From positions 1 through 32,803 of the forward strand of contig JBKKDW010000020.1 in assembly GCA_046708025.1 (NCBI GenBank): a DNA stretch of 32,803 nt, read 5' to 3'. Of this stretch, positions 1-32,803 are shown one piece after another. Position numbers and translations under genes: made by a program. The notes beneath the pieces are model-generated. The model worked only from the letters and a program-made list of their open reading frames with translations. It made no database searches and had not been told where the DNA came from. Position 1 is the stretch's first letter, and every line of letters starts with the position of its first letter. The DNA is from Candidatus Limnocylindrales bacterium. Its GTDB lineage: Bacteria; Chloroflexota; Limnocylindria; Limnocylindrales; CSP1-4.

Positions 1-105
1 GAGCTCGGGGCGCCGGCACCGGAGGCCGGCGCCAGTCTCGCCGACAGCTCGATCGCGCTCGACATCGACTGGTCGACGGGGTTCGACCAGGAGGACGCGG
101 TCTGA
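1..105 (+). CDS. 3' end of an unidentified CDS entering from upstream (partial)
   Basis: Frame 1 is open from the window edge to TGA at 103-105 (..ALDIDWSTGFDQEDAV*). Too short to assign. Confidence 0.3.
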   Translation, partial: ELGAPAPEAGASLADSSIALDIDWSTGFDQEDAV

Positions 106-191
106 GCTGAGGGGCGCCATCGCGCCGCCCTCGCCGGGCGCTCGTTACCAGCGGATCCGATCGAGGTGCTCGGGCGATCGGTCGGCATCGC

Positions 192-1271
192 TCATGGCTC
201 GGCCGTCAGCCGTCCCGGCCCCGATGCGGGTTCGGCAACCTCGGCGAGCGCAGCGAACGTAGTTTCAGCGTCAGCGATCCGCTCGCAGGGAGTCGCGGCG
301 GCGATCTCGCCGGCCTCGTCTGGATCGAGGGGGCCTCGGCAGGCGGCGGTCAGCATTCGGGCGACCGCCCGCCGATAGGCCGCGTCCTCATACAGCCATG
401 AGTGCTGCCCGCCGGCCACGATCAGGGTCTCGAGCTTCGCCGCGCTGGGGTCTCCAGCCCTGGACCTTTGCACGGCATCGGCCAGCCGGACCAGGTGGCT
501 GACCGGCACGACGGCATCCTGGTCGCCGTGGGCGAGCAGCACCGGGCCGGCGTAGCGGGCGATGGCGGCCGAGGCGCTGATGTCCGGGACGCGGTGCTGA
601 CGCGGACGGAGATAGACCCGGGTGGTCAGCCAGGCCAGCGGATACGCGATCGGGTCCGGGATCGGGAGATGGGCAAGCCGGAACGTCTGGCGCGTCAACC
701 GGTAGGGATCGGCCGGCGCCGCGCTGGCCACCAGGGCCGCCACCCGCGGGTCGGCCGCAGCGGCCAGGATGGCCCCGATCGCCCCCATCGAATGGCCGGC
801 GATCGACCCCACGGTGACCTCGGGGCGCGCCAGCAACGCCCGGAACGCTGCCGCAGCGTCGCTCCCGAATTCACCGCCGCTCAGCGGCAGCATCTCGGCT
901 GTGTTGTTGCCGTGACCGCGAACGTCGAAGGTCAGGCAGTGGAACCCTGCAGCGTGCAGGAAGACGGCCATCGGCAGGTTCCGGTCGCGAGCCGATTCCC
1001 AGCCATGGACAAGGACCACGCCGGGACCCGGCCGGCCGCCGCGCGCCGGGATGAACCAGGCCGGCAGATCGAGCCCATCGGATTCGACGACCGTGGTTTC
1101 GAACGGCAAACCCAGGTCCGAGGGTATGACGCGAGGCGGATTCTGGCGCGGGTAGCCCGCCCGAACGCGATACACGAGCGCGAATCGATAGGCGAGTCCC
1201 AGCGGCGCCGCCGCCGCGGCGGCCGCGAGCCCTGCCCAGCGGATGATTCCCATACAGGTAGGGGACGGCAC
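192..1271 (-). CDS. membrane-anchored alpha/beta hydrolase (dienelactone hydrolase / S9-like)
   Basis: 359-aa ORF with an N-terminal hydrophobic segment, VLVHGW oxyanion region, GHSMG nucleophile elbow and C-terminal HGDQD / GGQHS motifs. An alternative ATG lies at 1253. Confidence 0.85.
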   Translation of the reverse strand: MPSPTCMGIIRWAGLAAAAAAAPLGLAYRFALVYRVRAGYPRQNPPRVIPSDLGLPFETTVVESDGLDLPAWFIPARGGRPGPGVVLVHGWESARDRNLPMAVFLHAAGFHCLTFDVRGHGNNTAEMLPLSGGEFGSDAAAAFRALLARPEVTVGSIAGHSMGAIGAILAAAADPRVAALVASAAPADPYRLTRQTFRLAHLPIPDPIAYPLAWLTTRVYLRPRQHRVPDISASAAIARYAGPVLLAHGDQDAVVPVSHLVRLADAVQRSRAGDPSAAKLETLIVAGGQHSWLYEDAAYRRAVARMLTAACRGPLDPDEAGEIAAATPCERIADAETTFAALAEVAEPASGPGRLTAEP

Positions 1272-1356
1272 AGGGACGACACTGTCAAGTGCGGTCCCGG
1301 AGACGGTGCGGGTGCTCAGGACCCGACCGGCTGCACCAGTGTCCTACACTCATTCG

Positions 1357-2085
1357 ATGGTCAAACGAGATGCGCGCGACGTGCTCGGTGTGGAGGCGGG
1401 AGCCTCGCCGGCGCTGATCAAGGCCGCCTGGCGGCGCCTCGCCCGGACCAATCACCCCGACCTGACCGGCGACGACCCGGCCGCATCGCGTGCCGCAACT
1501 CGACGGATGGCCGAGATCAACGATGCCTATGCGGCCCTGACCCGCGGGTCAGGCAGGCGCGGCGACGCTGACCAGGCGGCCGGCGCAGACGGTGCCCCAT
1601 TCGAGGCCGGAGGCCAGCGGCGTCGTGGTGGACCGCCGCCGCCCCGACCGACTCGCCCGGTCACCGGTCGGGTGGATACCAGCGGCACGTATCGGGCGCG
1701 AAACCAGGCGGTCGGCAACAGTGGGCGCCGAACCACGCTGCCGGGACAGCCTCCGCTGCGCAACGACCCGGTCCATCGTGAGCCGCCCCGGGCGTCGACC
1801 CCAACCGGACCGCTCGTTCGCGGTCGACTCCGCCACTTCCGCCGACCGCCGGTTCCGTTGCTCGATGAGGCCGAGGCGGCGATCATCGCATTCGGCAAAT
1901 TCCACGGCCACGCGCTGGGGGAGATCGCGGCCTTCGAGCCGTCATACATCGACTGGCTGGCCGGTACAGTCAGCCATGACCCGGACCTGGTGGCGGCCGC
2001 TCGCGTCATCCAGGCCGACCTCGATCTCCGCGGGGTTGCGCGGCGAACCCATCCGAGCAGTGACCGACGGGGCCGCTCCGCCTGA
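1357..2085 (+). CDS. J-domain (DnaJ-like) protein
   Basis: ATG at 1357 gives MVKRDARDVLGV..AWRRLARTNHPDLTGDD, a J-domain with the HPD motif. A Pro/Arg-rich linker follows. The C-terminal FGKFHGHALGEIAAFEPSYIDWL block resembles DUF3820-type tails. Confidence 0.8.
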   Translation: MVKRDARDVLGVEAGASPALIKAAWRRLARTNHPDLTGDDPAASRAATRRMAEINDAYAALTRGSGRRGDADQAAGADGAPFEAGGQRRRGGPPPPRPTRPVTGRVDTSGTYRARNQAVGNSGRRTTLPGQPPLRNDPVHREPPRASTPTGPLVRGRLRHFRRPPVPLLDEAEAAIIAFGKFHGHALGEIAAFEPSYIDWLAGTVSHDPDLVAAARVIQADLDLRGVARRTHPSSDRRGRSA

Positions 2086-2100
2086 CCGCCCGAACGCGCC

Positions 2101-2126
2101 ATCGCCCTCCGAAAATGGAGGGCGAT
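2101..2126 (+). terminator. stem-loop after the J-domain gene
   Basis: Perfect 10-bp stem ATCGCCCTCC / GGAGGGCGAT with a GAAAAT loop, 16 nt after the stop codon. There is no U-tract, which is common in high-GC genomes. Confidence 0.5.
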
Positions 2127-2493
2127 CCTGACGCGGATGAAGTTCGAGCGATGAGCGCTGCCGCCCCGACAATCCACCGGGCCTGTTGGCCGATGTCCAG
2201 TTACTCGGCTCGTGAACCAGCTTCGTGATCGGTCGTCCCGAACGTGCCTCGGGAACGAGCGTCCGTCTCCAGTTCCGTGACCGACACCCCAGGTGGCCCC
2301 AGTACGATCGCGGGTCGGCGTGATCGGAACAGTACGCCTCGCTCGTGGCCGAAGGCAATGGCACCCTCGTCCGGTGTCGGGCGGGCGATGGTCGGGCGCA
2401 CCGGCGCACCGAACCGGGACGCCCGTACCAGGTGCCTGAACGCACCATGCGAGCCTGGGCGCGGGCTCAACCCGCTCCGGATACGCTCAGTAC

Positions 2494-3075
2494 GTGTCCA
2501 GACTCATCCGTGCCTGCGCGCACCTGCTGGCCGTGACCCTTGTCCTGGCTGCGTGCACCGCAGAGCCGGGCGCGTCGTTCGATCCGACCGGCGCCTGCGC
2601 CCAGGATGGGACCGCCCCGGGCGCCTATCCGGAACTTGAAGCGCGCGTCCCCCCCACCTATCGGGACGTCCCGCCCGAGACGCTCGACTCCGGGCGGAAC
2701 TGCTCGGGGCCAAGCCTCGGGTCGCTGGCCGGCCTCGGCTTCACGGAAGTCCGCTTCGCCGGCGGCACGTGGCGCTTCGGCGCCGAACGGGCGGCGGTCC
2801 TGGCCGTGTTCAGTGCGCCGGGTCTCGATGTCGATGCGCTCGCCGACTTCTACGCGGAGAGCGCCCGTACGGCGCGCCGAACCGAGGTTCTCGCTGAAAG
2901 CCGGCCCACGATCGCCGGACGAGGCGGGCGCCGCCTTGACACCCGGACCGTCGATCGACTCCAGACGGTCGTCGTGTGGCCGGCCTCGGCACCCGACCTC
3001 GTCAACGTCATCATCACCAATGACCTGCCCGACCCGCGCATCAAGGAAGCGATCGAAGCCTTCGGCAACCGCTGA
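2494..3075 (+). CDS. putative lipoprotein, unknown function
   Basis: 193-aa ORF with a GTG start. Signal peptide with lipobox LVLAAC|T (MSRLIRACAHLLAVTLVLAACTAEPG). Confidence 0.7.
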   Translation: MSRLIRACAHLLAVTLVLAACTAEPGASFDPTGACAQDGTAPGAYPELEARVPPTYRDVPPETLDSGRNCSGPSLGSLAGLGFTEVRFAGGTWRFGAERAAVLAVFSAPGLDVDALADFYAESARTARRTEVLAESRPTIAGRGGRRLDTRTVDRLQTVVVWPASAPDLVNVIITNDLPDPRIKEAIEAFGNR

Positions 3076-3165
3076 GCGAGCGCACCCCAAGGTGCGTGAG
3101 CGAGCGCGCGGAGGCGACCACGTGGGGATGAGCCGTCAGCGCCGACGACTGCTAGAGTCGGCGAC

Positions 3166-4860
3166 ATGACTGACCGATCGGGCGAGTGGGCCGCTCGTCG
3201 CCGCGCCTGGGAGGCGGAGCGGCTCGATCCCGCTCTGGCCAGGGCGCCCGAACGGCGCGACCGCTTCTCGACCATCGGCGACACGACCATCGAGCGGCTC
3301 TACGGCCCGTGGTCGTCGCCGGAACGGGTCGCTCACCCGCTGCGCGACATCGGCTTGCCCGGCGAACCGCCGTTCACCCGGGGCATCCACCCGACCGGCT
3401 ATCGAAGCCGGCTCTGGACGATGCGCATGTTCGCCGGGTTCGGGGCGGCCGAGGATACGAACGCCCGCTTTCGACAGCTGCTGGCCGCCGGCCAGACCGG
3501 ACTGTCGATCGCCTATGACATGCCGACCCTCTACGGCTACGACACGGATGACCCCGAGGCCGAAGGCGAGTTCGGGACGTGCGGTGTGGCCGTGTCGAGC
3601 CTCGCCGACATGGAAGCACTGCTCGCCGACCTGCCCCTGGAGAGGATCTCCACGTCGATGACGATCAATTCGCCGGCCGCCCCGATCTGGGCGATGTACA
3701 TCGTCGCGGCCGAGAGGGCTGGCGTCCCGCGCTCGCACCTGGAGGGCACGACCCAGAACGACATCCTCAAGGAGTTCGTGGCCCAGAAGGAATACCTCTT
3801 CCCGCCGATGCCGTCGATGCGCCTGGTGACCGATACGATCGAGTTCGGGACGCGCGAGTTGCCCAAGTGGAACACCGTGTCGATCAGCGGCTACCACATC
3901 CGCGAAGCGGGCTCGACAGCGATCCAGGAGCTGGCCTTCACGATCGCCGACGGGATGGCCTACGTCGAGGCCGCGCTTGCGCGAGGCCTGGCCATCGACG
4001 ACTTCGCCCCGCGCCTCTCGTTCTTCTTCAACAGCCACAGCGACTTCTTCGAGGAGATCGCCAAGTTCCGCGCCTCGCGCCGGATCTGGCACCGGCTGAT
4101 GACCGAGCGCTACGGGGCCGAAAACGAGCGCTCGGCCTGGATGCGCTTCCACACCCAGACAGCCGGCGTTTCGCTGACTCCCCAGCAGCCGCTCAACAAC
4201 CTGACCCGGGTTGCCCTCCAGGCCCTCGCCGCGGTGCTCGGCGGCACCCAGTCGCTCCACACCGACGCCTATGACGAGGCGCTCGCGGTGCCCACCGCAG
4301 AGGCGGCCCTGCTCGCGCTGCGCCAGCAGCAGATCATTGCCGAGGAGTCCGGGGTGGACGCCACCGTCGACCCGTTGGGCGGCTCCTGGTTCGTCGAGGC
4401 GCTGACCGATGAGACCGAAGTCGCCGTGCTTCGCTACCTCGACGAGATCGATCGGCGCGGCGGCATGGTCGCCGCGATCACCGAGGGCTACCCGCAGCGC
4501 GAGATTGCCGACGCGGCCTATCGTTACCAGCTCGAGTTCGATGCCGGCGATCGGCGAGTGGTTGGGATCAATGCCTACGTCGACGAGGCGGAGCGCACGT
4601 CCGTTCCGGTGCTGGCCGTCCCGCCCGGGTCGCTCGAACGCCACCTGGAGCGGCTCGAGCGAACGCGTCGCGAGCGGGACGCGGGAGCGGTCGATGCGGC
4701 GCTGCGAGGTCTTCGCGAAACCGCTATGCGGCCCGAATCGAGCGAGACCAACCTGATGCCCCACTTCATCCGGTGCGCCGACGCGTACGCGACGCTCGGC
4801 GAGCAATGTGCCGTGCTGCGGGCGGTGTTCGGGGAGTACCGCGAGCCCGTCGCGGTCTGA
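3166..4860 (+). CDS. icmA: B12-dependent acyl-CoA mutase, large (substrate-binding) subunit; isobutyryl-CoA-mutase-like signature
   Basis: 564 aa with strong methylmalonyl-CoA mutase family blocks ([67 protein letters not shown]). It lacks a B12-binding domain, so the enzyme is split. Phe89 and Gln207 sit where MCM has Tyr89 and Arg207. The icmA symbol is an inference. Confidence 0.9.
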
Positions 4861-4864
4861 CACG

Positions 4865-5347
4865 ATGTATCTCGATTCGCTCGAGTTCCTGGAGGAGGAG
4901 CGCGATGCGTGGGCGCCGTTCGAGGCGCTCGCCGCGCTGACCGACGAACAGCTTGCCGTCCCGCTTGTCCAGGCGCATGGCTGGTCGGGCCGGGGTCTGA
5001 TGGGCCACCTGCTCGCATGGCAACAGATCGCCTTGTCCGTGGCGACCGAGCTGGCCGTCAACGACACGAGCCCGATGCGGGCACAGATCAGGGCCGATTG
5101 GAACGCCCGCGGTGGCGAAGTCGTCAATGCCGAGATCGAGGCCACCTGGGGCGCACTCCCGATGACCGAGCTTCGAGATCGCTTTGAGGCACTGCCCGGC
5201 CAGCTGCGCGGCTACCTGACCGTCGTGCCCGAAAGCCGCTGGCTCAAGCATGCCGACCACCAGCGGTTCTTCTCCGAGAACACGACCGAGCACTACGAGG
5301 AGCATCGGGCGGACCTCGAGGCGGTACTCGAGGCGGCTCGCGGGTGA
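4865..5347 (+). CDS. DinB-like / mycothiol-dependent-enzyme-like helical bundle protein
   Basis: ATG at 4865, 5 nt after the mutase stop. 160 aa with MGHLLAW..TTEHYEEHRADL, a DinB-type His pattern. Confidence 0.6.
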   Translation: MYLDSLEFLEEERDAWAPFEALAALTDEQLAVPLVQAHGWSGRGLMGHLLAWQQIALSVATELAVNDTSPMRAQIRADWNARGGEVVNAEIEATWGALPMTELRDRFEALPGQLRGYLTVVPESRWLKHADHQRFFSENTTEHYEEHRADLEAVLEAARG

Positions 5348-5652
5348 GCCTGCGCGAGCTTCTCGGCGAGGCAGCCGCTGGCCTCCCGGACGTGGATGCC
5401 GCCGACGGGTCCGGTGGCGAGGTGTGGTCGCGCGCGGGCCAACCGTTTGCCGTGCTCGGCGCCGACGGGACCGCCGCCGAGTTCCGCCTGGATCCGGCTG
5501 TCGCGGCCGCCGCGGCGCGCACGCCGGACGTGCTGCCGTCAGACCGGGGCCTCGGCTGGGTGCTCTTCCGGCCCGCCGTCCTCGACGATCACGGAGCCGA
5601 TCGAGCAAGGGCCTGGTTCGCCTCCGCCTACCGGCGCCACACCGGCGGCTGA
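5344..5652 (+). CDS. hypothetical protein
   Basis: 102-aa ORF. Its GTG start overlaps the upstream stop (GTGA), which suggests translational coupling. No recognisable motif. Confidence 0.45.
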   Translation: MSLRELLGEAAAGLPDVDAADGSGGEVWSRAGQPFAVLGADGTAAEFRLDPAVAAAAARTPDVLPSDRGLGWVLFRPAVLDDHGADRARAWFASAYRRHTGG

Positions 5653-5657
5653 GCGGG

Positions 5658-6002
5658 TCAGTCCGCCTTGACCGCCGCGTATTCGGCCAGGCCGAACGTC
5701 TGCTCGAGCTGCTCCAGCGGTCGGAACCCGACCACGCCCTGTGGCTGCTGGCCCGGCCGGAAGAAGGCGATGACCGGGATGCTCAGGATGTTGAACGACT
5801 GCGACAGTCCCGGGTTGGCGTCGACATCCACCTTGACCACGTCAACGACGCCGTCGTACTTCTCGGCCAGCTTCTCCATCTCGGGGGCGACCATCTTGCA
5901 CGGGCCGCACCAGGCTGCCCAGAAGTCGACCACGACCGGGCGCTCCGACTTGAGGACGAGCTCCTCGAAATTCGCGTCGGTCGCGACCCTGATCTCCGCC
6001 AT
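5658..6002 (-). CDS. trxA: thioredoxin
   Basis: 114 aa with the WAAWCGPCK active site and typical thioredoxin length and fold pattern. Confidence 0.95.
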   Translation of the reverse strand: MAEIRVATDANFEELVLKSERPVVVDFWAAWCGPCKMVAPEMEKLAEKYDGVVDVVKVDVDANPGLSQSFNILSIPVIAFFRPGQQPQGVVGFRPLEQLEQTFGLAEYAAVKAD

Positions 6003-6030
6003 GGGGAATCTGTCCCTTTCCTTCCGCGCC

Positions 6031-6342
6031 CTAGCGGGCGATATCCTGGATCAATCGGTACGCCTCGAGGACCCGTGAGTCGGCGAGGCGATAGAAGATG
6101 GTGCTGCCCTCGCGTCGGCTCGTCACCAGGCCGGCGCTGCGCAGCACCGCGAGATGCTGGCTCATGTTGGGCACGTGGCAGCCGACCAGCGAACTGAGAT
6201 CGCCCACCGATAGCTCGCCGGATGCGAGTGACTCGAGGACGCACAGGCGCTTCGGATCGGCCAGCGCCCGGCCGACCGCGGCATAGCGCTGTCGCTCGGC
6301 TTCGGGCGAAACCGTCCGACGCGTCGTGAACTGTTCCAACAT
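6031..6342 (-). CDS. ArsR/SmtB-family transcriptional regulator
   Basis: ALADPKRLCVLESLASGELSVGDLSSLVGCHVPNMSQHLAVLRSAGLV is a winged-HTH block. The ATG at 6342 is preferred; the longest ORF starts at TTG 6378. It lies 28 nt upstream of trxA on the same strand. Confidence 0.85.
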   Translation of the reverse strand: MLEQFTTRRTVSPEAERQRYAAVGRALADPKRLCVLESLASGELSVGDLSSLVGCHVPNMSQHLAVLRSAGLVTSRREGSTIFYRLADSRVLEAYRLIQDIAR

Positions 6343-6362
6343 CCGGGCGACGATAGCACTTG

Positions 6363-6378
6363 TTGCGCAAGTACGCAA
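6363..6378. promoter_or_regulatory. inverted repeat TTGCG-N6-CGCAA, candidate ArsR operator
   Basis: TTGCGCAAGTACGCAA lies 21 nt upstream of the preferred ArsR start, in the divergent intergenic region shared with the dehydratase gene. Confidence 0.35.
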
Positions 6379-6436
6379 TTACGTGCCCACCCGACGACGC
6401 ATTTGTGGGCCACAACCCCGTGCGATACTCGCCGCC

Positions 6437-7471
6437 ATGCCCGAAACCCTCGACCACATTGTGCCCCTGGCCGACATGGTCGCGGCGCGCGAGCGCATCG
6501 CGGGCCGCGTTCATCGGACGCCGCTGCTGAGCTCGACGACGGCCGCCGGCTGGATCACCGCCGCCATGGGCGCGAGGCTGGGCGAAGATCGGCTCTATCT
6601 CAAGGCGGAGCACCTCCAGAAGACCGGCTCGTTCAAGCCACGCGGTGCGACCAACCGGATCGCGACCCTCAGCGACAACGAGCGCTCGCGAGGCGTCATC
6701 ACGTCCTCAGCCGGCAACGCGGGCCAGGCCTACGCATGGGCCGGGCGCACGGCGGGGGTGGCGGTCACCGTAGTCATGCCCGTCGGGGCGGTCCACACCA
6801 AGGTACAGGCCTGCGTCGGTTACGGCGCTCGCGTTGTTCTCCATGGCGCGCACGTTGGAGAGGCCTTCGCCGAGATGGAACGGATCCGCGACGAGGATCG
6901 CCTGCGCTTCGTCCACCCGTTCGACGACCCGTCGGTTATCGCCGGGCACGGATCGATCGGGTTCGAGCTGCTCGAGGACGTGCCGGACCTCGACGTGGTC
7001 GTGGTCGGCGTCGGGGGTGGCGGGCTGATCGCCGGCGTCGCGGGTGCGCTGAAGGAGCAGCGCCCGGGGATCCGCGTCTACGGTGTCGAGCCGGTGCGCT
7101 CCAACGCCCTGAGCCTCGCCCTCGAGCGCAACGAGATCGTGCGGATCCAGCCGGAAAGCGTCGCCGATGGGCTCGGCGCGCCGTTCGCCGGTGCCTGGAC
7201 GCTGGCCATGGCCCAGCATTACCTGGACGCCGTCATCCTGCTCGACGATCCGACAATCCTGGCCGGCATGCGCTTCGCGGTCGATCGCCTCAAGCAGGTG
7301 CTCGAGCCGGCCGGGGCGGCTGCGCTGGCCGCGCTGCTGGCCGGACGGGTGCCGATCAACAACGGTGAGCGCGTCGCCGTCGTGCTTTCCGGCGGAAATA
7401 TCGAGTCGGATCGCCTCGGCGAACTTCTGTCGGTGGCGGCAACCCTGCCCGGCGCCACCAACGCGGCGTAG
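6437..7471 (+). CDS. PLP-dependent threonine/serine dehydratase (fold type II)
   Basis: ATG at 6437. HLQKTGSFKPRGATN carries the PLP lysine, with SAGNAGQA and a GVGGGGL glycine loop. About 344 aa with no ACT regulatory domain. Confidence 0.85.
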   Translation: MPETLDHIVPLADMVAARERIAGRVHRTPLLSSTTAAGWITAAMGARLGEDRLYLKAEHLQKTGSFKPRGATNRIATLSDNERSRGVITSSAGNAGQAYAWAGRTAGVAVTVVMPVGAVHTKVQACVGYGARVVLHGAHVGEAFAEMERIRDEDRLRFVHPFDDPSVIAGHGSIGFELLEDVPDLDVVVVGVGGGGLIAGVAGALKEQRPGIRVYGVEPVRSNALSLALERNEIVRIQPESVADGLGAPFAGAWTLAMAQHYLDAVILLDDPTILAGMRFAVDRLKQVLEPAGAAALAALLAGRVPINNGERVAVVLSGGNIESDRLGELLSVAATLPGATNAA

Positions 7472-7888
7472 TCAGTCGATCCCGAGCTCCTCGAGGCGCG
7501 CATCGTCGATGCCCAGGTGATGGGCGAGCTCGTGAACCACGGTCGCCCAGACCTCGTCGGCGAGTTCGTCCGGATCTGCGAAGTCCGCCTCGAGCGGCAG
7601 CCGGAAGAGCGTGATCCGGTTCGGCATCGCCGCCCAGTCGGCGCCCCACTCCGTGCGCGGGACGCCCTCGTACAGGCCGTACAGTGTGTCGTCGTCCTCG
7701 ATCTGGTTCTCGCGCCGCTGATCGGCCGTCGGCTCGTCGTCGATGACGATGGCAACCTCGTCGAGTGCGCTCGAGAACGGTTCGGGAATCGAGGCGAGGG
7801 CGAGCTCGACCAGGGCCTCGAACGGGCGGTGGCGGCTGAGTCGACGGTGGGCGCCGGCGCTGCGGGCGCCGCGGCGGCGCTTGACCAT
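7472..7888 (-). CDS. zincin-like metallopeptidase family protein
   Basis: 138 aa with VVHELAHHLGIDD (HExxH) near the C-terminus and an acidic middle. This matches the small 'metallopeptidase family protein' class (DUF1025-like). Confidence 0.7.
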   Translation of the reverse strand: MVKRRRGARSAGAHRRLSRHRPFEALVELALASIPEPFSSALDEVAIVIDDEPTADQRRENQIEDDDTLYGLYEGVPRTEWGADWAAMPNRITLFRLPLEADFADPDELADEVWATVVHELAHHLGIDDARLEELGID

Positions 7889-7909
7889 GAGGACCGTATC
7901 CTACGGGTG

Positions 7910-8842
7910 ATGACGAGCGTGCCGAGGCCCGACGCCGACGCCGATGCCGACGGCGAGCCGGCCGGCTTCGTGGTCGAGGTCTCGCCGGGCGACCGAGTCC
8001 ACTTCCTGGATTGGGGGGCCCGGACACCGTCAACTGCCCGGCCCGCCATCCTGCTGATCCACGGCCTGTCGAATACAGCCTGGTCGTGGGCACCCGTGGC
8101 CCGCCGGCTGCGAACCGCTCGACGCGTCGTGGCCATGGATCTGCGCGGCCACGGCCTGTCCGATGCGCCGACCGAGGGCTACGACGCGGATACCCTGGCC
8201 ACGGACGTGATCGCCGTCGCCGAGGGCGCAGGTCTGCTGTCGAGCCCCGTCGATCGGCTGATCCTGGCCGGGCATGGCTTCGGGGCGGTCGTCGCCGCCT
8301 GGGCGGCCGTCGAGCTAGGCGAGCGCTGTGCCGGGCTGGTCCTGGTCGACGGCGGTTGGCAGGCGCTAGAGGCTGCGAGCGGGATGGAGGTCGACGAATT
8401 CCTGCGCGGCATGGACGAGCCGCCGGAGGTGATGCGCTCGATGACCGCCTTCCTGGCCGATCGAGCCGGCTTCGATCCGGCCAGCTGGGATGCCGACCAG
8501 GAGCGGGCGGCCCGGGCGACAGTCGTCGCAACCCACGCCGGCAAGGTCGTTCCGACAACCCGGCCGCACGCACTCGAGGCGAGCGTCCGGGCGATGTTCA
8601 GCTACAGGCCGTTGCTGACCCTGCCCACGGTCACCGCTCCGATTCTTGCGCTAGCCGCCGCCGATGACGAGGAAGGCTCCCGAGCTCGAGACCTGGCCAA
8701 TGCATCCGCCGCCCGGTTCGCGGCCGGGCGCGGCGCCATCCAGAGCACGTCGTTCCCGCACGCCGGTCACAACTTGATGCGCTACCGTCCGGAGGCGGTG
8801 AGCGCGGCCATCCTCGCGGTCGCCAGCGGGATTGGGTCGTAG
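7910..8842 (+). CDS. alpha/beta-hydrolase-fold protein lacking the canonical nucleophile
   Basis: ATG at 7910. LLIHGLSNTAWSW (HG oxyanion), DLRGHGLSD and C-terminal FPHAGHN are present. The elbow reads GHGFG, with a GGC codon at 8276-8278 where Ser/Asp/Cys is expected. Confidence 0.75.
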   Translation: MTSVPRPDADADADGEPAGFVVEVSPGDRVHFLDWGARTPSTARPAILLIHGLSNTAWSWAPVARRLRTARRVVAMDLRGHGLSDAPTEGYDADTLATDVIAVAEGAGLLSSPVDRLILAGHGFGAVVAAWAAVELGERCAGLVLVDGGWQALEAASGMEVDEFLRGMDEPPEVMRSMTAFLADRAGFDPASWDADQERAARATVVATHAGKVVPTTRPHALEASVRAMFSYRPLLTLPTVTAPILALAAADDEEGSRARDLANASAARFAAGRGAIQSTSFPHAGHNLMRYRPEAVSAAILAVASGIGS

Positions 8843-8878
8843 TCGCCGCACGAGGCGTTTTGAAGGCAGGTCGTCTAT

Positions 8879-9379
8879 TCAGGCGCGGTAGGGCGCGACG
8901 TCCTCGATAGCGCCGACGAACTCGGGCAGGTCGAGATGGCCGAGCATCTGGCGAACCGCCGACGCCTCGCCGGTGTGGCTCCAGTAGTGGTAGACCATGC
9001 GCAGGAGCAGGGTGCCCTGGGTCCGGGTGGCGTGACCCTCGTCGCGCTGAAGGTGGCTGTCGAAGTCGCGTGGCCCGAGCGAGTCCAGGTATGGGTCCGC
9101 GACGGCGACCACATCCGCCCATATTCGGCGCATGTCGGCCATGGCCGGGGAGGTCGCCGGGGCGCCGCTCGCCACGAGGTCCAGCTCCGGCGGACCGTCG
9201 ATGCCCTGGCCGCGACGGAGCCAGTACAACCGTTCCTGCCAGCCTAGATGCCCGACCATCCAGGCGATCGAGTTGATCGGCAGCATCCTGCGCTCTGCAT
9301 CCTGGTCGGGAATCCCCTCGAGGCCACGCCAGAACTCGGAGCGAGCGAACCGGAGCTGGTCGACGAGCGGGTGGGCCAT
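8879..9379 (-). CDS. DinB-family protein
   Basis: Only the last 166 codons of the 424-aa ORF look coding ([35 protein letters not shown]). The upstream part is antisense to folE. Confidence 0.7.
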
Positions 9380-9433
9380 TGGCGCCAGTCTATCGGTGGG
9401 CGGCCACGAACGCGAGGCCGTACCATCGGGGGC

Positions 9434-10138
9434 ATGACCGCCCGGAACTTGCCCGACAACGTGCGCCGCCTCGTGGACGAGATCGAATCCGAGATCGGCG
9501 AGACTGACGTCGACCTCGAAGACATCACCGGATCGCGCGGCGACGAGCGCTCCGGCCTGGAGCCGCCCGACAACGGCCGGGTGGAGGCCGCCGTTCGTGA
9601 AATCCTGACCGAGATCGGCGAGGATCCCGACCGCCAGGGGCTGGTCGGCACTCCCGGGCGCGTGCATCGGATGTACACGGAGTTGACCGCCGGCTACCAC
9701 GTGGACCCCGAGCGACTCATCAATGGCGCCATCTTCGACATCGCCTACAGCGAGATGGTGGTGGTCAAGGCCATCCCGTTCTACTCGCTGTGCGAACACC
9801 ATCTGCTGCCGTTTTTCGGCAACGCGTCGGTCGCCTACATTCCGCGCGGACGGGTGATCGGCCTGTCCAAGATTCCGCGAGTCGTCGAGATGTACGCCCG
9901 TCGACTGCAGGTCCAGGAGCGACTCACCCAGCAGATCGCCGAGTTTCTCCAGGAGCGCCTGGCGCCACAGGGCGTCGGTGTTGTCCTCGAGGCGACCCAC
10001 CTGTGCGCAGTCATGCGCGGGGTCCGCAAGCCCGGCACGATCATGACCACGTCGTCCGTGCTCGGCCTGTTCCGGACCCGCGACCGGACCAGGGCCGAGT
10101 TCTTCGCCCATCTCGAGCGCACCGCACCGGGCGCCTGA
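9434..10138 (+). CDS. folE: GTP cyclohydrolase I
   Basis: ATG at 9434. Blocks [34 protein letters not shown] and RLQVQERLT are present. The N-terminal extension is acidic. Confidence 0.93.
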
Positions 10139-10194
10139 TCGGGGACCACGCACGGCGTGACCGTCGGGCCGCCTCGTGGGCCTACAATCCGTCC

Positions 10195-10599
10195 ATGCCC
10201 GACCGACCGCTCAAGGTGCTGATCGCCAAGCCCGGCCTGGATGGCCACGACCGGGGCGCCAAGGTCCTCGCTCGCGGACTGCGCGACGAGGGCTTCGAGG
10301 TCGTCTACACGGGGCTGCGTCAGACGCCCGAGATGGTCGCGACGGCCGCCCTCCAGGAAGACGTCGATGTCGTCGGGTTGTCGATCCTGTCCGGCGCGCA
10401 CATGACCCTGGTGCCGCGGATCACGAAGCTGCTGCGCGAAAAAGGCATGGACGACGTCCTCGTGACCGTCGGCGGGATCATCCCTGACATCGATGTGCCG
10501 GTGCTGCGCGAAGCCGGGGTCGCCGAGGTTTTCGGCCCGGGCACCACCATCGCCCAGGTCGCGACGTACCTGCGGGCGAACGCGCGCCCCCGCGGCTAG
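10195..10599 (+). CDS. icmB: acyl-CoA mutase small subunit (B12-binding domain)
   Basis: 134 aa starting [24 protein letters not shown], with the DxHxxG cobalamin motif, then [11 protein letters not shown] and TVGGIIP. The symbol is inferred from the large-subunit signature. Confidence 0.9.
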
Positions 10600-11585
10600 T
10601 GGCCGACGCCGCGGCCGAGGCCGTCGAGCTGGCGGACGCCGCGATCGCCGGGAACCGACGCGCCCTGGCCCGGCTGCTCACCGCGGTCGAGAACCGGACG
10701 GCGGTCGCGGAGGCGGCGATGCGCCGGCTCTACCCGAACGCCGGTCGCGCGCACCTGGTCGGGATCACCGGACCGCCCGGCTCGGGCAAGTCGACCCTCG
10801 TGGCTGCGCTGATCGCCGAGGTCCGGCAGGCCGCGCGGACGGTCGCCGTCCTGGCCGTGGATCCATCGAGCCCGATCACCGGCGGCGCGCTGCTCGGCGA
10901 TCGCGTCCGAATGCAGGCCTATGCCGCCGACGATGGCGTGTTCATCCGTTCGATGGCATCGCGCGGTCACGCTGGCGGGCTGGCTTCGACCTCCACCACC
11001 GCGGCGGCCGTGCTCGACGCTGCCGGGTTCGATCTGATCCTGCTCGAGACGGTGGGAACCGGGCAGGCCGAGGTGGAGGTCGCGGCCACCGCCGATACAA
11101 CGGTGGTCCTCGAGGCGCCCGAGATGGGCGATGAGGTCCAGGCGATCAAGGCGGGCCTCCTCGAGGTCGCCGATCTCGTCGTCGTCAACAAGGGCGACAA
11201 GCCGGGCGCCCAGCGGACCGCCGCGCAGTTGCGCGCGATGCTCGTGGCGACCGCGCCGCGAGACGTCGATTCGCCGCGCCCACGACCGAAACGCCCCGAG
11301 GTCCTCATCACGACCGCCTCGACCGGCGAAGGCGTGCCCGAGCTGCTCGCTGCATTGGATCGACACCGGGCGGCCGGGCAGGCGGGCGAGTCGTCCGCCT
11401 CCGGACAGGCACGCGCCGAGGCCCAGGTCTGGGCCATCGTTGCCGACCGACTCCGCGAGCGTCTGCACGATCCGGCCCACGCGCCGGCCACCGCAGCATT
11501 GCTCGGCGAGGTGGCCGCGCACAAGGTCGACCCCTATGCGGCCGCGGACCGGCTTGTGGCGATCCTCGGAGCCGACAGCGGTTGA
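10599..11585 (+). CDS. meaB: MeaB/ArgK-type G-protein chaperone of B12 mutases
   Basis: The GTG start overlaps the icmB stop (TAGTG). P-loop GPPGSGKST, LLETVGTGQAEV and an NKxD-like VVNKGD are present. Confidence 0.9.
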   Translation: MADAAAEAVELADAAIAGNRRALARLLTAVENRTAVAEAAMRRLYPNAGRAHLVGITGPPGSGKSTLVAALIAEVRQAARTVAVLAVDPSSPITGGALLGDRVRMQAYAADDGVFIRSMASRGHAGGLASTSTTAAAVLDAAGFDLILLETVGTGQAEVEVAATADTTVVLEAPEMGDEVQAIKAGLLEVADLVVVNKGDKPGAQRTAAQLRAMLVATAPRDVDSPRPRPKRPEVLITTASTGEGVPELLAALDRHRAAGQAGESSASGQARAEAQVWAIVADRLRERLHDPAHAPATAALLGEVAAHKVDPYAAADRLVAILGADSG

Positions 11586-12787
11586 ATGCCCCAGCGACCG
11601 CGCCGGACCCTGCGCCGGCCGTCGCCGGGCAGAGCCTGGTCACGCGGCCGTTCGTCGCCCTCGCAGCGGCCACGCTCGCGTTCTACGTGGCGGCCGGCCT
11701 GCTCCTGCCGATCACGCCCCGGTTCGTCGAGGAGCGCCTGACCGGCGGTACCTTCGAGATCGGGATCGTCTTCGCGTCGTACGCGATCGCCTCGCTGCTC
11801 CTCCGGCCGATCGTGGGCTGGTCGTCGGATCGATTCGGGCGGCGGCCGCTCCTCATTGTCGGTGCACTGCTGACTGTCGCCGGAATGTTGCTGCACCTCG
11901 TTGCCGCGAATGTCCCCGTCCTGATCGTGGCCCGCTCGATCCTGGGCGCAGGCGAGGGGTTCTTCCTTGTCGCGGCCTTTGCCGCGGCCGCCGATCTCGC
12001 GCCCCCGGAGCGCCGCGGCGAGGCCCTCAGCTTCCTCTCACTGTCGCTCTACCTGGGGATCGCCATCGGCCCGTTGATCGGTGAGGCCATCCTCGGGGCG
12101 GCTGACTACGGCATGGTCTGGATCGCGACCGCGACCATCGCCGGATTGGCCGTTGTCCTCGCATACCTCACGCCGGAGACCGCGCCGATGGTCGTCTCGC
12201 ACGAGACGCCCCGCCGGCGTCCGCCCCTGATTCATCCCGCCGGCATCTTCCCCGGCCTGATCATGCTGGCCGGCGTGTGGGGGATGGCCGGGTTCTTTGC
12301 CTTCCTGCCCGGTCACGCCCAGTCGATCGGCCTGACCGGCGCCAGCCTCCCGCTGCTGGTCTACGCGCTGGTGGTGGTTGGGCTCCGGATTGTCGGCGCC
12401 CGGCTGCCCGATCGGCTCGGCGCCGCCCGCCTGTCGAGCGTGGCCCTCGCCCTGTCGGCCGTCGGCCTTGCGCTGATCGGCCTCGTCGCCACGCCGGCCG
12501 GCCTCATCGCGGGGACCGCGGTCTTCGCGACGGGCATCGCGTTCACGATGCCGGCCCTCCTCTCGCTGGTCGTCTCGCGCGTGCCCCCGGAGGAGCGTGG
12601 CACCGTGGTCGGGACCGCCACGGTCTTCCTCGACATCGCCTTCGGCGTCGCGCCGGTGATGCTCGGGATCATCGCCGAACGCACGGGTGCCGGACCGACG
12701 TTCCTCGTGTCGGCCGCGATCGCCGCGCTGGGCAGCGCCGCCCTGATCGCGTACCAGGCGTCGCTGCGCCGTCCGGCAGCCGCGTGA
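11582..12787 (+). CDS. MFS transporter
   Basis: 401 aa with about 12 hydrophobic segments and the SDRFGRRPLL loop motif. The TTG start overlaps the meaB stop; start choice is uncertain. Confidence 0.8.
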   Translation: MNAPATAPDPAPAVAGQSLVTRPFVALAAATLAFYVAAGLLLPITPRFVEERLTGGTFEIGIVFASYAIASLLLRPIVGWSSDRFGRRPLLIVGALLTVAGMLLHLVAANVPVLIVARSILGAGEGFFLVAAFAAAADLAPPERRGEALSFLSLSLYLGIAIGPLIGEAILGAADYGMVWIATATIAGLAVVLAYLTPETAPMVVSHETPRRRPPLIHPAGIFPGLIMLAGVWGMAGFFAFLPGHAQSIGLTGASLPLLVYALVVVGLRIVGARLPDRLGAARLSSVALALSAVGLALIGLVATPAGLIAGTAVFATGIAFTMPALLSLVVSRVPPEERGTVVGTATVFLDIAFGVAPVMLGIIAERTGAGPTFLVSAAIAALGSAALIAYQASLRRPAAA

Positions 12788-12807
12788 CACGCTAGGCTGG
12801 CATCGCG

Positions 12808-13728
12808 ATGACGATCGAGCGAGCCTTCGTCGCCGGGGCCGGGCTGATGGGCCATGGGATCGCGCAGGTCCATGCGGCGATCGGCATCACCGTGGCCCTG
12901 TAAGAACCGGATCTGGGGAGGGCGCAGGCCGGTCGCGACCGGATCGCGGCCAACCTCGATCGCGCAGTCGCCAAGGGACGGCTCGAAACCGCCGACCGGG
13001 ACGCCACCCTTGCCCGGATCACGCCGACCCACGACGAGGCGGCCGCTCGCGACACGGACCTCGTGATCGAGGCCGTCTTCGAGGACCTCGAAGTCAAGTC
13101 GGCGCTGTGGGGAACGCTCGATCGGCTGGCCCCGCCGGGCGCCATCTTCGCCTCGAACACGAGCTCCATTTCGATCGGCCGGCTGGCCGCGGCGGTCTCG
13201 CCGGCCCGCCGCGAGCGCTTCGTCGGGATGCACTTCTTCAGTCCCGTGCCGGTCATGCCCCTGATCGAGCTGATCCGCGGGCCAGCCACCACCAACGCCA
13301 CCGAGTCCGCGATCCGGGCGCTCGCCGAGCGGCTCGACAAGCGGGTCATCGTATCGGCCGACCGGCCCGGGTTCATCGTCAACCGGATCCTGATGCCGTT
13401 CCTGGCCGAGGCGATGCGCGCGTTCGAGGGTGGCCTCGGGACGGCAGAAGACATCGACACCGGCGCCCGGATTGGGCTGAACCACCCGATGGGCCCGCTC
13501 GAGCTGGCCGACTTCATCGGGCTGGATATCTGCCTCGGCGTGATGCGCGTCCTGGCCGAGGGGCTGGGCGGGGAGCAGTTCGCGCCACCTCAGGTACTGG
13601 TGGAACTGGTTGAGGCCGGGCATCTCGGCCAGAAGACGGGGCAGGGTTTCCATGCGTATCCACGCCAGGGACCGACGGAAGGGGCGGCGGTGCCGCCGGG
13701 GCCGCCGGGGGCGGGGCGGCCAGGATGA
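12808..13728 (+). pseudogene. hbd: 3-hydroxybutyryl/3-hydroxyacyl-CoA dehydrogenase interrupted by an in-frame TAA
   Basis: ATG 12808 gives MTIERAFVAGAGLMGHGIAQVHAAIGITVAL, the Rossmann GxGxxG. TAA follows at 12901-12903. The same frame then continues EPDL..NTSSISI..MHFFSPVP..DRPGFIVNRIL..GQKTGQGF to 13728. Confidence 0.85.
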
Positions 13729-14888
13729 CCGGCGACCTCACGCCGGAGGAGGGGCTGCTCCAGGCGACGGCGCGGGAGTTCGCCACCCGCGAGCTGGCGC
13801 CAACCGCGATCGAGCGCGATGAGGCCGAGCGCTACGACCGCTCGCTCTTTGCCAAGATGGGCGAGCTTGGGCTAACCGCGGCGCCGCTCCCCGAGTCGGT
13901 CGGCGGGGCGGGCTTTTCGTACCTCGGCTGGACCCTGGTCATGGAGGAGCTCGGCGCGGTTGACATGTCCATGGCCGTGTCGCTCTCGGTCCATCTCCTG
14001 TCGCAATATCCGGTCGTGACGTGGGGGACGCCGGAGCAGCAAGCACGCTGGCTGCCGGCGATGGTCGGCGGCCAGGCAATGGGTGCGTTCGCCCTGACCG
14101 AGCCGCATGCCGGCAGCGATGCGGGGGCGATCCGGATGCGAGCGGAGCGAGTGGGCCCGGCCGATTCGCCCGATGGATACCGGTTGACCGGCACCAAGAT
14201 CTGGATCTCGAACGCCCCGGAGGCGGAGCGCTACCTCGTCTTCGCCTCGCTCGACCCCGCCCTGGGCGCCAGGGGTATCAGCGCCTTCCTGGTCGAGAAG
14301 GGCACGCCCGGCTTCCGATTCGGGGCGCATGAGCGAAAGATGGGGATCCGGGCCTGTCCGGCTTCGGAGCTCGTCTTCGATGGCGCAGAGATACCGGTCG
14401 CTAACCGCCTGGGCGCGGAAGGAGAGGGCTACCGGATCGCCCTGTCCGCGCTTGGCGAAGGCCGCATCTCGATCGCCGCAGCGTGTGTCGGGATCGCTCG
14501 GGCCGGACTGGAGGCGTCGGCACGTTATCTCACCGAGCGCCGGGCGTTCGGGGCTCCGCTGGTGGAACAGCAGGGCCTGCGCTTCATGCTGGCTGAGATG
14601 GCCCGCGAGGTGGCAGCGGCCCGTGCCGTGACCCGGGAAGCGGCCCGGGCCAAGGATCGCGGCGAGCCCCTCACCGAGGTCTCGTCGATCGCCAAGTGGA
14701 CGGCCTCGGATGCCGCCATGCGGGTGGCGACGGACGCGGTCCAGCTGTTCGGGGCCAGCGGCTACTCGCGCGAGACCGGGATCGACCGGCTGATGCGCGA
14801 CGCCAAGGGCGCCCAGATCTATGAGGGCACCAATCAGATCCACCGCCTGATCGTGGCCGACGAGCTGCTACGGGGCCTCATCGGCTGA
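13725..14888 (+). CDS. acyl-CoA dehydrogenase (short/medium-chain type)
   Basis: 387 aa. Its start overlaps the hbd stop (ATGA). Blocks LTEPHAGSD, ERKMGIRACPASEL and IYEGTNQIHRL (catalytic Glu region) are present. Confidence 0.92.
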   Translation: MTGDLTPEEGLLQATAREFATRELAPTAIERDEAERYDRSLFAKMGELGLTAAPLPESVGGAGFSYLGWTLVMEELGAVDMSMAVSLSVHLLSQYPVVTWGTPEQQARWLPAMVGGQAMGAFALTEPHAGSDAGAIRMRAERVGPADSPDGYRLTGTKIWISNAPEAERYLVFASLDPALGARGISAFLVEKGTPGFRFGAHERKMGIRACPASELVFDGAEIPVANRLGAEGEGYRIALSALGEGRISIAAACVGIARAGLEASARYLTERRAFGAPLVEQQGLRFMLAEMAREVAAARAVTREAARAKDRGEPLTEVSSIAKWTASDAAMRVATDAVQLFGASGYSRETGIDRLMRDAKGAQIYEGTNQIHRLIVADELLRGLIG

Positions 14889-14984
14889 CACACATCTGGC
14901 CGGGCGGGGCACCGCGGACCCGCCGGCCGCGCGCCGCGGGCGCCCGAGGGCGAGCCGCTCACGATCGCGCCGCAACGGGCGGCA

Positions 14985-15169
14985 TTCCTGCCATCCGTCC
15001 ACGACGTGGACCTTCGGCGGGTCCCGGCGAACCGAAGAGAGCCCGCCGACGAATCGAAGTCCCTACGGGTACGAATTCACGCTCAGCGCTGGGTGGGTCG
15101 CGTCCGGGAGACCCGTCGCACGGGCCCCAGATCGCGCCCAAGGCGCTCCGTATGGACCGATGGCAGGAA
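14985..15169 (+). repeat. ~185-nt unit U1 with inverted arms
   Basis: The arm at 14985-15001 is the reverse complement of TGGACCGATGGCAGGAA (15153-15169) at 16/17. The interior is homologous by eye, roughly 60%, to U2. Confidence 0.6.
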
Positions 15170-15817
15170 ACTAAGCGCATCGACTCTGCCGCGAGGTCGG
15201 CGTAGCCAGCCACGCATCGTGCGCCCGTCGGCCGGGAACTTGGCTCGAAGGACTGTCTCGTGGCCGGACACCGCTCGCCGATTCGTTCGACTCTCCGCGA
15301 GGACGACCCAGGCCGACGTTGCCATCGGGTCCCAGCCTCGGTCGTTCGCGATCGCCGCCGCCAGTCGCCGCTTCCGATCCAGGGATCCCATCAGTTCGGT
15401 GATCTCGACTAGCTCTGTCTTCAATTCGATGACCACGAGCGACCGATATGTCGAATGCCACGCAACGATGTCAATCACGCCGCGCTCGCCGTAGATCGAA
15501 AACGACACCTCCGGCTCGGCCGTCCAACCGTCGAGCGAGCGAAACATCCGAGCCATGGCCTCGTGCATTGCCGAATGCCGGACGTTGATCAGCCTGCCGA
15601 GATCGCCACCCTGCCATCTGACAACCACGTCAAGCCGGGCATCCAGCGCATGGGCAACTCGCCGAATCAACCCGAGCGGCAGACCTGTCAGGCGGCCGTG
15701 CTCGATCCGACCGATCATCGTGCGCGAGACCCTGGCCTTGGCAGCTAGATCCTTCTGCCGCCAGCGCTTTCGCACCCGGATCGCGCGCAGCGCAGCACCG
15801 ACACGTTGGTCGTCCAT
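15083..15817 (-). CDS. XRE-family HTH protein fused to a PD-(D/E)xK-like (restriction-endonuclease-fold) domain
   Basis: 244 aa. The N-terminus LRAIRVRKRWRQKDLAAKARVSRTMIGRIEHGR is an HTH_3. The C-terminal half has E(PEVSF)..GERGVIDIVAW..LVVIELKTEL, a D-X(n)-E-x-K pattern. The last ~30 codons are Arg-rich and overlap repeat U1. Confidence 0.75.
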   Translation of the reverse strand: MDDQRVGAALRAIRVRKRWRQKDLAAKARVSRTMIGRIEHGRLTGLPLGLIRRVAHALDARLDVVVRWQGGDLGRLINVRHSAMHEAMARMFRSLDGWTAEPEVSFSIYGERGVIDIVAWHSTYRSLVVIELKTELVEITELMGSLDRKRRLAAAIANDRGWDPMATSAWVVLAESRTNRRAVSGHETVLRAKFPADGRTMRGWLRRPRGRVDALSFLPSVHTERLGRDLGPVRRVSRTRPTQR

Positions 15818-15890
15818 TCACGCAGTGTCGCCAGGGGCGCTTATCTACGGTGCACCTGGCCGCCTGTCTCGGCCCCGGCGCCAGGCCCTG

Positions 15891-16076
15891 ATCCTGCCAC
15901 CGGTCCACCAGGTGCACCCTTGGGCTGGTTTCGGGGGCTCGAACGACGCTCGCGATCGGTCCATTGAGCCTCGGCGCCTCGATCCCACGCTCACAGAACG
16001 GGCGTGCGCAGGCCGATTGGCTGCCAGGAGCGCTGCGATCGAGCCGAACGCTCACGTCGTGGACCCATGGCAGGAA
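15891..16076 (+). repeat. ~186-nt unit U2, direct repeat of U1
   Basis: Arm ATCCTGCCACCGGTCCACC (15891-15909) faces the arm at 16053-16076. The 3' parts align with U1 (GATCG.GCC.AA..CGCTC...TGGACC.ATGGCAGGAA). Confidence 0.55.
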
Positions 16077-16202
16077 AGAAGCGGGGCCGCGCCCGCCCGG
16101 CCCGGCCGCCCCGCCCGGCCCGCCGCGCTCGGACCGGCCGCCCTCGGACCGGCCGCGCCCGGCCCGCCGGACCACCCGCGCCGCCCGGTGTAGATTCGGA
16201 CC

Positions 16203-17438
16203 ATGAATCAATCCCCCGGCCAGAACGGCAACGTCTACGTCGTCAGCGCTGCCCGAACGCCGATCGGCAAGTTCGGCGGTGGCCTGGCCGGAGTCCCTGC
16301 CGTTGAGCTCGGCGGTGTCGCCATCCGCGCGGCAATCGAACGGGCGGGCCTGCCCGACGGCACCCCGGTTGACGAGGTCCTGATGGGCCAGGTCCTCCAG
16401 GCTGGTGCCGGCCAGGCCCCGGCTCGCCAGGCAGCCCTGCGCGCCGGCCTGCCGGACACGACCAGTGCCACGACGATCAACCGGGTCTGCGGTTCCGGCC
16501 TCAAGGCGATCATGCTGGCCGCCGCGGAAATTCGAGCCGGCGACGCGGAGGTCGTCATCGCGGGCGGGATGGAGTCGATGAACGGCGCGCCGTACCTGCT
16601 GCCGGGCGCCCGCTTCGGCTACCGCCTCGGCCACGCCGAGCTTATCGACGCCACCGTCAACGACGGCCTGATGTGCGCATTCGAGCACTGCCATATGGGC
16701 ACCCATGCCGAGCGCGTCGCCATCAGGAACGGCGTGAGCCGGGCGGACCAGGATGCCTTTGCCCTCGCCAGCCACCAGAAGGCGATCGCCGCGATCGACG
16801 CCGGGCACTTCGAGGCCGAGACCACCCCGGTCACCGTGCGCGACGCCAAGGGCCGCGAGACGCTCGTGACCACCGATGAGGCCCCCAGACGCGACTCGAC
16901 CGCCGAGGCCCTGGCGCGGCTGAAGCCGGTCTTCGCGCTGCCGGACGGCGAGGATCGCGGCGACGCCACGGAAGGCACGATCACGGCCGGCAACGCACCG
17001 GGCATAACGGACGGCGCGGCAGCGACAGTCGTGGCGAGCGAGCGGGCCGTGGAGCGCCTGGGCCTCAAGCCACTGGCCCGGATCGTCGGGTATGCCCAGG
17101 CCGAGGTGGCGCCAAAGTGGCTCTTCCTCGCCCCGCTGGTGGGCGTCCGCCGGCTCCTGGATCGGATCGAGCTCCCGATCGAGGCGTTCGATCTGATCGA
17201 GATCAACGAGGCGTTCGCCGCCCAGACCCTGGCCGACGGGCGCGACCTGGGCTTCGACTGGGAGCGGGTCAACGTCAACGGCGGGGCGATCGCCCTGGGT
17301 CACCCGATCGGGGCGTCCGGCGCGCGGATCGTGGCCACGCTCCTGCACGAGCTGCGCCGCCGCGAGGGCCGCTACGGGCTCGCGACGCTGTGCCTGGGCG
17401 GCGGCGGCTCCGTCGCGGCGGCGTTCGAGCGGGTCTGA
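16203..17438 (+). CDS. acetyl-CoA C-acetyltransferase (thiolase II)
   Basis: 411 aa with NRVCGSGLKA (active Cys), NGGAIALGHPIGASGAR and CLGGGG. Confidence 0.93.
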   Translation: MNQSPGQNGNVYVVSAARTPIGKFGGGLAGVPAVELGGVAIRAAIERAGLPDGTPVDEVLMGQVLQAGAGQAPARQAALRAGLPDTTSATTINRVCGSGLKAIMLAAAEIRAGDAEVVIAGGMESMNGAPYLLPGARFGYRLGHAELIDATVNDGLMCAFEHCHMGTHAERVAIRNGVSRADQDAFALASHQKAIAAIDAGHFEAETTPVTVRDAKGRETLVTTDEAPRRDSTAEALARLKPVFALPDGEDRGDATEGTITAGNAPGITDGAAATVVASERAVERLGLKPLARIVGYAQAEVAPKWLFLAPLVGVRRLLDRIELPIEAFDLIEINEAFAAQTLADGRDLGFDWERVNVNGGAIALGHPIGASGARIVATLLHELRRREGRYGLATLCLGGGGSVAAAFERV

Positions 17439-17464
17439 GTCCAACGGACAGAACGGCGCCGACG

Positions 17465-18415
17465 ATGCGGGGCGCGGTCTTCGGGGCGGGCGGGATCGGC
17501 GCGTATTACGGAGCCCGCCTGGCCGACGGTGGCGCGGACGTCCAGCTGATCGCCCGGGGTCGTCATCTCGACGCCATGCGATCGAACGGCCTGACCATCG
17601 TCACACCGGAGGAGACGTCGAACCGGCGGCTGCCCGCGACCGACGATCCGGTCGAGATCGGTCCGGTCGATGTCGTCCTCTTCTGCGTGAAGTCCTACGA
17701 CACGGAAGAGGCGGCGGCTCGGCTCGGCCCGCTTCTCCACGCCCAGACCGCGGTCGTGTCGCTCCAGAATGGGATCGACAACGAGGACCGAATCGCGGCG
17801 GCGATCGGCTGGCCGCACGTCCTCGGCGGCGCCGCCTACATCCTCGCCGCGATCCGCGAGCCCGGCGTGGTCAGCGTCTCCGGCCCGCGCGCGATCGTCT
17901 TCGGTGAGTGGGATGGCGGGCCGCCGTCTGACCGGGTCCAGGCCATCCTCGACGTCGCCGCCGTGGCCGGTCTGCCGGCTGAGGCGGCGAACGACGTCCG
18001 GGTCGCCAAGTGGGAGAAGTACACGCTCCTGGCCGCCTTCGCCGCCATCTCCGCCACTACCCGCCTCCCGATCGGCGACATCCGGCGCGCCCCAGCGGCC
18101 GTGGCGATGCTCCGCGCGATGATGACCGAGGTCCGGGCGGTCGGCCGGGCGATCGGCGTCGTCCTCGGCGACGACCTCGTCGAGCGCCAGCTGCAGCGCC
18201 TCCTGGGCCAGGCCGACGATGCCACGGCGTCGCTGTATCACGACCTCGTGACCGGGCACCGCATGGAGGTCGAGGCACTCCAGGGGGCGGTCGTCCGGCT
18301 CGGTCGTGAGCAGAGCGTCCCGACCCCGTTCCTCGACGCCGCCTACGCGATCCTCCAGCCCTGGGCCATCCGCAACGACCGACCGGTCGGGGACCGCCTG
18401 GCGATACCCGGCTGA
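17465..18415 (+). CDS. 2-dehydropantoate 2-reductase (ApbA/PanE) family oxidoreductase
   Basis: ATG at 17465. MRGAVFGAGGIGAYYGARLA is a Rossmann motif and CVKSYD is present. About 316 aa, as is typical. Sequence upstream in the ORF track is an overlap artefact. Confidence 0.8.
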   Translation: MRGAVFGAGGIGAYYGARLADGGADVQLIARGRHLDAMRSNGLTIVTPEETSNRRLPATDDPVEIGPVDVVLFCVKSYDTEEAAARLGPLLHAQTAVVSLQNGIDNEDRIAAAIGWPHVLGGAAYILAAIREPGVVSVSGPRAIVFGEWDGGPPSDRVQAILDVAAVAGLPAEAANDVRVAKWEKYTLLAAFAAISATTRLPIGDIRRAPAAVAMLRAMMTEVRAVGRAIGVVLGDDLVERQLQRLLGQADDATASLYHDLVTGHRMEVEALQGAVVRLGREQSVPTPFLDAAYAILQPWAIRNDRPVGDRLAIPG

Positions 18416-18454
18416 GCCGCCGGGAAGCGGGATCTGGACGGGGCTACACTCCAA

Positions 18455-18475
18455 CCGATGACCGATGACCGATGA
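18455..18475 (+). repeat. 3 x CCGATGA tandem heptamer at the aldehyde dehydrogenase start
   Basis: CCGATGA CCGATGA CCGATGA places three ATGs at 18458, 18465 and 18472. The first two open 5- and 4-codon mini-ORFs (MTDDR*, MTDD*). The third is the aldH start. Confidence 0.8.
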
Positions 18476-20004
18476 CTGACACGCAGGTCCGCGCGCCGTC
18501 CGACCAACCGTCGGCCATCCCCGACTTCTGTCACTTCATCGCCGGGGAGTGGTGCACATCGACCTCAGGTGGCACGTTCGAGAGCCGCAATCCGGCCGAC
18601 TCGCGTGACCTGATCGGTCGCTTCCAGCAGGGCACCGCGGCCGACGTCGCGATGGCTGTCCGATCGGCCGGGGCCGCGCTGCCGAGGTGGCAGCGCACCC
18701 CGGCGCCCAGGCGCGGCGAGATCCTGTACGCCTTCGGGGCGCTCATGGCCCAGCACAAGGACCGCCTCGCCCGCGCAATGACACGGGAGATGGGCAAGGT
18801 CCTGTCGGAGGCGCGCGGCGACGTCCAGGAGGGGATCGACATCGCCTACCTGATGGCCGGCGAGGGCCGACGGATGTTCGGCGACACGGTCCCGTCCGAG
18901 CTTCCCGACAAGTGGGCGATGAGCATCCGCCAGCCGATCGGGATCGCCGGGATCATCACCCCCTGGAATTTCCCGATGGCGATCCCGTGCTGGAAGATGA
19001 TGCCCGCCCTGGTCGCCGGCAACGTGGTCATCTTCAAACCATCCAGCGACACGCCCCACTGCGCCACGCTGCTTGTCGAACTGATGGCCGAGGCCGGCTT
19101 CCCGCCCGGTGTGGTCAACCTTGTGACCGGGAGCGGTGGCGAGGTCGGCGATTCGATCGTCGCCAACCCGGACGTCAGCGTCATCTCGTTCACCGGCAGC
19201 GCGACCACCGGCCGCCAGATCGCCGAGAGGGCCGGGCGCCTGCTGAAGCGACTCTCCCTGGAGCTGGGCGGCAAGAACGGCGTTGTCGTCCTCGCCGACG
19301 CGGACCTTGACCTCGCCACAGACGGCATCCTGTGGAGCGCCTTCGGGACGACCGGGCAGCGCTGCACGGCGTGTTCGCGCGTGATCGTGGAGCGTGGCGT
19401 CGTCGAACCGCTGCTTCAACGCCTCGAGTCGCGCACGCGCCAATTGCGCCTTGGACCAGGACTCGACGAGACGACCGACGTCGGGCCGCTGATCAACGCC
19501 GCCGCCGTGAAGAAGGTGGCGTCGTACGTCGACATCGGGCGTGCCGAGGCCGAGCTCGTCACCGGCGGCGCCCACGCCATCGACGGGGACCTCGCCCACG
19601 GCCACTTCTTCGAGCCGACGATCTTTGCTGGGGTCCACCCGATGGATCGAATCGGCCAGGAGGAGATTTTCGGGCCCGTCCTGTCGGTCATCCCGGTGGC
19701 CGACTACGTGGAGGCGGTGACCGCCCTCAACCAGACCCGCTATGGCCTGTCTTCGAGCATCTTCACGCGCGACGTGAATGTGGCCTTCCGGGCCATGCGC
19801 GACTTCGAGACCGGGATCGTGTACGTCAATGCGGGCACGACCGGTGCCGAAACGCACCTGCCGTTTGGCGGCTGGAAGGAGACCGGCAACGGCCATCGCG
19901 AGGCCGGCCACGCCGCGCTCGACACGTTCACCGAGTGGAAGTCGATCTATGTCGACTTCAGCGGTCGCCTGCAGCGCGCCCAGATCGACAATCAACCAAG
20001 CTGA
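18472..20004 (+). CDS. NAD(P)-dependent aldehyde dehydrogenase
   Basis: 510 aa with ITPWNFP, FTGSATTG, ELGGKN, GQRCTA (catalytic Cys) and EEIFGPV. Confidence 0.92.
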   Translation: MTDTQVRAPSDQPSAIPDFCHFIAGEWCTSTSGGTFESRNPADSRDLIGRFQQGTAADVAMAVRSAGAALPRWQRTPAPRRGEILYAFGALMAQHKDRLARAMTREMGKVLSEARGDVQEGIDIAYLMAGEGRRMFGDTVPSELPDKWAMSIRQPIGIAGIITPWNFPMAIPCWKMMPALVAGNVVIFKPSSDTPHCATLLVELMAEAGFPPGVVNLVTGSGGEVGDSIVANPDVSVISFTGSATTGRQIAERAGRLLKRLSLELGGKNGVVVLADADLDLATDGILWSAFGTTGQRCTACSRVIVERGVVEPLLQRLESRTRQLRLGPGLDETTDVGPLINAAAVKKVASYVDIGRAEAELVTGGAHAIDGDLAHGHFFEPTIFAGVHPMDRIGQEEIFGPVLSVIPVADYVEAVTALNQTRYGLSSSIFTRDVNVAFRAMRDFETGIVYVNAGTTGAETHLPFGGWKETGNGHREAGHAALDTFTEWKSIYVDFSGRLQRAQIDNQPS

Positions 20005-20044
20005 GGCGGCTCCCGTGTCGTCCCGGGGCGTGGGGAAGAGGACC

Positions 20045-20135
20045 TGCAGGGTCGCCTGTACCCGGAAATAGAACCGGATCGTCATGACGGCCAGCGCGAC
20101 GAATCCAGGTCATCCCTGGGAAAGTCGTCGCTCAG
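20045..20135 (+). repeat. intergenic element family, copy C (truncated and degenerate)
   Basis: AACCGGATC..CAGCGCGA-CGAATCCAGG..TCCCTGG..AGTCG matches blocks of copies A and B, with internal deletions. It lies between convergent aldH and the nuclease-like gene. Confidence 0.45.
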
Positions 20136-21397
20136 CTCCAGCGGAAGTTGGCGTGCTGCTGGCTCGCGATTCGGGGGCCCTCCAGGGCGCGGCGCTCGTC
20201 CGAGCGGCGCATGCCGGCGTCCTCGAGCTCCTCATCGCCGCGTTGCCGATAGTCGGTCAACAGGATGAGGTCGGCGTCGCGGTTCTCGAACATCGCCGTG
20301 CATGGCGCCAGGAACGGGCACGTCGGACAGCGTTCCGGCGACGGCGACGGGGCGACGGACACCTCCGGATCGACCATCGCCCGCACGTCGCTGGCCACCC
20401 GACGGCCGGCCGCCACGATCCCGGGCTGGGCCTGCCGGACGATCGAGCGGCGCACGTGTTCGGTTCCGCCGCGCCACGCGATCCGGTCCTGGTCTACCGC
20501 GTTTCGGGCGAGGCGATCGGCGTCGGGCGACACCGGCAAGCGCGCGGCCATCGCCGACGGATGCCGGACCCGCGACATGTCGCGTGTCTCGAGGGCGTTG
20601 GCGTGCGCCCCGACGGCTCCAGGCGCGCCTGCCGCAAAGCGATCCGGATCGTCGGGCTGGACGAGCAGCTCGTTATAGACCGTGCCGGCGATGAGCAGCT
20701 GCGGATAGGCGACCTGGAGGGCCCAGATGACGCGCTGTTGCTCGTCGTCGTCCAGGAGGGCCTCGTCGGGGGCGAACCGGTCCCACGCGACGCGATGATC
20801 GACGACCCAGTGCTCATCGTTCGTGTCGCTGATGAGCTGGTCGAATCGAGCGGCGAAGCGGATGGGGCGGTTGTCGGGCGTGCCGATGTCCCGCTCGGGC
20901 TCGTCCGGATCGGGCATCGGCGACCAGACCAGCTCATCCGAGAAGAGCGCATCGAAGTCGTCGGCTGCATCGGCCCAATCGAAGTAGCGCGCCAGCAGTG
21001 CCTCGCCCAGCCGCCGATGGCGCTGCCAGTCGCCGGCCTGCTCGGCGGTCAGCGGTCGGGCCATCTCGTACGCCGAGGCCTGCTCGGACATGGCCCGGTT
21101 GAAGCCCTTGATCGCCAGCGGTCGGACGATCTGGCGGCTCCAGTCATCCATCGCGGGCAGGTAGTACACGGCCAGTCCCATCCGGACCGCCGCCTCAAGA
21201 TCGAATACGGACGCTCGAACGCGCGGCACGAGCCCATGCCGGGTCAATGCCCCAAGGTCCCACTGGCGCGCGCAGCCGCGGAACAGGTCGATCTCGCGTG
21301 ACCGGAGCACGTACGTCCAGCTCACACCAGAAATGTAAACCCTTGGACCGCCGCGGACCGCGGGCGCAGGCCCGGCGGCGAGCGATCCGAGCGGCAC
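20132..21397 (-). CDS. Cas4/AddB-like PD-(D/E)xK superfamily protein with a 4-Cys (Fe-S) signature
   Basis: 421-aa ORF with GTG at 21397; an alternative GTG at 21325 follows an AT-rich patch. N-terminal SWTYVL..LFRGCARQW supplies Cys1. ARFDQLI..HWVVDHRVAW is the nuclease core, with Arg where Lys is usual. C-terminal CPTCPFLAPC is CxxCx5C. Confidence 0.7.
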   Translation of the reverse strand: MPLGSLAAGPAPAVRGGPRVYISGVSWTYVLRSREIDLFRGCARQWDLGALTRHGLVPRVRASVFDLEAAVRMGLAVYYLPAMDDWSRQIVRPLAIKGFNRAMSEQASAYEMARPLTAEQAGDWQRHRRLGEALLARYFDWADAADDFDALFSDELVWSPMPDPDEPERDIGTPDNRPIRFAARFDQLISDTNDEHWVVDHRVAWDRFAPDEALLDDDEQQRVIWALQVAYPQLLIAGTVYNELLVQPDDPDRFAAGAPGAVGAHANALETRDMSRVRHPSAMAARLPVSPDADRLARNAVDQDRIAWRGGTEHVRRSIVRQAQPGIVAAGRRVASDVRAMVDPEVSVAPSPSPERCPTCPFLAPCTAMFENRDADLILLTDYRQRGDEELEDAGMRRSDERRALEGPRIASQQHANFRWS

Positions 21398-21418
21398 GTG
21401 ACCCGGCGGCGCGCGATA

Positions 21419-21590
21419 CGCATGACCGCCTGTTCGGACTCTTACGGACGACGTTCAGGCACCCGGGCGGACCACAGCCCCAGGTCGACGCTCAGCGCGA
21501 GGTCGAATCCAGCCCCGGCGGGCCGGATTCACTGATACCAGCCGGAATCGCTCGTTACCAGTCTCCTGACGACTGTATGCGTACAACGGG
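21419..21590 (+). repeat. intergenic element family, copy A (~170 nt; possible structured RNA)
   Basis: Aligns end to end with copy B. Shared blocks are GGACTCTTACGGACGA, CGCTCAGCGCGAG(N)GTCGAATCCAGCCCCGG and GTTACCAGTCTCCTG(N)CGACTG(N)ATGCG. Indels are not multiples of 3. Confidence 0.75.
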
Positions 21591-21760
21591 CCGTCTCAAT
21601 CTGCGTCGTCCTGCCCGCGCGGATGAACGTCCTCGTGCGAGGCGTCCGGGAAGGCGGGCACGACATTCAGGTTGTTGCAGGGACTCCGCACTCTGCAGGC
21701 GGACGCGCGATCCGGCTTCGGCTGGTCAGCCGAGCCGCCGCGTCAGATGCGGATGTAGGC

Positions 21761-22153
21761 TCAGCCCCACGACGTCGGCCACTGGCTCAGGCCAAGGGTA
21801 TTGCCCTCGGAGTCCAGGAACCATGCCGCCTTCGAACCGCTTTCTGGATCGGCAGCGACACCGTTGACCGTTCTGAAATCGCCGAAATCATAATCCTCGA
21901 AGACGACGCCTCGGCCGCGCAGCTCGGCCATCTCGCGATCGAGATCCTCAACGACCCAGATCGCTGCCGTGTTCCGAGCGGTACCGGCTGACGAAGTCTC
22001 GTAGATCGTGAAGATCGTCGGTCCGGAGGCGTACAGGAGAATCCCGTCATCTTCTCGTGAAGGGGCAAACGTAAGCTTCTCTGCATACCATGCCTTGGCC
22101 CGCGCCAGGTTGGATGCCGGCAGGCTTGCATGGATCGACGGCTGGGAGAGCAT
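21761..22153 (-). CDS. VOC (glyoxalase/bleomycin-resistance/dioxygenase) family protein
   Basis: 130 aa with a GGAGG Shine-Dalgarno 7 nt upstream of the ATG. It shows the paired beta-alpha-beta-beta-beta pattern (HASLPASNLARAKAWY.., FLDSEGNTLGL). Confidence 0.8.
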   Translation of the reverse strand: MLSQPSIHASLPASNLARAKAWYAEKLTFAPSREDDGILLYASGPTIFTIYETSSAGTARNTAAIWVVEDLDREMAELRGRGVVFEDYDFGDFRTVNGVAADPESGSKAAWFLDSEGNTLGLSQWPTSWG

Positions 22154-22264
22154 GTGGACGCCTCCATGTTCGTAGATACGAGGTCAGAACTGGGCAGCCA
22201 TTCTATCGAGTCAACGGCCGAGGACCATGAACGCATCGCCTGTCGGCCCGAGCGGCGCGGGAGG

Positions 22265-22436
22265 CGCATAACCGCGTGTAGGGACTCTTACGGACGAACT
22301 CGAGCCACCGTCGCGAGCCAGGGCCGGATCCACGCTCAGCGCGAGAGTCGAATCCAGCCCCGGGGCGCCGAATTCATCGTGCACCACCCGGATTCCCTGG
22401 TTACCAGTCTCCTGGCGACTGCATGCGGACAACCGT
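22265..22436 (+). repeat. intergenic element family, copy B (~170 nt)
   Basis: See copy A. The 5' CGCAT and 3' ATGCG ends are complementary. The internal hairpin GAATTC/GGATTC covaries with GATTC/GAATC in copy A. Confidence 0.75.
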
Positions 22437-22487
22437 GACCCGTTGCCATGCACGATCTGGTCGGATGAATCGGGCATACTCGATCGC

Positions 22488-22904
22488 ATGCGTGCGCCCG
22501 CCCGTGTCTGGCTCGACAGGCTCACAAGGATTCTCGCCTTCGCCGGCGGGCTGTTCTGGATCGTGAAGGTCCTGTTGATCTGGGAGAACGGCGGCACCAA
22601 CATGTTCGAGGGCGCCGTCGGTCTCATGTTCCTGGTTGGCACGGTCCTGCTGGCTTCCGCGACCGTGCTATGGACCTGGCGCGCGACGCGTGGTCACTCG
22701 CTCCTCATGCGCGCGGGACTGCTGCCCGTGGCACTCATCGTCCTGCTCCTCGTGATCAACCTGCCGACCGTGGTCGGCCAGTCCTTGTTTCCCGGTTCCT
22801 GGCTGGCGGGCGAGCTCGGGGTGATCCTCGTGGCCGTCGCGGCGATCATCGCGGCATCCAGGGACTACGGGACGGCTCGCCCTGATGGTCCAGCACTAGC
22901 ATGA
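22488..22904 (+). CDS. small integral membrane protein, unknown function
   Basis: ATG at 22488 (MRAPARVWLDRL..) with four hydrophobic spans. Its stop overlaps the next start (ATGA). Confidence 0.6.
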   Translation: MRAPARVWLDRLTRILAFAGGLFWIVKVLLIWENGGTNMFEGAVGLMFLVGTVLLASATVLWTWRATRGHSLLMRAGLLPVALIVLLLVINLPTVVGQSLFPGSWLAGELGVILVAVAAIIAASRDYGTARPDGPALA

Positions 22905-23128
22905 CCCGTCGCGCCGATCCAGCGCGCATCCACCAGGCCCGGCGCGCCGCCATCCGCAACCGCCTGCTCACCGACGCCGGCATGGACCCCGACCTCGCCG
23001 ATCGGTGGTGCGAGGCGTGGGACACGGAGGCAACCCTCCGCGGACTCGCGCGCGATGGCGACTACTGGGACGCCGGCAAGCTCTGGATCGACGCCCAGTG
23101 CGCGGCCAGGAAGCGTCCGCCGAACTGA
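22901..23128 (+). CDS. 75-aa hypothetical protein (MTRRADPARIH.. family)
   Basis: Translationally coupled to the membrane protein. Broken paralogue pieces occur at 24205-24300 (-) and 24678-24813 (+). Confidence 0.6.
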   Translation: MTRRADPARIHQARRAAIRNRLLTDAGMDPDLADRWCEAWDTEATLRGLARDGDYWDAGKLWIDAQCAARKRPPN

Positions 23129-23134
23129 ACTCGT

Positions 23135-23303
23135 CTCGGGCCCGCATGCTCGAACAGTCGAGCCCGCCGCTAGACTGGCGCGCCGCGATCCCAGCTCATT
23201 CGACGCGACCTGGCCGAGGTGCCAGATCTCCTGCTGATCGGCAGGTCACGGAGACGCCGTACGCGAGCGCCGCGTTGCCGCATTGCCCTACGGAGGGACC
23301 TGT
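23135..23303 (-). repeat. intergenic element family, copy D (inverted orientation)
   Basis: The reverse complement carries GTAGGGCA..TACGG..CCAGGTCGCGTCGAATGAGCTGGG..CCAGTCT..CGACTG(TTCGAG)CATGCGG, in the same block order as copies A and B. Confidence 0.6.
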
Positions 23304-23549
23304 AACCGCCGATCTGATCGGCTCGTTCGTCAGGTAGGATGGCCGTGAGATCGACGTAGGCTGCTTGCCACCAGCGTCGGTCCTTTGGTTCTGGGCCTCG
23401 ACTCTGCGGCGAACGGATGATCTCCGCCACCTCAGCGGGCGCGCAAGGGAGCTCCGAGGCAGTGGCGGCTGTCATGCCATCGTTGCGCCTGCGCGAAGCT
23501 CGTCGAACTCCGCGATGACCCGGACCTCGCGTTCTGACGCTCGGCGGGT

Positions 23550-23686
23550 CACTCGGGCATGGTAGGGAGTTGGGGAGCCCCACGCCTGCACCCGCCGGGG
23601 GGTCGAAATGCTGGCGCCCCCCGGGGCTCCTGATCGTGACAACGCCGGCGCAGGTTCCTCGTTAGGGACGCGTGCGGAATTGAAAG
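23550..23686 (+). repeat. intergenic element family, copy E (shortened)
   Basis: GTAGGGAG..CCACGC..GGTCGAAATGC..CCCCGGGG..GATCGTGACAACGCCGG..TTCCTCGTTAGGGA..GCGTGCGGA runs parallel to copy B blocks. For example, GATCGTGACAACGCCGG matches CATCGTGCACCACCCGG at 13/17. Confidence 0.55.
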
Positions 23687-23730
23687 GCCTTAGCAAGACG
23701 GGCGTCGATCGTGGACCCGGTGGGGGCGCG

Positions 23731-24123
23731 TTAGGCAAAGAACTCATCGAAGGCGGCGGTGTCGTCGATGAGCGCCCAGAAAGCGGATACCTTGCCGCCC
23801 TCATCGAAGTGGCAAACCTCGGCGCCGAGCTGCGAAAACGTGCGCCCGTCGCGTCGGTGGTCGTAGCGGACCAGGGCGACGGCGTGGTCGTCGGTAGCAA
23901 GGACATCGTGAACCACGATATTGAACGACTCGAGGCCCGGGATCACCCGACGGAAAAACGCGAGGACTTCATCCTTGCCTCGGTGTTCGCCTGCGTTTTC
24001 ACCACGTCCGGGCACATGCCACACGATGTCATCTGCGAGGGCTTCCGCCGCCCAGTCGGTATCTCCGCTGCCGCCCAACTCGTACGGGCGACGCATGCGC
24101 GTGGCATTCGGGTGCTCAGTCAC
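23731..24123 (-). CDS. SnoaL-like / NTF2-fold protein
   Basis: 130 aa. DDIVWHVPGRGENAGEHRGKDEVLAFF..VCHFDEGGKVSAFW is the typical SnoaL/ketosteroid-isomerase-like pattern. Confidence 0.75.
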   Translation of the reverse strand: MTEHPNATRMRRPYELGGSGDTDWAAEALADDIVWHVPGRGENAGEHRGKDEVLAFFRRVIPGLESFNIVVHDVLATDDHAVALVRYDHRRDGRTFSQLGAEVCHFDEGGKVSAFWALIDDTAAFDEFFA

Positions 24124-24204
24124 GCGGCACTCCTATCCAGACCCTCGCCAACCAGTATGCGCTGCCTATTCGACCATGAGGGCCGCGCCTTCCAGCTGTA
24201 ACGC

Positions 24205-24300
24205 TCAGTTCGGCGGCGTCTTCCTGGCGGCGCACTGCGCGTCGATCCAGAGCTTGCCGGCATCCCAGTAGTCGCCGTCCCGGGGAATTCGCCGAATCAA
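24205..24300 (-). pseudogene. C-terminal remnant of a paralogue of the 75-aa protein
   Basis: The minus strand reads ..PRDGDYWDAGKLWIDAQCAARKTPPN*, against RDGDYWDAGKLWIDAQCAARKRPPN* at 23054-23128. There is no N-terminal half upstream. Confidence 0.7.
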
Positions 24301-24573
24301 AATCGCGACGCTTCACGAATCACCAACTAGTGGTATTGCCACGTCAAGCCAAGGGTGCTTGCCATCACACCGTCCACGGTCCGCGACCGCGTTGGCGGTG
24401 CCTGGATGCACCTGGTACTTTCGTGGGCCATTGAAGAGAGGGCGCGGGCGCGTCATCGTCGCGGCGAGCCCCAGCGAGATAGCCGTGCCCCCGAACGGTG
24501 ACAGGCGCTGGGGCTTCCACATGAGGCGATTTGCCACGAAGGAACTGGACGTGGGGTATCATCGCGGGCTCGT

Positions 24574-24648
<75 letters not shown>

Positions 24649-24677
24649 CGAATTCACGCACGAAGTGACCCCGAAAC

Positions 24678-24813
24678 GTGACACGTCGCGCCGACCCCGA
24701 GCGTATCCATCTTGGGCAACCCCGGCTCCGGTCCCGGTCCATCGCTCTCGCCACGAGGCCAGCGTTCTGGGCCGACTGGCGGGCGTCGCTGGTGAGGCGC
24801 AGTGTCTCGCGAC
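24678..24813 (+). pseudogene. N-terminal remnant of the same 75-aa paralogue
   Basis: GTG ACA CGT CGC GCC GAC CCC GAG CGT ATC CAT gives MTRRADPERIH, against MTRRADPARIH at 22901. Similarity decays after ~45 codons. The rest of the 351-aa ORF is Arg-rich noise. Confidence 0.55.
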
Positions 24814-25071
24814 GTTCAGGTCAGGATCAGGATCTCGCAGATCAGGTCGCCGGCGAACCGGTAGACCAGGACTGCCCGCACCACATCAGGCCCGCCGGGC
24901 GAATAGCCGGTCCCGCGTTCCTCATCGATGACGTAGGCACCGAGCGCGATGCGGTTGGGGATGTCGTAATGGAGGTCCGGATGGTCCGACATCGACTTCG
25001 CGTATCGTGCCCTCCATCACGACCGTGCCGTCGGCGCGTCCCTCTCGTCCAGCCGATGTGTGCGACTTCGT

Positions 25072-25101
25072 CATTCCTGCACGGGTCGCTATTCCTGCAC
25101 G
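25072..25101. repeat. two exact 12-nt direct repeats ATTCCTGCACGG, 18-nt period
   Basis: Copies lie at 25072-25083 and 25090-25101, in the gap between the Ala-rich ORF and a possible small ORF at 24816-24992 (-). Confidence 0.7.
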
Positions 25102-25120
25102 GATCGACGCGCGGCCGCGA

Positions 25121-25476
25121 TCAGCCCGTGGGGTTAGCCCGTGTCATCGCCTTGCGATACCGTGTCTGGGCGTCGAACTCGCTGACGTCGGCCAGCGCCG
25201 ATTGGGCATCCGCGTCGGCAAGATCTGCTCGTGTCGTCAAATCAACATCTTGGCGGTGGCCGCGGTCTTGGCTGCGGAGGTCTCGGCGAGCGCCATCGAC
25301 GCGAGGGCGCTCTTCGCCGCCTCGGCTGTCGCGACGGCGGCCTCCGCGGCATCTTGGGCTGCGGCCGCTGCAGCTTCCGCCGCGACGCGCCCTCGCCTTG
25401 CTATGGCGGCCGTTCGTTCCGCTTCGCGGCATCCTTGCAACGCCTCCCGAACGGTCGCTGGCTTGTCGTCGCTCAT
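25121..25476 (-). CDS. small Ala-rich (coiled-coil-like) protein, possibly frame-shifted near its 3' end
   Basis: A GGAGAAGG Shine-Dalgarno precedes ATG 25476 (MSDDKPATVREALQG..). The in-frame stop is at 25237 (79 aa). The -1 frame continues with coding-like sequence (DLTTRADLADADAQSALADVSEFDAQTRYRKAM) to 25121. Confidence 0.5.
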
Positions 25477-25596
25477 GGACCTTCTCCTGGGAGGTTGATA
25501 GCGCGCCCTCAACGGCGGCCGGCCGGACTTCCGTTGGCACGAGCCAAAACGCCCCGTGGCCTGGACCACGGGGCGTTCTGCTAGGGAGGAGGGACG

Positions 25597-26043
25597 TTAC
25601 GGGCGCTGTGCCTCGCACTGGGAGCCGGCCTGATCCGCGTCGCGGCAGTTGCCGCGTCGGGCGAAGAGGCCACTGGCCACTTCGAGACCGGCGGAGTCGC
25701 GCACGACGGCCGTGCCGAAGCCCGCCAGCGTGAGCCCCTGCGCGGAGCAGGTGAACCTGCCCGCGGCGTCGGCCGTCCCGGAGCAGATCGTCCGTTCGCC
25801 GGTCGCGCCGCGGACGAGGAAAGTGTACGTCGCGCTGGGGGCGAGGTTGGACACCGTGATGTTGCCGTTGAACGTCCCCTGGCCCTCGGAGTAGTTGACG
25901 ATCGCGACGCCCGAGGCGTCCCCGTCACCCGTGCCTGATAGTTCGGCCCGGTTGTTGCCGTTGTGTGCGCCGAACGCGGTGCCGGCGAACATGCCGACGC
26001 TGAGCAGGCCGACCGTCATGGCGCCGAGAAGTCTTCGATTCAT
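25597..26043 (-). CDS. secreted protein, paralogous small beta-rich domain (copy 1)
   Basis: An AAGGGAGAA Shine-Dalgarno precedes the start. The signal peptide is MNRRLLGAMTVGLLSVGMFAGTAFG. The domain GDASGVAIVNYSEGQGTFNGNITVSNLAPSATYTFLV..C is shared with 28248-29156 and 29294 onward. Confidence 0.75.
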   Translation of the reverse strand: MNRRLLGAMTVGLLSVGMFAGTAFGAHNGNNRAELSGTGDGDASGVAIVNYSEGQGTFNGNITVSNLAPSATYTFLVRGATGERTICSGTADAAGRFTCSAQGLTLAGFGTAVVRDSAGLEVASGLFARRGNCRDADQAGSQCEAQRP

Positions 26044-26665
26044 CGTGGCGTTCTCCCTTGGATGCTGCTGTGGTCGGTGGGTATTCGCACACGGGCGCCG
26101 AAAAGTTCACCGAGTTGAGGACGCGTCGGCCCTGCAACGAAACCGGAATGAATCGCGGATAGGTCAACCCACCTACTGCCAGGAGACCCGGGCCGCGACT
26201 ACAGTCCGCCTCTGACCCGCTGCCGTCCCTCGGTGGGTCCCTGGCTGACGAGCGTCGAGGGCACCGACTGCGCCGTCACCAACGCCCGGAGTGGTTCGAC
26301 CCAGCCCTCCGGGCGTCCCCTTCGTGCGCCCTGGCTGACCGAGCCGCTCATTTGATGCCCCCGGTGGCGGCCGACCGATCGGGGCTCCGTGGGGGGAACG
26401 GAGCACGGATCGACCCTCTTTGGCCGCGGCGCCGGGGACTCACGGAGTGTACGCCGATTCCGGCGCGTCAAGCGTCGGTGCGTCTAGACACCACTTGTCG
26501 CGGAAAGGCCTCTGCCGGACTCGTTGCGGCGGGTGCACAATGCGCCAGACGGAGGGGTGGCGGGAGCGTCGGGGGGGGTTCCACGGCACGGCGTCCCATT
26601 GACCGGTCGCCCGACTGTGCCGAAAGCCAATGGCGAGACCGACCTCGGCCGCAGGAGGTATGCGC

Positions 26666-26966
26666 ATGGCCCGCCGACTCGACCAGGTTTGGAGTTGCGG
26701 TTTCGCTGGCAGCCGTTGTTCTGAGTCTGAGTGCTGCTGCTGCTCTGGCTGGTGAGATCACCGGAAACGGCAAGACCCTGGAACCTCTGCGCGCGAACTC
26801 GATCTGTGCCTACTCAGGACTGAATGACGACCCCACTGGGATCGATCCAGAAAACGGTCCCCCCGGTCGGGTGCAGTCCTGGGGGCAGATCCCCAAGGAG
26901 GGAAAAGAGTTCCTCACCTCGATAGGATTCAATCCTGGCAACGCATGCAGGGGCGGGAGTCTGTGA
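26666..26966 (+). pseudogene. small secreted Cys-containing protein with an apparent +1 frameshift just after the start
   Basis: AGGAGG lies 7 nt before ATG 26666 (MARRLD..). The hydrophobic signal core and mature part (RFGVAVSLAAVVLSLSAAAALAGEITGNGK..) are in the +1 frame and have no start codon of their own. Confidence 0.55.
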
Positions 26967-26970
26967 ATTG

Positions 26971-27008
26971 AAGGATTGGCCCCGACGCTGAAGTCGGGGC
27001 CAATCCTT
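26971..27008 (+). terminator. strong stem-loop after the small secreted gene
   Basis: Perfect 16-bp stem AAGGATTGGCCCCGAC / GTCGGGGCCAATCCTT with a GCTGAA loop, 4 nt after the stop. Confidence 0.65.
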
Positions 27009-27054
27009 ATCCGCATCCCGCTATACCTTTTCCTGATGTGAAGCGTCGCCTGAC

Positions 27055-28133
27055 GTGAAAGGTCGCCTCACGGGACGCGCAGCGATGTGGGCCACGGGCG
27101 TCCTGGTCGCGATTGGCGGCTACCAGCTCCTGCTCGCGCAGGGACGTTCCCCGATCAACCTTGTCTTCATCTCTGTCCTGCTCGCGGTCCTCGCCGGCGC
27201 ATCGCTGATCCGACCATCAGTCGGCGCGGCAACCCTCCTGATCCTGGGTGTGCTGCTCGCACTGCCGCCCCCAATGGAGTGGCTCTCGTTGGTCTTGCCC
27301 CCGGGCAATTACAAGGGGGATCTGCGCTGGATTGGCAGCCTGACCGTGTTCGTGGTCGGGTTGATTACGGCGATCTGGCGACGACCGCCCACCCGACGAC
27401 CAGATGGGACGCTGGTCGTCGCGTCGCGGCTGGTCAACTGGCTCGCGCTCCTGTGCGCCGTCGGTGGGCCGGTCATCGGGTGGGCAGTATTCGCCGCATT
27501 GACTCCGGGAGACCTCTTTGGGCGGGATGCCATGGTGGGCCTGATCGGCACGGCCGTCGGCCTGTTCGGGCTCGTGCTATTCAGCGGCTATTCGGCCTTC
27601 CATGTCCTGACCCGCGCGCCGGGACGAGCGGCCATCCTGGCTGTTGCGTATCCGCTGGGGCTGGGGCCCCTCGTAATGTCAGCTCCTCTATGGGTCGCGC
27701 CGAGGGTGCCCGTGCCGGAAGCCATCGTCGAGAACCGGCTGGCAGATGGCAGGTTGGTCAGCGCCTCACATGCGTCGCCGGCCGGTCCGCCCGTCTACGC
27801 CATCGACGGCCGGGCGGATACTGCATGGAACGCGGGCACGCACCCGCCCAGCGTGGATCGAGATCGACCTTGGTGAAGCCTCCACGATCACAGCGATCAG
27901 GCTCCTCGTGGCGCAGGCTCCTGGCGGAGAGACGGTTCACCGTCATCGTGATCAGTTCGGCTGGGAATCGGCAGCAGATCGCCGAGTTTCGCGGCGTTAC
28001 CCGTGACGGCGCTCAACTGGAGCATGTGCTGACGACACCGTTGGCGGACGTCGTGGCCGTGCGAATCATCACCGTAGGAGGCCCGTCGTGGGTTGCCTGG
28101 CGAGAGATCGAGGTCGTCGTCGCGGGACCGTGA
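27055..28133 (+). pseudogene. polytopic membrane protein with C-terminal F5/8 type C (discoidin) domain, split over three frames
   Basis: Frame 1 gives ~6 TM segments, then ..PVYAIDGRADTAWNAGTHPP. Frame 2 gives AWIEIDLGEASTITAIRLLVAQAPGGE. Frame 3 gives RFTVIVISSAGNRQQIAEF..VAVRIITVGGPSWVAWREIEV. Joined, these make one discoidin domain. Confidence 0.7.
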
Positions 28134-28150
28134 CCGCCGTTGGGCGCCAG

Positions 28151-28190
28151 ATCCTGCCTTGCGCCCACCACATGGACCGAAGGCAGGAAG
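28151..28190. repeat. palindromic copy of the TGGACCGA(W)GGCAGGAA arm motif
   Basis: ATCCTGCCTTGCGCCCA..CA..TGGACCGAAGGCAGGAAG. TCCTGCCTT pairs with AAGGCAGGA over 9 bp. The right half matches 15153-15169 at 16/17. It lies between convergent genes. Confidence 0.6.
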
Positions 28191-28247
28191 GGGTGGCCGC
28201 GTCGCCGCGGGTGGCCGCGCACGCCGCAACGGCAGGCCCGCGACGGC

Positions 28248-29156
28248 CTAGCGGCAGACGACCGGGTGGGGTTTCGGATGGGCCGCTTCGTAGGTCGACC
28301 CGGCCGACCCGATTCGCTTGGCGACCACGATCAGCTTGCCCAGCGTCCCGCGTGGGCCCTCCGAGGTCTGGATCCAGAGCTGCTCCGGCCCGATGTCGAA
28401 GACGCCGTCCAGCGAGGTCACGTGCCGGCGGACCCTGGTGACCTGATACGTCGACACGAGGTTGTTGCTGGTCCACACCCGGACGGTCGCGCCGAGCAGG
28501 CTGGCTCCATTGTTGATCTTCGACCGTTCCAGGAGCGGCAGGAACATGCCCTTCCGCGCGTGGGCGTAGATGAAGGTCACGCCCGCCTCACGCGGCTGGG
28601 AGAGCTCCTGGATGTACATGGCCACGTTGCACAACGGGTAGCCGGCCCCTGGCTTGATGACCGGCAGATCGATCGTCAGGCCGGGCATCGCGATCCGCGT
28701 GGCGACCGCGAAGTTCAGCGCGCCGCAGCGAGCCAGTGAACCGGTCCCAACCTTGATCGAGATCGCCGAGGTGCGCGCGTACGCCCAGATCGAGTTCATG
28801 ATCCGGGTCGATACCGCCGACGTCTTGCTTACCGCGCCTGACGCGTCGGTGACCGCACCCGGCAGGCGGGTGATGAGGGTCGGTTTCGCGCACGACCCGC
28901 GGTAGGCGATGACCGGATACGTCGTGGACGGCCGGAGGTTGGCCAGCTTCAGCCCCAACGCTCCGTTGCCTGCCCAGTAGGCGGTGAGGATCGCTGTCCC
29001 ATTCACACCGTTGGCGCCCAGCGATGTCCGCCAGGTGCGCCGAATCGATGCCGCCGACGCGGTCGAAGCGAATACGGTCGCGACCAGGACGACGAGCGTC
29101 ACGAGTACCGCGAAGCGCCGCGGACGCGTCCAGGAGCGTCGCGATGTGACCTGCAT
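28248..29156 (-). CDS. secreted two-domain protein: paralogous beta-rich domain (copy 2) plus sortase-fold domain with Ser at the Cys position
   Basis: 302 aa with a signal/TM segment. The N-domain is GANGVNGTAILTAYWAGNGALGLKLANLRPSTTYPV. The C-domain is RIAMPGLTIDLPVI..PREAGVTFIYAHARKGMF..TVRVWT..YQVTRV..LWIQTSEGP..KLIVVA. The block order is sortase-like, with TS (TCG 28362-28364) replacing TC. Confidence 0.65.
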   Translation of the reverse strand: MQVTSRRSWTRPRRFAVLVTLVVLVATVFASTASAASIRRTWRTSLGANGVNGTAILTAYWAGNGALGLKLANLRPSTTYPVIAYRGSCAKPTLITRLPGAVTDASGAVSKTSAVSTRIMNSIWAYARTSAISIKVGTGSLARCGALNFAVATRIAMPGLTIDLPVIKPGAGYPLCNVAMYIQELSQPREAGVTFIYAHARKGMFLPLLERSKINNGASLLGATVRVWTSNNLVSTYQVTRVRRHVTSLDGVFDIGPEQLWIQTSEGPRGTLGKLIVVAKRIGSAGSTYEAAHPKPHPVVCR

Positions 29157-29293
29157 TCGCGCACCGTACAGGACCGCCGCCGGACACGGCCGCCGCCCGG
29201 AGGTACTGGGTCGAGGCCTGAAATGGAACGACCCACCTCGCGTCTCTCGATGGGGCCTGCTTGTGCGGCCCGCAACGCATCGGAGGAATTGAT

Positions 29294-30113
29294 ATGTCCA
29301 GGCGACTCGTGACGTCGCTCACAATCTCCATGGTCATGGCGCTCGCCGCGATCGCGCCCGTCTCGGCGGCAACGGTGAAGAGCTCCTGGCTGGCCAGGAT
29401 TGGAAGCGCCGGCGTGAACGGCACGGCCACGATCCAGTCCTACACGTCCGGAAACGGCGCGATCGTGCTCAAGCTGGCGAAGATGAAGCCGTCGACTCTG
29501 CTGCCCGTGGTCGTCTCGAAGGGAACCTGCAAGTCGGTTGGCTCCACGCTCTTGACCCTCGCTTCGATCAAGACGACCTCGGCCGGCTCTGCCTCGCGCA
29601 CCACGAGCCTGACCGCCGCCCGCGTGAACGCGATCAGGGCAGCGACCAAAGGGAACCGGCAGGATCGTCATCCGGATCGGGACCGGCACGGCGCGCAGGT
29701 GCGGGCAGTTCGCCCTCGTTCCGCCGCCCGTGGTCGTGACGCCACCGCCACCGCCAGTCGTCTCGGCGACCATCCCGGTTGGCGCCTATCCGCAACAGGC
29801 CACCATCGATGCCAGCGGGATCTGGGTCACCAATAGCGCCGAAGGCACGCTCTCGCGAATCGACCCCACGACCAATTCCGTGCTGTCGGTGGCTCGCATC
29901 GTCGTGCCGGGGCTCGACGATGTTCGCGACGCGGTTGATCGGGCGATCGGATTGGTCAAGCACGATCGTCCGCTGGATCCGGCCCTCGGCTGGTTGGCGG
30001 CGCACAGCCTCAGGGCCGAAGCCGATGCGGCCGCGCTGGCTCGCGCTCGCCACGATCCGGCGGCGCTCGCCACTGCCGAGGCCCGCTGCGAGGTGATCGC
30101 CAGGGGCTCCTGA
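29294..30113 (+). pseudogene. mosaic: secreted beta-rich domain (copy 3), Pro-rich linker, one YVTN-like repeat, then a helical regulator-type tail; +1 frameshift near 29654
   Basis: GGAGG lies 7 nt before ATG 29294, with signal MSRRLVTSLTISMVMALAAIAPVSA. The domain reads ..AIRAATKG, then the frame breaks. The +1 frame continues TGRIVIRIGTGTARRCGQF..PPPVVVTPPPPP..IPVGAYPQQATIDASGIWVTNSAEGTLSRIDPTTNSV.. to TGA at 30111. Confidence 0.6.
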
Positions 30114-30232
30114 GGCGTGCCTCGCTCGAGCCCGTCACGGCAGCCGATGCGCGTCGAGGGGCGATCCTGGCGCTCTGTCAGGCGGAACGGGGACGGCTCA
30201 GCGGGCACGGCGACGCGACCGTCTGGGAAGTC

Positions 30233-30808
30233 GTGGCGCAGCACTGGGAAGCGCTCAAGCGTCCGTATCCGGCCGCCTATGCGCGGTTCCGCGCGGGCGA
30301 GGCCCTGCTTGGAACGGCTGGAGGCTCCGGAAGCAGGGCGTCGCGCGCGTCGGCGACTTCGGCCCTGCGTGCGGCCCACCTGACCGTGGTCGGACTCGGC
30401 GCCCATCCGCTTCGCGCGGAGATCGAACGGCTGGCGAACCAGGCCCACGTCGACCTCCGCGGGCACGCTCCGACCGACGCGACCCAGCCTGTGGCGGCCA
30501 CGGGCCTGGGACTGACCAACCGGGAATCGGAAGTGATCAGGCTGGTGGCGGCCGGTTGGTCAAACCAGCAGATCGCGGATGCCCTGTTCATCACGCGCAA
30601 GACGGCCAGCGTCCACGTCTCGAACATCCTGGGCAAGTTCGGGGCCAGGAATAGGGTCGAGGCGGCGGCGATCGCACATCGCCTGGGCCTGGGCATGATC
30701 CGTAAATTCGGGGTTGTAATTTGCGCGTCGTCGGACCACAGTTCGCCGAGCGGGAGGGAAGCGCGGAAGCGGGGGATTCCAGGGTACGACGCCCAAACGG
30801 TCGCCTGA
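30233..30808 (+). CDS. LuxR-family HTH protein, probably the C-terminal fragment of a large LAL-type regulator
   Basis: LTNRESEVIRLVAAGWSNQQIADALFITRKTASVHVSNILGKFGARNRVEAA is a LuxR/GerE HTH. The preceding WEALKRPYPAAYARFRAGEALL is typical of LAL C-terminal repeats. The frame is open but start-less back to 29939. GTG 30233 is the first start codon. Confidence 0.7.
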   Translation: MAQHWEALKRPYPAAYARFRAGEALLGTAGGSGSRASRASATSALRAAHLTVVGLGAHPLRAEIERLANQAHVDLRGHAPTDATQPVAATGLGLTNRESEVIRLVAAGWSNQQIADALFITRKTASVHVSNILGKFGARNRVEAAAIAHRLGLGMIRKFGVVICASSDHSSPSGREARKRGIPGYDAQTVA

Positions 30809-30859
30809 CCGTCGTGCCCAGCCAGCGGCGAGACCGGCCTTACCGTACCGCGCGCAGCC

Positions 30860-32791
30860 ATGCGCCCGGAGAGGGGTCCGATGCCCATCGGACGGGATGT
30901 TGCCAGCGGGCGCGGCAGGTCTCGAGCGAGCCTTGCCGTGGCAATCATGATCGGGCTGCTGAGTTCGTCGGCGTGGGCCGCGCTCGGTGGCGTGGTTCGA
31001 GCTGCCGAACCGCCGGTGGCCTTCGACCAGGCCGCGAGCACGCGCGAGTCGGTGCCGCTGGAAATCTTCCTCGACGCGTCAGATCCGGACTTCGACCCGC
31101 TCTCGTTCACGATCCAGGCCGACGTGACACACGGCGTGCTCGGCGACTGCACGAGCGGCGGGTGCACCTACACGCCGACCGCCGGATACGTGGGTCCCGA
31201 CAGCTTCACCTTCAGCGCAAACGACGGTCTCGCGGACTCGAATATCGCGACGGTGTCGATCACGGTGTACGCGAATGGCGCACCGATCGCCTCTGATCAG
31301 CCGGCGTCCGTGCAGCAGGACACGCCCGAATCGATCTTTCTAGGCGCGTTGGACCCGGACTTCGACGAGCTCACGTTCACGATCATCGCCGCGCCCACCC
31401 ACGGCGACATCAGCGGGCCAGACTGCGCCGGCCTTGGGGAATGTGTCTACACACCCTCGTCCGGCTATCGGGGTCCCGACAGCTTCACCTACAGCGCGAA
31501 CGACGGCTTCGTCGAATCGAACGTGGCGACGGTGTCGATCACGGTGACCGGGCCGACGCCGGTGATCGTCTCCAGCGGGCCGCTGACCAGGATTGAAACC
31601 ACGCCCGACCTCAACTGCGCGGTCAACCACGCCTCCGACCTGAGCGGCGAGTTCTATGCGGACACGGCGTGCGCGACCCTGGTCGGGGTCGAGGGGGTCC
31701 TGTATGGGCCCGCATATATCCCTGCCGGACCAACGGGCGACGTCGTGTTCACGCCGGTGAGCCAGTCGGCCGTGCTCGGCACTGGCAGCGCCCTGGATCC
31801 GCTGCGGATCGTGACCGTGGTCGACCTTGGCGCAACCGGCCTGCGGCTCACCCAGACGGACAGCTACGTCATCGGGCAGGAGGCGTATCGCACGGATATT
31901 GCGATCGCCAACGCCGGGCCGTCAGCCAGGACCATCCTGCTCTACCGTGCCGGCGACTGCTACCTCCAGGACTCGGACGCGGGCTATGGCAGCGTCGACA
32001 TCAGCACCGGGGCTGTGGCGTGTGTGACTTCCCTTGATAGCGGGGCGCGGATAGAGCAGTGGTTCCCGCTCTCCGCTGGAAGCCACTATTACGAAGCAAG
32101 TTTCGGCGAGGTCTGGAACCGGGTGCTCTCGTTGACCCCGTTTCCGGACACCTGCCGGTGCACCGAGTTGATCGATAACGGTGCCGGCCTCAGCTGGGAG
32201 GTCACGGTCCCCGCGGGAGGAGCCGCGACTCGGTCGCAGATCACCGGGTTCTCGCCGATCGGTCGCGTGCCGTTGACCACCGCGAAGGCTGCCGATGCCG
32301 CCACGACAGCGGCCGGGGGCCTGAATGGCTACACGATCACGTTCGCGAACCCGAATGAATTCGCTGTCTCGCTGTCATCGGCGTTCGACGATCTCCCGGC
32401 TGGATTCTCGTATGTGGCCGGCTCGACGACGGGCGCGACCAATGCCGACCCAGCGATCGCGGGCGGCCGACTGACCTGGTCGGGCCCGATCGCGGTCGGG
32501 GCATTCGGAGATGCCTCGATTCACTTCTCGGTCACGGTTGCCAGCTCGGTCGGGACCTATTCGAACGAGGCAGGTGGCACGGCCGGATCCGACGTCGTGA
32601 TCGCGACCGGCCCGACCGCTCCGATCACGGTGACCGCAGCGGCCCCGACCCCGCCCCCCACCCCGCCCCCCCCCCCCCCCCCCCCCCCCACCCCCCCCCC
32701 CCCCCCCCCCCCCCCGCCGGTCAGATCCTCCCACTGGAAAACGATGGCCCAAACAATCTGCGCGAACGCGAGCGTCAGCATGGCGAGGTAG
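30860..32791 (+). CDS. large secreted surface protein: 2 tandem Ig/cadherin-like repeats, a central domain, a DUF11-like domain and a poly-Pro tail
   Basis: A signal peptide is present. The ATG at 30881 after GGAGAGGGG is the likelier start. There are two ~95-aa repeats (D.DFD.L.FTI......G.....C....C.YTP..GY.GPDSFT.SANDG...SN.ATVSITV). LNGYTITFANP..GTYSNEA is conserved-repeat-domain-like. The 3' end past 32666 is unreliable because of C homopolymers. Confidence 0.75.
   Translation: MRPERGPMPIGRDVASGRGRSRASLAVAIMIGLLSSSAWAALGGVVRAAEPPVAFDQAASTRESVPLEIFLDASDPDFDPLSFTIQADVTHGVLGDCTSGGCTYTPTAGYVGPDSFTFSANDGLADSNIATVSITVYANGAPIASDQPASVQQDTPESIFLGALDPDFDELTFTIIAAPTHGDISGPDCAGLGECVYTPSSGYRGPDSFTYSANDGFVESNVATVSITVTGPTPVIVSSGPLTRIETTPDLNCAVNHASDLSGEFYADTACATLVGVEGVLYGPAYIPAGPTGDVVFTPVSQSAVLGTGSALDPLRIVTVVDLGATGLRLTQTDSYVIGQEAYRTDIAIANAGPSARTILLYRAGDCYLQDSDAGYGSVDISTGAVACVTSLDSGARIEQWFPLSAGSHYYEASFGEVWNRVLSLTPFPDTCRCTELIDNGAGLSWEVTVPAGGAATRSQITGFSPIGRVPLTTAKAADAATTAAGGLNGYTITFANPNEFAVSLSSAFDDLPAGFSYVAGSTTGATNADPAIAGGRLTWSGPIAVGAFGDASIHFSVTVASSVGTYSNEAGGTAGSDVVIATGPTAPITVTAAAPTPPPTPPPPPPPPPTPPPPPPPPPVRSSHWKTMAQTICANASVSMAR
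32666..32715. repeat. two C homopolymers (24 and 25 nt) separated by one A
   Basis: C run 32666-32689, A at 32690, C run 32691-32715. Read as poly-Pro on the plus strand and poly-Gly on the minus strand. Confidence 0.95.
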
Positions 32792-32802
32792 ACGCCCGAG
32801 AG
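32716..32802 (-). CDS. fragment of a branched-chain amino acid ABC transporter permease (LivM-like), partial
   Basis: The minus strand reads LSGVYLAMLTLAFAQIVWAIVFQWEDLTGG, which matches the LivM motif (Y.A..TLAF....... .LTGG). It then runs straight into the poly-G tract. Confidence 0.5.
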
Positions 32803-32803
32803 C

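Follow-up and report, generated by a model that had tools for sequence, protein, structure and literature searches.

Genes of the RAYT type are low-copy chromosomal genes that are mostly inherited vertically and are flanked by their own palindromic repeats, the REPINs, which consist of two inverted arms and a spacer (PMC3116915, PMC3337134, PMC5581495, bioRxiv 10.1101/2021.07.10.451892). Homing genes, such as the seg and mob genes of T4 and the gene of the PD-(D/E)xK enzyme I-Ssp6803I, are single nuclease genes placed between conserved genes, at sites that are occupied or empty in relatives (PMC6083498, PMC2988022). The locus analysed here shares such features with both. In the reading that we tentatively prefer, its 1.09-kb 'cassette' would be an old and dispensable chromosomal gene coupled to its own inverted-repeat-bounded cis module, in a RAYT/REPIN-like or homing-endonuclease-like manner.

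The locus and its repeats

The window (the whole stretch of DNA that was analysed, 32,803 nt) contains an hbd-acd-thiolase run that is split by an insert with the following features and surroundings.

13725–14888, forward strand: flanking acyl-CoA dehydrogenase gene (acd)
14985–15169, reverse strand: U1, the gene's own 3' module, 185 nt with 35-nt inverted arms, comprising the last 29 codons, the stop codon and about 98 nt of 3' flank
14985–15019, reverse strand: arm D, outer arm of U1, in the non-coding 3' flank, tracking arm C across species
15083–15817, reverse strand: gene for an XRE-HTH and PD-(D/E)xK protein of 244 aa (ORF call)
15135–15169, reverse strand: arm C, inner arm of U1, within the coding sequence (codons F217–R228, FLPSVHTERLGR)
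15818–15890, reverse strand: 5' region of the gene, presumed promoter or leader, with the motifs GATAAGCG...GACACTGC (gene orientation) kept among occupied loci
15891–16076, reverse strand: U2, a secondary copy of the 3' module, 186 nt, in the divergent intergenic region between the thiolase and HTH genes
15891–15923: arm B of U2
16043–16076: arm A of U2
16187–16198, forward strand: GGTGTAGATTCG, just 5' of the thiolase start, conserved in occupied and empty loci
16203–17438, forward strand: flanking thiolase gene
28142–28200, reverse strand: relic of the 3' module, between convergent genes

The conserved GGTGTAGATTCG marks the thiolase-side limit of the insert. Most of what the sequence-only reading had described at this locus stood up. 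The 24-nt ends match each other in inverted orientation at 22 of 24 positions, and the outer repeat is real, extending over 34 nt (14985–15018 with 16043–16076) at 85% complementarity. The insert carries a single minus-strand gene, at 15083–15817. G+C, which had been judged lower by eye, is 0.62–0.64 across 15150–15750 versus 0.70–0.76 in the flanks, and removal of the cassette leaves a spacer of 96 + 126 = 222 nt, where about 220 nt had been given. As for the target-site duplication that had not been evident, no direct repeat abuts 14984/14985 or 16076/16077, and the spacers of empty sites are unalignable to these junctions. The motif TGGACCSATGGCAGGAA, with up to three mismatches, occurs five times in the window versus 0.15 expected by chance, a number that none of 100 shuffles reached; the places are the four arm sites already named by that reading and a fifth at 28173. 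The arms of U1 (14985–15019 and 15135–15169, 35 nt) are 74% complementary and those of U2 (15892–15914 and 16053–16075, 23 nt) 83%. Arm D contains a small palindrome, GTCCAC-GTC-GTGGAC.

Two claims of the same reading need correction. As direct repeats of each other, U1 and U2 show clear likeness in the arms alone (83% and 77% identical, z 7.1 and 6.3); their interiors (65%, z 1.4) share little except, where the stop codon lies, a TGAGCGTG block. Nor is the gene placed between the two units, as its final 87 nt (15083–15169) are inside U1, whose inner arm encodes the conserved SFLPSVH. The gene is divergent from the thiolase gene, with a short conserved intergenic region, and U1 sits between convergent genes. 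A promoter scan returned no sigma-70 consensus, and a terminator scan gave one terminator-like site, at chance level and outside U1 and U2, with no terminator-like T-run. No methyltransferase, toxin or other partner gene, and no defence island, was found near the HTH-nuclease gene. The core sites R'' and R' of integron attC sites are RYYYAAC and GTTRRRY; the module ends, TTCCTGCC and GGCAGGAA, are not such core sites, and an integron gene cassette (ORF plus attC) was rejected.

Covariation and extra copies of the 3' module

The gene is present at the same hbd-acd-thiolase site in about 32 species (about 34 occupied loci). U2 is found only in the window and in two of these loci (L001 and L003), with intergenic regions of 348–385 nt; the remaining occupied loci have 58–213 nt between the thiolase and the gene start, and no arm there. 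U2 of the window and that of L001 are 81% identical (z 19). What the syntenic group has in common is an inverted repeat at the 3' end of the gene, overlapping the coding sequence. On the preferred reading, the landing of U2 would by itself make the gene look as if bounded by terminal inverted repeats, and the proposal that the 24-nt ends delimit a two-ended transposon is not supported.

Arms C and D co-vary across 29 species. In the alignment 74.5% of cells are paired versus 34–39% in slid controls, double-change cells number 135 versus 36–59, and the covariation score of 0.318, versus at most 0.117 in controls, was reached by none of 500 shuffles. Compensatory changes are seen in 26 of the 35 pairs of arms C and D, and in 11 of the 12 pairs predicted by RNAalifold on U1. 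The mismatches between the arms are symmetric (61 G-U vs 68 A-C), hence without G-U bias; together with pairing of about 75%, this is more in line with a DNA site present twice than with a helix formed by a single RNA strand.

Taken singly, the 3' repeat is significant (z at least 3) in 34 of the 76 loci tested: 18/32 syntenic loci, 5/13 of locus group B, 4/5 of group E and 7/18 ungrouped loci, with 0/4 in group C and 0/4 in group D. Its 5' edge lies mostly within about 5 nt of the F217 codon in the syntenic, B and E loci with a significant repeat, its outer edge mostly at +155 to +220, and the second arm about 115–150 nt downstream of the arm in the coding sequence. The repeat follows the gene regardless of the orientation of the downstream gene (for example in L075), and the interior of the module is unconserved.

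Extra copies of this module occur upstream of the gene in seven loci (the window, L001, L003, L052, L057, L076 and L077), among them copies at a distance of 1–2.7 kb. The copies are inverted in L052 and L057 and direct in L077, and L076 has a direct pair of 201 nt, 92% identical, in which both copies carry inverted arms and a pseudo-tail. Five further loci show tandem duplications directly 3' of the gene (L016, L020, L030, L040, L053). The relic at 28142–28200 encodes PFLPSVHVVGARQDLAP, similar to family residues 216–232; it shares 14 of 17 residues with P0032/P0040 (E about 3e-5, searched against 240 proteins), and the similarity starts at TTCCTGCC. All extra copies with a readable start begin at the arm outer end, that is, at one fixed codon. 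The window holds two units and one relic in 32.8 kb, and this relic is the one copy seen away from a gene neighbourhood in the sequence covered (32.8 kb here, stretches of about 8.7 kb from each relative). In a metagenome scan for the arm TGGACSSRTGGCAGGAA, the matches listed were at chance level, from unrelated taxa with G+C of 0.31–0.75, with no HTH-nuclease gene and essentially no partner arm; such matches carry no information on the abundance of the module. An origin of U2 by tandem gene duplication followed by deletion is less likely than copying of a discrete unit, because both limits of U2 fall on arm outer ends and the relic also starts at an arm end.

U2 is, like a MITE, a short non-coding unit with inverted-repeat ends (186 nt, arms of 23–34 nt, 83–85%) that it shares with a protein-coding 'parent'. 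Unlike the parent insertion sequence of a MITE, however, the parent here carries the common sequence at its 3' end alone, in the form of a whole module and not of two termini; no target-site duplication was seen, and a DDE, HUH, serine or tyrosine enzyme is absent. The second suggestion of the sequence-only reading, that a gene was captured between two MITE-like repeats, comes closer than its transposon, but the direction is the other way round, the gene's own 3' module being the source of the repeats.

The predicted nuclease, its site and its relatives

The protein consists of three parts.

Residues ~3–66: HTH (HTH_3 match)
Residues ~72–220: nuclease domain (structure model and Foldseek)
Residues 221–244: C-terminal tail, disordered and Arg-rich, with a conserved PxRRV motif

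The N-terminal part is an HTH_3-type five-helix domain of XRE / Cro-C1 regulators, above the curated cut-off (PF01381, 31.9 bits with a cut-off of 23, E 1.4e-7; PF13560, 29.9 bits with a cut-off of 27). Its fold matches are HigA2, HipB and the C-proteins C.AhdI and C.Esp1396I (rmsd 1.3–2.4); it resembles C-proteins and the HigA/HipB/SinR/ClgR regulators, and C.BclI was matched by sequence at 3.1e-5. Restriction-modification C-proteins and HigA/HipB antitoxins are thus its closest relatives, but here the HTH is fused to a nuclease, with no adjacent methyltransferase or toxin partner.

No model in Pfam, NCBIfam, PADLOC or PHROGs covers the C-terminal domain, a PDB sequence search gave HTH matches only, and so did the defence-system libraries, where matches of the nuclease core to the PADLOC candidate family PDC-S02 were weak and not significant. 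The AlphaFold2 model of the full-length protein has a pLDDT of 84.7, and that of the nuclease domain alone a pLDDT of 91.6 and a pTM of 0.87. Its order of secondary structure is H-E-E-E-H-E, in agreement with the restriction-endonuclease-like alpha-beta-beta-beta-alpha-beta core that defines the PD-(D/E)xK fold. The best PDB matches of the domain in Foldseek were the RLE endonuclease of the R2 retrotransposon (top match, E 5.5e-4, TMq about 0.48), XisH (2okf and 2inb, E 0.02–0.03), VC1899, Can2/Card1, Bax1, Cas4 and McrC; AF1548, cap-snatching endonuclease and BstEII were matched as well, and apart from low-probability noise, all matches are PD-(D/E)xK nucleases. The domain is thus confidently modelled as a PD-(D/E)xK fold, and we predict that it is a nuclease. 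The catalytic D...(D/E)-x-K motif is present as GVID116 ... VIE131-L-K133 in strands 2 and 3. Among 120 homologues, E131 and K133 never vary and the conservation of D116 is at least 90%, and all three are kept across paralog groups, as are the invariant E103, E111 and H81; the core PEVSFSIYGERGVIDILAWH...LLVIELKTE is nearly invariant in all of them. The fusion of an XRE HTH with a PD-(D/E)xK domain, proposed from the letters alone, is therefore borne out by the profile match, by structure prediction of the nuclease part and by D116/E131/K133. Profile searches also agree with the stated lack of a DDE, HUH, serine or tyrosine recombinase: Pfam, NCBIfam and PHROGs returned HTH families and weak PDDEXK matches only.

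TnsA and XisH act in DNA mobility. The nuclease domain here has the same fold as R2 RLE, Tn7 TnsA and XisH of the Anabaena fdxN element, but sequence identity is 12–17% with moderate TM-scores, TnsA was not among the Foldseek matches of the domain, and no reverse transcriptase, TnsB or XisF/XisI partner accompanies the gene. The family is very uniform in its arrangement of N-terminal XRE HTH, PD-(D/E)xK domain and Arg-rich tail. An invertible segment that swaps the C-terminus was ruled out, since the tails of 120 of 120 homologues have the same orientation, with PxRRV. The recognition helix SRIERGH of the HTH is well conserved among paralogs and the arm sequences are entirely different, which argues against a simple read-out of the arms by this helix.

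The first set of loci had been chosen via the HTH-nuclease gene itself. A second sample, of seven loci, was anchored on thiolase genes that are 88–91% identical to that of the window and were chosen regardless of the HTH gene. Five of these sites are empty (L201, L205, L206, L208, L209), with acd followed by thiolase 0–64 nt apart by gene calls and no HTH gene, and two are occupied (L203, L204). This agrees with the proposed insert in the hbd-acd-thiolase run and overturns the view that conserved synteny means the gene was never mobile; as close relatives have empty sites, the HTH-nuclease gene is a dispensable cassette. Empty and occupied loci are interleaved in the thiolase tree.

Nucleotide identity is 74–82% in the flanks and 66–79% in the gene. 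Mean protein distances are 0.38 for the gene versus 0.14–0.17 for the flanks, and the gene exceeds its flanks 2.5-fold in divergence. The correlation between gene and flank distances is no more than moderate (Mantel r 0.43, p 0.0025), with tight clades congruent and some pairs discordant; L010 and L021 differ by 0.139 in the flanks and 0.366 in the gene. The flanks show no proximal-to-distal gradient of co-conversion. Judged from these distances and from the presence of the gene at this one site in about 32 species, the insertion between acd and thiolase is not recent.

The family is uncharacterised, comprises about 1,400 clusters at 50% identity and is almost confined to Limnocylindria. Paralogs in the same genome are about 52–69% identical to the query protein, and no near-identical or recent copy of the gene was seen. 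The paralog lineages lie between unrelated housekeeping genes (NrdJ, GH3, cytochrome c assembly, IMPase, MBL, glyoxalase), several of them each keeping its own fixed site between conserved genes, with no mobile-element genes nearby. High G+C produces spurious ORFs in every reading frame and so makes the clustering of flank ORFs noisy; this clustering served solely to group loci and was then checked with Pfam. A phage or plasmid origin was rejected, there being no relatives in viral contigs (IMG/VR) or plasmids (PLSDB).

Competing readings and likeness to known systems

In the explanation that we tentatively prefer, the gene would be physically joined to a module U of about 170–200 bp, of which the 35-bp inner arm is coding sequence. 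In the lineage of the window, a second copy of the module (U2) would have landed in the divergent promoter region. The arms would be the protein's own cis sites, bound by the HTH as duplex or as extruded hairpin, and the nuclease could nick or cut at them. From time to time such cutting might produce a new copy of the module, as a rule close by, and it would hold the two arms in step with the protein. Gene and module would thus form a slow selfish unit, mostly inherited vertically and sometimes lost.

A plain host regulator is an unlikely alternative: an XRE repressor or activator of the beta-oxidation/butyrate genes, with the nuclease-like domain as a sensor or oligomerisation domain and the arms as operators or a bidirectional terminator. 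It would suit the divergent arrangement with the thiolase, the likeness of the HTH to C-proteins and HigA/HipB/SinR/ClgR and the position of U2 within the promoter region, and selection on both transcripts of the convergent genes around U1 would explain the missing G-U bias. However, invariance of D, E and K together with E103, E111 and H81 across all paralog groups is unexpected for a sensor domain, the paralogs adjoin unrelated genes, and the operon is without the gene in five of the seven sampled relatives; moreover, there is no terminator-like T-run, and the 3' repeat stays with the gene however the downstream gene is oriented (for example in L075). Presence and absence among close relatives, fast evolution with deep allelic lineages at one site (L010/L021), the kinship of the HTH with restriction-modification controllers and antitoxins, and the weak matches to PDC-S02 could also point to a nuclease that works alone in defence or addiction, either in the manner of a restriction enzyme or as a toxin that carries its autorepressor as an HTH of its own. 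The 3' repeat would then be a regulatory or terminator hairpin and the extra copies by-products of palindrome instability. We consider this quite unlikely: the gene has no methyltransferase, partner gene or defence island nearby, the PADLOC core matches are not significant, and the fixed-codon start of the module copies and the copies 1–2.7 kb upstream would be left unexplained. Reading U1 as a structured RNA, be it a stabilising element of the 3'-UTR or a non-coding RNA that overlaps the 3' end of the nuclease gene and works with the enzyme, placed like the omega RNA of TnpB/IscB, would make sense of the compensatory changes and of the folding-energy z of -3.3 for U1 and -2.6 for U2. But G-U is not above A-C, only about 75% of cells are paired, Rfam gave no relevant match, the interior is unconserved, and tandem or solo arm copies are not expected of an RNA helix, which leaves this reading very unlikely. 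A system of the TnpB/IscB type proper was rejected, the fold being PD-(D/E)xK and not RuvC, with no G-U excess and no Rfam match; the likeness lies in the position of U1 at the 3' end of a nuclease gene.

Two further readings treat the gene itself as mobile. If this were a case of free-standing homing endonuclease genes ('intronless homing'), the enzyme of every paralog lineage would cut at a particular empty site, intergenic or close by, and repair would copy the gene in; the inverted repeat would act as an insulating terminator. PD-(D/E)xK is a known catalytic family of homing endonucleases (PMC6083498), and free-standing homing genes lie between conserved genes in T4-like phages (PMC2988022). 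Here, lineages with and without the gene at one and the same intergenic site are interleaved, several paralog lineages have each their own fixed site, there is no transposase or target-site duplication, evolution is fast, and gene and flank distances are partly discordant. Yet the gene is more diverged than its flanks and older than these suggest, tight clades agree with the flank tree, and the flanks show no gradient of co-conversion; in addition, unlike phage- or intron-borne homing genes, the gene is chromosomal in free-living bacteria and comes with a co-varying inverted repeat and solo copies of its 3' module, which homing would not explain. No homing gene is known to spawn copies of its own 3' module. 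We regard homing in this pure form as decidedly unlikely. The autonomous 1.09-kb transposon of the sequence-only reading, with terminal inverted repeats and the HTH-nuclease as transposase, is disfavoured and highly improbable. The outer 34-nt repeat (85%) of the window, the same layout in L001, the empty sites and the inverted upstream copies in L052 and L057 speak for it. Against it, the upstream arm is absent in about 31 of the 34 occupied loci at the site, a target-site duplication is not visible, searches gave no near-identical copies, and the gene predates species splits and was found in no viral contig or plasmid.

On the preferred reading, the gene-module pair would be closer to a RAYT and its REPINs, or to a homing endonuclease gene of the free-standing kind, than to an insertion sequence. 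Of what defines the latter, it shows neither repeats at both ends (upstream arms occur in three of about 34 occupied loci) nor a target-site duplication, nor a known transposase chemistry (DDE, HUH, serine, tyrosine, DEDD), and neither near-identical copies per genome nor spread on mobile replicons were found (paralogs at 52–69%; none in IMG/VR or PLSDB). As in RAYT/REPIN systems, a low-copy, mostly vertically inherited gene of nuclease/transposase type is accompanied by its own repeats of two spaced inverted arms, and different paralog lineages have different cognate repeats. The gene is flanked by cognate palindromic units at 34 of 76 loci, with upstream copies in seven. The enzyme differs, being an XRE-HTH with PD-(D/E)xK and no Y1_Tnp or HUH/Y1 transposase match, and so does the repeat, a unit of about 185 bp with 35-bp arms, one of them in coding sequence, and no GTAG or CGTC tag. 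Also unlike RAYT/REPIN, few and mostly local copies were seen in the window and about 8.7 kb per relative, and the gene is missing from many close relatives. In the literature searched, no RAYT-like pairing with a PD-(D/E)xK enzyme was found.

A stronger version of the preferred explanation, which is unlikely but has a real chance of being right, would make the HTH-PD-(D/E)xK protein the sole enzyme of an unrecognised class of prokaryotic mobile DNA. It would recognise a hairpin-forming module of about 185 bp, the inner arm of which is part of its own gene's coding sequence, and copy this module, and rarely itself, by nuclease-initiated repair, as a PD-(D/E)xK counterpart of RAYT/REPIN or IS200-type hairpin elements that is confined to Limnocylindria and very long-persisting. 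If the nuclease truly acts on its own module, it would add a new enzyme class to the few proteins that mobilise bacterial hairpin repeats. It would also provide a clear example of a cis site with one coding half and one non-coding half downstream, the two co-evolving as DNA. Even on a conservative reading, the locus cautions that a textbook-like 'TIR-bounded cassette' can come from local duplication of a gene's own 3' module. Finally, a testable function is offered for an uncharacterised family in a poorly known soil and freshwater lineage.

Repeat layout at the cassette and in relatives

A repeat search and a reading of 14700-16400 bore out the repeat geometry described from the sequence alone, and the observation as a whole is confirmed. 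An outer inverted repeat of 34 nt (14985-15018 / 16043-16076, 85%) bounds the cassette. The repeat search placed arms of 35 nt in the gene's 3' module U1 (14985-15019 / 15135-15169, 74%) and of 23 nt in U2, the second module copy between the HTH gene and the thiolase gene (15892-15914 / 16053-16075, 83%). The 17-mer TGGACCSATGGCAGGAA occurs five times in the window with at most 3 mismatches, versus 0.15 expected: four times at the cassette and once at 28173. The lower G+C suspected by eye is real (0.62-0.64 within the gene versus 0.70-0.76 outside). Two details needed correction. The gene, which had been placed between the units, is a single minus-strand ORF (15083-15817), but it extends 87 nt into U1, and the inner arm of U1 (arm C) is therefore coding. 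The description of U1 and U2 as direct repeats holds for their arms (83% and 77% identity, z 7.1 and 6.3) but not for their interiors, which are barely alike (65%, z 1.4); a TGAGCGTG block is common to both interiors, at the stop-codon offset. The spacers on both sides of the cassette (14889-14984 and 16077-16186) are G+C-rich and of low complexity, of CCGGCCCGG type, with a weak inverted repeat between them (14898-14937 / 16081-16120, 40 nt, 70%). At their position, empty-site relatives have an acd-thiolase spacer of 0-64 nt only.

Each locus encoding a relative was searched using its own in-CDS motif. The four-arm layout is found only in the window and in the loci L001 and L003, with 348-385 nt between the thiolase gene and the HTH gene; this spacing is 58-213 nt in the other occupied loci, which have no arm there. 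With upstream arms in only these three of the occupied loci at the site, a two-ended transposon is not borne out. The outer, downstream arm D is present in nearly all syntenic loci, i.e. those with the gene at the acd/thiolase site, and changes along with the coding arm C (for example GTCCA/TGGAC versus GTGCA/TGCAC, and AAACGC/GCG.TCT). When each locus was tested by Smith-Waterman, a significant 3' repeat (z >= 3) was found in 18 of 32 syntenic loci, 5/13 loci of paralog group B, 4/5 of group E and 7/18 ungrouped loci, and in 0/4 loci of each of groups C and D. Most of these repeats start no more than about 5 nt from the F217 codon, most end 155-220 nt downstream, and this boundary is the same across groups although their arm sequences are unrelated. 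What is conserved is a 3' inverted repeat and not a terminal pair.

The matched changes could also come from a structured RNA. In an alignment of 29 species, RNAalifold predicted 12 C:D pairs, and 11 of these carry compensatory changes. Over the full 35-pair stem, 74.5% of cells were paired versus 34-39% with the partner slid by 1-3 columns, 135 cells were changed on both sides versus 36-59 in the slid controls, and the covariation score was 0.318 versus a maximum of 0.117, reached by 0 of 500 shuffles. Of the cells outside Watson-Crick pairing, those with G-U (61) are no more numerous than those with A-C (68), so that a single RNA strand is not indicated as the selected object. One quarter of the cells are mismatched, a level that fits a DNA site present twice better than it fits a stable RNA helix. 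Within each arm there is also a small palindrome, such as GGTGCA-N5-TGCACC in the locus L008. An Rfam search and promoter and terminator scans were uninformative, and a metagenome DNA scan for the arm motif gave chance matches only among the matches listed.

Copies of the module

Copying involves the module as a whole. U2 begins and ends at the outer ends of the arms, with the stop-codon block at the correct offset, and is orthologous to the U2 of L001 (81%, z 19). The U2 arms of L003 are closer to L003's own U1 arms than to those of the window; the copies therefore evolve in concert. A further copy lies elsewhere in the window:

28142-28200, minus strand: module relic, containing the fifth motif copy and encoding PFLPSVHVVGARQDLAP

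This relic sits between the convergent genes 27087-28133(+) and 28248-29156(-, sortase-like). Its similarity starts at TTCCTGCC, and PFLPSVHVVGARQDLAP shares 14/17 positions with residues 216-232 of the family in another allelic lineage; it is nearer to the lineage of the family proteins P0032 and P0040 than to the window's own gene. The most recent-looking duplication found in the family is in the paralog locus L076, where two direct 201-nt copies (2282-2482 and 4831-5031, 92% identical) each have inverted arms and a pseudo-tail (WTNSLGETGR..SRPIR); a 13-nt sequence is repeated three times in tandem at 4781-4828. Inverted copies lie 0.9 and 2.6 kb upstream in L052 and L057, respectively, the coding arm is copied upstream in direct orientation in L077, and tandem duplications immediately 3' of the gene are found in L016, L020, L030, L040 and L053. 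In L054, a 61-nt tandem array (4778-5049, 4.5 copies, 96% matches) directly follows the paralog's 3' inverted repeat, and the contig ends within it. An invertible segment was rejected, as the tails of all 120 homologue proteins are in a single orientation.

The window contains other repeats. A 78-nt inverted repeat (23051-23128 / 24205-24282, 90% complementary) encloses 1,076 nt, and both arms read as 3' ends of coding sequences (...GDYWDAGKLWIDAQCAARKRPPN*). It lies near tRNA-Lys(ctt) (24574-24648), with lower local G+C (0.62-0.66), and may represent either a further small cassette or two convergent gene relics. Self-BLAST gave direct repeats of about 190-210 nt at 21402-21587 versus 22247-22433 (78% identical) and 31064-31267 versus 31334-31546 (72%).

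The encoded protein and its family

In Pfam, HTH_3 and HTH_31 were over the cut-off and the PDDEXK family YhcG_C was sub-threshold only. NCBIfam, PADLOC and PHROGs matched the HTH and nothing else in the protein, and a PDB-sequence profile search matched HTH proteins alone, with C.BclI as the top one. An AlphaFold2 model built with 120 homologues (pLDDT 84.7) has residues 1-220 folded and a disordered tail (221-244); the nuclease domain modelled by itself reached pLDDT 91.6 and pTM 0.87. Foldseek against PDB returned for this domain PD-(D/E)xK nucleases only, apart from low-probability beta-lactamase matches. The top match was the R2 retrotransposon RLE endonuclease (E 5.5e-4, TMq about 0.48), followed by XisH-family proteins, VC1899, Can2/Card1, AF1548, Bax1, bunyaviral cap-snatching endonucleases, BstEII, Cas4 and McrC; none of the matches was close. 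Among the 120 homologues E131 and K133 do not vary and D116 hardly does, E103, E111 and H81 are likewise invariant, and the PEVSFSIYGERGVIDILAWH...LLVIELKTE core is almost invariant in every paralog group. Because of the fold matches and the conserved catalytic residues D116/E131/K133, the proposed PD-(D/E)xK fold is supported, and the protein is probably an active enzyme. The window's gene ends two codons before most relatives' (15083-15091, TGA GCG TGA versus xGA GCG TGA = ...RA*), and the protein therefore has 244 rather than 246 residues.

The family is sizeable, uniform and undescribed. With the domain only as query, an exhaustive phmmer search gave 1,420 hits at E <= 1e-3 and 923 at E <= 1e-10, counted as clusters at 50% identity; the majority are about 240-260 aa long, with the domain at about 72-220. 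A 90%-identity collection holds more than 2,500 homologues, and all those named are from Chloroflexota / Limnocylindria metagenome-assembled genomes. GTDB species representatives yielded 218 encoding stretches; the best 80 of these, taken as loci, are nearly all from Limnocylindria, with two or three gene copies in some genomes (52-69% identical to the query). No relative of the gene was found in IMG/VR viral contigs or PLSDB plasmids.

Occupancy of the site and nature of the unit

Among the best 80 of the 218 stretches, the gene adjoins acd and/or thiolase in 32, and its position between both, as in the window, is demonstrable in 25. The remaining loci form at least four other groups, each with conserved housekeeping neighbours (class II ribonucleotide reductase, GH3, cytochrome c assembly, PNP/luciferase-like, inositol monophosphatase, MBL, glyoxalase/HPPD); no mobile-element genes were found among the neighbours of paralog loci. 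As these 80 loci were chosen via the HTH-nuclease gene itself, the search was redone from the thiolase, with 10 homologues 88-91% identical to the window's. The site is occupied in L203 and L204 and empty in L201, L205, L206, L208 and L209, where by gene calls thiolase follows acd after 0-64 nt without an HTH gene. In L202 hbd immediately precedes thiolase. In L207 and L210 the thiolase is a different paralog that shares 88% identity with the window's and belongs to a PHA-synthesis cluster (PhaC/PhaE/PadR/SDR), and thiolase identity by itself is therefore insufficient to define the locus. Empty and occupied loci interleave in the thiolase NJ tree; the gene is thus dispensable and was lost or gained several times, and the inserted cassette proposed from the sequence has its empty site in five relatives. 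No arm remnants were seen in the empty-site spacers. The element GGTGTAGATTCG (16187-16198), which directly precedes the thiolase start, is shared by occupied and empty loci (L201-L209) and probably serves the thiolase itself as a promoter or leader element. A G(A/G)T(A/G)AGCG motif (15838-15846; also in L004, L008, L010, L020 and L022) precedes the start of the HTH gene by about 30 nt. In L020, L022 and L008 it is expanded to tandem arrays of GGTGAGC(G). It is possibly an operator or a -10-like element.

The gene is not young. Over 21 syntenic loci its mean protein distance is 0.38, versus 0.14 for thiolase and 0.17 for acd, and a recent insertion is not borne out. Gene and flank distances are correlated (Mantel r 0.43, p 0.0025), with agreement among the closest pairs. 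The nucleotide gene/flank distance ratio is 1.0-1.3 in tight clades and up to 2.0-2.6 in some pairs with equally close flanks, a spread that suggests deep allelic lineages at a single site, or replacement there from time to time.

The overall interpretation in the sequence-only reading is partly supported: the cassette is real and dispensable and the HTH-PD-(D/E)xK fusion stands, but the cassette is neither a two-ended transposon nor recent. The ancestral unit is the gene with a single repeat-bounded module at its 3' end, and the window's TIR-bounded look is an effect of U2, a secondary copy of this module. In the most likely mechanism, the arms would be cis sites of the encoded HTH-nuclease. 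The nuclease, acting at the arms, would cause the module to be copied now and then, and the arms would stay matched through co-evolution with the protein. Gene and module together would be a slow selfish unit that passes on mostly vertically and is lost at times, comparable to RAYTs and their REPINs (PMC3116915, PMC5581495, bioRxiv 10.1101/2021.07.10.451892). Besides a structured RNA and a true TIR transposon, the rivals are a plain regulator, a defence or addiction nuclease and a homing endonuclease. The unit has some features in common with free-standing homing endonuclease genes (PMC2988022, PMC6083498); a co-conversion gradient was looked for in the flanks and none was found. We consider it rather unlikely that the selfish gene and module represent a genuinely new class of mobile DNA. 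What is new here, compared with known selfish nuclease/repeat pairings, is an uncharacterised enzyme family together with an unusual, half-coding cis element.
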